DNA from: a virus
Lineage: Duplodnaviria > Caudoviricetes
Direction: 5' to 3' (one strand)
DNA length: 64,000 nt
IMG/VR virus record: IMGVR_UViG_3300028907_000003
Location: 1 to 64,000 of that record
The notes below the pieces were generated by a model. The model worked only from the letters and a program-made list of their open reading frames with translations. It did not search any database and was not told where the DNA came from. The position numbers were made by a program, and so were the translations under genes. Every line of letters starts with the position of its first letter. Within the stretch, counting starts at the first letter, position 1. This document shows, piece by piece, positions 1 through 64,000 of this stretch.

Positions 1-157
1 CGGATAGTGCGATATGCGCAGGACTCTTGGCTACTCGGACTTCATCACCGCCGGACAAGCCTGTTGATGCCTTCGTGATGGTCTTGTAGGGTTTGCCTGC
101 GCTACCGTCGCCGGTGCTGTCATCACCGGTCGCGTAATCACAATATACTATCGTCAT
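1..157 (-). CDS. N-terminus of a virion/adhesin-like protein (DUF1565/beta-helix-type start), truncated by the window edge
   Basis: Manual translation MTIVYCDYATGDDSTGDGSAGKPYKTITKASTGLSGGDEVRVAKSP; the GDDxxGDGSxxKPYKTI motif is typical of beta-helix surface/tail proteins. Confidence 0.6.
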   Translation of the reverse strand, partial: MTIVYCDYATGDDSTGDGSAGKPYKTITKASTGLSGGDEVRVAKSPAHIALS

Positions 158-188
158 CTACAAAACCTCTTGATACTGGTTTTTATTC

Positions 189-581
189 TCACAGCAAAGA
201 CGGCATCAGAAGGAAGCCTGTAACGTGGACCTCGATCTTGCCGGTGGTTCCAGGGCCGAGGAAGAGCTTGATCCCGGTTCCTGCGTCAATCATGATTGAT
301 TTAGCTACCGACTTCTTGCCAACCGTCTTAAGGAAATTAGCATCTGCGTGAATCCTTGAGTGGTTTGCATCGGTTCCGATATCTATTGTACCATCGAATG
401 CCTCAGTTACCCGATAGAACAGATTTTGCACAACAAAATCATTCGGCAGGGCCTCAACTAAAGCATACGTCGCACCTTTTGTGATAGCAGCCGTTCTATA
501 ATCCTGCAATACGGCGGTTTCGTTCGACTGCTCCTCATCATAGCGCATTACGCCTTCGATTGTTATTTGTTTTTCGATCAT
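189..581 (-). CDS. hypothetical virion protein, beta-sandwich-like
   Basis: 130-aa ORF in structural operon, beta-rich composition. Confidence 0.5.
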   Translation of the reverse strand: MIEKQITIEGVMRYDEEQSNETAVLQDYRTAAITKGATYALVEALPNDFVVQNLFYRVTEAFDGTIDIGTDANHSRIHADANFLKTVGKKSVAKSIMIDAGTGIKLFLGPGTTGKIEVHVTGFLLMPSLL

Positions 582-621
582 TTGTTATTCTCCTAAAAAG
601 ATTTTAAGCGGCTGGCTGATT

Positions 622-841
622 TTAGCCAACCACTAAAACGCTAACGTATCCAGTGTCCGATCCCGTCTCGCAGGTCACTGTGAAGCCCGTGGTTGCTGGA
701 GAAGCCCAGCATCGGCCCATCATAAGCGCATTTGCCGTTTGCTGGATTGCGGGTTATGATATGAGCATTGCCCAGGCCTATAACCTGAGTGAAGCCGTTT
801 GCGGCTGCTGCCAATCATGCTTCGGTTTCTGGTTTTGCCAT
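622..841 (-). pseudogene. decayed small tail/fibre-tip domain gene
   Basis: ATG at 841 hits an in-frame TGA after 8 codons; a second frame gives WASPATTGFTVTCETGSDTGYVSVLVVG*, resembling fibre C-terminal domains; GC-richer than flanks. Confidence 0.4.
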
Positions 842-866
842 ATATTATCACCATATATATATATCA

Positions 867-986
867 CTATGCATTAAATATTACCACATCATTCCAATTG
901 CCTTCTGGTATAACTTTCCAATCTGATGTCTCTGTATCTCTACGAAGGGTTCCTTCAAATATAACACTTTCTATAATTTCAGTCAT
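867..986 (-). CDS. 39-aa hypothetical protein
   Basis: MTEIIESVIFEGTLRRDTETSDWKVIPEGNWNDVVIFNA; preceded by a GGAG SD-like site; below ORF-track cutoff. Confidence 0.4.
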   Translation of the reverse strand: MTEIIESVIFEGTLRRDTETSDWKVIPEGNWNDVVIFNA

Positions 987-1035
987 AGTTTTATTACTCC
1001 ATTTTTATTATAATCAAATATAATCAAAATCACAT

Positions 1036-1581
1036 TTACCAAACATCCAGGCCGATGATCTGAGCGCCACCAGCAGCTATGACATAGTCCCATTCGATGA
1101 GAAGATATGTTTGGGTACAGACGCCGATATGAGAAGCGTTTCCGCATCTGCAAGCTGCGCCGAACTCAAGATCATCGATATCGTCCCAGGTCCAAGGCGA
1201 GGAAGTCCACGGATTCGTCGAGTACACTGTAGACAGGTTAGTACAAACCCATGCAGTCGGATATAGATATGATTCTGTACCATATTTGATACTGTATGAT
1301 GGGTGGTACAATGCCGTTGAGAGATATGCTTGGTGGCCATCGCCACCAGACGCGCAGCTAGACACCACGGTCACGCTTACTATTCTGCCTTGTGGGGTCG
1401 GCTTCGAGAATTGGAATGTATCCACCAACGTGGATAATCCCATGGCCTTAATGTAGGACGTAGAACCGTCTACGGTTACATCATCCACTTTATCGTAGTG
1501 AGACCCATAACTCGGTACCTGATACTGGAAATTCTGATACGTGCCATTCGCATTCGGGCGGCACGTTATCGTGAAGCTCAT
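1036..1581 (-). CDS. virion-associated beta-sandwich protein
   Basis: 181-aa Ser/Thr/aromatic-rich ORF (STNPWTSSPWTWDDIDDL) in structural operon. Confidence 0.5.
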   Translation of the reverse strand: MSFTITCRPNANGTYQNFQYQVPSYGSHYDKVDDVTVDGSTSYIKAMGLSTLVDTFQFSKPTPQGRIVSVTVVSSCASGGDGHQAYLSTALYHPSYSIKYGTESYLYPTAWVCTNLSTVYSTNPWTSSPWTWDDIDDLEFGAACRCGNASHIGVCTQTYLLIEWDYVIAAGGAQIIGLDVW

Positions 1582-2348
1582 GTCGCCTCCAGCTCAAGGT
1601 CAAGGACAACCTGCTCGCATGTGGTTATTCCGGACGTTATGGCGGTGATGTACTTTCCAGCTGCGACAGTGATGTTCAGCCCGGTTTCTTCTAAGCTGGA
1701 TGTACTGCTTAATGCAAAACTATCGACTGAACTTCCAATTGCTGCATTATAATCATGAATATAAACAGTAATTGTAATTGAACCAGATTTTAATGCCCCA
1801 TCACTATCTAAACTTCTAATATATGCTTTTGTAATTTTTGATGCTATTGGAATTCTCTTTGTCGAAGCTTCAGCAGTCAGAACAGCAGATCCGTTTCCAA
1901 ATGGAAAATTAACTCCGAAAGTTGGTGTTGCCCAACTAGCATCTCCGAGAAGTCTCTGTTTGGTATTCGGATATTTCTGCATTAATCCGTGTGCTGATGT
2001 AGATGCATTCAAATCAGTATTATCGTCTGGAGAATTCAAATCATCTAGTTTGTATGGGAACCGCTTAAATGTATATGGAACATCTTTTGGGGCTTGATCA
2101 ATAGAATATGAATGTGCTGTAATTGCAGCATTTGCTACAGTATATAAGCCCCCGCCATCTAAAGTTAATGTTGTAACAGGTGATGCATATGATGTTGTTG
2201 TAATTATGAAAAACTTATCAGTTGTTTGGGTAATCTTAATCCATTGTCCCGGCCAGTATTTCGCTCGAAGGTCTTCTGCCGGAGAAGCCGTTATGTTAAT
2301 TGATGTCGAACTAGCGTAAGCCCATGTTTCTGTCATACTGACCACCAA
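1578..2348 (-). CDS. tail/head fibre-like protein (mosaic)
   Basis: 256-aa Thr/Ser-rich ORF; KLDDLxSPDDNTDLNASTSAHGL-type fibre repeat; composition shift in the last about 45 codons. Confidence 0.5.
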   Translation of the reverse strand: MVVSMTETWAYASSTSINITASPAEDLRAKYWPGQWIKITQTTDKFFIITTTSYASPVTTLTLDGGGLYTVANAAITAHSYSIDQAPKDVPYTFKRFPYKLDDLNSPDDNTDLNASTSAHGLMQKYPNTKQRLLGDASWATPTFGVNFPFGNGSAVLTAEASTKRIPIASKITKAYIRSLDSDGALKSGSITITVYIHDYNAAIGSSVDSFALSSTSSLEETGLNITVAAGKYITAITSGITTCEQVVLDLELEAT

Positions 2349-2371
2349 AAATATTAAAAAGATATCTTGAT

Positions 2372-2899
2372 TTAAGATATCTTCTTACATAGAGCAATTA
2401 CAGAATACTGTCCAGCAGATCTACTAGTTTGCGCATCAGTGTAGATATAAATATCGGCACCCTCAGCAAATTGAGCATCAGCAGTTCCAACACCGACCAC
2501 ACCAACCACGCTATTCGCATGGTTCATGAATACGGTATCAGACATGTCTAATGTAACAGTACCAGTAGATGCAGTTGTACCAGCCGCTTCTTTAGTGATC
2601 TTGGTTACATCATCACCAGTTCCGCCAGCCTTAGCCTCAATCAAAGTAAAATACGCAGCTAATACTTCTAGCTTACATGGAGCAGCATCGGTTAGCTTAG
2701 TAGCTACCGCAGACGCAGATGCACCGAAATCATGAGTTACTGGACCTAAGAAAAATGTAGAAGCTACCTCATCATCAGCAGCTAACTTGGGCTCAGTAAC
2801 CGCGCCAGTGTTGATTTTTACAGTGGTTACAGATAAGTTGCCAATTTTAGCTGATGCAACGGGAGTTTCTATAAATCCTCTACCTTGTGTGGTTGTCAT
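2372..2899 (-). CDS. capsid decoration/head fibre protein
   Basis: Directly downstream of MCP; SAKIGNLSVTTVKINTGAVTEPKLA repeat typical of head fibres. Confidence 0.5.
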   Translation of the reverse strand: MTTTQGRGFIETPVASAKIGNLSVTTVKINTGAVTEPKLAADDEVASTFFLGPVTHDFGASASAVATKLTDAAPCKLEVLAAYFTLIEAKAGGTGDDVTKITKEAAGTTASTGTVTLDMSDTVFMNHANSVVGVVGVGTADAQFAEGADIYIYTDAQTSRSAGQYSVIALCKKIS

Positions 2900-2914
2900 T
2901 TAAGCCAACCTCCC

Positions 2915-3832
2915 TTAAGTAATGGCTAGTTCTACAACGCCACCAGTTGCGTGAGTCTCAAGAGGAATAAGCCACTCTCTCATCTCAACATAGTAATTTC
3001 CACCCTTCTGTCGTGGATAGTTAGCGTCAATTGCGATATCCTGAGCATGAACCATCTCAGCGAACAGGCTATCCTTACATACCAGATAAGCAAATCCAGA
3101 TGGTACAGCATCGGAGAACTTCAGGAAGCTTCTATCATTCTCATTTCCGGTAAGCAGAGAAGCAATCTGAGGTAAGAAAGCATCACGCTGTGCATCCTTG
3201 CGCCACATTCCGATCATCTCAGATCTGCGGCCTAATAGAAACATCTGAGAATTGGCAAACTTGTCGTCAATTCTGGCCAGAGCATTTAATACGTCCTCAT
3301 AAGGATCCATCGCAGCATCGGTTTCAGAGCCATCCCACGCACCCCTGTTATTGACATCATTACCAGTTGCACCAGATGCAACAACTTTACCGGCTTCGTT
3401 CAGAGCGGCAACGCCATCTAATCCAACAATGCCATAGGTAGAGTTACCATTAATAACTACATCATCTTCAAGTCTATGCAGATATCGCATTCCTAGATCG
3501 ATATTTCTAGCCTGCATCTCAGGATCTCTAGCTAGATCTCTCTCGTTGATAATGAAAGATGTTGCAAAGCTGAACACATCATACTTAACATTCTCTGCGA
3601 ATGTTCCAATGGTTCCAGGAACAGATCCCTTAGCAACGATCTCAGCGTTCTGACCGGCATCCTTGTACTTCAATACCACATCGATATCAGCAGTTGAAGG
3701 TAGGCTTCGCCTAGCCACTATCTGGCGAGCCATCATATTGTCGCCGTAAACTTGAGTATAAAGTGTAATTCTCTTAGTGAAATTTGTTACCCAATCCACC
3801 GGAATTGCACTTGCACCAAACATAGATTCCAT
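2915..3832 (-). CDS. major capsid protein (HK97 fold, linocin/encapsulin-like)
   Basis: 305 aa; follows protease and decoration genes; LHRLEDDVVINGN...YGIVGL pattern of HK97-type MCPs. Confidence 0.75.
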   Translation of the reverse strand: MESMFGASAIPVDWVTNFTKRITLYTQVYGDNMMARQIVARRSLPSTADIDVVLKYKDAGQNAEIVAKGSVPGTIGTFAENVKYDVFSFATSFIINERDLARDPEMQARNIDLGMRYLHRLEDDVVINGNSTYGIVGLDGVAALNEAGKVVASGATGNDVNNRGAWDGSETDAAMDPYEDVLNALARIDDKFANSQMFLLGRRSEMIGMWRKDAQRDAFLPQIASLLTGNENDRSFLKFSDAVPSGFAYLVCKDSLFAEMVHAQDIAIDANYPRQKGGNYYVEMREWLIPLETHATGGVVELAIT

Positions 3833-3843
3833 TTTTTATCACC

Positions 3844-4524
3844 TTAAATTAATACCGCAGCAACTTGGTAAACTTTAGTCAGTAAATCAGTAGATCCATT
3901 AAGTACAACAGTTGCTGGTATCTGAAGTCCAATAACAGTTGTAGAATCAATAGACTTTACACGGTTCAGCTGAACATTGCCATCTAAATCTTCCAGTAAT
4001 ACATAATCACCAATGGAAAGATCCATTGCAGTTAGCTTGGCAGCACTGGAGAAAGTTACAGTTTCATCTCCAACAGCCACAGCAGAAATCACATCATAAC
4101 CCTCATCACCCATGGTCACATCTTCCAGAGCACGAGCAATGCTAGTTGCAGTTTTAGTAGCGCCAGCAGTAGAACCAGCCTCTTCAAGTAACCCATGTCT
4201 TCCGGTATTAGTGGAGCCAACATCGGCAACTTCTAAGTAGTCTCCGGCCTCAATATTAACGTCAGCGCCGTTTGGAATTACGTTTACTCGAACTTTACCT
4301 TCTACCTTGATAGATAGTGGATGATTAGCAGGATAGAACCCCTCATTAGGAGTCATCTGTACTGGATCATCAATGACGATTCCGAGTACGTTTGTTTCAG
4401 TTGTTAACTTTACTGCACCAGCCTTGCCAGCAGCGGTTCTAACCATTGCAGAACCCGGTGCTGTTGCATATGCAGCAGACATAGTAATATTTCCATCAGA
4501 TAAATCTACTTTCTTAAAAGCCAT
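3844..4524 (-). CDS. capsid cement/decoration protein
   Basis: Between protease and MCP; Ala/Gly-rich, IEAGDYLEVAD...GLL...IARALE pattern. Confidence 0.55.
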   Translation of the reverse strand: MAFKKVDLSDGNITMSAAYATAPGSAMVRTAAGKAGAVKLTTETNVLGIVIDDPVQMTPNEGFYPANHPLSIKVEGKVRVNVIPNGADVNIEAGDYLEVADVGSTNTGRHGLLEEAGSTAGATKTATSIARALEDVTMGDEGYDVISAVAVGDETVTFSSAAKLTAMDLSIGDYVLLEDLDGNVQLNRVKSIDSTTVIGLQIPATVVLNGSTDLLTKVYQVAAVLI

Positions 4525-4530
4525 TTATAA

Positions 4531-5892
4531 TCACTTCCTTCCAACCTTAGCCAGAGCCTCTTGAGCTTCGGTTAAAGCACTGTTATAATTATCAATAATA
4601 ACTTTCTGAGAACCCATAGGTTCGCCAGCAGGAGCAGCGTTCATGTGCTTGTCAGGATTATCTACAAACCAAGACTCGCCAACCTTCTTATACTCCTCGA
4701 AATACTCAGAAGCCTTTTCTCGTGCAGCTTCATTAAGATGCATCTTAAATCCTTCTAGCTTCTTAGCCTCTGTCTTAGCAGCTTCTTCAGCGGCAGCATT
4801 TTCGAGTTTCTGAGTTCGCTCTTTGTTCAAGGTTTCAACTGTAGTAAGAGCCTCATGTAGAGCCTTCTCAGTAACAGTTACTTTCTCAGTTAACTCGGTG
4901 ACAGAAGCCTGTAAAGTAGCAATTGTTTCATTAAGCTTCTTCTCGGTTTCCTGAGCAGCGTTCAGAATCTTTTCCACCTTTTCGTCGTCTAGTTCTACTT
5001 TCACACTAAGATTGCTAACAGGTGTAGGAGTACCTTCAGCACCTTCTTGTTTACCATCAGTCATTGTAACACCTTTTGTATTTTGATTAATACCACAGCC
5101 ATCGGATGAAGAACATGCACCTTCACTCACAATTGCATAATGATAGAAAACGTATTCACCTATTTCAGATCCAACATATGGTACACCATTAAAGAGTTTT
5201 GGTTCACTATAAACTTCCACCCCACAACGGTAACAAATTGAACCATCAAGTTTCTTTCCACTCTTAATATCAGTATATTCTTCAGGAGTTATTTTGTTTT
5301 TGAAAAACCGCGCAATACCGAAAACATCTCGTGAATCCTCACGAACTTTAACGGATCGCACTTGCCCCATCCTCGGAGAGTCAGGCATAACTTCTTCATC
5401 GGCTGGTAGATGATTACGAGTAATCGGAACACCTTCAAGCCAATGGGCCGAATTCTTGAAAACTTCAAATATTTTCATTCGTGGCATTCCGTCAGTGCCA
5501 GTAAAAACGCCCTCTTTCATTAATACAACAGGGCGCTCTATTATATACTCATCTTCATAATTTATTACATCACATTGAGTTCCAGCAGCAGAATTTAAAT
5601 ACGGCTGTTCAAAAGCATGATTTTGATTATGATATGCAATTAAATACCTTTCTAAATCAATTTTATGCGGAGAATCCATTGGAAGATGAACATATGCATC
5701 TCGAACAGCATTAATATTTATAACACCATCCGGTTCACGGATCGGTAAACTGCATACGCCATCTTCGCATACTAAACATGACCATGACCATTCGTCATCA
5801 GTAAACCTATCGCGAGATGGATCCCATGGTTTATCAGTAAATCCCTGAACTGAATTTTCTTTTTTCATTTGAACTCCAGCTGACAGCGACAT
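4531..5892 (-). CDS. prohead protease-scaffold fusion (DUF2213-like)
   Basis: Middle domain with YHYAIVSEGACSSSDGCGIN; C-terminal Glu/Lys/Ala coiled coil; canonical gene position. Confidence 0.7.
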   Translation of the reverse strand: MSLSAGVQMKKENSVQGFTDKPWDPSRDRFTDDEWSWSCLVCEDGVCSLPIREPDGVININAVRDAYVHLPMDSPHKIDLERYLIAYHNQNHAFEQPYLNSAAGTQCDVINYEDEYIIERPVVLMKEGVFTGTDGMPRMKIFEVFKNSAHWLEGVPITRNHLPADEEVMPDSPRMGQVRSVKVREDSRDVFGIARFFKNKITPEEYTDIKSGKKLDGSICYRCGVEVYSEPKLFNGVPYVGSEIGEYVFYHYAIVSEGACSSSDGCGINQNTKGVTMTDGKQEGAEGTPTPVSNLSVKVELDDEKVEKILNAAQETEKKLNETIATLQASVTELTEKVTVTEKALHEALTTVETLNKERTQKLENAAAEEAAKTEAKKLEGFKMHLNEAAREKASEYFEEYKKVGESWFVDNPDKHMNAAPAGEPMGSQKVIIDNYNSALTEAQEALAKVGRK

Positions 5893-6443
5893 CCAATATG
5901 AGTATGCGCATCAAACGTACCGTCTGAAAAATATGAATCAATTGGCACAGTTTCACCATCCAATTGAATACATAACAAACATGAATTTTGATGCATACAA
6001 TGCCGCTGTTTCATGGTTTTATTTTCGGTTTTCGCTGCTGAAATAACCGCACCTTGAACAGCTTTATGGATCTCGCTTCGTAATATTAATTGCAATCGTT
6101 GAGTCGAGCATAAATATGAATCTATTACATCCAGGACCAATTGATCCGCTCTTCCATTCCAATTAGAAAGAATTAATCGACGGGCCTTCTTTAAATCGGT
6201 ATCAGTCATTTGCTTAACAAATCTGAGTCCCTCTTCAAGAAAATACGCCTGTGCGTATAATCGTCCTCTACTATCAGGCTTATGTAAGTTTTTATTGTAT
6301 GAATCATACCAAATATCGAATAGTATAGCTGACCAAAAAACTACCCATAACTCATTGTTATTTTCGACTAGTTTTTTGGTTAATTCGGCTTTTGCACCAG
6401 ATGGAAGTTCATATTCGTATTCTTCATCCACTAACGATTCCAT
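5865..6443 (-). CDS. minor head morphogenesis protein (Mu gpF/SPP1 gp7-like)
   Basis: C-terminal CLLCIQLDG...HTHIGCRCQL Cys/His motif; follows portal. Confidence 0.7.
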   Translation of the reverse strand: MESLVDEEYEYELPSGAKAELTKKLVENNNELWVVFWSAILFDIWYDSYNKNLHKPDSRGRLYAQAYFLEEGLRFVKQMTDTDLKKARRLILSNWNGRADQLVLDVIDSYLCSTQRLQLILRSEIHKAVQGAVISAAKTENKTMKQRHCMHQNSCLLCIQLDGETVPIDSYFSDGTFDAHTHIGCRCQLEFK

Positions 6444-7899
6444 AATCCTTCATCACTTTAGCAACAATTCCAGCTTTTGCTTGTAATTCTTTCATTATTT
6501 TTTCGTCTACATCATCAGATGTTGACACTCCATCCCATACCGCAGCATTTTGTAACTGAACAGCAGTTACACCATTCGTATTACCATTATTTTCTTGACC
6601 CTGCTTCTGACGACGATTTTTAATGTCAACTTCTTCGTATAGTAACTTTCGCTCTTCATCTGTCAGTTTCGGTAATCCGAGTCTTTCACGAGCTTCATCT
6701 ATTAGCATAATGTTTGATTGTACAGCAGTTACAATTCGAGCTTGTTCAACTGATTCATCCTTTGGTAATAAGTTCCACCAAATAAGCTGTACTTTTTCTT
6801 CATATCCATTTAATTCTAATACATGGTTCCAGAAATTCTCGAATTCTCTACCAGGAATTTCACGATGACCCGCTACCATCATTTCTAAAAGTAACAACAA
6901 CGGCTGACCAGAAGATTGAATTGACTTTCCAATGGATTCTAAATAGTCTCGTGGGAATAAATGTGACACAATTTCGCGTATTAAATATTGATCAGGCTCA
7001 ATTGGATTAATCGCTGAATTTATCGTTGGATAAACTAAGTCCGTGTATGGAGGAAGAACAAAAGCATTTTCCGATCCCTGCGCTTGAACCAGAGTATCTA
7101 AATAATTCCAAACTCCGGTAAATGCCTTATTAGCAGCTACATGACTTCCTGCCGATAAACCAACTGTTGAAGGAAGTTGTAATGTCATGTTATTGTATTC
7201 TGGCATTATCTTAGCAACCGCATTTGGTTTTCCAACACGAGACATGAATTGAACAAAGTTCTTTCGCATAAACTGCCATTGCTGAACAGTTGGAACCACA
7301 CCCGCTAAATATGATTCACCATCTGGATATTCGGTATTAGGATCCTTACAAAACATGAGCTGTTCACTTGGAATCTTATTGTAATCTCCGGTGTTAGAAA
7401 CCTTTTGATAAAATTCTGTTTCCATTGAAACAGTATCATAAATTACACCATGTAAAATCCTACCGAAAATATAGCGATCCTCATCGACAAAAGTGTTTGG
7501 CTTATCAGCAAAAGACCTGGCTGGCAACCACTGAACTACATTAGGAATGATCCAACCGCTTTCTTGCTTATAGGTTTTTTCAAAAAACGCTGATCCAAAA
7601 ACAGTCATATCATAGAAACAATGTTTAACCAGATCAAGAGTATTGACCTGTTTATCAAGTTCTTTTATTTTCTTTAGTAACTTTGCTTTTCTAGGCTCAC
7701 TGTCGCCAATGATATTAAAATCAAAACCCGGAAATCCCAAAAGTGATAATTGTCGTAACTGTCGCTGGACAGGCCCAACCTGAGCTATATTAGCTAATAT
7801 AGCAGCTGTTATTCTTTGAGATGACCCCGGAGTACTTTGATAATATCCCGTCATCTGCAATGGGGTAAACGTCTTGCCAATAGGAACATTATACTTCAT
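6424..7899 (-). CDS. portal protein
   Basis: 491 aa between terminase and head morphogenesis gene; FGSAFFE, GESYL and EARERLGLP portal-type motifs. Confidence 0.8.
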   Translation of the reverse strand: MKYNVPIGKTFTPLQMTGYYQSTPGSSQRITAAILANIAQVGPVQRQLRQLSLLGFPGFDFNIIGDSEPRKAKLLKKIKELDKQVNTLDLVKHCFYDMTVFGSAFFEKTYKQESGWIIPNVVQWLPARSFADKPNTFVDEDRYIFGRILHGVIYDTVSMETEFYQKVSNTGDYNKIPSEQLMFCKDPNTEYPDGESYLAGVVPTVQQWQFMRKNFVQFMSRVGKPNAVAKIMPEYNNMTLQLPSTVGLSAGSHVAANKAFTGVWNYLDTLVQAQGSENAFVLPPYTDLVYPTINSAINPIEPDQYLIREIVSHLFPRDYLESIGKSIQSSGQPLLLLLEMMVAGHREIPGREFENFWNHVLELNGYEEKVQLIWWNLLPKDESVEQARIVTAVQSNIMLIDEARERLGLPKLTDEERKLLYEEVDIKNRRQKQGQENNGNTNGVTAVQLQNAAVWDGVSTSDDVDEKIMKELQAKAGIVAKVMKDYGIVSG

Positions 7900-8494
7900 T
7901 AAATCAACCCTTTATACGCATTCTGTCCAAAACGACGAGTAACCGCGCTATCTGGATACCACAAACTCGCTGGATTAAACACATTACTAAACGCAATAGC
8001 AACAGCATCACCACGATCCGGTGATCGCTGTATACGCTTTTTCATCTCTTCTTTTTCTTCTATTTGTATTTTTCCGCGTGAATTATATTTAAATTGAACC
8101 GCAGCTAAATCTGCAAAAAGCTCTTCATCATCTGGAAACACTATGTTTCTTTTATTATTTGGATCCAGTAATTCTCGTAAATTCCACCAAATCTCTGCTC
8201 TAAGATTCATAAATAACTCAGTATTATTCGGTGCTGATGAAACATTAACAGGATTGACCGGATATCCTTGCTCACGCAAACGATCAACCACACCCGCTCC
8301 AATACCAATTACATCGACTTTAATATCAACTGGCTTGTATTTCTTATATAATGCTATAACATTACCAGTTAACTCCATCGTATCCATTTTCTTAAATACA
8401 TGTAATGGTAGTAATTCAGCATCATCAACTACAGCTACCACAGAAAGATCTGACCCGAAAATCGAGCACAGTCTACGCCCATCGAAACTGTCAC
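7899..8494 (-). CDS. terL: terminase large subunit, nuclease domain as a separate gene, broken by a -1-type frameshift at 8457-8461
   Basis: GTG start after GGGGGTGA SD gives VTVSMGVDCARF; GSDLSVVAV...DVIGIGAGVVDRL...SPDRGDA continues in another frame. Confidence 0.8.
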
Positions 8495-8559
8495 TCTATA
8501 TCACCCCCACAAATATCTGATATTTTATCTACCAGATACACAACTCTAGTTTTTCGCAT
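8491..8559 (-). CDS. 22-aa linker micro-ORF between the two TerL halves
   Basis: MRKTRVVYLVDKISDICGGDIE*; its TGA overlaps the GTG start of the nuclease gene. Confidence 0.3.
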   Translation of the reverse strand: MRKTRVVYLVDKISDICGGDIE

Positions 8560-10546
8560 CTTTATCCAACCCTCTGTTTCTTGCAGCTTCTATCCAATCT
8601 AACGGCAATAACGTATGTTCACCAACTGATGGAAAATTACCTTCAATTCTTGCTTGCCAAGCCGGATGATCCAACCCCCACATCTTATACTGAGATGCTA
8701 CCCATTTAGGCTGAATTAACCATGGATACGGAGCAAGTTCATCACCCATCTTATCTTTCCACGTACCATCAATAATGTCCTGCCGAGTTATTTTAAAGCG
8801 TGTAAAATTCGGTGTCATCCAAGCACTGATATGGAAAGTCTTATATTCACCACTTGAAAATGATTTATAAAAAGTACCACCAACTGACGTTGGATTTCCA
8901 AGCATAAGCATTTTCGCGTTTTCTGAAGTTAGAACACCCGAAATAGCATCGAATATTTCTTCATTTACACCTGCAGCTTCATCCACAACAACTAAAATAT
9001 CTTTAGCGTGCCATCCCTGAAAACGATCAGGCTGATTAGTTGATATACCGGACGCATACCAACGATCTTGATCGATTTGTAATTCAGGTGATTTCGGAGC
9101 TAATGTACCACCGAGATTACCAGCCCGTCTATGATTAATACGAATTTCTTTCCAGATCAATTTTTCGACCTGTCTCCAAGTAGGAGCAGTATTCAACACT
9201 ATACTATTTTTATGTGTATATAAAAACCACATAATTACTTGAGCAGCAGTGTGCGAATTATGTTCAACGAAATTTGTAACATAAGTATGCGTATCATCTA
9301 CCGAAATGCAAACTGTCGGATGCTCTCCTATATATTCTATAGATTTTATAAATTCCCAATGATATCCTTCCGGCGCATTTATATACTGCCACATAACATC
9401 AAACTTTCTACTATTGGCCACTTCAACACATCGGTTAACCGCATCTTCTTTACCATATATTCCAACTACTTCAGCAAAACGATTAATACCAACTCGATCA
9501 AAAACAGCCCATTCCCAGGAATCAAAATATTTCCCATTGCATTTTACTCTCTTATATCGAGTTCTGCCTGATATACCCATTCGTAGCATAGCAATTTCAA
9601 CGTCTTTAATCATTTGCTCTGATGCAGAAGTTATACCTATATGCGCGTTTTTATGACTACCATCAATCCGAACAGTTGCCCAACCATCGCATGCAAAATA
9701 TCGATTTAAAAATACTGCTAATTGATCATTCGGTAATGTCCAAACAAAAGCAGGAAATTTCTTATCTTTCGATTTAACACCGAACATTTTCCATTGTTTT
9801 ACTAAATCTAAAACACGATTTTCTCCATGAAAGGTTCCCGCAACAACTAATAGCCCATAATTATCACGCATTCGATAGCCACAATTCATACTAGTAACTA
9901 TATTAACAAACTCGGTTTTTGCAATTCCAGCTGCTTGCGTAAAAGTTATCGGATTAATAGTAGTGCCGCCATCTCCAATCAAATAACCACATAGCTTTAC
10001 TTCATCTATATCTCGTGATATCATACCATTAACTTCTAATTTCGTAGGTACTAATAACAAATCGTCAATTGTTAAATCAACTACCTCTGTCCAACCAACC
10101 ACTTTAGGTTTGATACCACGATTTCTTGCAGCAATTGCTCGATATAATTTATGATTACCTGTAACTTCTAGCTGTCGATTAGATGAAGTTGTAACTCGAT
10201 ATACTGAAGCAATACCATTGTCTGTGGCGTGGGCAACTGCAAACTTCCGCTCAGTGTCAAACGTGGGTATATTAAAAGTTTTACCGATTAAATCTTTCAT
10301 TTGACAATGTGTACCATCATATAAATCTATAAATCGATAAGCATAACCACACTTCCCTATACCATTGCAAGACCTAACGGTTACTCTAGGATAATCCCGC
10401 ACGGCATTTAAAATCTGTTTCTGTTTTTCCCAAGGCTTTATATGTAAAACATTTTCCGAGAAATAAACTGGATTCTCTTTATATTGTTGTATAGCAGCCG
10501 CGTTTAAATCATCAATCTTTCGTGGCATCTCGTACCATATCCGCAA
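8546..10546 (-). CDS. terL: terminase large subunit ATPase domain with intein
   Basis: Walker A CNGIGK|S, Walker B VVVDEA, LMLGNP coupling motif; start probably ATG at 10528. Confidence 0.9.
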   Translation of the reverse strand: MRIWYEMPRKIDDLNAAAIQQYKENPVYFSENVLHIKPWEKQKQILNAVRDYPRVTVRSCNGIGKCGYAYRFIDLYDGTHCQMKDLIGKTFNIPTFDTERKFAVAHATDNGIASVYRVTTSSNRQLEVTGNHKLYRAIAARNRGIKPKVVGWTEVVDLTIDDLLLVPTKLEVNGMISRDIDEVKLCGYLIGDGGTTINPITFTQAAGIAKTEFVNIVTSMNCGYRMRDNYGLLVVAGTFHGENRVLDLVKQWKMFGVKSKDKKFPAFVWTLPNDQLAVFLNRYFACDGWATVRIDGSHKNAHIGITSASEQMIKDVEIAMLRMGISGRTRYKRVKCNGKYFDSWEWAVFDRVGINRFAEVVGIYGKEDAVNRCVEVANSRKFDVMWQYINAPEGYHWEFIKSIEYIGEHPTVCISVDDTHTYVTNFVEHNSHTAAQVIMWFLYTHKNSIVLNTAPTWRQVEKLIWKEIRINHRRAGNLGGTLAPKSPELQIDQDRWYASGISTNQPDRFQGWHAKDILVVVDEAAGVNEEIFDAISGVLTSENAKMLMLGNPTSVGGTFYKSFSSGEYKTFHISAWMTPNFTRFKITRQDIIDGTWKDKMGDELAPYPWLIQPKWVASQYKMWGLDHPAWQARIEGNFPSVGEHTLLPLDWIEAARNRGLDKDAKN
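9257..10351 (-). mobile_element. intein (365 aa) with LAGLIDADG endonuclease in TerL Walker A
   Basis: C1 start (CGYAY), TGNH block B, YLIGDG and YFACDG motifs, ends HN followed by S. Confidence 0.92.
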
Positions 10547-10940
10547 AAGTTACTGACACCTTAACCGGTTTCCCATCATCTCCGGAAACCTTAACGCTTT
10601 TCTTACCGAACCGATCAGACCTAGTACGCTCCAGGATCCAACCAACGGCCCTTACATCGCCTTCTTCGGCCTTTTCTCGTGCAATATCAACCAATGCAAC
10701 TTCAGCTTGCATTTGAGCCGTTAAAACTCGATCATATAGTTCTACGAATAAATCTAATGACTGCTTCGGAAATTCATCCGCTTCCCTACGATCAAATTCT
10801 TCTTTTCCAACTTCCATCCATTGTTTAATTCTAGCGGGTGATACTCCGGCCACTACCGCAGCCGAATCTAAATAATTACCACGCTCTACCATAGAACATA
10901 TAACATCCACAATTTTTGGAGTTAGATTTTGTTTCATCAT
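10512..10940 (-). CDS. terS: terminase small subunit
   Basis: N-terminal HTH; WILERTRSDRFGK motif; overlaps terL start. Confidence 0.7.
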   Translation of the reverse strand: MMKQNLTPKIVDVICSMVERGNYLDSAAVVAGVSPARIKQWMEVGKEEFDRREADEFPKQSLDLFVELYDRVLTAQMQAEVALVDIAREKAEEGDVRAVGWILERTRSDRFGKKSVKVSGDDGKPVKVSVTFADMVRDATKD

Positions 10941-11143
10941 CCGATTTCCACCCCATCAGGTACTTCTCCCTGAAGCACCAAACATCGTTGACAATTATTG
11001 TAAGTTCCACACTCGATTGAACATCCGTTACCAAAACGGAACTGAACAGACATACTACCAGTGGTAAGTCCGACGCATCCTTCTTTATCACCATGAGCTT
11101 CTACGAGCAACTTTACAGTTTCTAATACGTGTTCTATCTGCAT
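10937..11143 (-). CDS. hypothetical protein (Cys-containing)
   Basis: 68-aa ORF coupled to terS by an ATGA overlap. Confidence 0.45.
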   Translation of the reverse strand: MQIEHVLETVKLLVEAHGDKEGCVGLTTGSMSVQFRFGNGCSIECGTYNNCQRCLVLQGEVPDGVEIG

Positions 11144-11145
11144 AT

Positions 11146-11490
11146 TTACTTACTCCTATTCGACTCGCAGTTCCACATAAACGCACTGAGATCAAAATCC
11201 TCTCGATTAGCAAAATAATACCTATCATGATGCTGAAAGTAATTAGAAGTCATTGAATAAACATACACTCTAAAATCTTTCAGTGCTACATGATCGTGAT
11301 CCTGCAATTCGAAATGAATAACATTCTTTAATAACAGATCCTCAAGGTAATCATCTTCTACTGTAAAAAACGATTTTGTCTCAAAATATCCATAAATGCC
11401 GTCTTCATCATTTACCACATACATGTCGTATAATGTAATTAATGAATCGACGGCTGGATCCAGTAGTTTTATAAATTTAATCATTCGCAA
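11146..11490 (-). CDS. hypothetical protein
   Basis: 114-aa ORF in operon orientation. Confidence 0.5.
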   Translation of the reverse strand: MRMIKFIKLLDPAVDSLITLYDMYVVNDEDGIYGYFETKSFFTVEDDYLEDLLLKNVIHFELQDHDHVALKDFRVYVYSMTSNYFQHHDRYYFANREDFDLSAFMWNCESNRSK

Positions 11491-11636
11491 TCAATAGTAA
11501 CTAAGAAACTCGTTTTATTAATCGACTACAGTTTCGTCCCATTTAGATTGAGAACGAAACCTCCGTCGAAAAAATATGTTATCCCCAAAAGTATAATTTG
11601 ATCTGCTGATATTAAACCCATTTTAATACAGGAATA

Positions 11637-11657
11637 AAGTTTATATACTTTTCTCCC
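11637..11657 (-). promoter_or_regulatory. BRE-TATA promoter of the packaging/head operon
   Basis: Minus strand GGAGAAAAGTATATAAACTTT. Confidence 0.55.
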
Positions 11658-11696
11658 GCCATTAGAATTAGAAAATCACGTTATCACAAAAGTACA

Positions 11697-12602
11697 TCAT
11701 TTGATTATACCTAATTCATGTTCAGTCCATATTTCGTATGTCATTCCGCGCTCAGAACAATATGCTTCAGCAGCTGCTGCTTTAGCTTGAACCACTGAAT
11801 CATCGAGTTTATATTGAGGTTTAACCTCTATCATCCGAGTGTCGTCAACTATGAAATCCGGTAAATACACATGTGATGAACCGTCTACTGGATTAACATA
11901 TGTTATTCGATCTGTACTACGCTTAAATGAACTTATAGTTGAATCGGTTTCCCAAATGCTAAGAGCTTTTTCTTCATATGATGAATCATAATTAATATGT
12001 ATACACTGTTTTTTAGATGTAAATCGCCCACGTTTACCACGCATATTATGTTTTCCGCTTAACAATAGCATAATTTGTGTATTTGATGCCTTTAATCTCA
12101 TAAAACATCCACACGATTTTGTGTGACCCCTGAGCACATCACACATTAGTATCTCTTTAGTGTTTCCACAATCACACTTAAATAAACCTGTCCTATGATA
12201 TGGGTTATGTTTTCCAATATATTCAACCAATGTTAACTTATTTATTTTTTCTCCGATTTTCAGTTCATTGCATTTTCCACATGATTTTGTACGGAAATTT
12301 CTTACGTATTCTACTCTTATTTTTTTAGTATTTCCACAATCGCATTTAAACAACCCGATTCATTGCCTATGTTTGGTTGTTCCAGCATATTCAACCAATG
12401 TTAACTTATTTATTTTTTCTCCGATTTTCAGTTCATTGCATTTTCCACATGATTTTACGCGATTGATCCACACGTTGGAAATTATTATTTCTTTAGTGTT
12501 TCCGCAATCACATTTAAATAACCCAATCTTATTACGATATTTATTTTTTCCAGCATATTCAACCAATGTTAACCTATTTATTTTTTCACCAATTTGCATC
12601 AT
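11697..12602 (-). pseudogene. TnsA-like PD-(D/E)XK endonuclease with three N-terminal CDCG...KSCG zinc repeats, split by an in-frame TGA (12360-12362)
   Basis: The 80-aa and 218-aa ORFs are in frame (KHRQ*IGLFKC); C-terminal YDSSYE...YLPDF...IEVKP...YEIWTE. Confidence 0.8.
12219..12456. repeat. 70-bp perfect direct repeat (12219-12288, 12387-12456), 168-bp period
   Basis: Direct comparison; encodes KSCGKCNELKIGEKINKLTLVEY twice. Confidence 0.9.
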
Positions 12603-12624
12603 AATATCTTAATACTATGAAACT

Positions 12625-12665
12625 AATGATATTTATACTTATCTCCAAAAAGTTTAAATACTATT
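12625..12665. promoter_or_regulatory. divergent promoter region
   Basis: Plus CCAAAAAGTTTAAATA; minus GATAAGTATAAATA. Confidence 0.5.
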
Positions 12666-12697
12666 AATGTATATATACTAGTAGAGGTTTAAAAATA

Positions 12698-12883
12698 ATG
12701 GATAAATTATTAGTAATGGAAGGAAATAATACTCCGGTATTTAAAGGACGCACTATCAGTACCAATCGAGCGGGGTACTCGTATGTTTTGCTACCGCGCT
12801 CCGTTGTTAAACATTTGAACACAAACAAAGTAGATTTCGTATTACAAGATGATGGCGCTGTACTCATGAGGCCCCATCAATAA
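12698..12883 (+). CDS. AbrB/SpoVT-like transcription regulator
   Basis: RTISTNRAGYSYVLLPRSVVKHL...FVLQDDGAVLMRP swapped-hairpin pattern. Confidence 0.6.
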   Translation: MDKLLVMEGNNTPVFKGRTISTNRAGYSYVLLPRSVVKHLNTNKVDFVLQDDGAVLMRPHQ

Positions 12884-12903
12884 AAGGTGAAATCTTATTT
12901 TGG

Positions 12904-13578
12904 TTGATGACAATAGATTATGATAAATTTCCCACTAAAGGAGATGGTATTCGAGCACATACCGTTCTTTTCCAGAGAGATGCTGCTGCACAAGCGGGTT
13001 ATTGTGGCGTAGACGGAATGGCTGTAACGTGGTCTAGCGCGTCAGCAGTAGCCATAAGCAGCGGCCATTATAGAAGCGGTGTAACTACAAAAACATATAC
13101 TGGTGGAACACTTTCCGGCTTTACAGTCGCTGGATCTGGAAAACATCGATATGACTTAGTAGTTATGGATTGTGCAGATGATACCATTAAACGTATAGCA
13201 GGAACCGAAGGTACACCAGAATCATTATCCGGATTTCTAAATAATATTACTCCAGCACCACCAGAACTTACCGGCCTACAACAGTATCTTTTAGCAATTG
13301 TCTTATGCGACAGCACCGGTATTAAAGATACTACATCAGCTGAACCTGGAGCATATTGCACAAAGGGTGTTGCAAAAGTTCGCTTGATAACAAATGACAG
13401 TAATTTAGTTAGCGATTTGGATTTAAGTGGATCAACTCGCGGTACGATAATTATGAAAGGCGCTTCCGCATTCGGTGGATTAGCTCCTGGCGCGTTAGGA
13501 ACAGTTGTAATGTCCAATGGTTCCGGTTCAGATTTAACTTACAGTTCTACGCCATTGAATGGTTGGATAACGATATAA
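12904..13578 (+). CDS. virion (tail fibre N-terminal-like) protein
   Basis: V.W.....VAISSGHY...RYDLVV pattern typical of fibre attachment domains. Confidence 0.5.
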   Translation: MMTIDYDKFPTKGDGIRAHTVLFQRDAAAQAGYCGVDGMAVTWSSASAVAISSGHYRSGVTTKTYTGGTLSGFTVAGSGKHRYDLVVMDCADDTIKRIAGTEGTPESLSGFLNNITPAPPELTGLQQYLLAIVLCDSTGIKDTTSAEPGAYCTKGVAKVRLITNDSNLVSDLDLSGSTRGTIIMKGASAFGGLAPGALGTVVMSNGSGSDLTYSSTPLNGWITI

Positions 13579-13589
13579 GGTGATTTTGC

Positions 13590-14261
13590 ATGGATATTTA
13601 TATAGCAGATCACAAAATAACATCTGGCTATCCTAAACTAGAAATTATTAATAATGGTTCTGCCTTATATACACTAACCTTAATTGTTAGTGAAAGTCTA
13701 AGTTCTACCTTTATGGCGCATTTAACTCGTGGATCTTCACTTGAAATATCCACAGTTGAAAATGATATCACTACAGTTTGGACCGGAACTGTTGATGAAT
13801 GTTCATTAACAAGCGGTTTTACAATCGCTAAACTAGTCGATGTAGTTTTGACTGCACCCGCTATAAATACATCAGTTTCTAAAATGTTATCCAGATATCC
13901 GATTTTACCAACCGGAGTAGCCGAAGCCGCCGATGACACACTGGAAGAAATATTATTTGAAGTTCCAACAGGACAGTCATTCACCATTACTGATGTAGGA
14001 TTTATACCAAGTATCGCATTCGGACAAGTCACTGATTATGCCACATTAACGGTGTATAATCGCGGCGTTGATGGAACCGGAACTGATCAAATAGCGCAAT
14101 TAGCATGCAGTTCGGCGCTTGATGTGAAAACTAAAAACAGCTTTGGTACGATAACTAATGCTGAAATAGCATCAAATGAAGTAATAACCGTTGTAAAAAG
14201 CATTAGTGGCTCAGGTGAAATAATCCCCACGGGAATGTGGTATATCGAGATGGAACAATGA
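13590..14261 (+). CDS. tail/baseplate-associated protein
   Basis: 223-aa beta-rich ORF upstream of gp25-like gene. Confidence 0.45.
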   Translation: MDIYIADHKITSGYPKLEIINNGSALYTLTLIVSESLSSTFMAHLTRGSSLEISTVENDITTVWTGTVDECSLTSGFTIAKLVDVVLTAPAINTSVSKMLSRYPILPTGVAEAADDTLEEILFEVPTGQSFTITDVGFIPSIAFGQVTDYATLTVYNRGVDGTGTDQIAQLACSSALDVKTKNSFGTITNAEIASNEVITVVKSISGSGEIIPTGMWYIEMEQ

Positions 14262-14722
14262 GGTACTTATACGAGTTTGATTTCAAGTTTAACCTTGATT
14301 TGAGGTCAGGTTACGTTAGATGTCATAATAGAGGCGATCTAGTAAATACTCCCGATGGAGATATAGCATTAACTGAAAGTTATTCCGAATATCTATTACA
14401 ACGAATCATTATTTGGTTGGCTACGCCTAAAGGCGAAGTTCCAAACGATCCAGATGTAGGATGCGTATTACACGACTTCTTATTCTACAAACAAACCCCA
14501 CAGAATCTATACAGACTTGCAAAAGAATTAGAATATGATGCTAAAGTACAATTTCCGGATCTTGGAATTCTTTACATTGATGTTAAAGGGCTATCAATCA
14601 GTTCTATACAAATTGTTATTTATACACAAAACGAATTGATTTCTCTTATCTTAGAAGAAAGCGAGTATCAAGAATTATTAAATGAAGTTATCAACATGTT
14701 ATCGATTGGAGAAGAACCATGA
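14258..14722 (+). CDS. baseplate wedge protein, gp25/GpW-like
   Basis: GDIAL...LLQRIIIWLATPKGEVPNDPDVGCVL motif. Confidence 0.8.
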   Translation: MRYLYEFDFKFNLDLRSGYVRCHNRGDLVNTPDGDIALTESYSEYLLQRIIIWLATPKGEVPNDPDVGCVLHDFLFYKQTPQNLYRLAKELEYDAKVQFPDLGILYIDVKGLSISSIQIVIYTQNELISLILEESEYQELLNEVINMLSIGEEP

Positions 14723-16167
14723 GCAGCGACGATAGTATTACTGAAGATTCATTATATGACGAAATAATGACTATTCAATCTAGTTTATCTACCAGATTAT
14801 TAGCTACTGCGCCAACATCAGTCAGACGAATTATTAATCGTACTATGGCGCATGTTTTTTATGAAATGTATCAAAGCATATGGGAATTTGAAAATGAAAA
14901 CTCAATATTAACTGCTACTGGTACTAATTTAGATGCTCTGGTTTCAGATAGACTAATTGAACCGCGTCGATTGGGGGATTTTGCCACAGGAAGCTTGACA
15001 TTCCGTAGAGCATCCGGAGCAGAATCCGAAATAACTGTGCCTATCGGCACTATTTGTTACGGTATACAGAATGGAGTACGGTTAAGAGCTACTACCACAT
15101 CAGAGGGTACAATTGCCGTTGGTGGCACAAATTGCACCGTCACTGCAATAATGACATCTCGTGGAATCGTAGGAAATGTTATATCGGGGTTCATAAACAC
15201 CATCGATACACCGGTTACAGGAGTCTGGTCTGTCACAAATGCTTTACCATTTACTGGTGGAAGTGAATCTGAAACAGATGACGAATTGCGACAGAGATAC
15301 ATTGACGCAATATGGATTAATGGTCGAGCATCTCGATTGTTAGTAAAACGCCATTTAGAAGATGTTGACGATGTATATGAAGTAGCAATTGAACCATATG
15401 CCGGTGGAGATGTTGAAATCATTATTGATCTGGCCGATGGAACTACTTCTAATAATTACGATATAAACGATGCAATAGAAGATAATTTAGCCGTTGGTAT
15501 AACTGCCAGGGGTTGTTTAGCAGCAACATTAAATCCGTCTGTCTATTCAGTTTCAACTAGTGCTGGTGGATTCATATGGATTCGCCCTACAATAAACATA
15601 GTATCAGAAGAAACTTTTACGGTCACATATACATCAAATAATGGAACCGGTAGAACAGCAAACGTCACAATACCAGCTGGTACACTAGCCGGAACCGCAG
15701 TTGCCGCCACAATGCAAAGTACCGATGATCGAGCAACTGAAATAACCGCAAGCTCGTATGTTGGAGCATCACCCTATCATCTGCTAATTGGAATGGGTAC
15801 ATATCCATATCTATACAGTACACCAATATTAGTTCCAATCAATGTTAGTATTACATTGCATTTAACAACAAGCCCTGAAGATGATATCGTAACCAGCATC
15901 AAGAACTCAATTAATGAATTTTTAGACCAATTCACAATCGGAGAAGACATTCAGTGGTCCGATCTAAACAACTTCATCACACATGAATTTGATTCTCGCG
16001 GTGAAGAAGGTGAATTCCTAACAGGGAGACAGTTTATCGGAATTGATTATATTAGTTCGGTAGCAATATTTGGTAAAGGTTCATTAATAAATGGTACAGG
16101 TCAATATATAGCGATTAACTCAAATGAACGAATCGAGCCCGGATCAATCATCATAAATGAGGTATAA
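14719..16167 (+). CDS. baseplate J-like protein
   Basis: ATGTNLD, ATGSLTF, VTNALPFTGGSESETDDELRQR motifs. Confidence 0.88.
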   Translation: MSSDDSITEDSLYDEIMTIQSSLSTRLLATAPTSVRRIINRTMAHVFYEMYQSIWEFENENSILTATGTNLDALVSDRLIEPRRLGDFATGSLTFRRASGAESEITVPIGTICYGIQNGVRLRATTTSEGTIAVGGTNCTVTAIMTSRGIVGNVISGFINTIDTPVTGVWSVTNALPFTGGSESETDDELRQRYIDAIWINGRASRLLVKRHLEDVDDVYEVAIEPYAGGDVEIIIDLADGTTSNNYDINDAIEDNLAVGITARGCLAATLNPSVYSVSTSAGGFIWIRPTINIVSEETFTVTYTSNNGTGRTANVTIPAGTLAGTAVAATMQSTDDRATEITASSYVGASPYHLLIGMGTYPYLYSTPILVPINVSITLHLTTSPEDDIVTSIKNSINEFLDQFTIGEDIQWSDLNNFITHEFDSRGEEGEFLTGRQFIGIDYISSVAIFGKGSLINGTGQYIAINSNERIEPGSIIINEV

Positions 16168-16169
16168 AT

Positions 16170-16511
16170 ATGCCACGAATTAAAGATCTGATTTTACGTG
16201 GAAGTATAACATCCTCTCAAGCCGAAAGTTTATATGGTCCTAATTACGATCCAGATACAGTAGTTGAACTATCTGCTAATCTTGGATCTGCTTTAGTTAC
16301 AGTAACAGATATGACCGTCGAACAAGGCTCAACTTGGACACTTCCCGCATATCATTCAATGCAATTATACGTAGGTCCATCAAATGATCTATCAATTGAA
16401 GGAACTACAAATATACAGGGCGATGCCCTCATAACGACCAATGGAAAAGGTGTACGTGTCAGTGGAATACTGGACGTATCAGGAACATGTTTAATCAAGG
16501 AGATGGCTTAA
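16170..16511 (+). CDS. hypothetical virion protein
   Basis: 113-aa ORF following baseplate J. Confidence 0.5.
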   Translation: MPRIKDLILRGSITSSQAESLYGPNYDPDTVVELSANLGSALVTVTDMTVEQGSTWTLPAYHSMQLYVGPSNDLSIEGTTNIQGDALITTNGKGVRVSGILDVSGTCLIKEMA

Positions 16512-17093
16512 ATGTCTGAAGTTTATATGAATAACGGTGATCTAGCCGTTGATATTGCAAAAACCGACGTAGAAATCCCAATCCCATTAGCACCAGGTGT
16601 TGCTATTAATGGTACTTGGACTGCATCTAATTCTTCGAATGTACTAATTATAACAAGAACCTCTGCTACACAGACTGATTATTACAAAGTCCCGATCCCA
16701 ATCATCGGCAGAACTACCGCTTCAAAGGGTATGAAGCTCAAGTCAGTCAAGGTATCTTATAGTATGAACCAAACTGATAGCGGCGATGACCTAGAGATAC
16801 ATATTGTCAAACAAACCCTGCCCGCTAACGGATCCGCTGCAAGCGCTGCTATATTAGCTGGAGATGCTGATAGTGATTACGATGCTGATCACAATACATT
16901 AGCTGAGAGAATTTTAGATACTGCTGCGCCTCAGTTACATACAGCTGTTGTAACAATTCCAACTGGTGAACAGGCTTATCTCGCAACAGGCGAACAGCTA
17001 TATCTCGAAGTTAAATTCGCAGATCAGTCTGGTGCTGATGCAGATCTAATTCTAACTGGTGCTGTAGCAACATTCGACTCTGCACTTTATTAA
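16512..17093 (+). CDS. hypothetical virion beta-sandwich protein
   Basis: 193 aa, Ala/Thr/Asp-rich; SD and operon context. Confidence 0.5.
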   Translation: MSEVYMNNGDLAVDIAKTDVEIPIPLAPGVAINGTWTASNSSNVLIITRTSATQTDYYKVPIPIIGRTTASKGMKLKSVKVSYSMNQTDSGDDLEIHIVKQTLPANGSAASAAILAGDADSDYDADHNTLAERILDTAAPQLHTAVVTIPTGEQAYLATGEQLYLEVKFADQSGADADLILTGAVATFDSALY

Positions 17094-17095
17094 GT

Positions 17096-17116
17096 GGGGA
17101 TTACCCCCTATTTTTT
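17096..17116 (+). terminator. hairpin plus T-run
   Basis: GGGG-ATTA-CCCC followed by TATTTTTT. Confidence 0.5.
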
Positions 17117-17128
17117 GAGTGATTTTCT

Positions 17129-17509
17129 ATGACGAATTATACAGACAATCCAAGTCAATTTGGAACCCAAATACTTAAAAAACCAAAGGGGCAACCAATA
17201 GTTGCGCATAGCGCAAAAACTGCTACCGCTACATCAAATGTTATTAACTGCTCCGGATATAATAGCCTCTTAGTTCACTGGGTAAGTTCTGCAACTGATA
17301 AAACGTGGACTATACAAGTATTAGGATCTACTGCATCAAATGGTACTTTCGTAGAATGGATTACATCAGCCGGAGCAAGTAATTTATACACAACTGATAT
17401 AAGCGGATTTTTTATCGTGCAAGGAATACCTGATTATATAAAAATCGTAGCAACTGAAGTAGACGATGGGGCTACCATAACATGCACAGTGCAACCTTTT
17501 AACATGTGA
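17129..17509 (+). CDS. hypothetical virion beta-sandwich protein
   Basis: 126-aa ORF, jelly-roll-like strand pattern. Confidence 0.5.
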   Translation: MTNYTDNPSQFGTQILKKPKGQPIVAHSAKTATATSNVINCSGYNSLLVHWVSSATDKTWTIQVLGSTASNGTFVEWITSAGASNLYTTDISGFFIVQGIPDYIKIVATEVDDGATITCTVQPFNM

Positions 17510-17518
17510 GTGATATAA

Positions 17519-17728
17519 ATGTATGAGCTAATAATCTATTTTTTTATACTCTTGGCTTTTGCAGTGTTTTTGTCATATCAATTCTGGAAAATGTGTGGTC
17601 ACATGAAAGTCCTAAAAGAAGAATTGATCAAAACACAAAAAGCACTTGAGATATCAAAAAAGAAAGAAGAAACCTTACAGGATCGTTTGAGCGAAATGTT
17701 ATGCAGGAGCAAAGGATTATGCCTATAA
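17519..17728 (+). CDS. membrane protein with coiled coil (holin-like candidate)
   Basis: N-terminal TM helix then Lys/Glu coil. Confidence 0.45.
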   Translation: MYELIIYFFILLAFAVFLSYQFWKMCGHMKVLKEELIKTQKALEISKKKEETLQDRLSEMLCRSKGLCL

Positions 17729-18084
17729 CCACAGACCAAATATTGATGGGTCACTTCGTACTGGATATAATCTTTGCTGCGGCATTTTCATTGATAGCAG
17801 TTAAGTTTTATTCATTACGTGGTACAGTGCGCATTTCCATAAAGGAAATGATATCGCTAATAGTGCTTATCAGCAATTACAAGAAACTAGAAAACTCAGA
17901 AGAAAAACTAGCATTGCTATTAAAAATGGATTCTGAACAACTGCGTCAAGAAATCGAAAAGGGTAACTTAATGTGTCTGATCATGACAAAAGCCACCGGA
18001 GTATTAGAAACATTACGAAGCTCTGTGCCAGAATCACGAGAGTTTATAGACCCGATTGAACAAATGTTAGATCGAGAAAGGTGA
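17701..18084 (+). CDS. membrane protein
   Basis: One or two hydrophobic helices near the N-terminus. Confidence 0.5.
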   Translation: MQEQRIMPITTDQILMGHFVLDIIFAAAFSLIAVKFYSLRGTVRISIKEMISLIVLISNYKKLENSEEKLALLLKMDSEQLRQEIEKGNLMCLIMTKATGVLETLRSSVPESREFIDPIEQMLDRER

Positions 18085-18090
18085 TTAACT

Positions 18091-18933
18091 ATGACTAATC
18101 CAGTAGAAGCGGAATATTCAGAATTCAAGAAATACTTTTACGCTTCTGTAATATTAGCTATATTAGCACTAATAGGTGCTCTTATAGCAATTGGGTCCAC
18201 TGGGCAATCTTCTCAAATCACCACTTTCCAAAATGAAATAACATCAGCTGATGGGTCATTTGAACAAAGAACTCAAATTAGTGGAGCTAAATCAATTGTG
18301 TCTGGCTCCGGTGCATATTCATATACCCTTACTGCTAAAATGACAGATGGAACGGTATTGAACTTCGATGAATCTATTGAAATGATTGTCGTTACTGAAG
18401 TTCGCGGCAGACCAGTTTCAAATCGTTATGAAGTTGGTATATATAACGATGCAACAGGCTACAAACACAAACTGGTAGCTAGAAAAGTAGATGGTCCGTT
18501 CACGGGAAAGGCTGATTTCATATCAACTGAAACATCAATCGACAGCTTGATATTCATGGAAGGCGACGCTACATATAAAGGTGTGGTAGTTAATCAATCA
18601 ACGGGAAAGCATCCACAATCAGAATCAGAAACCTATGCTATTGGATACAACACCATCCGACAATACTTGAACTCAACCACAACTGACAAAATTAAAAATC
18701 AACAGGGTTGGTTGAACTTTTGTAATGAATGGAATGGATTAACCCCAGTAGCAAGAGAAGGTATGTGGATCTTACCAGATGGTTACTACTACGATGGAAT
18801 GAGTCTAAAACCAATACCAGAAGGATATTTCTTGAGTGACAGTGGTAGAATATTACCATTAGAAGAAATACCTGACCCATTACCACCAGAAGAAGAAGAA
18901 ACTCCAGAATCTGAGAACTCACCGGATGAGTAA
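18091..18933 (+). CDS. membrane-anchored exported protein with acidic Pro-rich tail
   Basis: TM FYASVILAILALIGALIAIG; C-terminus PDPLPPEEEETPESENSPDE. Confidence 0.6.
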   Translation: MTNPVEAEYSEFKKYFYASVILAILALIGALIAIGSTGQSSQITTFQNEITSADGSFEQRTQISGAKSIVSGSGAYSYTLTAKMTDGTVLNFDESIEMIVVTEVRGRPVSNRYEVGIYNDATGYKHKLVARKVDGPFTGKADFISTETSIDSLIFMEGDATYKGVVVNQSTGKHPQSESETYAIGYNTIRQYLNSTTTDKIKNQQGWLNFCNEWNGLTPVAREGMWILPDGYYYDGMSLKPIPEGYFLSDSGRILPLEEIPDPLPPEEEETPESENSPDE

Positions 18934-18934
18934 A

Positions 18935-18976
18935 TGCCCCTGTGAGGCTACCAAAGCCCCATAGCGGCACTTTTTT
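18935..18976 (+). terminator. stem-loop plus T-run
   Basis: TGCC..TGTG.GGCT/AGCC.CATA..GGCA followed by TTTTTT. Confidence 0.5.
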
Positions 18977-19053
18977 CTATTCAGAATATGATTTCATCTC
19001 CGACATAATATTTGCCATTTTTATAAGATTTTAATATATTATATAGTTTATAA

Positions 19054-19509
19054 TTATACCTGTAATTCATGTTTCCTATCGTGTATTACAACATCACCTA
19101 TACAATAATCTTCATAATCATGCAAACAAAAACTAAAAGTATTAACACAATGTTCCCATACCGAACAAGGAAACATATAAAATGTACCTTTTACATTTGT
19201 TGCAATATAATCAACCGAACCCCTGTATAAAACCCCACTTGATGATTTTACTTTAACCGCCCAACAATCGGACCCTGATTTTGAATTTACCCATGCATTT
19301 TTTATTTGTATTCGTTTCCATGAAATTCCATTATCGAATGATATAATACGATCATATTCCAATGATGTATTGCATGGTATTCCAACTAACCAGTTATTAG
19401 CTTGTGCTAAAACATCAAACATGCGCTCGGTTTGATTCCCAATAGTAGAACTTTTACTAAACATATACCATACTATATACACTAATAGTATATAAGTATT
19501 TCTAATCAA
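19054..19509 (-). CDS. free-standing PD-(D/E)XK endonuclease (group I intron-type family)
   Basis: E...D.LA....W.V.IP.....EYDRII...WKRIQIKNA motif. Confidence 0.6.
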   Translation of the reverse strand: MIRNTYILLVYIVWYMFSKSSTIGNQTERMFDVLAQANNWLVGIPCNTSLEYDRIISFDNGISWKRIQIKNAWVNSKSGSDCWAVKVKSSSGVLYRGSVDYIATNVKGTFYMFPCSVWEHCVNTFSFCLHDYEDYCIGDVVIHDRKHELQV

Positions 19510-19550
19510 TACACCAAAAAGCTTATATACTAAGCATGTCTATATGGTAG

Positions 19551-19577
19551 ATGTGGTAAAATAATGATTTACCACAT
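19551..19577. promoter_or_regulatory. perfect 10-bp inverted repeat downstream of the TATA (AAAGCTTATATA) of the tRNA operon
   Basis: ATGTGGTAAA-ATAATGA-TTTACCACAT. Confidence 0.55.
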
Positions 19578-19623
19578 GTATAGCGTCATATATCATATCC
19601 CGATAACAGTCGGGATACCTCCT

Positions 19624-19706
19624 GCCACTTTAGCAGAGTAGACAAATGCAATGGACTTAAGATCCATTCCCGTAGGGGTTCGTCGGTGCAAATCCGGCAA
19701 GTGGCA
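19624..19706 (+). tRNA. trnL: tRNA-Leu(TAA)
   Basis: GCCACTT/AAGTGGC acceptor, ATGGA-CTTAAGA-TCCAT, variable arm CCC-GTAG-GGG, GTCGG-TGCAAAT-CCGGC. Confidence 0.85.
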
Positions 19707-19707
19707 T

Positions 19708-19914
19708 ATGGCACAAGATCTAATAGCCCAAACCATAGAAGCAATGGGTATAAAAGAACTAGATACCATAAAAGTAGAAACCGATGAAATAGATACCGTG
19801 TACAAGGGAGTATTTCGTGGTTTCGTGAAAGACTCCATATTACTTGGAGCGTTAAAAATTCCATGTAAAAAAGTTACAAGTATTGAAGGAAATGGATGTA
19901 CAGCCATTATATAA
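19708..19914 (+). CDS. 68-aa small beta-barrel protein (Sm/LSm-like candidate) inside the tRNA array
   Basis: MAQDL... helix then IKVET/VYKGVFRGF/SILL/KIPCKKVTSI strands; the ORF-track start at 19651 overlaps tRNA-Leu. Confidence 0.5.
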   Translation: MAQDLIAQTIEAMGIKELDTIKVETDEIDTVYKGVFRGFVKDSILLGALKIPCKKVTSIEGNGCTAII

Positions 19915-20313
19915 AGCTCTATAGTGTAGTGGTCAATCACGAGGTTCCATGTATAAATACAAACAGCGAATAAATCCAAGAACCGGTAAAATTGATATGA
20001 TATACCGAATAATTGCCGAACAATATTTAAATAGACCACTACTAGAATCTGAAGTAGTTCATCATAAAGATGGTAATCCAAATAATAATAACATAGAAAA
20101 TTTGGAAATTATGACTCGTAGTGAACATGCCAAATTGCATCATATACCAAAAAAACTAATATCGCTTACATGCCCAATATGCAAAATAGAATTCACTATA
20201 GCATATTCACAATATAAAAAACGATCAAAACACTCAACATGTCCAGTATATTGCTCTCGATCATGTTCAGGTAAAACTAGAAATCCTCCGCATATTCGAT
20301 CTAATTAGAGCTA
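19915..20313 (+). pseudogene. tRNA-Gln-type gene interrupted in the anticodon arm by an HNH ORF
   Basis: 5' half AGCTCTA-TA-GTGTAGTGGTCAATCAC-GAGG; 3' remnant CCTC...TTCGAT...TAGAGCT-A; perfect 7-bp A1:U72 acceptor stem. Confidence 0.7.
19949..20308 (+). CDS. HNH homing endonuclease with C-terminal Zn finger
   Basis: VVHHKDGNPNNNNIENLEIM...EHAKLHH; CPIC...YCSRSC. Confidence 0.85.
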   Translation: MYKYKQRINPRTGKIDMIYRIIAEQYLNRPLLESEVVHHKDGNPNNNNIENLEIMTRSEHAKLHHIPKKLISLTCPICKIEFTIAYSQYKKRSKHSTCPVYCSRSCSGKTRNPPHIRSN

Positions 20314-20316
20314 TTT

Positions 20317-20382
20317 GGTTCCGTGGTGTAGTTTATCATCGTGTTGGCCACACAGCCTTCGGTTCAAATCCGAACGGAACCA
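20317..20382 (+). pseudogene. degenerate 66-nt tRNA (loop would read GGC)
   Basis: GGTTCCG/CGGAACC acceptor and TTCGG-TTCAAAT-CCGAA T-arm intact; D-loop lacks GG; anticodon stem only 3 bp. Confidence 0.6.
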
Positions 20383-20387
20383 TTTAA

Positions 20388-20461
20388 GACCATATAATGT
20401 AATTCGGATACCACGCGGGAATGCGAATCCCGTAACCTGCGTTCAAATCGCAGTATGGTCA
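20388..20461 (+). tRNA. trnR: tRNA-Arg(GCG)
   Basis: GACCATA/TATGGTC; CGGGA-ATGCGAA-TCCCG; CTGCG-TTCAAAT-CGCAG. Confidence 0.8.
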
Positions 20462-20464
20462 TGT

Positions 20465-20538
20465 GTTGGTGGTAGCTGAGTTGGTAAAGCTCCAGACTGT
20501 GGATCTGGTGATCGTGAGTTCAAACCTCACCCATCAAC
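20465..20538 (+). tRNA. trnH: tRNA-His(GTG) with encoded G-1
   Basis: CCAGA-CTGTGGA-TCTGG; G-1 opposite C73. Confidence 0.9.
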
Positions 20539-20542
20539 CTTC

Positions 20543-20617
20543 GGGGATGTGATGTAGCCTGGTCTATCATTCGTGGTTTGGAGCCACGATACCTCAGTTC
20601 AAATCTGAGCATCCCCA
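20543..20617 (+). tRNA. trnP: tRNA-Pro(TGG)
   Basis: GGGGATG/CATCCCC; CGTGG-TTTGGAG-CCACG. Confidence 0.9.
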
Positions 20618-20619
20618 TC

Positions 20620-20692
20620 GGGCGGGTAGATCAATTGGAAGATCGTCTGCTTTGCATGCAGAAGGCTTTGGGTTCGACCCCCAACTCGTCCA
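20620..20692 (+). tRNA. trnA: tRNA-Ala(TGC)
   Basis: GGGCGGG/CTCGTCC; TCTGC-TTTGCAT-GCAGA. Confidence 0.9.
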
Positions 20693-20693
20693 C

Positions 20694-20810
20694 TTCGACT
20701 GACAAGAAGTATGCCAAGAAGCCTTCTTGATTTCGATGAATAGATGGGCATAAACCCAGATCTATTTGGCAGGCGAGATGCTGAAGTCCAGTGAGAAATC
20801 ATAGGTCGAA
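20694..20810 (+). ncRNA. unknown structured RNA between tRNA-Ala and tRNA-Cys
   Basis: Closing stem TTCGACT/GGTCGAA, internal TGCCAA/TTGGCA, ATAGAT-GGG..CCC-ATCTAT, GTGA-GAAA-TCAT. Confidence 0.5.
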
Positions 20811-20816
20811 ACATGT

Positions 20817-20890
20817 GCCGATATAGCCTAGCCCGGAAAGGCAGCTGATTGCAGATCAGCGATTCACAGGTTCAAATCCTGTTATCGGCT
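20817..20890 (+). tRNA. trnC: tRNA-Cys(GCA)
   Basis: GCCGATA/TATCGGC; GCTGA-TTGCAGA-TCAGC; U73. Confidence 0.9.
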
Positions 20891-20892
20891 TC

Positions 20893-21001
20893 GCCTCTGA
20901 AGCAATATTGGAATTGCGCCTGACTTGTATGCAGTGATGGGTTCATCCCCAAAGCTGTCGAGGCCATCAGGAGGGAATGAGTTCGAATCTCATCAGAGGC
21001 T
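20893..21001 (+). tRNA. trnT: tRNA-Thr(TGT) with a 36-nt intron at 37/38 (20930-20965)
   Basis: GCCTCTG/CAGAGGC; CCTGA-CTTGTA|intron|A-TCAGG; CTTG/CGAG central helix of a BHB/BHL motif. Confidence 0.85.
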
Positions 21002-21004
21002 TTA

Positions 21005-21092
21005 GCTGGTTTGGCTCAGAGGTACAGCGACGCACTGCTAATGCGTTTTGTGGCGAAAGCTGCGATCATCGGTTCGATTCCGATAACCAGCG
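21005..21092 (+). tRNA. trnS: tRNA-Ser(GCT)
   Basis: GCTGGTT/AACCAGC; ACGCA-CTGCTAA-TGCGT; long variable arm; G73. Confidence 0.92.
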
Positions 21093-21094
21093 TC

Positions 21095-21259
21095 ATGTCC
21101 GAAATAACTGAAGTTGGAAATCTACTACTAAACATGATGAGTGGATTGTTACCAGAACATCTTAGCAAAGAAGAAGTTACACTACTTGAGATGGAATTTG
21201 GAAAAAACTGGTTTGAAGCATTGGGTTATGATGATGAACACTACAAACGCCCTGCATAA
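21095..21259 (+). CDS. 54-aa hypothetical protein
   Basis: ATG 2 nt after tRNA-Ser; C-terminal part of track ORF 21011..21259. Confidence 0.5.
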   Translation: MSEITEVGNLLLNMMSGLLPEHLSKEEVTLLEMEFGKNWFEALGYDDEHYKRPA

Positions 21260-21353
21260 AAATTTTTTATCATCTATATTTGAGGAAGAAAACTTCTCGT
21301 TGTTGGAAAAAAATATGGTAAACCCTTAATGTATTTTTATGGGTAATTCCACA

Positions 21354-21512
21354 TCAACAACAAGAACAAGCTTCTCCAGCGCATTCACACTTTGCTTTTT
21401 TAGTGCGCTTTCTCTTCTTTGGCTTATTGTCCTGCTGTTCTTTCATCGCTTCATACTTAGGATCATCGTCCCTAAAATACTTCATACATCCATTTACTAC
21501 TAACCATGGCAT
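21354..21512 (-). CDS. 52-aa basic protein with Cys-rich tail
   Basis: MPWLVVNGCMKYFRDDDPKYEAMKEQQDNKPKKRKRTKKAKCECAGEACSCC*. Confidence 0.45.
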   Translation of the reverse strand: MPWLVVNGCMKYFRDDDPKYEAMKEQQDNKPKKRKRTKKAKCECAGEACSCC

Positions 21513-21893
21513 TTATTTCGCCTCCGGAAAAGCTGCGTCTATTGAAATGTTCCATTCTCCACCAAAATCACTTGTATAAACCCTACCATTAACACGAGCA
21601 TCCGATATCTGTAATGTGGTATGTGGTGTTAACAGGGTTAACGAAAATTTATTATCTAATGGTATTTTATGTACATTTATTGATTCTTCATCATCAAACG
21701 TCAAGTCCACGTAAATAGTCTTATCTTTATGACATTCGTTCACGAATATACGCTTTGCTTTAATCGACGTTATCATAGATGTCGTGCATGAATCTCCAAC
21801 GACTTCTTTATTGATAAACACAGCTTTCGATTCTAATTGGATAGGTTCCAATTTTGGTTGTTTCCATACATTGAAATAATTTAATAGTCCCAT
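21513..21893 (-). CDS. hypothetical protein
   Basis: 126-aa ORF with upstream TATA. Confidence 0.5.
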   Translation of the reverse strand: MGLLNYFNVWKQPKLEPIQLESKAVFINKEVVGDSCTTSMITSIKAKRIFVNECHKDKTIYVDLTFDDEESINVHKIPLDNKFSLTLLTPHTTLQISDARVNGRVYTSDFGGEWNISIDAAFPEAK

Positions 21894-21973
21894 ATGTATT
21901 ACTATACATGTTCATAGTATATAAAGGTTACGTGTTAATGTATAATTATATGAAAAAATAAGTTAAAAGAGTT

Positions 21974-22330
21974 CTAAATGAATTCTAACCGAGTTGAAGT
22001 TTCCATTAATTGGGCAAATTCCTCCGGGGTGAAGAATAACTGATCTTGGTACTGTGTGGTGCGATCATATCCAACAGTACTACCTAGCTTCAATACTTCC
22101 CTGCTCTGATTAAGGGGCTTTCCGTCGTTTTCATTGTCCTTGGTAAACGCAGCCAAAGATGCTGTTAACGGCGTTGCTGTTAAATCTTCATTCAAGTCAC
22201 CTACAGAAACATTGGAATCTCCACCAAGCTTCACTACGGTATCTATACCATCCACGCTCGTAGCCGCTGCAGCAGACATGGTTAACGTCAGTGCAATCAG
22301 CAATAACATACTTGTTCTCATAACCAACAC
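21974..22330 (-). CDS. exported protein with signal peptide
   Basis: MRTSMLLLIALTLTMSAAAA signal-like N-terminus. Confidence 0.55.
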   Translation of the reverse strand: MLVMRTSMLLLIALTLTMSAAAATSVDGIDTVVKLGGDSNVSVGDLNEDLTATPLTASLAAFTKDNENDGKPLNQSREVLKLGSTVGYDRTTQYQDQLFFTPEEFAQLMETSTRLEFI

Positions 22331-22347
22331 TATGAACTACATGTTAT

Positions 22348-22896
22348 TTAAAGATTTCGCTCTATTATCGTATAAGGTGGAGCGCACCACGCATTGAACT
22401 TACAAGCCACATCAAGCGCCATGGTTACTCGTGTTTTTGGATCGAGTGATAATCCAGATGTCGCATGTAATGAGCCTAATGCGTAATCTGTGCCTGAACC
22501 ATCTACAACATAATCGGCGTGAGCACAAACGGAATAATCAGCGCCCATTGAGTATAGATTATTTTTGTAAACTATAATCATATATGAATCGGGTATCCTG
22601 GACACTTCATCTATAACTTCCGCCATTTTGATGTTTTCTAGGCATGTTCTTAACGAATTTGCAAATTCTGTACTGAGAAAATCGAGATCTGACTTATCTT
22701 CTGGTTTTGCTGGAACGCTGAACTGAGATCTAATTATATCAGCAAATCGCAAATATCCACATATTCCGATTATAGTATCTCCTTTCTCGACAAGTTTATT
22801 TGCCTCGGTGTTTATTATATGACCACCGGATGTTACTCGCGTGTCTGCACCAACGACTAATTTTCCGTCCTGTTTTAATCCAATTATACATGTCAT
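22348..22896 (-). CDS. proteasome beta/HslV-like Ntn threonine protease
   Basis: After Met removal T1, D17 (GADTR) and K33 fall exactly in register; DGSG motif. Confidence 0.82.
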   Translation of the reverse strand: MTCIIGLKQDGKLVVGADTRVTSGGHIINTEANKLVEKGDTIIGICGYLRFADIIRSQFSVPAKPEDKSDLDFLSTEFANSLRTCLENIKMAEVIDEVSRIPDSYMIIVYKNNLYSMGADYSVCAHADYVVDGSGTDYALGSLHATSGLSLDPKTRVTMALDVACKFNAWCAPPYTIIERNL

Positions 22897-22976
22897 ATGC
22901 TATATATAAGCTACCATAATATTAAAAGGTTTCGGATGGAAAGGTTTAAATACGAATAACATGTATATGGAGATGT

Positions 22977-23222
22977 ATGGTATTACCAAATGAATTCAAC
23001 ATAGGACCGCTTATCATACGGGCTAATGTAATTGATGATAATATAGTTACTGCTATATTTGTTGGTACTAAATATGAAGATATGCACGAAATCACTGGAT
23101 TTCGGGATCCTTCTCGTGCCGCTGCATTTGTACAAGAATTACAAGCGTGGTCTGAAGTTCCTGATATATGTGCTCCCGAAAATCGCGAATTAGAAATAAC
23201 AGTAAAGGTGAAAAGGTTATGA
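22977..23222 (+). CDS. hypothetical protein
   Basis: 81-aa ORF after BRE-TATA (GGAAAGGTTTAAATA). Confidence 0.5.
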   Translation: MVLPNEFNIGPLIIRANVIDDNIVTAIFVGTKYEDMHEITGFRDPSRAAAFVQELQAWSEVPDICAPENRELEITVKVKRL

Positions 23223-23776
23223 GAAGAATCTTCCTTGATGACTTTAATGATGGTCGTGAGACTGGTATTGAATTGGTTCAGTTGTATGGTGAATATCCTG
23301 GACAAGAAATAGTTACATATGGGATTCATTATAACACTGGTGATACACCAACTGATTATCCATACTGCGTCGTACCAAATGTTGGGATCAACTACTCGTT
23401 TAAAAAGAGTATGTTTATTCGTGTATATAATTGGGATCTTTTCCGTCAGCTAACTGGCGCAAAATCTATATCGGAATTAGGAATCTATCAATATGAATAT
23501 GATCCATATGGACTATTATATTTTGGTAGAAATACATATCCTAGAAGCCAATATGTGCAAGCCAGTGGTACAATAGCTGTATCAGGCGATTGGTGCGGAG
23601 ATGGAATGATATTAGCCAATGCATTTACCAAAATGAATCCATATGTAATCGCAAATGGGAAATTCTCAAAAGAATTTGAATCCGATTTATTCATATCACA
23701 GATAAAGATCTCATCTGACACTCAACAAGGACTGTATAGTTTTCCGCTTCTTCGTGTTACGGCGGTGATTGAGTAA
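23219..23776 (+). CDS. hypothetical protein
   Basis: ATGA-coupled ORF upstream of rtcB. Confidence 0.5.
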   Translation: MRRIFLDDFNDGRETGIELVQLYGEYPGQEIVTYGIHYNTGDTPTDYPYCVVPNVGINYSFKKSMFIRVYNWDLFRQLTGAKSISELGIYQYEYDPYGLLYFGRNTYPRSQYVQASGTIAVSGDWCGDGMILANAFTKMNPYVIANGKFSKEFESDLFISQIKISSDTQQGLYSFPLLRVTAVIE

Positions 23777-24930
23777 TGGAAATATTAGAAACCCATAGAT
23801 TGCCCATCTATAATTGGGCAACTGACTTGGAACAGGGAGCTAAACAGCAAGCTATTAATTTAGCTTTGCACCCATACACGTATGATCATGTGGCTATTAT
23901 GCCTGACAGTCATCAGGGTTATGGAATGCCAATTGGTGGGGTTATTGCTACTAAGTCGGTGATCATTCCTGAAGCAGTGGGGGTAGACATCGGATGTGGT
24001 ATGCAAGCTGTTAAAACTAGCCTCAGTGATATGAACATGACCGCTCTACAGCATGTAGTTGATGATATCAAATCTCGAATACCTGTTGGTTTCTCACATA
24101 GATCTGAATCATTATGGGCTTATATGCCACCAGGACACGAAAAATTAACAGTTGTTAACAGGGAATTTGACTCGGCGTGTCATCAATTAGGAACATTGGG
24201 TGGCGGGAACCACTTCATCGAAATTCAGCAAGGTGATGATGGTTATATCTGGATGATGGTTCATAGTGGAAGCCGCAATCTAGGCAAGAAGGTAGCCGAT
24301 CACTATATAAAAATGGCTACTCAGCAGACAGCAGATTCCGATGTCAACATTCCTAGAAAGTGGGAATTAGACTACTTATACGTAAATTCACCAGATGGCC
24401 AAGATTACATACGAGAAATGAACTACTGCCTAGAGTTTGCTAAAGCAAATCGCTCATATATGATGAAAGAAATGTGTGAATCCATGAGCGCTGTCATACC
24501 CACTGTTAGTTATGAGCCTGTAATTGATATACACCACAATTACGCCGAACCGATTAAACTGGATGGTCTTAATCTGGTGTTGCATAGGAAAGGCGCTACA
24601 GCTGCTAATCGTGGTCAGATGGGTATTATTCCTGGCAGTCAGGGGACCGCCAGCTACATTGTAGAGGGCCGTGGTAATGGTAAGTCGTTTTGCAGCTGCT
24701 CACATGGATCCGGGAGGCGCATGGCTAGAGGAGTCGCCAAGCGAAACTTAAACCTGGATGATGAGCGGTATATACTCGATAGGCAAATGATCATTCATGA
24801 TATGACCAGTACTGAAGCCCTAGATGAAGCTCCAGGCGCTTACAAGAATATCGAATTGGTTATGGAGAATCAAAAGGATCTAGTAAAGCCACTAGTTAGA
24901 TTGACTACAAGAGCGGTGATAAAAGGATGA
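23776..24930 (+). CDS. rtcB: RtcB 3'-phosphate RNA ligase (short bacterial-type)
   Basis: MPDSHQGYGMPIG, VDIGCG, GGGNHFIE, HSGSR, HRKGAT, SHGSGR, EAPGAYK. Confidence 0.95.
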   Translation: MEILETHRLPIYNWATDLEQGAKQQAINLALHPYTYDHVAIMPDSHQGYGMPIGGVIATKSVIIPEAVGVDIGCGMQAVKTSLSDMNMTALQHVVDDIKSRIPVGFSHRSESLWAYMPPGHEKLTVVNREFDSACHQLGTLGGGNHFIEIQQGDDGYIWMMVHSGSRNLGKKVADHYIKMATQQTADSDVNIPRKWELDYLYVNSPDGQDYIREMNYCLEFAKANRSYMMKEMCESMSAVIPTVSYEPVIDIHHNYAEPIKLDGLNLVLHRKGATAANRGQMGIIPGSQGTASYIVEGRGNGKSFCSCSHGSGRRMARGVAKRNLNLDDERYILDRQMIIHDMTSTEALDEAPGAYKNIELVMENQKDLVKPLVRLTTRAVIKG

Positions 24931-25090
24931 GCACTAAACATTTTTGTGATATCTGCAGCAAAGAGCTTTCATTGGTAACATGTGCCTACTGAGGGTAACA
25001 ATACCAGTTGGATACCCGGAGCCAATGGATAAGTGTATCGATTTGTGTACAAAATGCTATATGGATATATTTGAAAGGATCCAGAGATGA
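24927..25090 (+). pseudogene. small Zn-finger gene with a frameshift at 24981-24984
   Basis: MSTKHFCDICSKELSLVT then CLLRVTIPVG...DLCTKC...* in another frame; removing one TG restores it. Confidence 0.55.
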
Positions 25091-25349
25091 CCGAAAACCA
25101 ATTCCGCCGAATAACAATGATATTAGTCCTATTATAAAAGGATCAAAATACTTAGAATCATCATCTCCCGGCTCCAAAATACCATATACCCGAAGCTTCA
25201 ATGACATAGTTAAATCTCCTCGGCATCCTTTCTGGGTCCAACCGGACGTAACCTTATAGCGAGTGATGTGAAATACTCTATAAAAATTGGGTATTGAATC
25301 ACCTTACCACCTGGAAATGTTATATCTATAAAGTTAAGATCGTTGTAAC

Positions 25350-25616
25350 TCATACCTTAACCTTCGTCCAGAAATTGCCCTTCTCACCACACTTGGGCGT
25401 TTTGGATGGTCCGAATAACCACTCGCGCCAAGTCTGTACAAGACAACGCTCAACCCTACAATCGAGAAGAGGCCCGTCGAATATTAAAAACCCCTTGAAT
25501 ATAGGGTTGCATGTCTTCGTTTGCAACCTTGTGCATTTCATCGTCAGTCTATTCTTGCGATCCACTTTAGCGGAATAATTCCCGCAAGTATCACATGTCT
25601 TATTATCGCATGACAT
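25350..25616 (-). CDS. Cys-rich hypothetical protein
   Basis: CDTCGN...C...C...CG. Confidence 0.45.
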   Translation of the reverse strand: MSCDNKTCDTCGNYSAKVDRKNRLTMKCTRLQTKTCNPIFKGFLIFDGPLLDCRVERCLVQTWREWLFGPSKTPKCGEKGNFWTKVKV

Positions 25617-25673
25617 AGTACACTATTGGTTATACAGATATTTAAACTTTTTGACTAACTAAAAAAGAAGTGA

Positions 25674-26768
25674 TCACCAACACATGATGGGATCACATGA
25701 GATCGCTATCTGTGGAGTTACCATCTTTACAGCTTCCAGGAAATCATCATTGGTAATCATATCAGCATCGCGTCTAATCGCGATCATACCAGCTTCAGTT
25801 ACTACCGCTTTCAGCTGCGCTCCATTAAACTTATCGGTTATCTTAGCGATATGAACCAGATTCGCATCATGGGGAACTCCGGTAGTATGTATCTTCAAGA
25901 TTTCCAATCTAGCAGCTTCATTTGGTAAGGGAATTTCAATGAGCCGATCAAAACGCCCCGGACGGAGTAAAGCAGGATCTATTACATCGATCCGATTAGT
26001 CGCAGCAATGATCCTAACATTTCCCCGGATGTTGAATCCATCCAATTCCGCAAGTAGCTGCATCATGGTACGCTGGACCTCATCAGAGCCAACCGTACCA
26101 TCATTGGTACGAACCTTACAGAGAGCATCGATTTCATCAAAGAATATGATAGACGGAGCCTTATCACGAGCCAGCTGGAATAATTCTCTAACCAACTTAG
26201 CACCTTCTCCAATGAACTTAGCAACTAGTTCAGTTGAAGCCATGTTGAAGAATGTAGCATTAGTAGCAGCCGCTACAGCTTTTGCAGCAACCGTTTTTCC
26301 ACACCCACTCGGACCATACAATAATACTGCTTTTGGTGGTTCGATATTGATCCTTTTGAATGCGTCTGGCTTTATCAGTGGTAACTCAAGGACTTCTCTA
26401 ATGTCGCGGATTTGTTTCTCCAATCCACCGATTTGCTCATATGATGTAGTGGGTTTTGACATTAGTTCCATGATATGAACACGTGGATCTTTGCCACCTC
26501 GCAAAACAGCCATGATCACACATCCAGCGTTAATCGCTACTACTGCTCCGGGTAATACCCGCTGTTCCAGGTCGGGACTGCAATATGTAGCTAATTCCAT
26601 GTTATTTCCCCGCTGGCGAATTATAACTACATCATCATCGATGACATCTATGACATCAGCTACGCTGAAAGGTGGGTTTGATAAGTTTCGAATGATCTCA
26701 GCTTGCTTATCAATAGTTGCTCGCATCTGTGCCATCTGTGTTATAGTAGAAGCTATATCTTCACTCAT
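25674..26768 (-). CDS. pan: proteasome-activating nucleotidase (AAA+)
   Basis: Coiled coil and OB domain, IGGL, GPSGCGKT, KFIG pore loop, FFDEID, ATNR, RPGRFDR. Confidence 0.92.
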   Translation of the reverse strand: MSEDIASTITQMAQMRATIDKQAEIIRNLSNPPFSVADVIDVIDDDVVIIRQRGNNMELATYCSPDLEQRVLPGAVVAINAGCVIMAVLRGGKDPRVHIMELMSKPTTSYEQIGGLEKQIRDIREVLELPLIKPDAFKRINIEPPKAVLLYGPSGCGKTVAAKAVAAATNATFFNMASTELVAKFIGEGAKLVRELFQLARDKAPSIIFFDEIDALCKVRTNDGTVGSDEVQRTMMQLLAELDGFNIRGNVRIIAATNRIDVIDPALLRPGRFDRLIEIPLPNEAARLEILKIHTTGVPHDANLVHIAKITDKFNGAQLKAVVTEAGMIAIRRDADMITNDDFLEAVKMVTPQIAISCDPIMCW

Positions 26769-26809
26769 ACTCAGTACTTAGCATTCGAACTATTTAAATG
26801 TTCCGCTAT

Positions 26810-26833
26810 CGTAGATTTATATGTAAAACTACG
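26810..26833. promoter_or_regulatory. palindromic TATA/operator element, copy 1
   Basis: CGTAGATTTA-TATG-TAAAACTACG. Confidence 0.5.
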
Positions 26834-26882
26834 TTAAAAGAGCGATAGGTTTATATTTAGGTAATGTCTATAAGAGATCAGT

Positions 26883-27098
26883 ATGAAATATGATAAAAAA
26901 TTCCCGTATGCAGAATACTTGGATGAAGTCTTTGGAGGAATATTTAAAGGCCATGAAAAGCGCCCATGTTTTATCTGCGGTGAATTGACCGAGTTTGTAG
27001 ATATGGATTATCAAGCTCATCTATGCTCAGAAGAATGCTCGACAGAACTAGATCAACGTGCGCTCAAAGCATGTTTAGAATCAGCGGTGGTAACATGA
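26883..27098 (+). CDS. small Zn-finger protein
   Basis: CFICG...LCSEEC. Confidence 0.55.
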   Translation: MKYDKKFPYAEYLDEVFGGIFKGHEKRPCFICGELTEFVDMDYQAHLCSEECSTELDQRALKACLESAVVT

Positions 27099-27448
27099 AA
27101 ACATCATACTTTAGCAAAGTAAAAGAAAATTTCCCAAATGCTGTAGCTATATGCCGATATAGCCCTGCTTGGTGGTCCGGATTTGAATATAAAGCTCTTG
27201 CGCCTAGTACTAAATTGCTATCGGATTATCGAGGAAAGGGTATATCTGATGCTGAATATGGCGCTAGATACCAACGAGAAGTATTAAATCTGTTGGATCC
27301 GCGTGTTACTTATGAAACAATTTGTAAGATGGCGGGTCCAGATGCTATATTGGTGTGTTGGGAAGGACCGACTAAATTCTGCCACAGGCATTTAGTTGCG
27401 CAGTGGTTTGAAGATGAAATTGGATGTAAAATACCGGAATTAGTATAA
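27095..27448 (+). CDS. DUF488-family protein
   Basis: MKTSYF...LAPS..LL...Y...Y..EVL..LDP...LVCWE....CHRHLVA. Confidence 0.75.
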   Translation: MKTSYFSKVKENFPNAVAICRYSPAWWSGFEYKALAPSTKLLSDYRGKGISDAEYGARYQREVLNLLDPRVTYETICKMAGPDAILVCWEGPTKFCHRHLVAQWFEDEIGCKIPELV

Positions 27449-27459
27449 CTCCGGCTATC

Positions 27460-27481
27460 GTATTTTTATATGTAAAAATAC
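27460..27481. promoter_or_regulatory. palindromic TATA/operator element, copy 2
   Basis: GTATTTTTA-TATG-TAAAAATAC perfect 9-bp inverted repeat; TATA about 27 nt upstream of ATG 27498. Confidence 0.55.
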
Positions 27482-27497
27482 ATTAAAAGGTGTTTCA

Positions 27498-27770
27498 ATG
27501 AATTACGGCGCATTTATGAGAATGTGGGAAATGGATGGGTTCCATTTCGTAGAGCATGAACGACATAAGCGTGAAGATGCTACGTGGGTATTGGTAACAG
27601 TGCTATCCGATTCGTTTACAAGCTCGTATGGAAGGCACTTTGGTATCACACTAGCGCTAGGAAAGGATGAACAGATCTTAGCACATGATATTATTAATCT
27701 GCAAGATAGTACGAATCCTACCCAGGACACTATGCGATGGTTTAAGCAGAATATGGAGAGTGGTCTTTAA
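27498..27770 (+). CDS. hypothetical protein
   Basis: 90-aa ORF after promoter. Confidence 0.5.
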   Translation: MNYGAFMRMWEMDGFHFVEHERHKREDATWVLVTVLSDSFTSSYGRHFGITLALGKDEQILAHDIINLQDSTNPTQDTMRWFKQNMESGL

Positions 27771-27947
27771 ATGAGCTTGGTGATTCGAGAATGATGAAGC
27801 GCGGAGTACCTGAGCAGCCTGCGTTATTGGAACCAGTACCCATGTATGTATATCATACGGTTACTGGATCCACAGGAGGATACGCGTGTTTTGCAAACAC
27901 AAACGCTACTACTTCGAGTACATGGTATGGAATAACGCCGTGATATT

Positions 27948-28370
27948 ATGGAATACCAACTAGTAGATCGAATATTAGACGAAAGTGTGTCTAATGTATG
28001 GGAAATTGCCCGAATGGAATGGAAATTTATAGAAGCTATGTATGGTGATGGAAGAGATAGCTGCGTATGCGGCCATCACCCTATAATAGAATTATGCTTC
28101 ATTGAAAATCAATACAACGGAAGAAAACTAATTGTTGGAAATTGCTGTGTTAAAAAATTCATGCCTCAGATGAAAACCGATGCAGTATTTCGAGCTATTA
28201 AAAAGAAAACTCTGAATCAGCCAATTATAGATTACGCTTATCAACATGGATGCATCAATGATTGGGAGTTCAAATTCTTAGCAAGTATTAAACGAAAACG
28301 AATTTTATCTGAGAAACAAAAATTATACAAGCAACGGCTATCCAACAAGATTTGGAAATCAGTCGGGTAA
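27948..28370 (+). CDS. hypothetical Zn-binding viral protein
   Basis: CVCGHHPI..LCFIEN..NG..L.VGNCCVKKF. Confidence 0.6.
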   Translation: MEYQLVDRILDESVSNVWEIARMEWKFIEAMYGDGRDSCVCGHHPIIELCFIENQYNGRKLIVGNCCVKKFMPQMKTDAVFRAIKKKTLNQPIIDYAYQHGCINDWEFKFLASIKRKRILSEKQKLYKQRLSNKIWKSVG

Positions 28371-28371
28371 T

Positions 28372-28393
28372 GTATTTTTATATGAAAAAGTAC
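28372..28393. promoter_or_regulatory. palindromic TATA/operator element, copy 3
   Basis: GTATTTTTA-TATG-AAAAAGTAC. Confidence 0.5.
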
Positions 28394-28401
28394 GATAAAA
28401 G

Positions 28402-28674
28402 GTGATAATAATGGTAGAACACAAGATGATAGACGGCGAGATGTCAGAATGGTGCAGAATTAAGTTTGAATCGTGGTGCAAGACGATACCGAATCTGTGG
28501 CGGTACGAAGAAAAGCTAACCGACATTGAAGCGAATTATCCACAAGCGATGTCCACGTTCTATAGGATCCTCAGCGAGCATGCTATCGCTATGGGAAAAG
28601 TACGCACATATGATGCCATTCAATGGTTCATATTCGGAGGACTTATTGGATGTCTAATAGGACTCCTCCTTTAA
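28402..28674 (+). CDS. hypothetical protein with C-terminal TM helix
   Basis: Ends WFIFGGLIGCLIGLLL. Confidence 0.5.
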   Translation: MIIMVEHKMIDGEMSEWCRIKFESWCKTIPNLWRYEEKLTDIEANYPQAMSTFYRILSEHAIAMGKVRTYDAIQWFIFGGLIGCLIGLLL

Positions 28675-29490
28675 TGTATTTTTAACGTAACTTTATTAAA
28701 AAATTAATGTATAATCTCTAGTACATATCAAAAAATATAAAAAACATGGAGGGGGCCGGATTTCAACAGTCTAAAGATAGTGATGGGGTACGGGTCCACT
28801 GCTACCGATTTTGAGAATTACTTTATTATTATTTTTTGTTGTTACCTGGTTTAAATTCGTATGCTATAGGTAATATTTTTAAATTAATGGAATAATAATC
28901 GTGTTTTTAGATCGCGATTTTAAAAACATTATCAGCAAAGGCCATGATTCATATTCACATTATTATAAATATGAGTTATAGGCTGATAAGCATAGGTTTA
29001 TGCCGCAGATATAGCTTATTCTTATATGATATGGAATAAATGACTTAGGAAAGCACAAAATAGCCCAGTAACACGTTAAATTATACACATTTTTATAATA
29101 ATATGTCCTGGCAATCAACCCTTAGATTCATATACCAAAAACATATTTATAAAATTGTTTGAATGAACATTTTTATTTTTTCATTTTTATATCACAAAAT
29201 ATTATTTTTTGACCGTAATTGTTAATAACTCTTGCAGGTTCCCGCATATCGATTTTATATCCTGGCAATAGTATATTTTACCTTATGTTTAATGTTTATT
29301 TTATTATTACTGTTATCGTTGTTTATAATATGCCTTACTGTTATTTATATTCTGACCATATAATAGTATTCTGTATGGGTCTGCTGATATCGCTTTTATT
29401 ATTTTTGGTATTTACCGATTTTATACGTTCGCTTGATAGTGTTTTTTGTAATTCGCGCAAACCATATAGACTTATTTTTAATGGTCCTAT

Positions 29491-29671
29491 ATCGCGATAT
29501 TAAAACCGATAACTATAAGCCTATTTTTTGATATGAACCTTGAATTATGAACCTTTACCGCGAGAAATGAGCCAAAAAATGAACCTTTACCGCCCTATAT
29601 GTAGAAAGCTTTATATACTTGAAAAACAAGGTATAGCATAGACAAAAGCTAAATAAGGAGATACGGAAATG
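29491..29671 (+). repeat. promoter module A, copy 1
   Basis: ATCGCGATATTAAAACC...2x ATGAACCTTTACCGC...GAAAGCTTTATATA...ATAGCATAG...AGGAGATAC..ATG. Confidence 0.85.
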
Positions 29672-29965
29672 ATAAGCAAATATCAAGCACGAAAAAACCA
29701 TCAATTAGCCGTTGAAAAAACAATATTAGAGGTATTAGCAATTGGAATATCTTTATTAATCGTAGTGTTATCAATCTAAGGAAGGGTTAAAAATGGCTAA
29801 TGTTAGACGAATATCGAGGAGGCGGAAAGCCGACAAAACAGCAGTTTCAAACCATTGGAGACAACAATATATTAATTCTGTCATAAATGGTGGGATTGAA
29901 GCTTTCGCATTGCCGGAAACAGAAACAACAGGATATTCGTTATAAATTAAAGGAGTTGAATAAAA

Positions 29966-30658
29966 ATGCAAAATTTTATTGTGATGGGTGAACAGATAAA
30001 GAGCTTTGGAATTGAGAATATCGCAAATATGCACCATCTCTATATAGAGATTGACCATGTAGAAAAGACGGGAAGATATCAGCTATTCGATAATTCAAGC
30101 AATATTATTCAAGAATCAGATAAGCCTTACGATTTTATTTTTGGATATCTTAAAAAAGAGAAATTATTAAAATATTCCATGAATAAATGGGAAAGCGGAG
30201 ATTCGTATATCGGCGAACACTACGATGATTATTATGTAATTGCCTCAATGCATCGAGATTCAAATATATTGGAAAAATCCAATTACACCAGTATTAAGAA
30301 ATGCTTGGATGAGAATAAAATTACATATATAGAAGTAAGGTTCGCCCATTGGGCTGTTGGTTGGGTTGATCAAATATTAATCCAAGAAGAAGAATATTAT
30401 TCTCTTGAATTTGTCGAGGATAATATTATGGATAGAATAAAAGATTATCCTATATTTGATGAGGATAATTTTGAAGAGTTTAGAATCGAAGAACAAAACG
30501 GTAATATCGAGATGATATTAGACGATCTTAGACGGCAATTTCAAGTGAATAATCTATCTCAGGAAGAAAAATTAGAATATGTAAAAAAGACTTGGTATAT
30601 GGACGGCTTAACTCGGCAAAGTTTAGAAGATGCCGCTTATGATATGGTGGAATTTTAA
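29966..30658 (+). CDS. conserved viral hypothetical protein
   Basis: HRDSNILEKSN...RFAHWAVGWVD...DYPIFDE motif, familiar from phage early regions. Confidence 0.65.
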   Translation: MQNFIVMGEQIKSFGIENIANMHHLYIEIDHVEKTGRYQLFDNSSNIIQESDKPYDFIFGYLKKEKLLKYSMNKWESGDSYIGEHYDDYYVIASMHRDSNILEKSNYTSIKKCLDENKITYIEVRFAHWAVGWVDQILIQEEEYYSLEFVEDNIMDRIKDYPIFDEDNFEEFRIEEQNGNIEMILDDLRRQFQVNNLSQEEKLEYVKKTWYMDGLTRQSLEDAAYDMVEF

Positions 30659-30898
30659 ATGAAACATTTTATTTTAATGTGGGGATTAAAAGGATGTCTA
30701 CCAGATACATGCCAAGCATTTAAATATAAAAAAGATGCTATTCAATACACCATCGATGTATTAGAACTGCCAAAATATGGGAACACTATTAAAGATTTAA
30801 AAGAATTTAATTACGTTGATACAAATATTGTGCATGGTATTGAATATATAGAAATAGAAATATGCAATTGTAAGGATATTAATGTGCATATGGAGTGA
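30659..30898 (+). CDS. hypothetical protein
   Basis: 79-aa coupled ORF. Confidence 0.5.
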   Translation: MKHFILMWGLKGCLPDTCQAFKYKKDAIQYTIDVLELPKYGNTIKDLKEFNYVDTNIVHGIEYIEIEICNCKDINVHME

Positions 30899-31149
30899 TT
30901 TATATGTATCAAGTTATATATAAAGGTGCTACGATTGAATCAAAGCATATGATACGAATAGCCCATATCATCCATACTATTCAAGTAAAAGAATTCAAAG
31001 ATACATATATGGATGTAGTAGAAAAAGGAGGATTTATAAAAATCCCTCCATCAACTGCGGATATATATAAATCCTTAGTTGGGAGAAAGCCGACAAAAAA
31101 CCAAATAGAATTATTAAAATCCTGGTATGGTGATGAGAGATATATTTAA
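30895..31149 (+). CDS. hypothetical protein
   Basis: 84-aa ORF. Confidence 0.45.
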   Translation: MIYMYQVIYKGATIESKHMIRIAHIIHTIQVKEFKDTYMDVVEKGGFIKIPPSTADIYKSLVGRKPTKNQIELLKSWYGDERYI

Positions 31150-31299
31150 TTGGGTGAATAAAAACATGAGATGCGAATTTTGCCGGACAGGATGGACACA
31201 TTACAGCAATGTATCACGAGAAGAAGAGATATTTGCTATTTGCCCATACTGCTTTAATCCGAGATTAACCGAATGACAATTAGTATTAGTTAAACGGTA

Positions 31300-31478
31300 A
31301 TCGCGATATTAAAACCAATATCTATAAACCTATTTTTTCATATGAAGCTTGAATTATGAACCTTTACCGCTTAAATGAACCTGAAAATGAACCTTTACCG
31401 CCCTATATACCGAAAGCCTTATATAGTTATCTAATAGGTTATAGCATAGTCAAGAGTTAAAAAGGAGATACTAAAATG
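31300..31478 (+). repeat. promoter module A, copy 2
   Basis: Colinear match to 29491-29671 with the same conserved blocks. Confidence 0.85.
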
Positions 31479-31715
31479 CAAATTAGAAAAGGATGCAAAT
31501 ATAAATATGTCCCGGTCCCGTTAGATATATTTATTCCATGTATCGGAGCAAAAAAAAGGGTTTTGCTCGAAGGTGATATCGTTAAGGTAATTGCTCCGCC
31601 CGGTATGCCAAAAGCAAAAACTATTAATTGCAATCATGTATATATTGATGTAGAAATAAATGGCAAATGGGAATTTGCCGGACTGATTCATATTAATTCC
31701 CTGGAGAAGATTTAA
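31476..31715 (+). CDS. small SH3-like hypothetical protein
   Basis: LLEGDIVKVI...GLIHINSLEKI; SD AGGAG. Confidence 0.55.
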   Translation: MQIRKGCKYKYVPVPLDIFIPCIGAKKRVLLEGDIVKVIAPPGMPKAKTINCNHVYIDVEINGKWEFAGLIHINSLEKI

Positions 31716-31716
31716 A

Positions 31717-31950
31717 ATGCTTAATCCTTACCAAATAGTTATATTGGATTATCGTCCTGGTGGTCATATTTGGCGGCATGACTTTAACAGCGCCGGAGAT
31801 TATTGGACGCCGGGAACAAAAGCAAGCCGTTTTGCCCAGCCATTTAAAGAATTAAGCCGTATGGGGATGAGAATTAAAGTATTTGTATATAATTCAATTG
31901 ATGAGATGCCCGAAGAGTACAGAAAAGAGCAAGCAGAAGATCATTATTAA
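31717..31950 (+). CDS. hypothetical protein
   Basis: 77-aa ORF. Confidence 0.5.
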   Translation: MLNPYQIVILDYRPGGHIWRHDFNSAGDYWTPGTKASRFAQPFKELSRMGMRIKVFVYNSIDEMPEEYRKEQAEDHY

Positions 31951-31956
31951 AAAGGA

Positions 31957-32724
31957 GTGATAAAGATGATGCCATTTGATTTAAGCACAATTAATAAAAA
32001 CGTGTTGGAAAGCCTGCCAGAGTACAAAAAGCCAAAAACATATAAAATAGATAACCACATGGGCAATGGTTGTTTTTTGGATGCCCCAGGATATCCCAGT
32101 TATTTCACTCAATCCGTTTATACTTCGCGTGGTGATAGTCCGAGATTTGGGCCGGAGTATGTGATTTTTGGCAGAGAATTACCAAATGATTTTGAGGAGA
32201 AACAAAAAGTATTAGAAGATTTATATATTAAACTGCCTATCGATAATGTAAGGGTTCAAGAATGGATTAAATACTTATTCAAGTATTTTAATCATTGTTA
32301 TGTGGATGATAGTCTGGGACCGCAAGCAATGAATGCCGATAAAGTTAAAATATGGCCTATTCCATATTATAAGCTTAAGAGCTTTTCTTATCCGTACAAC
32401 TACCGGAGCAATGAAGCTTATCACTATTCCAAGAATTTAAGAATCAAGAGAAGGGAAGCAATTGCCCAGGAGAATAATATATTAATAGAGAAATACCGCA
32501 AAATATGCATCCCGGCAAACCATGTTGCATATAGACATATCAAAAAAGTTTATCCTGATGCAAAAGCTGAAGATTACATTAAATATATAAAAACACCACC
32601 GGATGCATATAACTGGTACGAAAGACTGTCAAAAAAACCTTCGCCAGAAGAGTGTCCGGGCGAGGATTGGGTAAAGCATCCTGTTAATGGTAATTGGTGT
32701 CAAGTATGCGGATGGAAAAAATAA
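31957..32724 (+). CDS. hypothetical protein with C-terminal Cys/His knuckle
   Basis: 255 aa; ends CPGEDWVKHP...CQVCG. Confidence 0.6.
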   Translation: MIKMMPFDLSTINKNVLESLPEYKKPKTYKIDNHMGNGCFLDAPGYPSYFTQSVYTSRGDSPRFGPEYVIFGRELPNDFEEKQKVLEDLYIKLPIDNVRVQEWIKYLFKYFNHCYVDDSLGPQAMNADKVKIWPIPYYKLKSFSYPYNYRSNEAYHYSKNLRIKRREAIAQENNILIEKYRKICIPANHVAYRHIKKVYPDAKAEDYIKYIKTPPDAYNWYERLSKKPSPEECPGEDWVKHPVNGNWCQVCGWKK

Positions 32725-32744
32725 ATTTTTAGGAGGTTATAAAA

Positions 32745-33041
32745 ATGTCTAAGTATCTGGTAAAGCTTCAAACAAATAGCAACGTATGGCCTATAAAAAC
32801 ATTAAAATTAGTAGCATTTAATTTAATTCATTTGGAACAAAAGATTAGAAAAGAAATAAAAGAATTGCAAGCGAGGCAAAACAAAAATTATTATTTAACT
32901 GGTGGATATTCATTTGAAGAATATACCAAGAGAGATTATTTAATTGATATTATCGAGGATGCATTAAAAAATCCAGAAGAAATAAATTCCCGATATATGG
33001 CCGATGAAATAATAGAATTATTTTATGTGGAAGAAGAATAA
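32745..33041 (+). CDS. hypothetical protein
   Basis: SD GGAGGT; followed by T-run. Confidence 0.55.
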   Translation: MSKYLVKLQTNSNVWPIKTLKLVAFNLIHLEQKIRKEIKELQARQNKNYYLTGGYSFEEYTKRDYLIDIIEDALKNPEEINSRYMADEIIELFYVEEE

Positions 33042-33072
33042 AAATATTTTTTTTTAAATCAATAAAAAAATA

Positions 33073-33124
33073 AAACAATAATTGTTTCTCCCCTTTTGTT
33101 ATTAATGTTATATATACCTATCGG
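33073..33124 (-). repeat. module B, copy 1 (antisense TATA, SD-like site, palindrome, T-run)
   Basis: AAACAATAATTGTTTCTCCCCTTTT...TATATATACCT.TCGG. Confidence 0.75.
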
Positions 33125-33462
33125 TTAGTTGGATAATAGGCTTGATATCTACCGATAAACAAACCGATAGACATAAGCTTAAAAGGCTGTAATATGCCCA
33201 TAAACACGTTTTTCTATCAATTTAATATCAATATAGCACCTACTAGTTTTTTGCCATTTTTACAACAAAATTTTATAATAACCTGGCATCGCGGAGAAAA
33301 AATAAACCTGCTGGTATCGATTTTATGATATCTTCGGTTAATTCGCTCCAAATATAGCCAAAAATGGCTTTAGGACGGCAAAATAAGCTAATCATAACCG
33401 AAAGCTTTATATGCATATAAGCCAATGGTAGCATATCCCATAAGGGAAAGGATTGATATAAA

Positions 33463-33783
33463 ATGCCATACAGCAATTTAAATAAAAGTCATAGATTAGT
33501 TGGAAGAAAAGCAACGACTGAAGAAAAAACAATCGCAAAAGGTGTTTATGAGATCGCAAAACAGAAAAATAAACACGTTCCTTATATCTATGTCCAAGAA
33601 GGATATAACTGTATATTTATATTTGTATGGGACGACTCCGATATATTTAAATATGGTGGAAAAGTATCAAGTCAGATAATTTTTAGCAATTATATAGTAC
33701 CGTTTGGAAAAAAATTTGGTTATGAAGTTGATATAAAGCCAAATACAGAAATTCAAGAATATTATATAAAGAAGGTGGAATAA
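33463..33783 (+). CDS. hypothetical protein
   Basis: After BRE-TATA CCGAAAGCTTTATAT. Confidence 0.55.
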   Translation: MPYSNLNKSHRLVGRKATTEEKTIAKGVYEIAKQKNKHVPYIYVQEGYNCIFIFVWDDSDIFKYGGKVSSQIIFSNYIVPFGKKFGYEVDIKPNTEIQEYYIKKVE

Positions 33784-33886
33784 ATGTCTAAAGTAATTTT
33801 TTCACAATGGGAGAAGATAGTTTATACCATATATGGTATATTTGTATTCGATATAGACACAAATAAATTAATCGGAGTGTATTAAA

Positions 33887-34183
33887 ATGCCTATATTAAA
33901 AGAAAAACATTTTAAAAAACCAAGTTTCACCGATGTTACAGAAAAAGAAAACTATATATTTAGAGAAATTAAACAGTTTCTGATAAAACGACATATATAT
34001 ATTAAAACTGATATATATATCCTGGAATATCCTTATAGTGGATATATTGTATGCAATATATCCAATGACAATATACCATCTAATCAATGGGTATATTCTA
34101 ATATATTGACAAATATATTTAATCCCATTGAATTGATATATTACGACGTCGATTTGACAGTTAATATACCAAATGAGGAATAA
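33887..34183 (+). CDS. hypothetical protein
   Basis: SD GGAGTG. Confidence 0.5.
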   Translation: MPILKEKHFKKPSFTDVTEKENYIFREIKQFLIKRHIYIKTDIYILEYPYSGYIVCNISNDNIPSNQWVYSNILTNIFNPIELIYYDVDLTVNIPNEE

Positions 34184-34206
34184 ATAAAGATTTGTATTAA
34201 AGGAGA

Positions 34207-34407
34207 TTGATTAAAATGCCAACATATCAAATAGAAATATCAAGGGTTGAATATTCAAGAGGTATTATTGAAGTAGAAGCTAAAGATGAGGAAGAGATTA
34301 GAAATAATTATTTTGAAAAAGTGACAGAAAATATAGACTATTCAGATTTTGAAATGATTGAAGCGGAAGAAGAGATCTTATCAATTGAAAAAATAGGAGA
34401 AGATTAA
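34207..34407 (+). CDS. small acidic protein (DpnD/PcfM-like pattern)
   Basis: YQIEISRVEYSRGIIEVEAKDEEE. Confidence 0.45.
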   Translation: MIKMPTYQIEISRVEYSRGIIEVEAKDEEEIRNNYFEKVTENIDYSDFEMIEAEEEILSIEKIGED

Positions 34408-34466
34408 AATGCCATATTTTGTATCTCGCCAATTGTATTATTACCAAAATATAGGAGTGTATTAAA

Positions 34467-34661
34467 ATGTCATTTACAGATAAACAAAAAAAAGAGTACT
34501 TATCGCATCACGGGAATAACTGTCCTTACTGTGGATCTAAAGATATTGGTTATATCGGCCATGAATTTGATGAAACAATAGAAATATATGTCGAATGCTA
34601 TAACTGTTGGAGTACTTGGACAGAATTATATGCATTATATGATATTCAAAAGGATGAATAA
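34467..34661 (+). CDS. CPxCG Zn-finger protein
   Basis: CPYCGS...CYNC. Confidence 0.6.
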   Translation: MSFTDKQKKEYLSHHGNNCPYCGSKDIGYIGHEFDETIEIYVECYNCWSTWTELYALYDIQKDE

Positions 34662-34663
34662 AA

Positions 34664-35245
34664 ATGTCTTTATTAACTCCTGGTAATTCAAAGTTGGGAA
34701 GAAGTATCTTATCTTTTTCCCTACCAGCTAAAAAAACTTGCAAGCCTTCCAAATGGTGCCAAGAAAAATGTTATGCTTGCAAAGGACTTTTTAAAGCATT
34801 TGAAAAGAATATTATTAAATGTTATGAAAGAAATTATCAAGCTTCCTTAAGTGATACGTTTATTGAAGAAATTAACAACGAATTAGCTAAAAAACGTAAT
34901 CCTTCATATATAAGGATACATGCAAGCGGTGATTTTTATAGCCAAGAGTATATTAAAAAGTGGGTTGAAATTGCATCGCATAATCCGAGGCATCGATTTT
35001 TGGCATTTACTAAAAGGATGGACTTTGAAAAAGAATTAATAGAGTTAGCAGTATTGCCTAATGTAGCCGTCTATCAATCCATTGATTCAACGATTGAATA
35101 TCGTTCTAAATATCTTAGAAAAGCGGTGATAGATGATTATGGCTATGATATCAATCCCAGGACTTTTATAAAATGCTCTGGTAGTTGCTCCGATTGCTTG
35201 ATTTGTTGGAAGAATACAAATAATATTATGTTTAAGGAGCATTAA
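34664..35245 (+). CDS. Gp88-like (radical-SAM-like Cys) protein
   Basis: GNSKLG..I.SFSLPA..TC....C...CYA..G; RIHASGDF; AFTK. Confidence 0.7.
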   Translation: MSLLTPGNSKLGRSILSFSLPAKKTCKPSKWCQEKCYACKGLFKAFEKNIIKCYERNYQASLSDTFIEEINNELAKKRNPSYIRIHASGDFYSQEYIKKWVEIASHNPRHRFLAFTKRMDFEKELIELAVLPNVAVYQSIDSTIEYRSKYLRKAVIDDYGYDINPRTFIKCSGSCSDCLICWKNTNNIMFKEH

Positions 35246-35249
35246 AAAT

Positions 35250-35444
35250 ATGGCGTATACTGAAATTAACATTAAAAGGTTTAAAAAATTATCCAATATT
35301 ATTTTGGATATTAAAAAATTAAACCTTCATAAAGAATGTGAAATAAAAGTATTGAGATTATTTGTATTAAATTCAAATACCTATAATCAATTACCGTATG
35401 AATACAAAAATATGTTATTAGAAGAAGTATTTAAAGATAATTAA
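35250..35444 (+). CDS. hypothetical protein
   Basis: 64-aa ORF followed by T-runs. Confidence 0.4.
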   Translation: MAYTEINIKRFKKLSNIILDIKKLNLHKECEIKVLRLFVLNSNTYNQLPYEYKNMLLEEVFKDN

Positions 35445-35684
35445 ATTATCTTTTTTTAATCTTTTTTATTTTTGTTTTCATTGAAACACCCATAAAACTA
35501 GTCTCTTTTGTTGTAATGCTATTAACATACATCGATTTTAAGGCCGTTTTTAGGCCCGTAATAAGGCTTTTAATCCGCTTGTGCGGTAGCTATAACCTAC
35601 CAGGATAATTGCCATTTTTACAACACTAATTTATATAATATCTTAAAATAAAAATTAAATAAAATAAATAAAGTAATAAAAAAT

Positions 35685-35736
35685 AAACAATAATTGTTTC
35701 TCCCCTTTTATCATTCATACTATATATACCTGTCGG
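35685..35736 (-). repeat. module B, copy 2
   Basis: Same 52-bp length and conserved blocks as 33073-33124. Confidence 0.75.
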
Positions 35737-36232
35737 CATTAGCCAAAACTGGCTGTATATAGACAATTATGGCTAAATTTAGATTTATATATCTAATATC
35801 GAAGGGTTTATATTCTTATACGTCCTATAAGGTAATTGGTAGAATGAATAGAGCGAATAAAATAAAAATCCTAGAAAATAAAATATATTAATAATAATCA
35901 ACATCGCGCATGACCAGGAAAATGCTCTATAAGATGGGCCTTCTAAAAAAAACCGGGGCTTTTTTTCGAGTGAAAACTATTCAACATTTTGAATAGAATT
36001 TTCAAGATATTTTCCAAAAAATTCTAGCTAAAATCCTGGTGAAATTCCAGCAATTTTTAATCAACATTTTGTGCAGGATTTCTATGAAAAATCCAACAAA
36101 AAATACAAAAAAAGTTCAATATTTTTCGCGGTAGTAATGCGCTAATTCGTACTCAGATAATCGCAGAATATCATAAGGATTATCATAAGAAATTTCCTGA
36201 GTTTCTCGAACACTTAATTCAGGATCGCGCAT

Positions 36233-36454
36233 TTAATCCACCACCTCAGAACTAACGAATTTAATATCGGGCTCAGTCATATTTATGAATTCAATCCACC
36301 CAAATTTCTCAGCCTCTGTCATGTCAATTGTCAGCATTTCATTTGGGTCATATGTCACAGTCTTTCCCGGTACGCCATACCCATTTTCCACAGGTAGTTC
36401 GTAGGTTATTTCCAGAATTATTCTAGCTTTTTTCGGCATAAAACTCACCACCAA
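36233..36454 (-). CDS. hypothetical protein
   Basis: 73-aa ORF divergent from 36539. Confidence 0.45.
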   Translation of the reverse strand: MVVSFMPKKARIILEITYELPVENGYGVPGKTVTYDPNEMLTIDMTEAEKFGWIEFINMTEPDIKFVSSEVVD

Positions 36455-36538
36455 TATATAGGGTTTTCGAGTATAAAAGCGTTTCGGTTTTTCGAGTAAA
36501 TCGAAAAGTTTAAATAGCTAGAAAACAAAGTATCTAGC

Positions 36539-36856
36539 ATGACAAAAACGCCGAGTGGTCAAAGCTGCAATGCTTTCGAGCGGGATGGCAGAATGCACAA
36601 TACCCTTAAAAAAGCCGCCAGAGGCGCATGGCAACATGAAGTGCTCAGGAACCTGATGGATGAAGGCTATGTGATTGGATATCGAGCTACAGGTCCACTG
36701 AGAGGCCGCGCCAAGAGCTATCAGAGCCACTATGCAAAGTCTCTGACTAACATGATGGATCGCATTGAAGAAATACTAGAAACAGAAACTGAGTATCGCC
36801 TTGAACGAGGAAGCGTTGGACCGAAAGGTGGATGGGGATATTACATTACAACGTAG
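36539..36856 (+). CDS. hypothetical protein
   Basis: Leaderless after CGAAAAGTTTAAATA; ends GPKGGWGYYIT. Confidence 0.55.
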   Translation: MTKTPSGQSCNAFERDGRMHNTLKKAARGAWQHEVLRNLMDEGYVIGYRATGPLRGRAKSYQSHYAKSLTNMMDRIEEILETETEYRLERGSVGPKGGWGYYITT

Positions 36857-37036
36857 GTGGTATGAAATGAAGATTAAAAATAAAATGAACCTCAGAAAAG
36901 TACTGCACGATGGAAATTTTAACTGTATTGTTGTATGGCAGGATGGTATATGGACCGATTGTGAAAAGAGATCCGTAGAAGATAGCATCTCACAAGCATT
37001 ATCGGAATTTAAAGAGGTTGAGGAGGTGGACTGAGC

Positions 37037-37288
37037 ATGGTCCAAAATCAATTGCAAATGCAGCAGGAATGGATAGAAGCAATTTTCGACAGGTTGGCCC
37101 TTTGCGTGAATGGCCTACACCTCTCCGATCAGACCGGTGCTGAAACCTTGGGAGAGATTCTTAGGCATACGGCAGTACTGACAAGCGATACTTTCACATA
37201 CGCAGACATTGCCGCGCTAGACAACGAAATACAGGCATGGTTATTAGCTAAAAAATCTGATTCGAATCAGAAGATGAAAACATCCTAG
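37037..37288 (+). CDS. hypothetical protein
   Basis: SD GAGGAGGTG. Confidence 0.5.
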   Translation: MVQNQLQMQQEWIEAIFDRLALCVNGLHLSDQTGAETLGEILRHTAVLTSDTFTYADIAALDNEIQAWLLAKKSDSNQKMKTS

Positions 37289-37398
37289 TTTCCTCATGGG
37301 AAACCGAGGGGGAATTCCCTCCTTTACCACCCCCTCGCTCTTCTCTTTATCCCCATAAAGTTCGTGCGTCTATTGGCGCAGAACGTGGAGGAATTATG
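37288..37398 (+). promoter_or_regulatory. GC-rich structured intergenic leader
   Basis: GTTTCC/GGAAAC, CGAGGGGG/CCCCCTCG and GTTC.TGCGTC/GGCGCA.GAAC stems before SD GGAGG. Confidence 0.45.
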
Positions 37399-37674
37399 AG
37401 AACACGGATCGTAAGCTCAAATGAGATCTATGAGAAAGATTCACTGAGAGCAAGCGACTACATCACACCAGAATCAGCATTCAAACCTGGGATGAAAGTC
37501 GCTTACATCCCTTATCATGCAATGGGAGACATCAATCACGCTGATGTCGAATACGGAACTGTTACCAGTAAGAAGTTTGTTGGTGAGCAGGAGGTCATTT
37601 TCGTCAAGTTCCCGGACAGTCCATCATGCTCTAAAGGATGTCGCCCGGATCAATTGAGGGAGATGCCAAGATGA
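37396..37674 (+). CDS. SH3-like hypothetical protein
   Basis: FKPGMKVAYIP...EYGTVTS...IFVKF. Confidence 0.55.
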   Translation: MRTRIVSSNEIYEKDSLRASDYITPESAFKPGMKVAYIPYHAMGDINHADVEYGTVTSKKFVGEQEVIFVKFPDSPSCSKGCRPDQLREMPR

Positions 37675-37675
37675 G

Positions 37676-38082
37676 GTGAATCGCATGCACTGGATAAAAG
37701 ATGGTAAACTTGGGCATTACACAATTGAGCACTCGGAACTTCAGCATTGTGCTGCAAACCAACATTGCCCAGACTGCAATCACACAGGAACCTTCCAGCC
37801 TGATCGCATAGTCAAAGCAGATGGGGAGTGGCTGTTCACTGAAGCCCACTGTCACCACTGCGACGCAAAGCTGGTGATATTGAAAACAGATATAGCATCA
37901 TGACAAAATGCGAATCGTGCGGAAAAGAACTTCTAGATGGTGCCGCTGTGGTCCGGGTTCAATATGGAAATATTTATAATAATGTTAACATGCGCCGAGC
38001 CACCGAAGATGACCATTTCTGCCGAAGTTGTGTAGAATCCGGAAATGTGGCAATTCGAGATTGTTACCTAGCAAAACAGTGA
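37676..38082 (+). CDS. two small Zn-finger ORFs (37676..37903, 37900..38082)
   Basis: CPDC..CHHC and CESC..CRSC pairs; ATGA coupling. Confidence 0.55.
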
Positions 38083-38092
38083 GGTGTTATAA

Positions 38093-38392
38093 ATGGTGTG
38101 TAACTTTCAACTAAAGAGGAAGCCAAGAGCTTGCTGGAGGCAAACGATGACCTCGATTCCGGTCATTTTAATTTCGCTTAATTTATTTTTTTGTTCCGTC
38201 GCGATGGGCCAAGTAAGCTTAGAGTTCTCATGCTCAGTGATAGGTAATGGTAACATGAGCCTTGACCATGAAAATGCCATCCTGAATGTATCACTAAACA
38301 TGAGCAACATTAGCATTGACGAGTGGAACAATAGCAGTGCTTGGCAATGGGAAATTTCAACGAAAGGTTTAAATTATAGTAAATACAATTAA
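38093..38392 (+). CDS. exported protein
   Basis: Signal-like ILISLNLFFCSVAMG; Asn-rich. Confidence 0.45.
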   Translation: MVCNFQLKRKPRACWRQTMTSIPVILISLNLFFCSVAMGQVSLEFSCSVIGNGNMSLDHENAILNVSLNMSNISIDEWNNSSAWQWEISTKGLNYSKYN

Positions 38393-38646
38393 GCGTATTT
38401 GGCCGCTATTTAAACCAACCAAAACTTACTTATTTTTGAAACGCTATGATCATGATTTATGATGAACCTGAATGATGTGGAAGATCGCGCACGACTACAG
38501 AAAATCCGAGTGGTGGCGCACATGGGGAACTCCGCAGTTTAAATTCAACCCGGATAAAGATATCCGCAATGGATATAAGCCAAGCAACTTTGCCGTAGAC
38601 CAAAAAGGTTAAATACTCAAAAGTCGTGTATAGGTATTGGTGAAAT

Positions 38647-38916
38647 GTGATGAATACCAGATTCGATAGAGCAAGAATGATGTCCAGCACCGTTATGCAA
38701 AGTGAATTGGCCCTTAGATCCGGAAGAAATTCTAAAAATATCGAGCTATGCAAAAGATGTCTATCAGATGTTGGTATTGATAAAAGTATATATGCAATAG
38801 CTCGTTTATATGAAATGGATTCTAAGATCCCGGTTAGTGATGAACGACGACGCAGGATCGTAGACATTGCAAAAACAGCTGCCGCTGAAATTTATATAAT
38901 ACTTGGTGGTGTTTGA
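38647..38916 (+). CDS. hypothetical protein
   Basis: 89-aa ORF after promoter AAAAAGGTTAAATA. Confidence 0.5.
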   Translation: MMNTRFDRARMMSSTVMQSELALRSGRNSKNIELCKRCLSDVGIDKSIYAIARLYEMDSKIPVSDERRRRIVDIAKTAAAEIYIILGGV

Positions 38917-38917
38917 A

Positions 38918-39063
38918 ATGAAACTTGTTATGAGTAAAAAGAAGTCTGTGATATCGTTTCGAGATATCTAAGTGATGAAAAGGATCTCAATGTTGAGAAT
39001 ATCGAACTCGAAGAATGCTGTAATGTAATTGAACTACATGCTGATATTGTGGTGGATGATTAA
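38918..39063 (+). pseudogene. small gene with a -1 lesion in the A-run 38936-38940
   Basis: MKLVMSK then EVCDIVSRYLSDEKDLNVENIELEECCNVIELHADIVVDD* in the -1 frame, abutting the next ATG. Confidence 0.55.
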
Positions 39064-42000
39064 ATGTTCGATGTAGAACCTGAAATAAAGCTAAACGACA
39101 GCCAGTTGAAAAGGCTGCGCATGGCAATGAAAGACTGTCATTCGCTGGATATAGAATCGCTTATGATCGCCGCAGTTGAAAAATTCTTGCGGGTATATAA
39201 CCAAGCACCGGACCATTGGGAAAGTGTTATTAGAGGTATAAAATCTCTGAATGGCACATCTGATGATGCAGCGATATTTATGGCCGGTTATATGGCAAAG
39301 GTGTTTATAGATGAAATTGAATATCAATATTCGGGAGAGAAATTGACATGAATGACGGTATAACTTTGATGATGGCACTCTTAACAGCTGCCATTGCATA
39401 CCTAGTTGGATTGGCATTAACTGCACTATATTACGGCGTGATAATCGCGCTTATATACAAGTTCTTGGAATGGGTTGGAATCTTGGTAATAGGGATGTTG
39501 TAAAATGAAGACTCCCTCTTCAATTTTATCGCATTCCGAGGATTGGCAAAACGGATCATGGCGGGATTATGACATACATGAACTTGGTATGTGGGTACAT
39601 GTTCTTGTAAAACGAGCTTATCATAGAACTAAAACTAAAGATGCTAAGAAAGATCTGGAAGATGCACAGAATTACTTGAACATGATGCAGGAACACATTA
39701 ATCAGGCTAAGGAGGATTTAAATGGCTTGGACTCTATTTTGGGACATGCTCAATCAGGGCCGCTACCGAAAGCTTTTTATAGCTTACGTGCCTAGTAGTG
39801 ATGCGGTGCGGGAAGAACTGCGCGGGATGGCATGAGCCGTCCTCTCGCACTCAATCACTTGGAGGTAGATTACTTGGAGCAAACACAAATAACCGTTAAC
39901 ATCTTTGGGATGGATGATGCTAGACTAGATGCAATTGATCGTGAAGTAGTCACATACCTTATGAAACATGTGATGGAAAGCACGATCACGAATTGCGTGT
40001 CCGAAATTATTAATTATTATGATAATCCCGAAGAACGAGTTTATGCTGCGTATTCGGTTGGTATGCTGATAGGCTATATGAACGGGAGGGTATCAGAATA
40101 GAGGCTCGAATAGCCTCTCTCTCATGGAGATGTATATGCATGATGATCAGATTTGAGTTCAAACATGGTGGATTTATAGAATGTGAAATTGATGTAGATC
40201 AATCATGGGATGAAGTTGCCACGAAGATATATGAATCGCATTTCATCATTGGTGACAATGACGATGGTTCTATTGGATTTGCATTTCTGAGAAGCGAGCT
40301 TAAGTATATAAGACGGGTGCATTGAAAAAAACCGGGGGAAATTTATGTTAGGAAACTTGAATGATTTTATAGATATAAAAGAACCAGTAACAGTCGGCCA
40401 ATTAATCGAGGTTTTGAAACAATTTGATCCTGACATGCCGGTTGAAATTGGGGCAGAAGGTGTGTTCCAGGGATGGCCAACAAGCGTGCATGTCCAAACG
40501 ACAAATTATGGTAATACTGCAGCTGTTTTGTGGGCTGAATGAGGTTAAAAATGATTGAACTTCTAGCTGGAATCGGGTTTATTGGTATACTGGCTTTTGT
40601 TATTAACTCATGGATCGATTGGACGAGTGTTCGAGTAGCATACGACTTGATGTTGGTGTTTTTCGAATTCGTTGATGACATGCAACAGAACTACAAACCA
40701 TGTATTGGTTTTGTGAGGAATCCATGAAGATATATTGGGTTTGCGCCGAACTCTATGGTAAATGCTTTTTCAGGTTTTCATTAGAAGAAGCGCAGCATGA
40801 ATGTGATTTCCGCATGGAAGAAAAGAAAAAACCATTAGATGTATTTGGTTGCCCGAAAGGAGAAGACGTTTATGGTGATTGGTATGTTCTAGCGGAAGAA
40901 AAACCTGATGAATTGTTTGGAACATGTCAAAATAAAGATGAGCCTAGATTACCATATCAACCAGATTGCTCAGTTGGGATGATTAGAAAAGATCGAGCAG
41001 GAATCCTATATGATGATGGCACATGTGGAACCTGCCCGTATTTTATAAAACTAGGTGAATAAAAACATGGATAAAATTCAAATGGTTTCGATGTATACGG
41101 CATATGACAAAGTAGTGCTGGACACTGCTTGCTTCATGTACCTGGACGGTGTTGACCCGGAGACATCTGCATTCAGCAGACCATCCTTTGATCAGATGAT
41201 GTTTATGAGATGCATGTGGTATCATGATCTGCCGGAAGCTGTAAAGGAAGCTCTGTTTGAGCAAGCCCAAAACGATGTACCTAGAGTGATTGAGCGGCTG
41301 ATTAATCCAATACCATTATGGGGATAGGTAATGGCCATACAGTGCGAAAAACGTGGATCCAAGTTTATAGACAATGATGCTTGGGTAGCTGACGATGATG
41401 GTGATGAGGTCATCGTGATGTACACTTATCAAGAATGCTTGAATTCGTAGAAAACCAGGTATTTTAAGGAGTGAGCATGATATATATAAATTTTTTCATT
41501 GGATTTGCGCTAATCGGGATGTACATGATGATTCATTCGCCCGTTTGGTGTGGATTCGCCGCATTGATGAGCGCGTTGAGTTTTTGGGCAGGAATATATG
41601 ATGAAATTTGATGGGTGGTAACATGGGTACATGGGAAAAGTGTCCGGATTGTAACAAGACGTTCTTATCACTGGATGTAAAAGATCCAATGGATGTTGTA
41701 GTGCATATCGAGTTACGGGAAGCTCCCCATCCAAAGTTTACCGATTTGCTCAATATGGGTGGTGGAGAGGGTTTTGGAAGTGGTAATGCGTTTGGGAAAT
41801 TGACCGATAAACAGAGGAAGCATTTCCTGACCCATTTATTACGATATGCTAAAATGTTGTTACAGGAAGCCGAAGCGAGATATGACTATGATGTAAGCTA
41901 TGGAATTGATACCGGGAGGATACAGATATGAAAGATGAAATATTCGATACACGCACGTATCGTGAAGAAGTTAATCGAGACATTGCCACAATGGAAGTTG

Positions 42001-42215
42001 TAATTGATTCATTTGTAGGTAGTGTAGATAAGGTTGACCAAGTAACGGATGTCGAGAAACTCGAAGAAGATATAAACTACGTTGTATCTAAGAGCACTAG
42101 GTTTATTGGTTATGTAAGTGTATTTAAGATGGATTATGGTATTAAGATAGATTTTAGCCTGATGCCAGCACAGTATACATTTGCTGCATTGGGTACGGAG
42201 AAAATGGATGACTGA
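39064..42215 (+). other. run of about 11 small co-oriented hypothetical CDSs (39064, 39505, 39832, 40140, 40345, 40539, 40724, 41055, 41608, 41928 and others)
   Basis: Tightly packed or overlapping ORFs with SD-like GGAG/GGTG motifs; no family recognised. Confidence 0.55.
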
Positions 42216-42387
42216 GCATATTAGTTACATTACTGCTGATCCAACAGTTACCAAATATTGTGTTAAATGCGGGCATTGAATTCCTGGCATGCGACTAAGC
42301 CAGAGCGTGCAGTGTTGGTGTGGTGAATGGATGTACCCGTATTTGACATCAAAGGGTAATGCTAAAATGGTGGTGGATTGCGTATGA
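42208..42387 (+). pseudogene. Zn-finger gene with an in-frame TGA at 42277-42279
   Basis: ...YCVKCGH*IPGMRLSQSVQCWCGEWM... Confidence 0.6.
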
Positions 42388-42607
42388 ATTTATACATAAG
42401 CCCGGTTGATAGTAACGACGATTATATGAAAATCAGAGAAGATGTTTATATAACTGCTTCCAGTAGGATCCTGCGAATAAGATGATCCGCAAGCAGACTT
42501 TAATTATAGTAGGTGCTATCCTGCTACTTATCGTGGGAGTACTTGAAGAATCATCGCTGTATATAATGATTGGAGCATGCACCATTATACAGGAGAGTAT
42601 AATCGGA

Positions 42608-43021
42608 TTAACTAAAGATTAACCCGCAGCCCTCGCATTCCTTTTCATTGTTTCTGTTATAACGCACTATTGAACCACATTCGTTGCAACGTAGCCGCTG
42701 CAGAACCGGTTTTCCATCAATCTCTACCCATTCATCTATCGCGCATCCACAAGATGATGAATGTTCAGCGGGATATTTATGTGTTTTACGTAGGATGTTT
42801 CTATAATTGATAAAGGCTACTTTATCTTGACGACTTTCGAAGAATATGCAGTAATTAGATGTAGTTATGAAGAAATGACGCTTGCCCTTCTTGTATCGTT
42901 TTTTCATTTCTTTAATGTGACATAATTTACAAATTCTTCCTAAATTTCTACGCTTCTTAGATCGGTATTCATTGGATCCATTCAAGTCACAACCGCAACA
43001 ACGGCATAATCTAGTTTCCAT
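42608..43021 (-). CDS. multi Zn-finger protein (C-terminal TFIIB-like ribbon)
   Basis: CRCCG..CKLC; CNECG..CEGCGLIF. Confidence 0.55.
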   Translation of the reverse strand: METRLCRCCGCDLNGSNEYRSKKRRNLGRICKLCHIKEMKKRYKKGKRHFFITTSNYCIFFESRQDKVAFINYRNILRKTHKYPAEHSSSCGCAIDEWVEIDGKPVLQRLRCNECGSIVRYNRNNEKECEGCGLIFS

Positions 43022-43051
43022 ATACCATATATAGGAACTTATTTTATATAA

Positions 43052-43462
43052 ATGTTTCTAATTTACATTAATTATACTATTGTTTATACCGAAAAGCTTA
43101 TAAAGGAATCATGCCTATGGGTAGGGTGGAGGTGCTTGGTTGCAGCGATGTCAAGCATCTACCATCCGTGTGATGCGGGGGCATCGGCAGCTATTAAGGC
43201 TGCACTGCGGGGTATATGTATGTTTGATCCACTAACTACACAAGAAATCGATGCTCTGATCATGAGCAAGAAAACCGGAAAGGTTAAGCGCGGCGTAAAA
43301 GAGATTGCAGTAAGGAACTTTCTAGGCAGTTTGGGACAGGCTGACGACATGGATGGCGAAATGGCCAACATGTATATGGATGCCAGTTTATACCAATGGA
43401 GTCCTGAAACAATCGGTGTAATCCAGCGCGGCATATCCAAGGCGTATTCGAGGGGGAGGTAA
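43052..43462 (+). CDS. hypothetical protein (true start probably downstream)
   Basis: After CCGAAAAGCTTATAAA promoter. Confidence 0.45.
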   Translation: MFLIYINYTIVYTEKLIKESCLWVGWRCLVAAMSSIYHPCDAGASAAIKAALRGICMFDPLTTQEIDALIMSKKTGKVKRGVKEIAVRNFLGSLGQADDMDGEMANMYMDASLYQWSPETIGVIQRGISKAYSRGR

Positions 43463-43463
43463 G

Positions 43464-43814
43464 ATGGAGTTGTATTTTCCAGGCGGAGGACATATTTCTG
43501 CAAGAGAGGTATCCGTTAGTGGTGTTCCGTGTATGAAAGTGACCGCTGTAGATGGATTCTCATCGGATCCAAGAGATCCGGTGCATATGGTACTATGTTC
43601 AGTTGGATTCATATATGAACCACCCGATGGTACAAAACTGAAAAAACATCATCAAAACGGGCCATCGGTAAGTTATCCAAACAATGATGCCCTGGACCTC
43701 TGGAGCTTTAATACGAGGATCGAGGATGTAATTCCCAAGTTCGTGTTCCGAGAAATCATCGAACATATCAGAAACAGTGTGCCATGGGAAGGTATTGAAG
43801 AGGTTGTAATATGA
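43464..43814 (+). CDS. WxGxEEV-family paralogue 1 (no SH3-like module)
   Basis: EVSVSGVPCMKV...GF; IPKFVFREII; ends WEGIEEVVI. Confidence 0.65.
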   Translation: MELYFPGGGHISAREVSVSGVPCMKVTAVDGFSSDPRDPVHMVLCSVGFIYEPPDGTKLKKHHQNGPSVSYPNNDALDLWSFNTRIEDVIPKFVFREIIEHIRNSVPWEGIEEVVI

Positions 43815-44248
43815 AAGAAATGCTAAAGCTTATAATCAACGGGACAAAGGTTGTGGTTTATGATGATGATACCATAACAATTGATACCCCAAGAAACGTC
43901 GATGTAACCGAGACTGTTATAAGACCGGTGGCCCAAAATAAACCGGGGAATTCCAGATCCGAGTTTATTAAGTATGGTGCTGGTCCATGGGTGCTCAGTA
44001 ATAAGGAAGCTCAACAGAAACTGAATAGAGTTACTGGTGATGGATACAAGGCATTTAACAGGGAGCCTATCATCGATGTTGGTAATGATGTGTGGCTGGT
44101 ATTGTCCGATACCGATAAGGATAAATACTATGTAGTATACAAAGAGGGGATGAAGCCAAAGTGCTCGTGTCCAAGCTTCCATTTCCATCATAAGGGCAAT
44201 GGGCAGTGCAAACATATCGGGTATTTGGTATCAAAAGCGGTGATTTGA
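43811..44248 (+). CDS. SWIM Zn-finger protein
   Basis: CSCPSF...CKHI. Confidence 0.7.
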   Translation: MKEMLKLIINGTKVVVYDDDTITIDTPRNVDVTETVIRPVAQNKPGNSRSEFIKYGAGPWVLSNKEAQQKLNRVTGDGYKAFNREPIIDVGNDVWLVLSDTDKDKYYVVYKEGMKPKCSCPSFHFHHKGNGQCKHIGYLVSKAVI

Positions 44249-44535
44249 GAATGGAAATCGAGATGTATAAGATAATGGACTCCGATTTGAAGTTTTCAAG
44301 CGGAGGATTGCACCCGATGTTTACGCGGGAAGGCAAAACATGGAACTCGAAGGCCAGACTGCATGCCCACTTTAGACTGCTAAATGAATACGGAATGCTT
44401 AAGAAGTGTTACGATGGATGCCGTATTATTCGCATCAGTCTGAATTTTGAGGAGAATCGGGTAACTGCCGGGGGATGCTCGGTTGATGCCGACGAGTTTT
44501 ATCAAAAGCTGGTATCGCCATGCGGGACAAATTAG
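44206..44535 (+). CDS. hypothetical protein
   Basis: FSSGG.HP.FTREGKTW motif. Confidence 0.5.
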   Translation: MQTYRVFGIKSGDLRMEIEMYKIMDSDLKFSSGGLHPMFTREGKTWNSKARLHAHFRLLNEYGMLKKCYDGCRIIRISLNFEENRVTAGGCSVDADEFYQKLVSPCGTN

Positions 44536-44843
44536 CGGTTATGAAAGGCACAGATATGTTTACCGCCAAAGTAGCACAAAGACGTAAGACTGTAAGAATC
44601 GGTGGTAAATTAGCCGATCAGCGTATAATCACTGATGTTCGAAATCTAAAAGGAGAGCCGATAACCGATCATTTAGTGTTGACGATTGGTCGAGAAATAC
44701 CCGCTGTGCCTATTGCATATGCCCGGATTGTACCCGGATGTAATATCAAATTTGAGGGAAAGCCGCAAAAGTATACCAGAGCGAATGGAACACAAGATTA
44801 CACATTGTTTGTGAAAAAGTTAGTTGAAAGTAAAATGGAGTGA
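44520..44843 (+). CDS. OB-fold-like hypothetical protein
   Basis: ITDV...GEPITDHL...PG..IKF.G....Y pattern. Confidence 0.5.
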   Translation: MRDKLAVMKGTDMFTAKVAQRRKTVRIGGKLADQRIITDVRNLKGEPITDHLVLTIGREIPAVPIAYARIVPGCNIKFEGKPQKYTRANGTQDYTLFVKKLVESKME

Positions 44844-45466
44844 AATGTATGAGTGGAGACTTTAGAGTTGGAGATTTGGTACGCATAACCAAGAGAATGA
44901 AGTCTGGAAGCCCAGGCTGGAATGACATTATGGACAAATATATCGGACAGGTTGCCACAATTAAGAGTATCGAAAATCGTGATTGTGGAAAAGCGCAGTG
45001 GTACTTCATGGAGGAATTCGGGTGGACCTGGACAGACGATGTATTTGAACATGTTATGGTAATCAAGACTGAGAAGGTTATATGTGGCGGGAGGAGGTGC
45101 CGCAAGATCCTTGGGTTTAAGGGTTTCCCGAAGCGGTGTGATGTTAGACCATATATGGGTATCGAAGATGTTGGTCGATGTGGGCGGCATATTGTAGATG
45201 AATGCGGTAGACCGGAGTGGGAAGGCTATTCTCATCAGCTTGGTGGACCAGATGAACTAATCGGTGACTTCACAGATAGTCAAGCAGCCGGTGTGAATAT
45301 TGGTGGATATTATCTTAATATTCGAACTAATAGTGTGTTCTTGGAAGATACATTCCAGGCTATCCTGAAGCAGATTCAAGAGCGTAAGAATATATACTTC
45401 GAAAATCGCACTTCAATAAAAGCCGAAGTAGTGGATTGGTCTGGTATCGAAGAGGTCGTGATTTAA
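44840..45466 (+). CDS. WxGxEEV-family paralogue 2 (SH3-like plus core)
   Basis: FRVGDLVRI..MDKYIG; TEKVICGGRRCRKI; ends WSGIEEVVI. Confidence 0.7.
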   Translation: MKCMSGDFRVGDLVRITKRMKSGSPGWNDIMDKYIGQVATIKSIENRDCGKAQWYFMEEFGWTWTDDVFEHVMVIKTEKVICGGRRCRKILGFKGFPKRCDVRPYMGIEDVGRCGRHIVDECGRPEWEGYSHQLGGPDELIGDFTDSQAAGVNIGGYYLNIRTNSVFLEDTFQAILKQIQERKNIYFENRTSIKAEVVDWSGIEEVVI

Positions 45467-45550
45467 ATGAGGTTTAGTTTCTCCGACTGGAGAAACAAAC
45501 TTCTTGGTTGGTTACATAGTTGGAAAGGTATCGAAGAGGTTGTAATATGA
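45467..45550 (+). CDS. 27-aa micropeptide consisting mainly of the family C-terminal tag
   Basis: MRFSFSDWRNKLLGWLHSWKGIEEVVI*. Confidence 0.55.
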   Translation: MRFSFSDWRNKLLGWLHSWKGIEEVVI

Positions 45551-46119
45551 AGTTTAAAACGGGTGATAGAATCCTAGTGTTACCCAATAGGCAAAGTTGC
45601 CCGGAGGGTATGGGTGTTGTCGTTGATGCCACTGACAAATGGTCAATCCATGTTAAGTTAGATGACCATGACAAAATATTCTGGATAAGCTATGATTGTT
45701 TGAGCTTACAGAAGCCACAATATGCGAGCATTACCACTGAAAAGGTTATGCGCGGTGGGAAAAAATGCCGCAGAATTATTAAGTTCAACAACATCAAGCA
45801 GAGAAGTCAGCTGCCGGAGGAGTATTTCGCAGGTGATAGGTGGTTTTACTTATCAGATAAAAAAGAAAACAGCTACCATGATGTCAAATCAGATGGTAAG
45901 TGTGATTGGCAATTGGGGGGAGCTGTTAATCGTGTTGTACTTGGACCAAATAAGCCCACACTCAATTTAGAGGGGTATTGCCTAATATTCACCGAGAGTT
46001 CGGTGTTACCGGAAGCGGCTTTCCAGAAGATTGTGGCATACATGAGAGAAGCCGGAGAACTGTACAGAAAGGTAAGAATCGCGCGTGAATGGTCTGGTGT
46101 TGAAGAGGTTATACTATGA
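45547..46119 (+). CDS. WxGxEEV-family paralogue 3
   Basis: FKTGDRI; TEKVMRGGKKCRRI; ends WSGVEEVIL. Confidence 0.7.
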   Translation: MKFKTGDRILVLPNRQSCPEGMGVVVDATDKWSIHVKLDDHDKIFWISYDCLSLQKPQYASITTEKVMRGGKKCRRIIKFNNIKQRSQLPEEYFAGDRWFYLSDKKENSYHDVKSDGKCDWQLGGAVNRVVLGPNKPTLNLEGYCLIFTESSVLPEAAFQKIVAYMREAGELYRKVRIAREWSGVEEVIL

Positions 46120-47072
46120 AGATTGGACAGATGGTAAAGATTGTTAAAAAAATTGATATGGCAGAGCGGCCTTGTTGGGTATCAAGTATGGATCAAACTG
46201 TTGGCCATACTGGAACCATACAAGATATTTCAATGAGTGGAAACGCTATTAGGGTACACACTGCTGTTGGTGGATCGTGGTGGTATGCGCCTGAAGCTCT
46301 GGATCCAATATCTGAATATAATGTTGGTGACAAGGTAAAAATTGTAAAGCGAGTAACATCCTATGATGCGCCGTGGTGGGTGACAGACATGGATGCTACT
46401 GTAGGTGAAGTGGGAGAGGTAATTGAATTAAGTAGTTGCGATAGAACACGATTTAAAGTCAGAACTTCCACTGGTTGTTGGTGGTATGATTTCGCATCTC
46501 TTGAAAAGGTTGTAACACTACCAACAATCGTAACCGAGAAGATTGTTCGCGGTGGAAAGAAGTGCCGCAGGATCGTGTCATTCAAGAACATGCCCACAAA
46601 AGAGTCTTGGGGAGAGTGCCCCAACAAACCATACTATTATGTATGTAAGTCCTATTGTGAGAATGGTTCCAGGCATGATGTTAACACCGAAGGTAAGCCG
46701 TTTTGGAATCATAGCGGATCCGGAGATCAATTCATTGAATTCATGTTTGAAGATGAGCATACGGATATAGATATCCATGTACCGTATCTGACTCTTGACG
46801 CAGAATCCGTATTCCTGGAGGATACTTTCCAGGCCATCCTAAAACAGCTTAAGATCTGCCAGAGAAAAACAGAAACTAGAGTTCCAGCTGTCCACAGTGA
46901 GAGAGAAATTGGGAGGGTTTGTATGAAATATGGTTATCAGCTGATATCCAGACCAGTGCCTATACTACAGATGTTTAAAGGTGTTAGTATTGGCATGGAT
47001 ATGAGTTATGGATCCAATATTACGTTTGGTTTTGTGCCGATGTTCGACAATGAGCATATACCAAGCAATTGA
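46116..47072 (+). CDS. family paralogue 4 (two SH3-like modules plus core, tag replaced by an extension)
   Basis: KIGQMVKIVK and NVGDKVKIVK repeats; TEKIVRGGKKCRRI; SVFLEDTFQAILKQ identical to paralogue 2. Confidence 0.7.
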   Translation: MKIGQMVKIVKKIDMAERPCWVSSMDQTVGHTGTIQDISMSGNAIRVHTAVGGSWWYAPEALDPISEYNVGDKVKIVKRVTSYDAPWWVTDMDATVGEVGEVIELSSCDRTRFKVRTSTGCWWYDFASLEKVVTLPTIVTEKIVRGGKKCRRIVSFKNMPTKESWGECPNKPYYYVCKSYCENGSRHDVNTEGKPFWNHSGSGDQFIEFMFEDEHTDIDIHVPYLTLDAESVFLEDTFQAILKQLKICQRKTETRVPAVHSEREIGRVCMKYGYQLISRPVPILQMFKGVSIGMDMSYGSNITFGFVPMFDNEHIPSN

Positions 47073-47084
47073 TCTGACGATTAG

Positions 47085-47624
47085 ATGATCCCGATACGTG
47101 AGCTTACAAAAACGGTTGGTAAGATTACCAACTTGGAATTTTTTAGAAGGATTGATGCAATCGATGTCCGTAAGTCGGGTATTGAAAGTTTAAGGGGTCC
47201 GGATGTAGTTCAGCTATATAGAAATATATATTTACATGATGGACTATATATCGCAAGCGAAGTAATATGGCTTTGGAAATTATTAAAAACTAAAAAAGTA
47301 AGTGTTCCGTATGAACATAAAGTGTATTTGTTAGAATGGAAAGATAATAAGTTTACAATTCGTATGAAGATCAATGATCGGGCTGATTGGCATATGTTGG
47401 CTTGGATCGAGACTCAGCGATATTATGAAAAGTATCCAACCACACGCCATAAGGATGCTATGATCGAGGTGCTGGAAGAGGTCATAGGAATGGACACAGT
47501 GACCATTACGCCACGTAAAAAGAAAAAGCGGTATAAGGGCAAGATCCGAGCAAAAACCCCGCCTAAAAAGGATTTGCTGATGGAAGCCGCCAAACGGATT
47601 GGGAAAGAGATCCGAAAGGGTTAA
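47085..47624 (+). CDS. basic hypothetical protein
   Basis: 179 aa with Lys/Arg-rich C-terminus. Confidence 0.55.
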   Translation: MIPIRELTKTVGKITNLEFFRRIDAIDVRKSGIESLRGPDVVQLYRNIYLHDGLYIASEVIWLWKLLKTKKVSVPYEHKVYLLEWKDNKFTIRMKINDRADWHMLAWIETQRYYEKYPTTRHKDAMIEVLEEVIGMDTVTITPRKKKKRYKGKIRAKTPPKKDLLMEAAKRIGKEIRKG

Positions 47625-47644
47625 ATACTAGAAAAACCAATATT

Positions 47645-47965
47645 ATGAATATGAGGTTGTTCTGGGTTGGAAACCCCGATTTGGATTTAGGAGTTGCTGT
47701 ATTGGCCAGCACGACACATGAAGCAAAACGCTATGCATGGGACGCGAAAGTGTTCCCGGACGATTGGAAATGGGTAGATATTCGGGCCATTTGGGCGCGA
47801 GAAGCAGAATCAGATGGATTTGAACATCGTGGACGAGGATATATACTGAGTTATGAAGAAGGACTTGCTGCTGGAGTGTACTGTGATGAATGTGAGACTG
47901 ATGTTGCTGAAGAAGAATCCACAGACGGATTTTGTGATATGGCTCCACAGGCTGCGATGTGCTAG
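47645..47965 (+). CDS. hypothetical protein
   Basis: After CGAAAGGGTTAAATA promoter. Confidence 0.5.
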   Translation: MNMRLFWVGNPDLDLGVAVLASTTHEAKRYAWDAKVFPDDWKWVDIRAIWAREAESDGFEHRGRGYILSYEEGLAAGVYCDECETDVAEEESTDGFCDMAPQAAMC

Positions 47966-48148
47966 TGGTACAGTATATGTCAGTGATTATGATCCTAATG
48001 AAATTGGGTTCCCTGGTAAATGGGATGAGATAATAATTGATCATGATAATTGGTATTACGTGGTCAATAATACGAAAGTGCCTTATAAACCAACGGAAAC
48101 TAGGTTTGAAGGTGCTATAACAAGATGGTGTCATGGTGGACATGATAT

Positions 48149-48598
48149 TTGGACTATAATTGGAGAGAGAGCATGGTTGAAAGTATGAGCCTTAGTAGGT
48201 GCATTGAATTTGCTGTAGATGCGCATAGATACCAATTAGATAAACTTGGAAAGCCGTACATATTACATCCGTTAGCAGTGATGCTACAATGTGAGCCTGG
48301 AGATCAAAAGGTCGCAGTTATGCATGATATATGGGAGGATGTATATGCGCCTAAGTTTATTCGGGTTATGGTGAATCTGACTGAGCCGGAATATGTTGCA
48401 TTAGAAGCTATAACGCATTTACCAAATGAGCCGTATGTCGATTACATTAAGAGGGTAAAAACATCTGATATCGCTACCAGAGTCAAGATCCAGGATGTGA
48501 TCCATAATCAGAGCAGAATGTACGGCTTGCCTGATGATGTTGTTGAGAGAATGACCAAGAAATATATAACTGCTATGAAGATGTTAATGGGTGATTAG
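48149..48598 (+). CDS. HD-domain phosphohydrolase (RelA/SpoT hydrolase, MESH1-like)
   Basis: AH..Q.DK.GKPYILHP..V; MHDIWED; VKIQD..HN. Confidence 0.8.
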   Translation: MDYNWRESMVESMSLSRCIEFAVDAHRYQLDKLGKPYILHPLAVMLQCEPGDQKVAVMHDIWEDVYAPKFIRVMVNLTEPEYVALEAITHLPNEPYVDYIKRVKTSDIATRVKIQDVIHNQSRMYGLPDDVVERMTKKYITAMKMLMGD

Positions 48599-49075
48599 AT
48601 GGAAGTTACTAAAGAAGATGTTGTCGATGCATCAGAATATATTAGTGCGGGTTTGAATGAATTATTGATTATGCTTGATGATGAAGACGGGGAATTTCCT
48701 GCCACATACAACGATCTGCTGTATTTCTTCCCGCTTAGAGCACTGTCGTGTCCATATTGTGTAGCAGTGAAACGCTTACCCGGAACTCCCTGCATACCAA
48801 ATTGTGAATTTGCGATGTCGCATGGGGGATTGGACTGCGACAATCAGGATTCCGTGTGGTGGAGACTTGCTGTTACAAGTCTCTCTAATGATATATACTA
48901 CACCAAATCGGTAAGTAATCAAGCTAAAATTGGACTGCGTGAATTGTGCAAATGTGGGTTCCCGATTTTCACTGATGTTGATCAATTCATGGTAGCTAAG
49001 AAGCAATTGTTAAAAAGCATGATAGAATTTTTCCCGGAGAATGAAGAATCCTTAAAGGTTTTGGAGGAATATTGA
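48599..49075 (+). CDS. Cys-rich triplet paralogue 1
   Basis: CPYC...C..C.F...HG..C....S.W; FM.AKK.LL; LEEY. Confidence 0.65.
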   Translation: MEVTKEDVVDASEYISAGLNELLIMLDDEDGEFPATYNDLLYFFPLRALSCPYCVAVKRLPGTPCIPNCEFAMSHGGLDCDNQDSVWWRLAVTSLSNDIYYTKSVSNQAKIGLRELCKCGFPIFTDVDQFMVAKKQLLKSMIEFFPENEESLKVLEEY

Positions 49076-49524
49076 ATGGATCAGGTGTTTGTATATAAAA
49101 CAGCGTTGGCACTGTGTGATAAGCTGAGTGAGTTAGAAGCTGCCATTGACCATACGGTGACGGCTGAAACAATAGTCAAAATGCTACCAATACATTCTGA
49201 AACATGCCCGTATTGTGTATCATTTAACCAAATATGTAGTAAAGATTGTCGATATGGGGCGTTGCGTGGGTATTGTAATGATGATGGTTCAACGTGGCGG
49301 AAGTTAGGCGGTGGTGCAATCGTAATGGAAACTGATGAGATGGTCGGTTTCTGCGAAAGAACCAAAAATCGAGAGATATGCTCAAAATATACGCGGATTC
49401 TGTATAAGGACAAGTTCACGATGGATGTTAATACTCTGATGGGATACAAAAGATTATCCTGGCGGAGATTGCCCAACAACTTAGTAACAATCAGGTATTT
49501 TTAGAAGCACTGGAGGCATACTAA
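49076..49524 (+). pseudogene. Cys-rich triplet paralogue 2 with a -1 lesion at 49448-49451
   Basis: The -1 frame restores KIILAEIAQQLSNNQVFLEALEAY*, matching paralogue ends and overlapping the next ATG. Confidence 0.65.
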
Positions 49525-49976
49525 TGGTATCAAAAGAAGCGTTATCTGAAGCAATAAACAATATGCTTGAACAGCTATGGGTGTTGAAGTCGATGAAACA
49601 GCCTAGCGTAAGGTTGCCGATATTCGCGAGCACTTGCCCGTTTTGTTTAGAATCTGAAATTGCAAATGGTATGCTGATATGCGATGGTTGTGAATATGCC
49701 AAGACTCATGCATCTTGTAATGAGAAAGAAAGCGCTTGGTGTAGAATAAGAGATGTTCTTGGTAAAGCCTGTATGTATCACGATTTCGAGATACCGTTTG
49801 GAGAGAGGGATCAATTGGCCGTGGATATGGCTATCTGTAAAGCAGAAGTAGCAATAAACAAGAAGAATTTAACACTTGATCAGTTCATGACAGCCAAGCG
49901 CGATTTCTTGAAAGAGTATTTCAAGCACTTGCCATATTGCGGAACCGCTGTGGAGGCATTGGATGATTATTGGTGA
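49524..49976 (+). CDS. Cys-rich triplet paralogue 3
   Basis: CPFC...CDGCEY...H..C....SAW; FMTAKRDFL; ALDDYW. Confidence 0.65.
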   Translation: MVSKEALSEAINNMLEQLWVLKSMKQPSVRLPIFASTCPFCLESEIANGMLICDGCEYAKTHASCNEKESAWCRIRDVLGKACMYHDFEIPFGERDQLAVDMAICKAEVAINKKNLTLDQFMTAKRDFLKEYFKHLPYCGTAVEALDDYW

Positions 49977-50061
49977 TGTGATACTCATTCTCTTTTTAGT
50001 TATCGTGCTTCTACTAATGAGAGAACGAAGAAGATCGTGCTGCCCAACGAGGTGCTAAGTA

Positions 50062-52449
50062 ATGTCATTCGATCCTGCGGCTTGTTTGGTGTTTGATGAC
50101 CGGACAGGTAGTTTAATTGGTGTTGATGCTGTTAAGGTAAGAGATTGGTTTACCAAGCATTTTAGTGTACTGAGTATTGTACCCACAGGCGACATTTATG
50201 TGTACAATAATGGAGTTTTTAGATGCGAAGGTGGATCTAAAGAATGGATTACACACAAGCTGTATGAAAATTGGGGCAGATATACACTATATGATGGTAG
50301 CCCGTTGCTGAGTATCAATAGGGTGCGAGAGTTAGTTGCTTTTATACAATTAGCTACGTACCAAGAGATGTTCCTAGATGTTTCCACCAGAAAAACCGTG
50401 TTTGATGCCAATCTTGATATCGTTAATATGGCAAATGGTTTATATAATTGGAGGACAAATGAATTCATGCCTCATACCAGAGAGTATTTATCGAGGATAC
50501 AGGTTCCGGTTAGATATGTGGAGGGTGCTACATGTCCAACAATTGATGCTATAATCGGGGATGTATTAAAACCGCAAGATGTACCAAAGTTCTATGAGTT
50601 TGCTGGATATCTGTTTTACCGTGGAGTGGCCATTGATAAGGCTGTTATGATGCTGTACGGACCCGCTCGTAGCGGGAAGGCGTTGGAAGTTCATACACCA
50701 ATACCAACCCCGACAGGGTTCACTGAAATTGGTGATTTGGAAGTCGGGGATGAAGTGTTTGATGAAGAAGGTAACATCGTAAAAGTTATTGGCAAAAGTC
50801 CCGTGTGGAAAAACCGCCAATTATATGATGTTGCTACTAGTGATGGCGAACACATTCTTGCTGATGAGGAACATATTTGGCGAGTATGTTTAAATCCCGG
50901 TGTAAAAAAGGATCGACCTAGCCGACGAGAGTATATAACAGATCATACTACGGAAGATTTATATAATCGACCATCAACACGCAAACCTAGAATATTAGTG
51001 CAAGGTGCTATTAAAACCGGAAATATTGATCTACCAATAGGGCCATATACGTTAGGTGCGTGGTTGGGTGATGGAAATTCTCATAGTGCAATTATCACAC
51101 AACTTGATACCAATGATCGAGAATTTATGGAGAACCGTATAAACGAAGAAGGATATATAACAAGCAAACAAACAACCATTGGTACATTTGGTATACTTGG
51201 TCTTGTAACTCAACTTAGACAGCAAAGCTTATTAAAAAACAAACATATACCAATGATATACTTAAGAGCGAGTTATGATCAACGAATTGCCCTGCTGAAT
51301 GGACTAATAGATACTGATGGTTACGTTGGTGATACTGGGCATGTTGAATTCTGTACGACCAACAAAAACCTAGCAGATGGTGTATATGAACTTGTTAATT
51401 CACTTGGTGTAAAGGCAACCAAACATATTGGTGATGCGAAGCTTGATGGAAGGTTTATATCTAAAAAATATAGAGTGTGCTTTTACAAATCAGATGCTGC
51501 ATCACTTCCAAGAAAAAAGAATAAATGTCGAGACTCTGTTATGAGAGCGAATCGCTACATATCAATTACAAAGGCTGGTATTGGAGATACTATATGTATT
51601 CAAGTAAGTGCGCCATCTGGAATGTTCTTATGTGGTAAATCGTTCTTGCCGACTCATAATTCAGAATTAGCACGATTAATCATGAACGCAGTTGGAATAA
51701 ACAATTGTGCCGCAGTTACGCCACAGGAGCTTGGAAGAGATAAATTTGCAACAGCTGCTTTAGAGGGGAAGCTGGTTAATCTCGTGGGAGATGTGGATGA
51801 TAAGCCAATTGAGAATGAAGGTGTGTTTAAGAAGGTAACGAGCGGTAAGGACTTGCTACAAATCGAGAAGAAATTCCAACAGCCGGTTCAAGTAATAAAT
51901 ACTTGTAAAATGGTGTTAATCGCCAATATGTTGCCACCGATCTCGGATTTGACTAAGGGTTTCTTCAGACGGATGGAAATATTTGGGTGTTACCATGTGT
52001 TTGATCCACTGGTAGATGACCCGGAGAGGCTGAAAGCGATAGATGATCCTATGGAGTTATCCGGGTTTGTTATAAAGTGTTTGGGTATGTTGCCGGGAGT
52101 TCTTTCTAGGAAGATGCTGACTAATGAAATGTCTGCTGATGATGTACGGAGTCTTTACATCATGAACGCAAATCCGGTACAGGGATTTATTGATTTGTGT
52201 ATAGATGACGATGTTCCCGGTGGTTTCGCCAGTAAGGACATGACGTATAAATATTATGTGGATTTTTGCCGAGCTATAAAAGTTGAAAAACTGTCTAAGA
52301 CCATGTTTGGTAAAGCGTTTAAAAAAGCAATGGGGTGGACCGGAAATGAGCGACAAAGCCAGCGGAAGTTCCATGGTGGAGACAAGTGGGGATGGACTGA
52401 AATTAGGCTCAAGAAACCTGAATTAATGTTGGAAAAGTTGGTGTGTTAG
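50062..52449 (+). CDS. primase-associated SF3 (D5/P4-like) helicase with intein
   Basis: VNMANGLY...PH.REY, CP, GPARSGK|S, GKLVNLVGD, IEKKF, FFRR. Confidence 0.9.
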   Translation: MSFDPAACLVFDDRTGSLIGVDAVKVRDWFTKHFSVLSIVPTGDIYVYNNGVFRCEGGSKEWITHKLYENWGRYTLYDGSPLLSINRVRELVAFIQLATYQEMFLDVSTRKTVFDANLDIVNMANGLYNWRTNEFMPHTREYLSRIQVPVRYVEGATCPTIDAIIGDVLKPQDVPKFYEFAGYLFYRGVAIDKAVMMLYGPARSGKALEVHTPIPTPTGFTEIGDLEVGDEVFDEEGNIVKVIGKSPVWKNRQLYDVATSDGEHILADEEHIWRVCLNPGVKKDRPSRREYITDHTTEDLYNRPSTRKPRILVQGAIKTGNIDLPIGPYTLGAWLGDGNSHSAIITQLDTNDREFMENRINEEGYITSKQTTIGTFGILGLVTQLRQQSLLKNKHIPMIYLRASYDQRIALLNGLIDTDGYVGDTGHVEFCTTNKNLADGVYELVNSLGVKATKHIGDAKLDGRFISKKYRVCFYKSDAASLPRKKNKCRDSVMRANRYISITKAGIGDTICIQVSAPSGMFLCGKSFLPTHNSELARLIMNAVGINNCAAVTPQELGRDKFATAALEGKLVNLVGDVDDKPIENEGVFKKVTSGKDLLQIEKKFQQPVQVINTCKMVLIANMLPPISDLTKGFFRRMEIFGCYHVFDPLVDDPERLKAIDDPMELSGFVIKCLGMLPGVLSRKMLTNEMSADDVRSLYIMNANPVQGFIDLCIDDDVPGGFASKDMTYKYYVDFCRAIKVEKLSKTMFGKAFKKAMGWTGNERQSQRKFHGGDKWGWTEIRLKKPELMLEKLVC
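50680..51660 (+). mobile_element. class 3 intein (327 aa) with LAGLIDADG endonuclease
   Basis: Ala1 start (ALEVHTPIPTPTG), W in block B (EHIW), C in block F (TICIQV), T in PTHN; GAWLGDG and GLIDTDG. Confidence 0.9.
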
Positions 52450-52521
52450 TATGAATCCATTTGCTATATGGGGAGTGTTCCCTATCAACCGAATCTTTTA
52501 TATAGTATGGGAATGCTATAG

Positions 52522-52716
52522 TTGTATATGCTAACTCAAGTGAATGTTGTGAAATTATCTCCAGCGTCTGCTGCTGGTATGGAAATGTGTTTAAATGAAA
52601 AGATGCAGGGGATTCAATCTCATGGTGGAAGAATCTTACATGTGTTATGCACATTTGTCCCAGGTGATGTTGGTTTAGATAGCTTGGTGTATACTATTGT
52701 ATGGGAGTCGCCATGA
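52522..52716 (+). CDS. hypothetical protein
   Basis: 64-aa ORF. Confidence 0.4.
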   Translation: MYMLTQVNVVKLSPASAAGMEMCLNEKMQGIQSHGGRILHVLCTFVPGDVGLDSLVYTIVWESP

Positions 52717-52936
52717 GGATCGGATAAATGCCGGGATTGTAAAAGTTCTGTATAAGCATGGTCTTGGTATGTCGAATGAGTTGTTTGAAACCGTGGATGT
52801 GGATGTGGTTAAATGCTTAACGGCATAAGTGTTGAATGGAGACAAAACGGTATTGTTATCATGGGAGATGCGGGTGTTACTTTCGTTGAAGAAAGTAATA
52901 TCCCGATATTAAAAGAATTGTTGGAGGTAATCACAC

Positions 52937-53423
52937 ATGATTGATATACAAGCGATAGGACTAGAAGTACTCACTGGAATGAGACAGCTGGAGTACAATG
53001 ATGATAGAGAAAAGTATTTGACTGAACAAGCACCTATTGATGCTAAAGCGTTTGTGCATCTCGCTTTTGGGCAAGAAGAAGAAGCAAAGAAGCTTATTGG
53101 AGATGACAAGGTGTTTATGAAAGCGATTACTGTTACCAATAGGATATATGAGGTTTTAAAGAAGGGTGAATGAAATGGTTTCTAATATGGATATTTTAGT
53201 CGAGGTTTTGACAGCGATGAGGGCATACCAACACATGGATGATCCAGATTCTAAGGGATATGAAGAAACTGAAATTCAGGGTGATTTAGATGCTCTGATA
53301 TTGTTGACGGAGGGTGAAGGTGAAGAGGTTATGAAGAAGAAGGGTGATGATAAACTGTTTATGCTATCTATTCGACTTACTAACAAGATATACGATATGA
53401 TTAAGGCTGATAGTGATGTATAA
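52937..53423 (+). CDS. tandem paralogue pair (52937..53173, 53166..53423)
   Basis: Shared EVLT.MR...DD...GDDK.FM..I..TN.IY. Confidence 0.65.
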
Positions 53424-53534
53424 ATGTCCGGAATGTGGGAAGGTTGTTAGTAAAAGTGCAATGATCGAGTGGTATCCATGTGGATGTGACTGTGAATTCG
53501 TTGTAGAAGATGTGTACTTGAGAGTTTACCATGA

Positions 53535-53750
53535 ATGGGTGAAGATATGAAGAGTTATCCAATTTTTAACAGGATGGTTGGTAAGGTAGTTCATTTTAAT
53601 CTCCGTGGTGGAGATGAAATTACTATTCGTGTTGAGAAGTCTGAAAGTGATGTTGTAATAGGTACAACTGTTGGTCCTACAGCCGGATATCATTACTGGA
53701 TTGATGTTGCGAGCATACAAGCATTTTCGTATACGGGGGATTTGAAATGA
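53535..53750 (+). CDS. small Sm/Hfq-like beta-barrel candidate
   Basis: GKVVHFNLRGG.EI..RV.......I....YWIDVASIQAF. Confidence 0.4.
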   Translation: MGEDMKSYPIFNRMVGKVVHFNLRGGDEITIRVEKSESDVVIGTTVGPTAGYHYWIDVASIQAFSYTGDLK

Positions 53751-53861
53751 GAGCAGATCAATTGATCGGGAGGCTGGCCCACGGGGAGTGAAGAAATATG
53801 CAAAATACTTAATATATCACCAACATGTTTCTATAGTAAACTTAAAGAATTTGATTTAAAG

Positions 53862-54932
53862 GTGAGTATGATGACAGAAGAAAGAAAGTTAGCGTCTGTA
53901 CAGATAATTGAAAGTATTGAAGATGTTCCGAATTCGGATAATCTACAGGTTGCTAGAATATTAGGATGGCAAACCGTCATACGGCGAAATGAATATAACC
54001 CAGGAGATAAAATTATCTATGCGGAAATTGATTCGCTGTTACCCGAAGAACCGCAGTATGAATTTCTGCGCAAATGTTGCTACACCAGTGCTAATAAAGG
54101 GTTCAGAATTAAGAGTATGAAACTGAGAGGATGCCTTAGCCAAGGGTTAGTGCTACCGCTGGATATACTCGGAGAACATGCTGAAAGCGCTCAAATAGGT
54201 GATAATGTAACCGAGTTGCTAGGGATCCGGAAATGGGAACGTGCTCCAGCTGAAGGCGAGAAAGCAAGGTTGTTTGGTCATGCGCGAGGAAGCTTGCCAC
54301 ATAGGATTCCCCGCACTGATGAAATACGTCTACAAAGCTGTGTTGATGTATTGAAACGCCATGAAGGAAAGATGTTTTCTGTTACCGAGAAGTACGACGG
54401 AACTTCAATGTCTGTGTTTTGGGATCCGGAAGATGGGTTACATGTGTGTAGCAGGAATGTTGATTTAAAGCCGGATTACGAGCATAAATGGAATGGAACT
54501 GCGTATTGGGATTATGCTATAGAACACGATTTGGAAAGCGTAGTGCATCAAATTGGAGACAATGTGGTGTTACAGGGAGAGCTTATAGGCCCAGGTATAC
54601 AGGGAAACCATTATAAACTAGAAGCGCTTGTATATAGGGTGTTTAACATGTACGATCTTAATACCGGGAAGTATTCGAGTTATCAGGAAATGAGTGATCG
54701 AGTTAAAGAGTTAGGACTTGGTAATGACTTCCTAGTACATGAGATCTGTAATATAAGCTTGCCTAATGACCTACAGGCCATGTTAAAGCTGTCCAAGGGT
54801 AAATCAGTGTATGGTGACATGAGCCGAGAAGGAATCGTGTGTAGAGCCGTTCCAGAGGACAGAGATGTTAAATTGGGGAGGTTGTCATTTAAGGTAATTA
54901 ATGATGACTTCTTGCTTGAGAAAGGAGAGTGA
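53862..54932 (+). CDS. ATP-dependent RNA ligase (DRB0094/Rnl2 family)
   Basis: RKLASVQII...GWQTV; SQGL; TEKYDGTS; QGELIGPGIQGN; EGIV; SFKVI. Confidence 0.9.
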   Translation: MSMMTEERKLASVQIIESIEDVPNSDNLQVARILGWQTVIRRNEYNPGDKIIYAEIDSLLPEEPQYEFLRKCCYTSANKGFRIKSMKLRGCLSQGLVLPLDILGEHAESAQIGDNVTELLGIRKWERAPAEGEKARLFGHARGSLPHRIPRTDEIRLQSCVDVLKRHEGKMFSVTEKYDGTSMSVFWDPEDGLHVCSRNVDLKPDYEHKWNGTAYWDYAIEHDLESVVHQIGDNVVLQGELIGPGIQGNHYKLEALVYRVFNMYDLNTGKYSSYQEMSDRVKELGLGNDFLVHEICNISLPNDLQAMLKLSKGKSVYGDMSREGIVCRAVPEDRDVKLGRLSFKVINDDFLLEKGE

Positions 54933-54938
54933 AGTTAC

Positions 54939-55712
54939 ATGAAGTATGAAGTTGGAGACAAGATCCGTATCGTGAAAAAGGGACCGCGTTGGAATTCGGC
55001 TGGAAAGATGGATCATTTGGTTGGTAAAACGGTTGTTATTGCCGATATTGTGAAATACTCCGAATTACCAATTGGAATCAGAGATGAACCAGAAGCGGAA
55101 GGTACTGATAAGATGTGGTGGCTCCTGGAAAATGAAATTGAACTTGTAGAGAAGGCGAGTTTGATGAAGTATAAGGTTGGAGATATGGTTCGTATCGTAA
55201 GAAAAACATCCGGTAAGTGGAATCTAGAGGGTTTAATGGACCATATGTTGGGTAAAACCGCTAAGATCACATCAATTGATGCGAGAAGTACAAGCTTGCC
55301 TATTGAAATCCGAGATGGTAATGACGGTAGAACTTGGTGGTTTGATCCGAATGAAATTGAACTTGTAGATGAACCTAGATTTAAGACGGTTGATCTTTCT
55401 GATCCATGTGAAAGAAAGTGGTTTATGAAAAAAATGGAAACAGAAGCTTTCAAGAGCAAGCATATAGTAGTTGCTAAGATACCCGCTTATGGAGAAATTA
55501 ATTACTATATACTAAAGGATGTTGATCTTAAGTGCAGTTCTCCAATTAATCCGGATTATGCATTCATGTCGCTGCAGAATTCGTTTAGAATTTGGGAAGA
55601 TCCTGGTGAGTTGGGAGATCTCATATCAAGAACTAGAAGTGATATTGATAAGTTGTATGTTCTGGATAGCCTAAGTGATCTCAAGCAGCTGCTTATTGAT
55701 GAAGGTGTTTAA
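54939..55712 (+). CDS. protein with two tandem SH3-like modules
   Basis: MKY.VGD..RIV.K...WN..G.MDH..GKT..I....LPI.IRD...WW....EIELV twice. Confidence 0.65.
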   Translation: MKYEVGDKIRIVKKGPRWNSAGKMDHLVGKTVVIADIVKYSELPIGIRDEPEAEGTDKMWWLLENEIELVEKASLMKYKVGDMVRIVRKTSGKWNLEGLMDHMLGKTAKITSIDARSTSLPIEIRDGNDGRTWWFDPNEIELVDEPRFKTVDLSDPCERKWFMKKMETEAFKSKHIVVAKIPAYGEINYYILKDVDLKCSSPINPDYAFMSLQNSFRIWEDPGELGDLISRTRSDIDKLYVLDSLSDLKQLLIDEGV

Positions 55713-55994
55713 ATGGTGTGTGAAGGAAAACGAGCGTGTGTTAAATGCACACATTGTGTTGAGAAAGTCTATGTCACGATCTTTACGTATACGGATCTCA
55801 TGTGTACTAAATTTGCTACTAAAAAGTGCGATGTTATTACTGGTGAAGAATATTGGGAGAACTTGGAATATTGCAATGACCAGCGCAGAAAACCACGAGA
55901 TATTAGAAGTGGGTGGGACAAGTTGATGGGTAAACCTGTGAAACTTGAGGATATATGCGGGGATAAAGGAATATATTTTGAGGAGAAGAAATAG
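55713..55994 (+). CDS. Cys-rich hypothetical protein
   Basis: CVKCTHC...C...C...C...CG. Confidence 0.55.
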   Translation: MVCEGKRACVKCTHCVEKVYVTIFTYTDLMCTKFATKKCDVITGEEYWENLEYCNDQRRKPRDIRSGWDKLMGKPVKLEDICGDKGIYFEEKK

Positions 55995-55996
55995 AT

Positions 55997-56202
55997 GTGT
56001 GGGCTTATCATGAAGCTCTTATAGAGCTTTTAAAGAGCAGGAGGAGTTTCTAGCTGGTGTACGATCAGATGACCTTGTAATGGATCTTGAGGAGGCCCTA
56101 ACGGATCAAGAGCTTGATGTTCTTGGTTATCATGAGCTAATACGAAGAGCCTTAGATGAGATTGAAAGACTGCGGGATTTGAATGCAGATTCGTGTTCCT
56201 GA
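55997..56202 (+). pseudogene. acidic helical protein gene with a -1 lesion at 56032-56034
   Basis: VWAYHEALIELL then EQEEFLAGVRSDDL...* in the -1 frame. Confidence 0.5.
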
Positions 56203-56345
56203 AGTCATAACAAGGATATCCCAGAAGTCGGTGGAACTGTTTCCAAGAAATATCCATTTAGTTGTATGAGTAGAGATCCAAAGTAAATACTGATATGTAT
56301 TTACTTTGTTTAACTTTTTTTAAAAAATTAAATATATCTTTTTTT

Positions 56346-56675
56346 TTAAATTTTTTCAATTCTATACGCATTCTGATATGCACTGAAGAATGGCATCCTT
56401 ATTCCAAATAACCAGATTTTATAAGTATTGTTTGGCTGGATTAAGGCATATCTATCAGCGGCATTGAAATTCCAATGCCATACCGTATCCTGGATACTAT
56501 AAACGTTGCCGTTTGTCGTACTAAATAAGTATACACCAGATACGGATTCTCCATCTGAAATTACTTTTGACCACTTTTCTTTGACTGTAACTTCAATTGG
56601 ACCTTTGTCTGTAGGCAGTGCGCTGGACATTCCTACCAATAATGATAGGATTGCAAAATATATTAATATTTTCAT
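56346..56675 (-). CDS. secreted protein, DUF1523-like
   Basis: Signal peptide; VTVKEK...YL..T.....D..W.WNF..AD.Y...Y.I..FG.R.PF.S. Confidence 0.6.
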   Translation of the reverse strand: MKILIYFAILSLLVGMSSALPTDKGPIEVTVKEKWSKVISDGESVSGVYLFSTTNGNVYSIQDTVWHWNFNAADRYALIQPNNTYKIWLFGIRMPFFSAYQNAYRIEKI

Positions 56676-56772
56676 ATTTTCATTTACCCCAATTTTCTGG
56701 CGCGTCTATAAAGCCGATTTGATCGTGTATCTTTCCCTTTCTTTGAGATCATTTTGAAAGACGTTAAACAAT

Positions 56773-56937
56773 CTAGACTGTTCCTTGAAACTTTTGGTCA
56801 CATTTGTGGCAAACTGCTGTTATGCAAGCTCCACATTCCGGACATTATTCAGACCATAATATGACGTCTGTTGATCCGCATTTCTTGCATTTGACTTCGA
56901 ATAGGTCCCGCAATGTTACAAATCTTGATTTACCCAT
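56773..56937 (-). pseudogene. multi-CxxC gene with an in-frame TAA at 56845-56847
   Basis: ...CKKCGSTDVILWSE*CPECGACITAVCHKC... Confidence 0.6.
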
Positions 56938-57126
56938 GATTTGGTTTCCTCCTGTCATTCTATTACCAATACTAATTATATACGTATTGCTATTTATAGT
57001 TTTTGGTTATTAAGTGAGAATAAGACGAAGTCTTGTTCGAACGGTATTTTACGTCTTCATTTATACTGTTAGAAATGTATAACACTTCCTAGGGAGTAAT
57101 CTCGACATGGAAAAGCAGATGGATTG

Positions 57127-57440
57127 ATGTCTGAAGTCTGCAAACTTGGCCTGGTTGATCAGACTATTGTATCCGCCCTGGATGATATCGCAGAATTTCT
57201 AAGCATTAAAATTGGTAGCGAAATTCTTGCATTATCCACTGGATCTGGAGTTGATCTGGAAAATTTTTCCAATCCCAAGAAGGACTAGAGCTTGCTCTAG
57301 TTCACCATGCTGGTTACCTTTTGGCTGACGGACATTTTGACGATCTTACCAAAGCGCGAAACAGTTTAAGTATAGTGGATGCATTTGTAATAATGTACAC
57401 TATGCGTATTAGAAACCTATATGAACCCATAAAAAGTTAA
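57127..57440 (+). pseudogene. 104-aa helical protein gene with a -1 lesion at 57277-57278
   Basis: MSEVCKLGL...FSNPK then EGLELALVHHAGYLL...PIKS* in the -1 frame. Confidence 0.5.
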
Positions 57441-57466
57441 ATTTTTTATAATTTTTTATTCCGGAA

Positions 57467-57799
57467 CTAAACGATTTTTAGGTCAGGATAATCGGTAGCT
57501 GTCATCGTGTGGTAGCCCTTATCGAGCAGTAATTCGCGAGGGAGGATCCACTGATGGACAATGCGCTCTTGGTTATCGAGAGCTATGAGTAAGAAGTATT
57601 CCGGAACCATGTTGTGGGCAACGCGAAACTCCCAATGATCATCTTTAATAGTGGCAATGAGTACCTTAATGGTTTCTCCAGTGCGCTTGATATAGTAGTT
57701 GTACTTTCGAGACTTAGAAATGGGTTCTAAGATGGTTTCTTTGGGGAATATTTTACGCAATGTGTATAATGCGTTATAGCGAATATGCTGTAGTGACAT
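57467..57799 (-). CDS. hypothetical protein, weak PD-(D/E)XK-like pattern
   Basis: YNYYI...IKVLIAT...WEF...YFLLIALD...WILP. Confidence 0.45.
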   Translation of the reverse strand: MSLQHIRYNALYTLRKIFPKETILEPISKSRKYNYYIKRTGETIKVLIATIKDDHWEFRVAHNMVPEYFLLIALDNQERIVHQWILPRELLLDKGYHTMTATDYPDLKIV

Positions 57800-58620
57800 G
57801 AGCTGGATATATGAGCCTTAAAGGATATAAAGATTGCGACAGCAATCTAAAACCAATATTTTTTCCTCGAACGCAGTTTTTCTCCACCAAAAATGGGAAA
57901 AACGAAGTGAGAGTTATCAAAATGCTGGCTATTTTTACTAGGAGTATTCCTCCGTGATTATAAAAATAGCGGTGAGATTTTTTCCCGTCGAATACCCGTG
58001 TTGTTGGATAGCGATTTTACAATATCGATTCGAGATTTTTGAAATATTCTTTTTTTCTACCGAGGTTTTAGGTTTAATTTTATAATGATAACCAGCGAGT
58101 TTTAATCCGAGTTATTATACAATATAATATAGTATATGGAAAAATTGACCACAAAAAGAAAATATAATAATCAACCTGAAACTAATACTATAAAAGTAGT
58201 ATATAGTATATCATATCTAGTAGCGCAAAATCGGCATCAGTGAAAAAAAACTGCTATCAGGGGACGATTTTTTCCAAAAATTCATTTTGAAAAATCTACC
58301 ACATTATGTAAATTATTAATTTAATAACTAGGCATTTTTCATACGCTGAGTTAGAAAAACGAATGAATAAAAAAACCGTCCGAAATGAAACCCAAAATTT
58401 TTTTAATCCTGGAATATAAATAAGTGTCATCGAAAAAAACGGCTCCTATGCTCCTATTTGACCATTTTATAAAAATAATAATTTATAAACATCAGTGAAT
58501 TCCAGGTAAGAAAATTTTTGTTATTCGTAGTATTGAGGTATTGTCATCGTAGATATAGATCAAATAATCAAAGCTTTTCTGCGAACAGGATCGAAGAAAA
58601 AAACTGCCGCTGCAGTTGGT
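57800..58620. other. about 820-bp non-coding region rich in A/T tracts between divergent genes
   Basis: No credible ORF; recurrent (C)GA(G)(A/T)TTTT motifs. Confidence 0.5.
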
Positions 58621-59334
58621 ATGGGCAAAAAGGAATTCAATGCTGCCTGGGATGATTATCAAATCGAAATGATTGTTAGTCAAATACCTTCAAGTTTTGA
58701 GGTTGGGTTATTGTCTGATACACATTTTGGAAACAAAAGTCAGCAAATGACAGCCGTTCGAGAATCTTACCGCATTTTTAAAGAAAGGAACGTAGGATTT
58801 GTAATTCATGCTGGAGATTTGGTTGATAAATATTGTTTTAAGCGAGATCGTGGGGAAGCTTGGACAAAATCGGATATTATCGACTATGTGATTGATCAAT
58901 ATCCAAGAACTGGATTAACCACGTTTGTTTTGGCGGGTAATCATGATAAAATTCCAAAGCGTAAGCTAAAACAGAATTCTGTGCGAATGGTGACAAATTA
59001 TAGAGATGATTTTTCTTACATTGGGGAAGATCATGGAAGTTTTATCATGAATGGCTTGGAATTCTATGTTAATCATGAAAATGGTATCGGTGAACAAGAA
59101 AGATTGACAAATCTATACCACAAGGCATGTTTCCAAAACTATGATGCAGATATCATCATAGCAGGGCATTTGCATAAGTGGGGTATCAATCCCACATATC
59201 ATCAGTCTTTTATATGCCAATTACCTTCCATGACATCAGAAGGACCAGAATCCGGAGCAGCCATACTCCATGTAAACCCGAAGTTTAAATGGATTGAGCC
59301 GCTTGGATTTGACGTTTTAACTCATGATTGGTAA
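58621..59334 (+). CDS. calcineurin-like metallophosphoesterase
   Basis: SDTHFG, HAGDLVD, LAGNHD, NH, AGHLH. Confidence 0.88.
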   Translation: MGKKEFNAAWDDYQIEMIVSQIPSSFEVGLLSDTHFGNKSQQMTAVRESYRIFKERNVGFVIHAGDLVDKYCFKRDRGEAWTKSDIIDYVIDQYPRTGLTTFVLAGNHDKIPKRKLKQNSVRMVTNYRDDFSYIGEDHGSFIMNGLEFYVNHENGIGEQERLTNLYHKACFQNYDADIIIAGHLHKWGINPTYHQSFICQLPSMTSEGPESGAAILHVNPKFKWIEPLGFDVLTHDW

Positions 59335-59687
59335 GACCGAAAGGTATAAATAGAATTGTAATCTATATGAGTTCTATGAAAGAAATTAAATTTAAGGTTC
59401 CGGTGTTTCATAGTGGAGTGAATACTACGTGTCGTGTAGGATATAAGAATTTTGCTATCGCTGAGCATGTTTATTTGTCTGACGACGAAGGATTTCCATT
59501 GCATGAAGCCGAGATAGAATTCATATACGTTGGTGCTTTTTATGGTGTACCAGATGCGTTTATTGCAATGGAACATGACCCTGAATGTACGAGTTATAAG
59601 AATTTGTATGAGATAATGCGTAACATTTATCCGGACTTTATGTTCAACACTATTGTAACCATGATAGGGTTTGTCATATATGCTTGA
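59328..59687 (+). CDS. ASCH/PUA-like domain protein
   Basis: TTCRVG...AMEH......L...MRNIY...VTMIGF. Confidence 0.55.
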   Translation: MVRPKGINRIVIYMSSMKEIKFKVPVFHSGVNTTCRVGYKNFAIAEHVYLSDDEGFPLHEAEIEFIYVGAFYGVPDAFIAMEHDPECTSYKNLYEIMRNIYPDFMFNTIVTMIGFVIYA

Positions 59688-60222
59688 TTGGTATCCATGG
59701 TTCTTATTAGTTATCTCAATGCTAGGAGCTTTCTTAGTATCAGACAAACGAATGATAAGGAAACGCTATGGATATGTTACATGGTTGATAAGTAATGGAT
59801 TAATCGGGCTACAATATTGGGGAATGGGTAACATTGCCCAGACATTGTTGTTTGGTGTCGGATATCAAATATTTAATATTAGAGGATTTATAAATTCCAA
59901 GGAGATAAATATGACCAGATCAGTAGATTTAAATACAACTTTCATTTATGTAATTGACAGCAGCTTGGGGATGTCGAAGGGTAAAATCGCTGCTCAGGTA
60001 AGTCACGTGGCCATGCGGCTTGCTGACAAGCATAAGTGTCTCGGAAGAGCCGTGATTTTAAAGGCCGATCATGAGACTTTTATGCAGCTGGAGCAAGATA
60101 TTGACTGTGAAACCATCATTGACGCGGGTTTAACTGAAGTTGCGCCAGGAACCCTAACCTGCATTGGATTCGTGGGTAATGATGATAACCGAGAAAAAAC
60201 AAAATCTTTAAAATTAGTATAA
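59671..60222 (+). CDS. pth2: PnuC-like membrane segment fused in frame to peptidyl-tRNA hydrolase 2
   Basis: Three hydrophobic helices then MSKGKIAAQVSH...ILKA...IDAGLTEVAPGTLTCIG; internal SD plus ATG at 59911. Confidence 0.8.
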   Translation: MSYMLDWYPWFLLVISMLGAFLVSDKRMIRKRYGYVTWLISNGLIGLQYWGMGNIAQTLLFGVGYQIFNIRGFINSKEINMTRSVDLNTTFIYVIDSSLGMSKGKIAAQVSHVAMRLADKHKCLGRAVILKADHETFMQLEQDIDCETIIDAGLTEVAPGTLTCIGFVGNDDNREKTKSLKLV

Positions 60223-60237
60223 TTTAGAGATGATAAA

Positions 60238-60498
60238 ATGGTACAATGTAAGATTTGCAGTAAGAATTTAAATTCCGAGGGATATTATGATCAACTCGGA
60301 TACTGCAGTAAAGCATGTTTGGAACAGTCTTTTGCATATCGAGATGCCAAAAAGATCTTGATTACGCTAACTGAAAAGCTGTCTGAGAAAGATCGGGAAT
60401 TGCTCACTTATCTGATTGCCTCAGATAGCCGATTGATATGGGAGATATATACCGATCTTGGGGGAAAGATTGGCCTTGAAGCATGGGGTTTGTGGTAA
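60238..60498 (+). CDS. small Zn-finger protein
   Basis: CKIC...YCSKAC. Confidence 0.55.
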   Translation: MVQCKICSKNLNSEGYYDQLGYCSKACLEQSFAYRDAKKILITLTEKLSEKDRELLTYLIASDSRLIWEIYTDLGGKIGLEAWGLW

Positions 60499-61114
60499 AA
60501 TGGAATTTGATACACAACATGATGCCGCAGGACGGCGTTTTTATGTTGATAAAAGTGGTAGACTGCCTCCGATGCCGAGCGTCACCACGATTTTAAGTGC
60601 ATCCAGTCCGTTTCAGCACAGTGGACCAACTGCTATTACTTGGACCGGAGAACTAGTTCATTATCATATTTTGCATAATGAAATGCCCGATGTTGAAATG
60701 GATTATCCAGATACACTACCACCATGGAAAATGCCGAGTTTCGATGTGACTAATGCCAAGTTGGAAAAAGCTCTAAAGATGTGGAATTCGCTGGATAAAT
60801 CGCTCAGAGAACCGGAAGATGTTGAATTCGTATGCTGGAATATTGATCCGCCGTATGCCGGTAGAGGTGATTGGAAAGGGTTATATGAAGGTGATAAAAC
60901 TATATTAGACATTAAAACTGGTAATTATTATACATATTATAAAATGCAGATCGCGGCTTACATGGCAACTCAGGGAGCCGATAGAGGTGTGATAGTGAGG
61001 CTTGACTTAAATGAAGAACGCAATCCGAAAGGCTTACCAAAGGTATACTCGTGGTATAAAGAGGATCTTGAGAAGGATTTATGCAAGTTTCATGATTTGG
61101 CCAGGAGATTTTAG
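60458..61114 (+). CDS. PD-(D/E)XK exonuclease (lambda-exo/YqaJ-like)
   Basis: PSVTTIL, GE..H, YAGRGD, ILDIKTG, QIAAY; start likely 60500. Confidence 0.8.
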   Translation: MGERLALKHGVCGKMEFDTQHDAAGRRFYVDKSGRLPPMPSVTTILSASSPFQHSGPTAITWTGELVHYHILHNEMPDVEMDYPDTLPPWKMPSFDVTNAKLEKALKMWNSLDKSLREPEDVEFVCWNIDPPYAGRGDWKGLYEGDKTILDIKTGNYYTYYKMQIAAYMATQGADRGVIVRLDLNEERNPKGLPKVYSWYKEDLEKDLCKFHDLARRF

Positions 61115-61218
61115 TATTGTATTCCTGTTAGCACTTTTTCTTATTTTAGTGTTATTGGGTGTTCACTTCATTTTTTAAGCATAAGGTTTTTATAGGTTTA
61201 TAGCGTAGTCTATGGCAG

Positions 61219-61575
61219 GTGATAAGTTTGAAATTAGATACTTTCGAGGAAGAATTTGGTGTGATCTCGTTTGAAGTAGGTACTTTTGATAAAGTATTAA
61301 CTGATCCAGATGCTAGGGACCGAGTAACAAAAATGTGTAATTTAGTAAAATATAACACTGAAATTCAGCGAACATTATGTGATTTGGTCGATGAGGGGAT
61401 TTTGACCAGCACTACCGAAGATGGGAAACCAGCTGATATGAGTGAGTTAAAAGAAGCGGTGGCTAATAATGACACGGTATTAGCATATTTGGTAGCGAAA
61501 TATGGTTTAGTGTTGTGGACCGATGATGAAATTACTGAAGAGATGAACACCGCTGTTAAAGCAAATGGTATTTAG
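61219..61575 (+). CDS. hypothetical protein
   Basis: 118-aa acidic ORF. Confidence 0.5.
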   Translation: MISLKLDTFEEEFGVISFEVGTFDKVLTDPDARDRVTKMCNLVKYNTEIQRTLCDLVDEGILTSTTEDGKPADMSELKEAVANNDTVLAYLVAKYGLVLWTDDEITEEMNTAVKANGI

Positions 61576-61817
61576 TGGTGATTCTAGTGAGAGATCCTAA
61601 TAGAATTCCGATTATCTGTAAGGCTCTCGAAGAAGCGTGGAGTAAACACCCTGATCTTCGATTAGGGCAGTTTCTGGAAGGAGCTAATATATTTCCAGTT
61701 ACTACAATCGATTTCCAGGGGGTTATGCTCCCGTTTTTCCAAGAGGATCATGTAACGCTGAGAAAACTTACTACACCAGAACTGCATTTTTCAAAAGCAC
61801 GAATGGATGATCCATAA
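61575..61817 (+). CDS. DUF1040/YihD-like protein
   Basis: RDPNRI.....L..AW...PDLRLGQ. Confidence 0.6.
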   Translation: MVILVRDPNRIPIICKALEEAWSKHPDLRLGQFLEGANIFPVTTIDFQGVMLPFFQEDHVTLRKLTTPELHFSKARMDDP

Positions 61818-62725
61818 TGCTAACTGTAGGTTCACTGTTCTCAGGAATAGGTGGGTTTGATTTAGGGTTGGAAAGAACGGGTGGATTTAAAACGATATGG
61901 CAATGTGAAATTGATCCATTTTGTAACAAGATTTTAAAAAAGCATTGGCCAGATGTAATACGATATACTGATGTTAGAACTATGAGTAATATTCCACTGG
62001 TAGATGTCATATGTGCATCACCACCATGTCAGCCGGTGTCGTGTGCGGGTAAACAAAAAGGTGCTAAAGATGATAGATGGATGTGGGGAGAAACATACAG
62101 AATTATTTGCGAAGTTCGACCAGAATGGGTCATTGTTGAAAACGTGCTTGGGATCCTTAGTGCGAAAGACACTGAAGGTAAACCAGGTGGACTCTTTACC
62201 GGAATTCTCAGAGACTTTTCCAAAAGCGGGTATAATGTTGAATGGAATGTTGTATCGGCTGCCTCGGTTGGAGCTTTACACCTCAGAAAACGGGTCTTTG
62301 TTGTTGCCCACACCAACGGCCAGTTTGACCAATCCGCCGTCAGAAACATGGGATCCAGACAAGCCTTGGTGGAAACAAAGTCGTGCAAGCAGGAATCTAG
62401 CGGCATTGGCGATTCATCCAGAAAGGTTTCCGACTCCGACAACACAAGATGCTTCGAACAATGCGGGACCGAGCCAGATGTCGCGGCACAGTCTACCATT
62501 GAACGCTGTGGTAGGTGGAGTTCTGAATCCGGATTGGGTAGAGCTTTTGATGGGATTTCCGCTAAACTGGACCCGCCCTGGAAGCCCGGATGGGAAGATG
62601 GAGTCTTGCGAACCACAACAGATAAAACATATCGTACCCAAAGATTAAAAGCGCTTGGTAATGCTATTGTACCTCAATGCTCAGAACTTATTGGTCATTA
62701 CATCTTGGAGTTGATAGATAAATGA
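61817..62725 (+). CDS. dcm: C5 DNA cytosine methyltransferase, alpha polypeptide
   Basis: FSGIGG (I), PPCQ (IV), ENV (VI), RKR (VIII), LGNAIVP (X). Confidence 0.92.
   Translation: MLTVGSLFSGIGGFDLGLERTGGFKTIWQCEIDPFCNKILKKHWPDVIRYTDVRTMSNIPLVDVICASPPCQPVSCAGKQKGAKDDRWMWGETYRIICEVRPEWVIVENVLGILSAKDTEGKPGGLFTGILRDFSKSGYNVEWNVVSAASVGALHLRKRVFVVAHTNGQFDQSAVRNMGSRQALVETKSCKQESSGIGDSSRKVSDSDNTRCFEQCGTEPDVAAQSTIERCGRWSSESGLGRAFDGISAKLDPPWKPGWEDGVLRTTTDKTYRTQRLKALGNAIVPQCSELIGHYILELIDK
62070..62648 (+). CDS. overlapping alternative-frame MTase beta polypeptide (TRD and motif IX)
   Basis: SD AAGGTG plus ATG 62070; SLLKT...PKAGIMLNG...LPTP...PTP...LNPDWVELLMGFP. Confidence 0.75.
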   Translation: MIDGCGEKHTELFAKFDQNGSLLKTCLGSLVRKTLKVNQVDSLPEFSETFPKAGIMLNGMLYRLPRLELYTSENGSLLLPTPTASLTNPPSETWDPDKPWWKQSRASRNLAALAIHPERFPTPTTQDASNNAGPSQMSRHSLPLNAVVGGVLNPDWVELLMGFPLNWTRPGSPDGKMESCEPQQIKHIVPKD

Positions 62726-62967
62726 TCGAAATTCCAGTTATTAAATGTGATGGATGTTTCGAAGTAACGCCACTGGATGAAGTTGATGTTATCGAGAAGC
62801 ATCCTAATGGTATCGTATTCAAATGCCCTCAATGCGGGTTAACTGATCTATCCTTCGGTGAACCGTTTTATGTACCAATGGGACCGGATCCGGAAGATGA
62901 AGCATTGAACGAGTTAGACAAAACATACGATTATGATATTTGGTTGAGGCATAAATGCAGATCTTAG
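62722..62967 (+). CDS. CPxCG Zn-finger protein
   Basis: CDGC..CPQCG. Confidence 0.55.
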   Translation: MIEIPVIKCDGCFEVTPLDEVDVIEKHPNGIVFKCPQCGLTDLSFGEPFYVPMGPDPEDEALNELDKTYDYDIWLRHKCRS

Positions 62968-64000
62968 ATTGCTATTACAAGTACGATCACAAAGAGAAGC
63001 ATCCAACGGTGTTTTTAGTTGGGAAAGATGCTAATGGAAAGCTGAGAACTTTACATACTGAGCACCATTATCCGTACTTCTATGCGGTTGGTGAATTACC
63101 GCCCAAACTTGCTGATAACCACATGATACATAGCATAGATGCAGTAGATAAGTTCCTTCCGATTGGATATCAAACACAGACCACGCCAATGTGGAAAATC
63201 ACTCTATTTAATCCCGGTGATACCAGTGAAATACGGGATGGGTTAATTGATAGAGGACTAAAGGTGTTTGAAGCTGATATCTTGTATAAGTATCGCTATA
63301 TGGTAGATCACAATTTAGGGGGAATGATTTGGACCAATGATGGGATACATCGGGTGGAAAACGAGTTAAATGCGCCATTAAAAACGCTGGCATTTGATAT
63401 CGAAGTATTGCTTAATGAGGCTGGCAATTTCCCAATATCCAGCCCCTCGGTTGACACAAAAGGCAATCTCCTCAGAGAAGCGGATCCCATAGTGATCATT
63501 ACAATGGCTATGTCGGATGGTAACATCAAGCTGCTCAAAAACGATGATGAAGCTGAACTTCTACGGGATTTTGTAACCGAAGTTAATAAGTTTGATCCAG
63601 ATATTGTTGTTTCATATAACGGTGATAGTTTCGATTGGCCGTACATCATTGATCGAGCGCATCTCAATGAAGTTCCGTTGAGCATCGGGAGAGATAAATC
63701 TGAGCCAAAGATTCGAGAGGTTGGAGATTCGAGCCAGATTTTAATCCGAGGACGGGTTTCGCTGGATATGCTACCGATAATTCGTAAGAATTATTCGTTA
63801 AAGAATTACAAGTTAGCAACTGCCGCTTCGCTAGTCAATGAGGAAAAGCTCGATGTGAAGCCACAGGAAATGCGCAGATTGTGGTTGGCTCATGATACAA
63901 AATTCCTGGAATATGCTAAACAAGATGCCAATATTACGCTAAAGTTGCTACTGGATCTCAAGTTGTTAGAAAAATACATCGCATTATCAAAAGCTACAGG
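62955..64000 (+). CDS. polB: family B DNA polymerase, N-terminal and 3'-5' exonuclease domains (truncated by the window end)
   Basis: Manual translation MQILDCYY...PYFY...EADI...AFDIE (ExoI)...SYNGDSFDWPY (ExoII)...YAKQD (ExoIII); open to the end. Confidence 0.93.
   Translation, partial: MQILDCYYKYDHKEKHPTVFLVGKDANGKLRTLHTEHHYPYFYAVGELPPKLADNHMIHSIDAVDKFLPIGYQTQTTPMWKITLFNPGDTSEIRDGLIDRGLKVFEADILYKYRYMVDHNLGGMIWTNDGIHRVENELNAPLKTLAFDIEVLLNEAGNFPISSPSVDTKGNLLREADPIVIITMAMSDGNIKLLKNDDEAELLRDFVTEVNKFDPDIVVSYNGDSFDWPYIIDRAHLNEVPLSIGRDKSEPKIREVGDSSQILIRGRVSLDMLPIIRKNYSLKNYKLATAASLVNEEKLDVKPQEMRRLWLAHDTKFLEYAKQDANITLKLLLDLKLLEKYIALSKAT

Follow-up and report, generated by a model that had tools for sequence, protein, structure and literature searches.

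Sequence comparison indicates that an HNH endonuclease cassette has replaced the core of a tRNA-Gln gene in a probably archaeal virus

An HNH reading frame between the two ends of a tRNA-Gln gene

We analysed a 64,000-nucleotide stretch, hereafter the window, of an 85-kb IMG/VR virus record with a completeness of ~80%. Alignment with related contigs indicates that an HNH cassette has replaced the core of a viral tRNA-Gln gene, that the tRNA gene is destroyed, and that the cassette is not an intron. From these comparisons and by analogy with known phage systems, we consider the cassette to encode a free-standing HNH homing endonuclease that homes without an intron into a viral tRNA cluster at the cost of its target tRNA, a reading to which we give a probability of roughly 80%.

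Within positions 19915-20313 of the window, a 119-codon HNH ORF separates the two ends of a tRNA-Gln gene. The 5′ remnant (19915-19940, + strand) corresponds to positions 1-25 of tRNA-Gln(CUG), comprising the acceptor 5′ strand, U8-A9 and the complete D-arm, and reads AGCTCTA-TA-GTGT-AGTGGTCAA-TCAC. It is followed by GAGGTTCC (19941-19948) and the ATG at 19949. The cassette, as delimited by the alignment of empty and occupied alleles, extends from 19941 to 20294 (+ strand) in place of tRNA positions 26-53. It starts with GAGG (19941-19944), 4 nt ahead of the ATG, which by its sequence and placement is most likely the Shine-Dalgarno site of the HNH gene. A first-pass annotation made from the letters of the window had counted this GAGG and a later CCTC as remnants of the tRNA. 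The intact gene has C26-CCGGA...TCCGG there; GAGG is cassette sequence, and CCTC simply forms part of Pro-Pro codons. That annotation had also described a 5′ half intact up to the anticodon loop, which proved too long, as the remnant ends at position 25.

The HNH ORF (119 aa; 19949-20308, + strand) ends with the codons CCT CCG CAT ATT CGA TCT AAT TAG, of which the final four to five and the stop are tRNA remnant sequence. As had been proposed, the frame therefore closes inside the 3′ part of the tRNA. A decayed T-loop and 3′ T-stem remnant (20295-20305, + strand) reads TTCGA-TCTAAT against TTCGAATCTTGA in the intact gene and codes for I-R-S-N; the TTCGAT noticed earlier is thus a genuine T-loop remnant. 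The 3′ acceptor strand TAGAGCT (20306-20312) and the discriminator A73 (20313) complete the gene (20306-20313, + strand), and the stop TAG lies within this acceptor strand. TAGAGCT is the exact complement of AGCTCTA, with A67 pairing with T6 in the window haplotype.

Intact alleles in related viruses

Relatives were gathered as 15 contigs from independent samples through protein-cluster look-ups with the HNH protein and the upstream 68-aa ORF. This ORF (19708-19914, + strand; extended to 87 aa by gene callers) is the left anchor common to empty and occupied alleles. The right anchor is a conserved 68-nt tRNA-like gene (20317-20384, + strand), which adjoins both kinds of allele and begins 3 nt after A73 of the tRNA-Gln remnant. 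At the identical site, flanked by both anchors, three contigs (L012, L014 and L016) have tRNA-Gln(CUG) as an intact gene of 74 nt. The intact gene reads AGCTCCA TA GTGT AGCAGGACAA TCAC C CCGGA CTCTGAA TCCGG AGAC TCAAG TTCGAAT CTTGA TGGAGCT A; it scores 61.2 bits against the Rfam tRNA model and has A1...U72 and A73 in its sequence. ARAGORN called tRNA-Gln(ctg) in L012, L014, L017 and L018. The last two are more distant (84% identity in the neighbouring protein); as their tRNA-Gln(CUG) at this place is intact too, the intact gene is the ancestral state.

The occupied form was found in the window, L003-L011 and L015, and the empty form in L012, L014, L016, L017 and L018. Among contigs of four public runs, X3, X15 and X16 had the empty form and X4 the occupied one; RNA-library contigs at the locus showed the empty allele only. 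These findings bear out several points of the first-pass annotation. The HNH gene does lie in a tRNA-Gln with A1:U72 in an archaeal context, the intact orthologue in relatives being called tRNA-Gln(CUG). With an intact tRNA at the same place in L012, L014 and L016, the TAGAGCT-A match is a true 3′ acceptor strand plus discriminator and not a product of chance. The pairs of empty and occupied alleles that it predicted exist, for example L012 (empty) and L003 (occupied).

Other searches added little. Exact and degenerate searches of IMG/VR with the 5′ remnant gave no matches, and the 10 matches to its pattern in JGI metagenomes were all unrelated chance or other-tRNA sequences. An IMG/VR search for related loci with the HNH protein, the 68-aa ORF and a 280-aa ORF yielded no useful relatives. 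None of the empty alleles among the relatives had the window-type acceptor (T6:A67).

Replacement, not insertion

When occupied and empty alleles were aligned, the match ran through tRNA position 25, against L017 and L018 as well as L012, L014 and L016, then stopped, and resumed at the T-loop, where TTCGAATCTTGA-TGGAGCTA of the intact gene faces TTCGA-TCTAAT-TAGAGCTA of the window. Between these points, 354 nt (19941-20294) stand in place of the 27 nt that held the anticodon arm, the variable loop and the 5′ T-stem along with position 26. These figures agree exactly with the lengths of the occupied (399 nt) and empty (74 nt) alleles. The right-hand junction (53/54) was placed by an 8/8 match with one gap.

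This alignment bears directly on the suggestion that a homing endonuclease had invaded the anticodon loop as a giant protein-coding tRNA intron, of the archaeal bulge-helix-bulge (BHB) or group I kind, that was spliced to give tRNA-Gln and whose 3′ exon perhaps decayed later. The virus does have a real BHB-type intron in its tRNA-Thr and encodes RtcB. However, the two exons cannot form a tRNA: positions 26-53 of the intact allele, including the anticodon arm, are absent, and removal of the insert did not restore a complete cloverleaf. No BHB was found at the two junctions, the boundary cofold giving an extended acceptor stem only, and no tRNA, group I (Intron_gpI) or other Rfam model matched 19915-20313 at E≤10. 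In addition, the ORF takes up 360 of ~385 nt and, together with the Shine-Dalgarno site, fills the insert, and the homologues of the HNH protein are free-standing. We therefore regard the intron reading as highly improbable. The case also carries a caution for annotation, in that an ORF flanked by tRNA fragments is not evidence of an intron.

A split tRNA, in which a middle encoded at another locus would be ligated in trans to the 5′ piece (1-25) and the 3′ piece, has some precedent in the tri-split tRNAs of Caldivirga, where splits at 25/26 are known, and RtcB could again be counted in its favour. Against it, the 85-kb record (~80% complete) contains neither a sequence resembling a Gln anticodon arm (≤6 mismatches allowed) nor a Gln anticodon hairpin (CUG or UUG), and the T-arm of the 3′ piece is destroyed. 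The likelihood of this arrangement is close to negligible. A second tRNA-Gln was likewise not found in the same record, again at ~80% completeness.

The HNH protein

The ORF product matched HNH_3 (PF13392) in Pfam with E=5e-11, and several PHROG HNH families also matched. It combines the HNH_3 motif with a C-terminal CxxC...CxxxCxxxC module. In an alignment of homologues, H38, H39, N47, N51, H60 and H64 were invariant, and the C-terminal ten residues lay outside any part conserved among the homologues. The genes of the nearest homologues stand on their own, with ordinary protein genes on either side. One lies 174 nt from a tRNA, and nesting inside a tRNA was seen in none of them.

Two types of cassette, A and B, were distinguished, type A occurring on two backbones. 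The two types differ at 33 of 357 nt compared, 19 of the differences being synonymous and 14 non-synonymous. The resulting dN/dS of 0.165 shows that the HNH protein is under purifying selection.

Mosaic flanks and the fate of the tRNA ends

One of the type A backbones is that of L003, which is identical to the empty L012 over ~300 nt on the left and ~250 nt on the right, save for the cassette and the adjacent A67. This base leaves a C6.A67 mismatch in the acceptor stem. The other is the window type (the window, L009, L011 and L015), in which identity to the empty alleles over 266 nt gives way to 7 differences within the 29 nt that abut the cassette (19905-19933). Of the seven, four lie in the upstream 68-aa ORF, every one of them synonymous. 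The 5′ remnant of the window type has T6, which pairs with A67, and its D-loop is nearer to those of the distant L017 and L018 tRNA-Gln. This is what transfer of the cassette from a diverged donor, along with a short stretch of co-converted flank, would be expected to leave. In type B (L004-L008, at least 5 contigs from several samples), tRNA-Arg, the tRNA-like gene and the 3′ acceptor strand have also been lost, and the HNH ORF ends 14 nt inside tRNA-His.

The occupied alleles also allow the fate of the tRNA ends to be assessed. They might have been co-opted, so that the acceptor closure, the D-arm and the T-loop remnant let RNase P and tRNase Z, or protection by the stem, release or stabilise the HNH mRNA. 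Consistent with this, the acceptor pairs had probabilities of 0.86-1.0 in the partition function of the 399-nt window RNA, the C6:G67 pair of the other haplotype has a compensated counterpart in T6:A67, and the downstream tRNA-like gene lies only 3 nt away. Nevertheless, the occupied alleles do not conserve the closure: in L003 it has the mismatch C6.A67, and the five type B contigs, which have no 3′ strand, keep the HNH gene under purifying selection. The T-arm needed for RNase P-type recognition is destroyed, and the compensated pair is more simply explained as inherited from a diverged donor tRNA. Co-option thus seems very unlikely. Of the earlier idea of a tRNA shell enclosing a stem-closed mRNA, the good folding of the 7-bp closure in the window stands, whereas the mismatch in L003 and the missing 3′ strand in type B do not fit it. 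A related speculation, which we hold to be very unlikely, is that the 7-bp stem, D-arm and T-loop remnant of the window type serve as a tRNA-like handle by which host enzymes excise or stabilise the HNH mRNA from a precursor of the cluster. If true, this would be a case of viral mRNA punctuated by a gutted tRNA.

The flanks bear equally on whether the cassette is mobile in its own right. It could instead have landed once by illegitimate recombination and spread by general recombination or hitch-hiking, with the nuclease serving the virus otherwise, in DNA packaging or processing or in attack on host or competitor DNA. Many small phage HNH proteins work with terminase, and the tRNA cluster is generally mosaic, as seen in the type B deletion, a second HNH gene in L006 and L007, and the tRNA-Thr missing from L005. 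On the other hand, the HNH gene is far from the terminase-like ORF (8546-10546), and its absence from otherwise near-identical viruses implies that it is dispensable. Its position falls exactly within a conserved tRNA gene that has had a segment removed, the hallmark of a homing endonuclease gene that occupies its target site, and the L003/L012 pair differs by the cassette and one adjacent base only. We consider a non-homing origin unlikely. Homing itself we infer from the presence/absence polymorphism and the mosaic flanks, both of which ordinary recombination during co-infection could also give.

Two further observations concern transcription signals. The motif ATTATATAA (19906-19914) was considered as a new TATA box for the HNH gene and rejected: the changes that create it are synonymous, donor-type polymorphisms, and other occupied alleles are without it. 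A scan for sigma-70 promoters and terminators, a model ill-suited to archaea, gave nothing above shuffled sequences.

A proposed course of homing

On the preferred reading of a free-standing homing endonuclease, its cassette of ~354 bp with its own ribosome-binding site lies in tRNA-Gln(CUG), and the tRNA gene is dead. The surviving ends (1-25 and 54-73) would be homology that remains on either side of the inserted cassette, and the HNH frame would simply run on into the T-loop and acceptor remnant until it met a stop. Transcription of the HNH gene is probably shared with the tRNA cluster. By analogy with T4 SegB, when a cassette-free relative infects the same cell, the nuclease may cut the intact tRNA-Gln of that relative. 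The break would then be repaired from the cassette-bearing genome, so that the cassette is copied together with a variable length of flank. The carrier allele would be immune, as the replaced segment 26-53, the presumed cut site, is gone. Loss of the tRNA may be tolerated because the host supplies tRNA-Gln. As CAG makes up 44% of Gln codons in the long ORFs, the lost tRNA was probably useful but dispensable.

Relation to known systems

Phage tRNA clusters are known to harbour free-standing homing endonucleases, which have been described as rare there (PMC2330249). In phage T4, SegB lies in the tRNA cluster, recognises the T-psi-C motif of tRNA genes, cuts the tRNA genes of T2L, RB1 and RB3, and drives its own inheritance (PMC2330249). 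The present locus resembles that of SegB, a GIY-YIG enzyme, in that a nuclease gene lies in a viral tRNA cluster, relatives are without it, and there is no intron (PMC2330249). SegB likewise has a tRNA gene as its target and is inherited with flanking markers. Unlike SegB, the putative homing enzyme of the window belongs to the HNH family and has a probable archaeal host, and its cassette lies inside a tRNA gene, replacing the core and destroying the gene.

With free-standing phage HNH enzymes such as T4 MobE, the gene shares its small size, its own translation signals, a presence/absence polymorphism and mosaic flanks (PMC2790892). MobE-type enzymes are intergenic beside their target gene, whereas the window cassette occupies its presumed target; also unlike them, the window HNH gene borrows its stop from the tRNA remnant, and type B from tRNA-His. 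The HNH enzymes of the T5 tRNA region are further free-standing phage HNH homing endonucleases, to which the same likenesses and differences apply. In Aeromonas phage Aeh1, the nrdA/mobE arrangement is an instance of a gene split by insertion of a homing endonuclease. The window locus is similar to such fractured genes in having a homing endonuclease gene inside another gene rather than in an intron or intein (PMC2677866). However, split protein genes can work as two polypeptides, and a tRNA without positions 26-53 cannot.

Archaeal BHB introns in rRNA (I-DmoI/I-PorI) and group I introns in tRNA anticodon loops provide another parallel, since in these too an endonuclease ORF lies in a stable-RNA gene. 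Each of these is inserted precisely and, on splicing, leaves a restored RNA, whereas in the window 27 nt of the tRNA are deleted and no splicing structure is present. In a limited literature search, we found no described case of an HNH cassette replacing a tRNA core in an archaeal virus.

The isogenic empty and occupied alleles, with a later deletion derivative, amount to a natural before/after pair. If the homing reading is right, the locus extends SegB-type warfare over tRNA clusters to archaeal viruses and to the HNH family, and suggests that elements of this type can spread despite destroying their target gene. It would also help to explain why tRNA repertoires vary between near-identical viral genomes.

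The virus and its probable host

The record encodes a portal, a baseplate J protein, a terminase and a primase with inteins, RtcB and an RNA ligase, which identifies a tailed virus. Its host is probably archaeal and likely a methanogen, as four lines of evidence suggest: the BHB-type (helix-bulge-helix) intron in tRNA-Thr(UGU); A1:U72 in the intact tRNA-Gln of relatives; portal matches which, among deposited phage records, were only to Caudoviricetes assigned to Methanosarcinales/Methanomicrobiales (25-26% identity); and the presence of viral DNA in activated-sludge, wastewater and anaerobic-digester runs. The virus would thus be an uncultured archaeal virus of wastewater and digester communities. 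The terminase-like ORF (8546-10546, − strand) and a D5-type primase/helicase ORF (50062-52449, + strand) each contain an intein with a LAGLIDADG homing-endonuclease domain, and with these two inteins the virus is rich in selfish nucleases.

The tRNA cluster and its neighbours

The viral tRNA cluster spans 19623-21092 (+ strand), as identified by ARAGORN and by Rfam tRNA matches of 48-64 bits. Its order is Leu(UAA), the Gln remnant with the HNH gene, the odd tRNA-like gene, Arg(GCG), His(GUG), Pro(UGG), Ala(UGC), Cys(GCA), Thr(UGU, with an intron) and Ser(GCU). ARAGORN called Leu, Arg, His, Pro, Ala, Cys and Ser in the window and added Thr once introns were allowed; Rfam found the same eight.

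The 68-nt tRNA-like gene was called by neither ARAGORN nor Rfam. A 7-bp acceptor is present, as is a T-arm, and relatives differ here by compensatory changes; the D-loop is without GG, and the anticodon arm is ~5 nt too short, with a stem of 3-4 bp. Read as a 7-nt loop, the arm gives GGC in the window and GCG or CGC in paralogues. Further copies occur in L012 (2842-2909), L014 (1978-2045), L017 (537-604) and L018 (482-549 and 633-700).

tRNA-Thr(UGU) (20893-21001, + strand) has a 36-38-nt intron at 37/38 that folds as helix-bulge-helix, and the RtcB gene (23776-24930) lies 2.8 kb downstream. L018 has this tRNA without an intron; in L005 it is gone, and Cys and Ser meet at a shared GGCTT. Between tRNA-His and tRNA-Ala of L017, an extra element of ~100 nt (~760-858) has a tRNA-like acceptor (CTCGAA/TTCGAG), a T-arm (ATTGG TTCAACT CCAAT) and a long internal insert; ARAGORN made no call on it. 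In L003, a gene for a Y1 (IS200/IS605-type) transposase and an adjoining ORF of at least 259 aa follow the tRNA cluster (1905-3079), and these are not in the window.

In L007 (528-1031) and L006 (1196-1699), a second, unrelated HNH_3 gene of 167 aa begins right behind tRNA-His and takes the place of everything up to tRNA-Ser, namely Pro, Ala, the spacer and Cys. CAGGATGT is left, resembling the first bases of tRNA-Pro. This second gene marks the tRNA cluster as a repeated landing site for nuclease cassettes. Just upstream of the cluster, a 151-aa ORF (19054-19509, − strand) gave a borderline PD-(D/E)XK match (PF11645; 26.0 bits against a cut-off of 26.1). It is present in all relatives seen and may represent another nuclease at the cluster edge.

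Follow-up and report, generated by a model that had tools for sequence, protein, structure and literature searches.

Whether a virus can carry an ATP-dependent protein degradation machine of its own is the question raised by a 64,000-nucleotide stretch of viral DNA (the window, from whose first letter all positions are counted), in which a gene for a PAN-family AAA+ unfoldase and a gene for a proteasome-beta/HslV-like threonine peptidase lie on the same, minus, strand, 2,777 bp apart (Table 1). A sequence-only reading of the window had described the two as a virus-encoded protease pair. That they are virus-encoded is borne out by the 84,999-bp record which contains the window and which, at approximately 80% completeness, harbours genes for a portal, an intein-containing terminase, a baseplate, PolB and a D5 primase-helicase as well as 7 tRNAs, and thus belongs to a tailed virus. 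Thirteen digester and wastewater studies contained DNA of this stretch, and the carrier is a tailed virus of wastewater archaea, its inferred host being a methanogen-type archaeon.

Table 1. Features of the PAN and peptidase region (positions within the window).
Feature	Position	Strand	Remarks	Basis
PAN-family AAA+ unfoldase	25674..26768	-	364 aa	profiles, 6he8 alignment, motif alignment
TATA-like box TTTAAATA (archaeal)	26791..26798	-	22 nt upstream of PAN ATG	sequence reading
T6 run	25661..25666	-	8 nt past PAN stop codon	sequence reading
Second TTTAAATA box	25639-25646	-	22 nt before ATG of the Cys-rich ORF	
Cys-rich ORF	25350..25616	-	88 aa, downstream of PAN, no family match	ORF call
ORF202 and RtcB RNA ligase	23168..24930	+	between PAN and peptidase; ORF202 without family; RtcB at 23776-24930; one-base overlap	profiles
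TATA-like box TTTTAATA	22920..22927	-	23 nt upstream of peptidase ATG	inferred from sequence
Ntn threonine peptidase	22348..22896	-	182 aa, no propeptide, phrog_1040 ('peptidase HslV family')	profiles, AF2, Foldseek
Two small ORFs	21513..22330	-	118 aa and 126 aa, just downstream of peptidase, no family match	

ORF calling, profile searches and alignment confirmed both the position of the PAN gene on the minus strand and the completeness of its AAA motif set. The deduced protein is matched by the NCBIfam PAN subfamily model NF003069 (E 6e-138, 460.1 bits) and by TIGR01242 (428.5 bits), in both cases below the curated cut-off of 500, as well as by Pfam AAA (5.9e-42) and AAA_lid_3 (1.4e-12), while the PAN of Archaeoglobus (6he8) can be aligned to its residues 25-351. 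In an alignment of 40 PAN sequences the Walker A motif G-x-x-G-x-G-K, the Walker B residues D211/E212, the pore loop K184-F-I-G, the sensor-1 residues T257/N258, the arginine fingers R269/R272 and the linker proline Pro33 are all invariant, the viral Walker A taking the form GPSGCGKT with an unusual Ser154 and Cys156. An OB domain is present ahead of the AAA module, and relative to the PANs of Methanomicrobiales the N-terminal coiled coil lacks about 25 residues. Purifying selection on the gene is strong (dN/dS 0.04 as compared to L084), and one 1,144-nt metatranscriptome contig spans it in its entirety, with contigs of two further studies spanning parts of it.

The C-terminus of the viral PAN (...DPIMCW) ends in M-C-W, such that the hydrophobic methionine of the HbYX motif is kept and its tyrosine is replaced by cysteine in a tail of normal length. 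The altered tail, devoid of a penultimate aromatic residue, had been pointed out before and was confirmed by comparison with cellular Methanomicrobiales PANs, approximately 70 of which end in RMY[ITLV], with RMF found in 4 cellular PANs. The viral tail, SCDP[IN]MCW, is conserved across 10 near-identical variants, and penultimate tyrosine is absent from all five members of the clade to which this PAN belongs, their C-termini being MCW, MCY, MFC, MCA and MVS. These five lineages are monophyletic (SH-aLRT 99) and long-branched and fall outside the Methanomicrobiales crown, apparently representing a small, fast-evolving and virus-associated group. Relatives within the PAN clade include P0003 on an 8.3-kb contig, P0015, and P0018 on a 125.7-kb contig, and PAN-length close relatives of P0018 are confined to other clade members. 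The 'Hb' residue has been described as the driver of gate opening and 'YX' as binding support (PMC12352868), with the tyrosine hydroxyl contacting G19 and the terminal carboxylate contacting K66 (PMC10349882). The M-C-W tail, with the gate-opening 'Hb' kept and the binding 'Y' lost, is in this sense a natural experiment that bears on the HbYX mechanism, and on the ways in which a virus could divert, slow down or circumvent the proteasome of its host.

That the genes are mere passengers, decaying host genes caught by chance, or that the contig is cellular, might be argued from the closest named relatives of the viral PAN, which are cellular methanogen PANs (50-58% identity for those of Methanomicrobiales). 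However, the tailed-virus genes of the record, the depth and isolation of the PAN clade, the purifying selection, and the recurrence of the gene in 10 variants and of the stretch in 13 studies essentially refute this, and we regard it as highly improbable. Searches for PAN in other viruses returned no full-length PAN among 50,697 GenBank phage records, and no PAN in IMG/VR pattern scans with the viral PAN, P0018 and P0003; an alignment-based IMG/VR scan gave matches to the AAA module only, a genome-contig scan gave nothing but irrelevant Nitrosomonas AAA matches, and a metagenome scan with PAN retrieved just three short contigs (L082-L084) lacking usable flanks. With no relevant report of a virus-encoded PAN in the searchable literature, this is apparently the first case of PAN in a virus, and if its absence elsewhere holds, the present lineage shows that a regulatory ATPase of the proteasome can be part of an archaeal virus genome.

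The viral PAN may also feed no peptidase at all. It could unfold or remodel proteins on its own, as a chaperone (in virion assembly or host-protein inactivation), or serve as a dominant-negative that dampens host proteolysis, either by co-assembling with host PAN subunits or by filling the pockets of the host 20S particle without productive gating. The binding-supporting tyrosine is gone and the rest is kept, including the linker proline needed for trimer-of-dimers assembly; the shorter coiled coil alters the substrate-recruiting end; and PAN possesses a proteasome-independent chaperone activity in vitro. We nonetheless judge this possibility rather unlikely, as a pure blocker would need neither intact Walker B, pore loops nor arginine fingers, all of which are invariant in a gene with the dN/dS noted above, and mixed hexamers are uncertain at 50-56% identity to host-type PANs.

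The product of the second gene begins with M-T, lacks a propeptide and contains a GSG motif. The sequence-only reading had placed T1/D17/K33 in exact register, and this holds, since with Thr2 counted as residue 1 both D17 and K33 match HslV exactly; all 123 family members examined have K34 (counted from Met1), and at least 90% share M1, T2, D18 and the G-S-G glycines. The phrog_1040 profile covers residues 1-179 (7.8e-22), and profile matches were obtained to the beta-proteobacteria proteasome homologue BPH (6.7e-16) and to HslV (2.7e-15). The AF2 model (pLDDT 97.5) was matched best by BPH in Foldseek (TM 0.85), followed by HslV (TM 0.69-0.76). Scores remained below the cut-offs of the HslV equivalogs (NF003964, 27.4 vs 137 bits; TIGR03692, 26.8 vs 157.75), of Pfam Proteasome PF00227 (20.8 vs 22.4 bits) and of the archaeal beta subunit (TIGR03634, 25.7 vs 224). 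A role as stand-in for the host beta subunit was considered and rejected, given the missing propeptide, the BPH-like character and the scores below the beta cut-offs. The lack of an alpha subunit was likewise substantiated, in that PF00227 matches the peptidase gene and no second gene in the 84,999-bp record, which is about 80% complete. The peptidase represents a known and very large phage family (4,512 representative clusters), of which it is a typical member, and elsewhere the neighbours of such peptidases are nucleotide-metabolism genes. One relative of the peptidase, P0293, is located on a 9.9-kb contig.

The proposal that the two genes constitute a pair was not borne out by the layout of the locus. 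The position of the TTTAAATA box, 22 nt from the PAN start codon, suggests a leaderless transcript from a separate promoter, and the T6 run behind the gene is likely an archaeal oligo-T terminator. RNA-library contigs cover the region of the Cys-rich ORF (25316-25616) and leave most of the peptidase and RtcB genes uncovered, a gap that is no evidence of silence. ORF202 and RtcB are read in the opposite direction between PAN and peptidase, and the TTTTAATA box is situated in the divergent intergenic region which the peptidase shares with ORF202-RtcB; the 118-aa and 126-aa ORFs, the former with a signal-peptide-like N-terminus, may be co-transcribed with the peptidase. Because the probable promoters are separate and an opposite-strand RtcB unit intervenes, PAN and peptidase do not represent a conserved module. 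Co-occurrence, which the sequence-only reading had itself named among its checks, points the same way: PAN was found within 10 kb on either side of the peptidase at none of 80 IMG/VR loci and in none of 50 whole viral records carrying the peptidase, and it is absent from the archaeal Methanobacterium virus PhiF1, which possesses the peptidase. Among the 12 peptidase-carrying records with a completeness of 90% or more, eight contain no AAA gene at all, and vir525, the nearest annotated virus, has neither gene.

Scans with PF00004 and PF07724 (HslU/Clp type) matched the PAN gene only in the 85-kb record, which thus encodes a single AAA ATPase and no HslU; PAN is therefore the only possible virus-encoded partner of the peptidase, and coupling of the two is possible. 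A dedicated viral protease could be envisaged, in which a PAN hexamer would use its non-HbYX tail to dock on the BPH/HslV-like ring of the virus and degrade host proteins, for example those of defence, without the host 20S particle. Such an enzyme would accord with the sole ATPase, the absent alpha subunit, the clade-wide loss of the HbYX tyrosine and conservation of the new tail, and with the location of both genes, 2.8 kb apart, in one early/auxiliary region; furthermore, we know of no HslU in archaeal hosts that could serve an HslV-like peptidase. Both genes are also intact in related strains at parallel steps of identity (99/84/69% for PAN and 98/84/57% for the peptidase), which fits co-inheritance in this virus lineage. 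On the other hand, the genes belong to separate transcription units, between which lies one that runs in the opposite direction, and differ in evolutionary origin, hundreds of viral lineages (PhiF1 included) possess a peptidase of this family and no PAN, and a BPH-like tetradecamer would bring back a 6:7 mismatch, BPH of the 5ovs-5ovu structures being reportedly a tetradecameric double ring. A predicted complex of two peptidase copies with PAN residues 100-364 (score 0.02, mark 0.32) is evidence neither way. On balance we hold a dedicated viral protease to be unlikely, and its specific form, a hybrid ATP-dependent protease whose PAN tail was re-tuned (tyrosine to cysteine, with an aromatic last residue) for the BPH/HslV-like ring, to be marginally less likely still. 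If true, the hybrid, an archaeal ATPase joined to a peptidase of bacterial/phage type, would have no precedent in nature as a PAN-HslV-type chimera; it would give the BPH-like group its first ATPase partner and the virus a private degradation machine independent of the host 20S particle. To our knowledge BPH has no ATPase partner, and the viral PAN is the only obvious candidate for this orphan BPH/HslV-like peptidase group.

The explanation that we favour, with about even confidence, is that of two genuine functional genes which were independently acquired and are independently transcribed, with no conserved two-component module, PAN capping the host 20S particle and the peptidase working without a viral ATPase. 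The viral PAN, which descends from archaeal PAN, would be an AAA+ unfoldase that works as a hexamer; its clade has lost the penultimate tyrosine and, from the substrate-facing coiled coil, some 25 residues, and has retained the Hb methionine. It may still dock on the alpha ring of the host 20S particle, where its affinity or gating, and also its choice of substrates, would be changed; as an alternative cap under viral control it could thereby redirect host proteasomes, or compete for them, in infection. The loss of the tyrosine could equally mean that the tail has been retargeted away from the host 20S particle. For the peptidase, a host aminopeptidase would take off Met1 to expose the Thr1 nucleophile, and by homology the protein may self-assemble as a stacked-ring chamber that would function without a virus-encoded ATPase, as in most phages which carry the family.

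As compared to known systems, the viral PAN resembles archaeal PAN (NF003069/TIGR01242; 6he8, 3h4m) in its coiled coil, proline linker, OB domain and classic-clade AAA module with lid, and has kept all catalytic and pore-loop residues; it differs in being virus-encoded, in its sub-cut-off score, shorter N-terminus, GPSGCGKT motif and M-C-W tail, and in forming a long-branched clade of its own. Phage FtsH-like and other AAA proteins, such as that of Pseudomonas phage PA5oct, share the classic-clade AAA module (37-43% identity over residues ~105-350 of the viral PAN), whereas the FtsH- and CDC48-type proteins of phages are without the PAN coiled coil and OB domain, and none of the phage AAA records spans at least 80% of the viral PAN. 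The peptidase has the T1/D17/K33 register of HslV (ClpQ) of HslUV, together with the GSG motif, a length of about 180 residues and no propeptide; unlike HslV, it lies far under the equivalog cut-offs, has no HslU in the virus and shows a weaker fold match than with BPH. With BPH (5ovs/5ovt/5ovu) it has in common a compact group-I subunit, no propeptide and a Thr1 nucleophile, although identity is only ~21% and the gene here is that of an archaeal virus. The group-I proteasome homologues PPH, AAH and CPH are phage-borne (Fuchs, Alva & Lupas 2021, PMC8665760), and the peptidase is likewise a compact HslV/BPH-like subunit of the kind spread by tailed phages. The difference is that here, as in Methanobacterium virus PhiF1, the carriers are archaeal viruses, which places in such viruses a BPH/HslV-like group I that earlier work had confined to bacteria and the phages infecting them.

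The 84,999-bp linear virus record, of CheckV completeness approximately 80% and with its first 64 kb as the window, encodes a complete PAN and an HslV-like peptidase, no alpha subunit being found in the record, as the sequence-only reading had proposed, whereas its further claim that the two proteins constitute a virus-encoded AAA+ protease pair is not supported by the comparative data. The virus is tailed, encoding a portal, an intein-containing large terminase and a baseplate wedge, and its replication genes include a D5-type primase-helicase with a LAGLIDADG insert and an intein-containing PolB; NrdD with inteins, two radical-SAM enzymes, a C5 methylase, PTH2, RtcB, an Rnl-type RNA ligase and seven tRNAs are also encoded, and the last four of these amount to a set of tools for repairing and maintaining tRNA. 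Inteins are abundant: NrdD has two intein/LAGLIDADG signatures, and such signatures also occur in PolB, the primase-helicase and the large terminase. The closest relative of the terminase (57% over the C-terminal extein) is that of Caudoviricetes sp. vir525, annotated with a Methanosarcinales host, and DNA of the virus was present in wastewater, activated-sludge and anaerobic-digester metagenomes from 13 studies. The anaerobic RNR and the habitat are consistent with an anaerobic host and, combined with the terminase match and the nearest cellular PANs, indicate a methanogen-type archaeon as the probable host.

Coordinates of the features discussed (window positions, except where marked L087, the handle of a DNA sequence)
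Feature	Position	Strand	Remarks
PAN	25674-26768	-	364 aa
Peptidase	22348-22896	-	182 aa
ORF202	23168-23776	+	202 aa; no known family
RtcB RNA ligase	23776-24930	+	
Rnl-type RNA ligase	53862-54932		
PTH2	59671-60222		
Candidate TATA box of PAN, TTTAAATA	26791-26798		archaeal-type, read by eye
Candidate TATA box of peptidase, TTTTAATA	22920-22927		archaeal-type, read by eye
Cys-rich ORF directly downstream of PAN	25350-25616	-	88 aa; no Pfam family matched
DUF488-N3a family protein	27023-27448	+	5.8e-09; just upstream of PAN, opposite strand
ORF directly downstream of peptidase	21974-22330	-	118 aa; signal-peptide-like hydrophobic N-terminus; no family matched
Intein/LAGLIDADG region	8546-10546	-	
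Intein/LAGLIDADG region	50062-52449	+	
Intein/LAGLIDADG region	L087:955-4644		
Intein/LAGLIDADG region	L087:9703-14364		

The two ORFs were confirmed at the coordinates given by the sequence-only reading, on the same strand and 2,777 bp apart. The peptidase leads a minus-strand run continuing with the 118-aa ORF, which may be co-transcribed with it, and a 126-aa ORF, and this run is separated from PAN by the plus-strand ORF202-RtcB unit, on which PAN converges from the far side. ORF202 and RtcB overlap by one base, the last of ORF202 being the first of the RtcB ATG, and ORF202 may serve RtcB as a cofactor or be a protein related to its substrate. As read by eye, candidate TATA boxes lie 22-23 nt before the ATG of PAN and of the peptidase, and a T6 run 8 nt beyond the PAN stop codon is followed by another TTTAAATA, 22 nt before the ATG of the small Cys-rich ORF, over whose region (25316-25616) metatranscriptome contigs were found.

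The peptidase begins M-T-C-I and, with Thr as residue 1, places Asp17 and Lys33 in exact HslV register, as previously read, with a G-S-G loop at about position 134. Its scores are too low for any of the curated HslV, archaeal beta or Pfam Proteasome cut-offs, and it matches phrog_1040, 'peptidase HslV family' (7.8e-22). At E<=1e-3 an exhaustive HMMER search returned 4,512 representative clusters (1,675 at E<=1e-10), nearly all approximately 180 aa and beginning at the catalytic Thr; among 123 members Lys34 is invariant, and conservation is 90% or higher at M1, T2, G16, D18 and the glycines of GSG. The very confident AlphaFold model (pLDDT 97.5) was best matched among solved structures by BPH (TM 0.85), with HslV (0.69-0.76) and 20S beta subunits behind, and profile searching agreed (BPH 6.7e-16, Thermotoga HslV 2.7e-15). 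HslV, BPH, AAH, CPH and PPH form the 'group I' proteasome homologues (Fuchs, Alva and Lupas; PMC8665760), several of which have been spread by phages and which were stated to occur in bacteria and bacteriophages only (PMC8665760). The window peptidase and a relative at 27% identity in Methanobacterium virus PhiF1 extend this group to archaeal viruses; the family itself is known from phages, the host domain being what is new here.

A dedicated machine of PAN and peptidase would be favoured by PAN being the sole AAA or Clp/HslU-type ATPase found in the record, by the lack of an alpha subunit there, by archaeal hosts not being known to have HslU, by the surrender across the whole PAN clade of the Tyr that supports 20S binding, and by the parallel identity steps of the relatives (PAN 99/84/69%, peptidase 98/84/57%), which fit co-inheritance within the lineage, these relatives being on short contigs. 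Against it stand the intervening opposite-strand unit, the apparently separate candidate promoters and the absence of linkage elsewhere: no PAN turned up in the 1.3 Mb flanking the peptidase family at 80 IMG/VR loci (tblastn; one weak AAA match), in any of 50 whole records from these, or in the complete archaeal virus PhiF1, and vir525, the nearest annotated relative of the virus, yielded neither gene. Weak AAA-only matches occurred in 10 of the 50 records, mostly jumbo genomes or proviruses, and 8 of the 12 records at least 90% complete lacked even these. In PhiF1, Geobacillus virus E3 and an Ochrobactrum phage, the peptidase lies beside nucleotide-metabolism genes rather than ATPase genes. 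Moreover, the origins differ, PAN being of archaeal cellular ancestry and the peptidase from a pan-Caudoviricetes pool. We regard such a machine as unlikely.

The best family of the viral PAN is the PAN subfamily NF003069 (E 6e-138), its 460 bits falling under the curated cut-off of 500. Pfam AAA and AAA_lid_3 domains are present, and Archaeoglobus PAN (6he8) aligns with residues 25-351, which shows a complete AAA module along with the OB domain. Invariant positions in an alignment of 40 sequences, cellular PANs included, are linker Pro33, Lys158 and the glycines of Walker A, D211/E212 of Walker B, K184-x-I186-G187 of the pore loop, T257/N258 of sensor-1, and R269/R272. The protein departs from cellular PANs in its N-terminus and coiled coil (approximately 25 residues shorter), its tail, and its Walker A (residues 152-159), which reads G-P-S-G-C-G-K-T as compared to G-P-P-G-T-G-K-T in at least 90% of aligned PANs, a recent change given that the 84% and 69% relatives are canonical.

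No PAN was found by tblastn against 50,697 GenBank phage and archaeal-virus records, where all 124 matches were to the AAA module alone (coverage <=69%; FtsH-like and similar), or in pattern scans of 2.9 million IMG/VR contigs, which gave AAA-module matches only, a few giant-virus MAG contigs reaching the OB region. Two of the latter (L040, L042) match from residue ~42-58 onward at 35-39% identity and may represent either Rpt-like proteasomal ATPases of giant-virus bins or contaminating eukaryotic sequence. Virus-encoded PAN is not mentioned in the searched literature, including a 2026 survey of 3,708 archaeal viral genomes, and thus appears undescribed so far, absence from searched resources not being proof. 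Five lineages, comprising the viral PAN and its relatives, form one clade (SH-aLRT 99) with long branches, outside the sampled Methanomicrobiales crown and weakly sister to two 411-aa PANs; a search from its most distant member (P0018) found no PAN-length close relatives besides members of the clade. Against L084, a 92%-identical metagenomic variant, dN/dS was 0.04 over 114 codons, and the tail S-C-D-P-[IN]-M-C-W is kept in 10/10 near-identical variants. The gene is thus maintained by selection, and this and the conservation contradict PAN and peptidase being passenger genes, which we consider highly improbable. A 1,144-nt metatranscriptome-library contig spans 25610-26753 with one mismatch, and parts of the gene are matched by contigs of two further RNA studies; this suggests that PAN is transcribed but, as such libraries can contain DNA, does not prove it.

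Our preferred reading, which as a joint claim we give an even chance, is that the viral PAN addresses the host 20S as an alternative cap while the peptidase is independent. The PAN would be an active hexameric unfoldase with altered affinity for, or gating of, the host 20S, its shortened coiled coil offering a different substrate-recruiting end, and would thereby give the virus an alternative cap under its own control; the peptidase would work on its own, as in many phages without any AAA partner. We consider it unlikely that the viral PAN is an unfoldase working without the proteasome, or acts as a dominant-negative subunit or cap. On the archaeal 20S the carboxylate of the HbYX tail pairs with alpha-Lys66, the Tyr hydroxyl bonds the Gly19 backbone and the Hb group occupies a hydrophobic pocket (PMC10349882); filling that pocket suffices for gate opening, 'YX' chiefly aiding binding (PMC12352868). 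Approximately 70 cellular Methanomicrobiales PANs end in R-M-Y-[ITLV] and four in R-M-F-x, whereas the viral PAN ends, as previously noted, in the non-HbYX M-C-W, and its relatives in M-C-W (99%), M-C-Y (84%), M-F-C (69%), M-C-A (58%) and M-V-S (58%). As compared to the cellular tails, the viral PAN has thus kept the Hb Met and the normal spacing, while the Tyr has been replaced.

Follow-up and report, generated by a model that had tools for sequence, protein, structure and literature searches.

The C-terminal tail of the bacterial and phage SSB, an acidic stretch that ends in hydrophobic residues, is a hub for partner proteins. Class II PDZ ligands follow the pattern hydrophobic-x-hydrophobic-COOH, and the tail of the Hsp70/Hsp90 type, in which a terminal aspartate comes after E-E-V (EEVD), is a TPR ligand. 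Furthermore, the REP domain of MIB1 binds to a short epitope in the tail of JAG1 (PMC11887331), which makes SH3_15 a peptide-binding kind of module.

The window analysed here is a stretch of 64 kb from the 85-kb record of a wastewater virus that probably infects methane-producing archaea. It contains an array of four paralogous genes, in which a C-terminal tag of nine residues recurs. The genes and the copies of the tag are arranged as follows:

43464 to 43814, plus strand: paralogue 1, 116 aa, core without an SH3 module, shortened helix, ends WEGIEEVVI (assigned by motif sharing and hhalign)
43785 to 43814, plus strand: tag copy 1, stop included; the next gene has its ATG across this stop (ATATGA), with GAGGT 6 nt upstream of the ATG
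43811 to 44843, plus strand: three interposed non-family genes
43811 to 44248, plus strand: interposed gene for a SWIM zinc-finger protein (SWIM, 19.9 bits against a cut-off of 19.6)
44317 to 44535, plus strand: interposed non-family gene
44520 to 44843, plus strand: interposed non-family gene
44849 to 45466, plus strand: paralogue 2, 205 aa, one SH3_15 module (about residues 5-70) and core, ends WSGIEEVVI
45437 to 45466, plus strand: tag copy 2, stop (TAA) included; immediately followed by the ATG of the micro-ORF
45467 to 45550, plus strand: micro-ORF of 27 codons, ends WKGIEEVVI
45521 to 45550, plus strand: tag copy 3, WKGIEEVVI, at the end of the micro-ORF
45547 to 46119, plus strand: paralogue 3, 190 aa, SH3/KOW-like module (residues 1-58) and core, ends WSGVEEVIL
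46090 to 46119, plus strand: tag copy 4, WSGVEEVIL, at the end of paralogue 3
46116 to 47072, plus strand: paralogue 4, 318 aa, two SH3_15 modules and core, tag absent

The DNA pattern back-translated from W-x-G-[IV]-E-E-V-[IV] has exactly four matches in the window, all on the plus strand (starting at 43785, 45437, 45521 and 46090), where none is expected by chance and none of 100 dinucleotide shuffles contained any match. A peptide scan of the entire record revealed no further copies. Three of the four copies end full-length paralogues and one ends the 27-codon ORF, in agreement with the coordinates and tag endings given by the initial annotation. The two motifs that it described as common to the paralogues, E-x4-GG-x2-C-x-[RK] and V-x2-[EK]-x2-F-x2-I, were both found, and its count of 0, 1, 1 and 2 SH3-like modules was borne out by Pfam and by matches of the structure models. 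Indeed, SH3_15 scores 25.6 bits in paralogue 2 and 29.7 bits over two stretches in paralogue 4, above the Pfam cut-off of 24 bits. Paralogue 3 gave no match in the Pfam search; in its model, residues 1-58 match SH3/KOW folds with Z values of 5-6.3 and an rmsd of 2.0-2.4 over 50-55 aligned residues. Paralogue 1 is, as judged from its sequence, a very divergent family member. Its alignment by hhalign with a family profile that excludes it is collinear and runs end to end over 108 columns (E of 4e-4, probability 35%), and the tag is kept in its orthologues in L008 and L009.

With the form W-x-G-x-E-x-[VI]-x-I-COOH, this tag is the extreme C-terminus that defines an unnamed family of proteins from uncultured tailed viruses, which probably infect archaea. 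The HMM survey that had been proposed as a check, performed against 1.8 billion proteins, found the family with the same tail in many uncultured viruses (44 matches at E <= 1e-3, of which 14 reach E <= 1e-10), and the majority of them extend to the final residue. No match was obtained among phage GenBank records by blastn, in IMG/VR with either paralogue 3 alone or the SH3-less members (for which alignments A5 and A9 were too loose and were left out), or in the ESM Atlas. The search of GTDB genomes also gave no match, and therefore neither a provirus nor a host could be assigned. One related viral record (G004) has a second pattern match, at 23907, inside a 45-codon ORF of spurious appearance.

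Conservation was counted over 40 family members, in alignments that are shallow (39-41 sequences). The tag forms the last nine residues almost always, with W kept in 39 of the 40 members, G and I in 38 each, and E in 37. Strong conservation is restricted to alternate residues (W, G, E, V and I), given that the information content is 4.15, 3.99, 3.82, 2.87 and 3.99 bits at positions -9, -7, -5, -3 and -1, and 1.6-2.3 bits at -8, -6, -4 and -2. In 37 of 40 members the protein ends in [VIFL]-x-[IL] with a free C-terminus. The wording E-E-V is specific to the lineage of the window, the family consensus being nearer K-E-T-V-E-I, and the tail of L005 and L006 is divergent (W-S-G-[TS]-G-A-D-E-I). P0015, a natural two-core fusion, carries an internal W-S-G-I-E without the V-x-I end, and therefore not every copy requires a free carboxylate. 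Outside the tag the invariant residues are T, K, C, R, E, F and Q, and the distance from the invariant F-Q to the W ranges from 13 to 41 residues, with a mode of 25.

From the N-terminus, a family member consists of 0-2 SH3_15-like modules and a beta-rich core, about 100 residues long, followed by a long C-terminal helix whose length varies and by the nine-residue tail. The core (about residues 60-190 of paralogue 3) has no match in Pfam or NCBIfam, matches only unannotated families of PHROGs, in 1-3 of 41 members, and is not covered by the matches of the PDB profile search, which are confined to the SH3 part. The AF2 model of the core of paralogue 3 has a pLDDT of 92.8 and a pTM of 0.82; searched for its fold, it gave a best VIA Z of 2.8 and Foldseek E values of at least 1.1 in the PDB and at least 0.14 in BFVD. 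In this model the helix spans residues 96-121 and the last nine residues are unpaired coil (block pLDDT 80), and the full-length AlphaFold model has the same unpaired tail (block pLDDT 72). DSSP assigns no strand or bridge to the last nine residues in either monomer model. The possibility, raised with the initial annotation, that the tag is only the last structural beta-strand of the domain is thus at odds with both models, which draw the tail unpaired and off the sheet. Free tails usually have a pLDDT below the 72-80 seen here, so this one may pack in cis, and alternating conservation would suit an intramolecular strand equally.

Tandem arrays recur in the family, as in L011 (a 55% relative), which has three tagged members within 1.8 kb, and the copy number differs between near-identical strains. 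In the lineage of the window, the gene has been duplicated locally, and the resulting array also loses pieces through deletions. The end of paralogue 4 illustrates such a loss, which involves two further features:

46868, strand not assigned: junction of a 200-bp deletion relative to L008 (its 3728-3927) and L009
46923 to 47072, plus strand: 49-codon ORF, a separate gene in relatives (L008 3983-4132) and the in-frame tail of paralogue 4 here

The core of paralogue 4 is cut after the start of the C-terminal helix and fused out of frame into the downstream ORFs, and its tag was lost because of this deletion; the orthologues in the near-identical L008 and L009 are 268-273 aa long and end WDGIEEVII. 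Along with the tag, the deletion took away a second, decayed start of the micro-ORF and the 5' part of a 48-codon ORF. S-E-R-E-I-G-R-V-C-M in paralogue 4 was considered as a decayed tag and ruled out by the comparison with the relatives, which reveals the deletion; it is the initiation site of the next ORF, and the GGGAGGGT-ATG of the 49-codon ORF merely resembles a degenerate tag.

Paralogue 2 ends immediately upstream of the 27-codon micro-ORF, whose stop in turn overlaps the ATG of paralogue 3. The micro-ORF bridges these two paralogues and is probably translated by coupling, as predicted from the arrangement of its ends. It is intact in three close relatives (L008, L009 and L010), with the changes D7N and K20R. 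A recognisable paralogue relic was ruled out, as there is no family signal beyond the tag: the first 18 codons (54 nt) resemble the array genes no more closely than shuffled versions do, and the family-HMM score equals that of shuffled controls (7.0 versus 6.97 +/- 1.3). Relatives have the start of the micro-ORF a second time, in a copy that a frameshift reduces to 13 codons and that has no tag. A search for short proteins with the last 40 residues returned only P0052 (40 aa), a tag-bearing, internal-deletion form of paralogue 2. Given that tag-bearing mini-ORFs arise via deletions in the array, it is at least as likely that the micro-ORF is a by-product as that it encodes a competitor, and any function of the micropeptide is putative.

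Taken together, we consider that there is about an even chance that the tail is a one-faced C-terminal docking tail, serving either self-assembly or a conserved partner. The tail would be a short extended docking strand that shows one face, and probably the free carboxylate, to a conserved surface. Another subunit of the family might offer this surface with its invariant T-E-K/C-R hairpin, in a self-assembly through the helices, or the surface might belong to a conserved host or viral hub. The initial annotation had spoken of a docking or degron tag for a shared partner. A docking element remains plausible according to the models, in which an unpaired tail follows a helix of variable length, as would suit an autonomous element, while the partner proposed for it, the PAN/peptidase, does not hold.

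A most improbable alternative places the cause in the DNA or RNA, with the repeat as a translation-initiation or coupling cassette (SD with overlapping stop-start) that was copied with the genes and the peptide as a side effect. Such a cassette would fit the GAGGT found inside all four window tags, three of which sit 6 nt before an ATG overlapping the stop, the identity of tag copies 1 and 3 at 29 of 31 nt, bases past the stop included, and the presence in L011 of the same GGTTGTAATATGA initiation site outside any tag-coding frame; the genome of the window makes general use of SD sequences and overlapping starts. Nonetheless, a conserved SD with a coupled start is found in the window and not family-wide, where the peptide is constant while codons, SD position and downstream gene arrangement vary. 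Codons differ among 21 tags from eight loci (GGT/GGA/GGC, GTT/GTC/GTG/GTA, ATA/ATT/ATC), and seven of these tags have no SD-like word, including the paralogue 4 orthologue in L008 and L009, two tags in L011 and those of L005 and L006. With the divergent L005 and L006 tags excluded, five of the seven keep the full W-x-G-x-E-x-V-x-I. Two tags in L011 have no start codon overlapping or directly after the stop, and W and G are upstream of any SD. Given that codons differ and that some tags have no internal ribosome-binding site, selection acts on the peptide. This was the proposal of the initial annotation from synonymous variation within the window (ATT/ATC, GTT/GTC, GTA/GTG), and it is upheld by relatives less than 50% identical, which keep the tag at the extreme C-terminus with different codons. 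Its statement that the SD leaves W-x-G unexplained was upheld for the whole tag, since the peptide is kept where it is coded GAA GAA GTA or lies before an untethered gene. As the primary cause of the tag, the cassette is largely refuted by these comparisons, and accounts for lineage-specific wording and codon choice only. In the lineage of the window, the last codons of the tail have been recruited as ribosome-binding site and overlapping start of the next gene, which shapes the wording E-E-V-V-I and its codons and not the W/G/E/V/I skeleton.

In another alternative, the tail would be an ordinary structural part of the domain without a partner of its own, packed in cis (its tryptophan might, for instance, cap the interface of helix and sheet) and kept for folding. 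We regard this as somewhat unlikely. The tail always accompanies the core, its one-face conservation is typical of a packed strand, its pLDDT is unlike that of a disordered tail, and the other invariant residues could share one site with it; however, neither model has a strand or bridge there, and a helix between core and tail that varies by up to 28 residues is hard to square with one fixed cis site. A degron or docking tag read by the PAN unfoldase and peptidase of the virus itself, with the 27-aa peptide as a competitive decoy tuning paralogue turnover, is very unlikely. The virus of the window does encode an AAA+ ATPase (AAA 143.7 bits, with AAA_lid_3) and, weakly, a proteasome-like peptidase (20.8 bits, below the cut-off of 22.4), the tail is C-terminal, hydrophobic at its end and common to all paralogues, and the micro-ORF keeps it exactly and is conserved in close relatives. 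Nevertheless, homologues of PAN and the peptidase occur only in the record of the window and in none of four other viral records of the tagged family, each with a tagged member (G001 and G002, complete genomes with terminal repeats, and the fragments G003 and G004). Two complete related viruses thus have the tagged protein without either enzyme, which argues that these enzymes are not the partner. Moreover, nothing ties PAN to the tag motif, and the origin of P0052 by deletion and the tagless 13-codon copy in relatives speak against a decoy. It is also quite unlikely, though a little less so, that the tail serves as a portable address, recognised by a single conserved hub in the archaeal host or in the virion (a protease/unfoldase, a PDZ-type reader, the capsid interior or the SH3 modules themselves, for instance), with the paralogues as alternative cargoes or effectors and a translated 27-residue peptide as a competitor setting hub occupancy.

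The suggestion of a host arms race from the variable centres is weakly supported: non-synonymous to synonymous differences from near-identical relatives are 12:3, 5:0, 9:6 and 15:5, about neutral, which diversifying selection fits and relaxed selection fits equally. The proteins of viruses that infect methanogens and other non-extremophile archaea are almost unexplored, and this family is notable for its invariant C-terminal peptide, its confidently modelled core without a fold match and its strain-variable copy number. The tail provides a direct experimental handle. Should a host hub read it, the family would be a set of viral effectors that share one address; should the core of the family itself be the reader, it would be a new self-assembly module.

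With regard to the known systems, the modules of paralogues 2 and 4 resemble Pfam PF18346 SH3_15 (Mind bomb REP / SH3 repeat), scoring above its cut-off, and the family profile matches MIB1 and HERC2 PDB chains over the SH3 part. Unlike MIB1, these are viral proteins with 0-2 copies of SH3_15, for which peptide binding is putative, fused to an unrelated core; SH3_15 is matched by Pfam in 8 of 41 members, and the SH3-less ones still keep the tail. Like the SSB tail, the tag is a short, acidic-then-hydrophobic extreme C-terminal tip that is conserved far better than the body, and its genes lie among replication and recombination genes (a D5-like primase-helicase in the window, RecT in L005). Unlike SSB, the core gave no recognisable OB fold in the fold searches, and the tip, with its invariant W and G, follows a helix and not a disordered linker. 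SSB/RPA chains head the Foldseek list weakly (E of 1.1-2.6, TM of 0.17-0.22, probability of 0.04), and none is in the VIA list for the core model. A tail of the Hsp70/Hsp90 EEVD type was ruled out, given that the last residue is I in 38 of 40 members and that E-E-V is lineage-specific. Like class II PDZ ligands, the tag ends in [VIFL]-x-[IL], and by analogy its one-face strand pattern would fit binding by beta-augmentation, but the conserved part extends over nine residues, with W, G and E upstream.

At the DNA level, the pattern W-x-G-[IV]-E-E-V-[IV] is matched four times in the window (43785, 45437, 45521, and 46090) and never in 100 shuffles, and a search of the whole record, which begins with the 64-kb window and is linear, 85 kb long, and about 80% complete, gave no further copies of the tag. 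The open reading frames (ORFs), their C-terminal endings, and the 27-codon ORF are as the initial annotation described them, and the numbers of SH3-like modules that it assigned to the four paralogues agree with Pfam and with the fold matches of the models. The array and its setting are as follows:

43464-43814: paralogue 1, 116 aa, no SH3 module, tagged
43811-44248 (+): SWIM zinc-finger protein (19.9 bits versus a cut-off of 19.6), between paralogue 1 and the remaining array
44849-45466: paralogue 2, 205 aa, one SH3 module, tagged
45467-45550: micro-ORF of 27 codons, ending WKGIEEVVI
45547-46119: paralogue 3, 190 aa, one SH3 module, tagged
46116-47072: paralogue 4, 318 aa, two SH3 modules, no tag
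Elsewhere in the window: tailed-virus genes (Mu-type portal, baseplate J)
Also encoded in the window: large genes bearing inteins; RtcB; AAA+ ATPase; D5-like primase-helicase

Paralogues 2, 3, and 4 are clearly related to one another (E 2e-26 and 1.8e-12). Paralogue 1 is highly divergent and is aligned by hhalign, end to end over 108 columns, with a profile built without it (E 4e-4). Tag-like DNA is also found inside two genes. Within paralogue 2, the variable central part contains GGTATCGAAGATGTTG (45158-45173), which codes for G-I-E-D-V, is identical to tag 3 at 15 of 16 positions, and is not kept in the orthologue P0010. Within paralogue 4, TTGAAAAGGTTGTAA (46501-46515), where the second SH3 module ends, codes for L-E-K-V-V. 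Both may be either relics or chance matches. The window carries seven tRNAs. Its plus-strand operon genes use GGAGGT-type sites, while several minus-strand genes, at 42608-43021 (-) and among others at 36233-39417 (-), are without an SD and have TATA-like A/T boxes approximately 25-30 nt upstream of the ATG, which would fit leaderless archaeal-type transcripts.

No relatives of the family were found among 185,579 reference genomes. With a profile made from the four cores, a search of 1.84 billion representative proteins produced 44 matches, 14 of them with E <= 1e-10, and the majority extend through the final residue. Among 40 members, the tail has W at -9 in 39, G at -7 in 38, E at -5 in 37, V, I, F, or L at -3 in 38, and I at -1 in 38, corresponding to 4.15, 3.99, 3.82, 2.87, and 3.99 bits; the even positions hold only 1.6-2.3 bits. 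This period of two is the pattern expected of an extended strand that contacts something by one face. The consensus across the family is nearer W-S-G-K-E-T-V-E-I, the E-E-V-V-I wording being specific to the lineage of the window, and the tag is a family-wide peptide rather than a local quirk. The architectures that recur among the members are a form lacking SH3 (about 130-142 aa), one with a single module (about 200 aa), and one with two (262-290 aa), and P0015 has two cores fused in one protein. The family is real, well conserved, and viral, and has hitherto been without a name.

The tags could be conserved for their DNA, given that all those in the window contain GAGGT, that three end in ATATGA or CTATGA so that the ATG of the next gene overlaps the stop, and that the usual ribosome-binding site in this genome is GAGGT/GGAGG at 6-9 nt. 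The codons of 21 tags from eight loci bear out the earlier view that this overlap does not explain the tag. Glycine is coded by GGT, GGA, or GGC, valine by GTT, GTC, GTG, or GTA, and isoleucine by ATA, ATT, or ATC, and seven of the 21 have no SD-like word (among them the paralogue-4 orthologue in contigs L008 and L009, two tags in L011, and those of L005 and L006). Five of these seven retain the full peptide, the exceptions being the divergent L005 and L006 tags, W-S-G-[TS]-G-A-D-E-I. In the close relatives, the tag of the paralogue-4 orthologue, W-D-G-I-E-E-V-I-I, is coded GAA GAA GTA, and in L011 an initiation site, GGTTGTAATATGA, lies downstream of the stop of a tag and in no tag frame. We conclude from these comparisons that the W/G/E/V/I skeleton is selected as a peptide, and that overlap with the initiation region of the next gene has shaped solely the lineage-specific wording and codon choice.

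Paralogue 3 was modelled at full length with a pLDDT of 84 (41-sequence alignment) and as the core only with a pLDDT of 92.8 and a pTM of 0.82. Residues 1-58 match SH3/KOW folds (Z 5-6.3), and the core consists of two long beta-hairpins and short strands followed by a 26-residue helix (core residues 96-121). No fold match for the core was obtained (best VIA Z 2.8, Foldseek PDB E >= 1.1, BFVD E >= 0.14), nor any sequence match in Pfam, NCBIfam, or the PDB, and PHROGs gave unannotated families only. In both models, the nine-residue tail is coil without strand pairing, with a block pLDDT of 80 core-only and 72 at full length. The distance to the invariant W from the invariant F-Q, where the helix begins, ranges from 13 to 41 residues (mode 25), a variation that would be hard to accommodate if the tail had to reach a single fixed position on the core of its own chain. 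Two equal helices paired antiparallel would place each tail beside the core of the other subunit whatever the helix length. The surface that receives the tail could be formed by the remaining invariant residues, T, K, C, and R in the first hairpin and E, F, and Q where the helix begins. Docking is the best supported reading of the tail.

The partner proposed earlier, speculatively, was the viral PAN or protease, with the micropeptide as a competitor. Among the records compared, a PAN-like AAA+ ATPase and a weak proteasome-like peptidase occur in the window's own record alone. Neither enzyme is present in any of the four other IMG/VR records that encode a tagged protein of the family, and two of these records are complete genomes of 54.7 and 64.3 kb with terminal repeats. 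Judging by gene content, the virus's own PAN or protease thus cannot be the conserved reader; a host enzyme could still be. In those viruses, the tagged gene is single-copy, amid small early-type genes (AbrB/MazE-like, RecT). An AbrB/MazE-type small DNA-binding protein adjoins or lies near it at L005 5612-5770 (28.1 bits), L004 5724-5879, and L007 36-191, and L005 also has a RecT recombinase (115 bits); the window's array has neither neighbour. The ATG of the micro-ORF directly follows the stop codon that ends paralogue 2 (TAAATG), and GAGGT lies 10 nt before it. At its other end, the micro-ORF shares bases of its stop with the start codon of paralogue 3, so that it bridges the two genes exactly in a coupling configuration and is likely translated in this way. 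L008, L009, and L010 all retain the complete micro-ORF; D7N and K20R are the only differences, both conservative and the latter at a variable tag position, and at about 97% identity this retention carries no statistical weight. Codons 1-18 of the micro-ORF resemble neither the genes of the array nor the family profile. A repeat of about 35 nt from its beginning follows the tagged end of the paralogue-4 orthologue in the relatives, at 80% identity over 64 nt, and there, after the loss of 1 nt, the reading frame has 13 codons and no tag. This recurrence indicates that the segment predates the duplication of paralogues 2 and 4 and that one copy has since decayed. A tail-dependent function of the micro-ORF is possible but unsupported, and neither the PAN/degron idea nor the decoy idea is supported by the tests that could be run.

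In the lineage of the window, the family has expanded locally, and its instability is evident. The metagenome contigs L008, L009, and L010 are 92-95% identical to the window in this region, and L011, a 55% relative, has three tagged members inside 1.8 kb. The paralogue-4 orthologue of L008 and L009 is 268-273 aa long, with the tag at its C-terminus. Relative to these, the window lacks 200 bp at 46868, which coded for the end of the helix and the tag and also held the decayed second micro-ORF start and the first part of a 48-codon ORF. As this length is not divisible by three, the frame is lost, and paralogue 4 continues into a 49-codon ORF, which the relatives have as a gene of its own. On another contig, P0052 is a 40-residue ORF derived from paralogue 2 by internal deletion, with the tag still terminal. 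Non-synonymous to synonymous codon differences of paralogues 1 and 3 from the relatives are 12:3, 5:0, 9:6, and 15:5, which is about neutral and therefore compatible with relaxed or diversifying selection. The SWIM gene is the same or almost the same in the relatives, with 0 to 4 codon differences, versus 5 to 20 for the flanking paralogues. In L010, a 1-kb contig, positions 963-1069 repeat the equivalent of window 45576-45682 after the equivalent of 44843-45796, as a rearranged array variant or a chimeric assembly.

The N-terminal modules belong to Pfam SH3_15, as in MIB1, whose SH3_15 member binds a short peptide epitope (PMC11887331). By this analogy, an interaction between SH3 module and tail within the family would be a reasonable possibility, although some members carry the tail without SH3. 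The gene at 54939-55712 (+) codes for 257 aa with two SH3_15-like modules (23.1 bits, just below the 24-bit cut-off), another C-terminal part, and no tail, and in L004, L005, and L006 SH3-like modules are fused to a winged-helix-like end; it thus seems that these viruses combine the module with varying bodies by shuffling. By their defining features, the tail falls into none of the classes of SSB tails, PDZ ligands, and EEVD tails: unlike in SSB, an OB fold is not detectable in the core by fold searches, and unlike in EEVD tails, the last residue is I and not D. It is one-faced, C-terminal, and carried on a helical stalk, and its logic is like that of these C-terminal docking tips.
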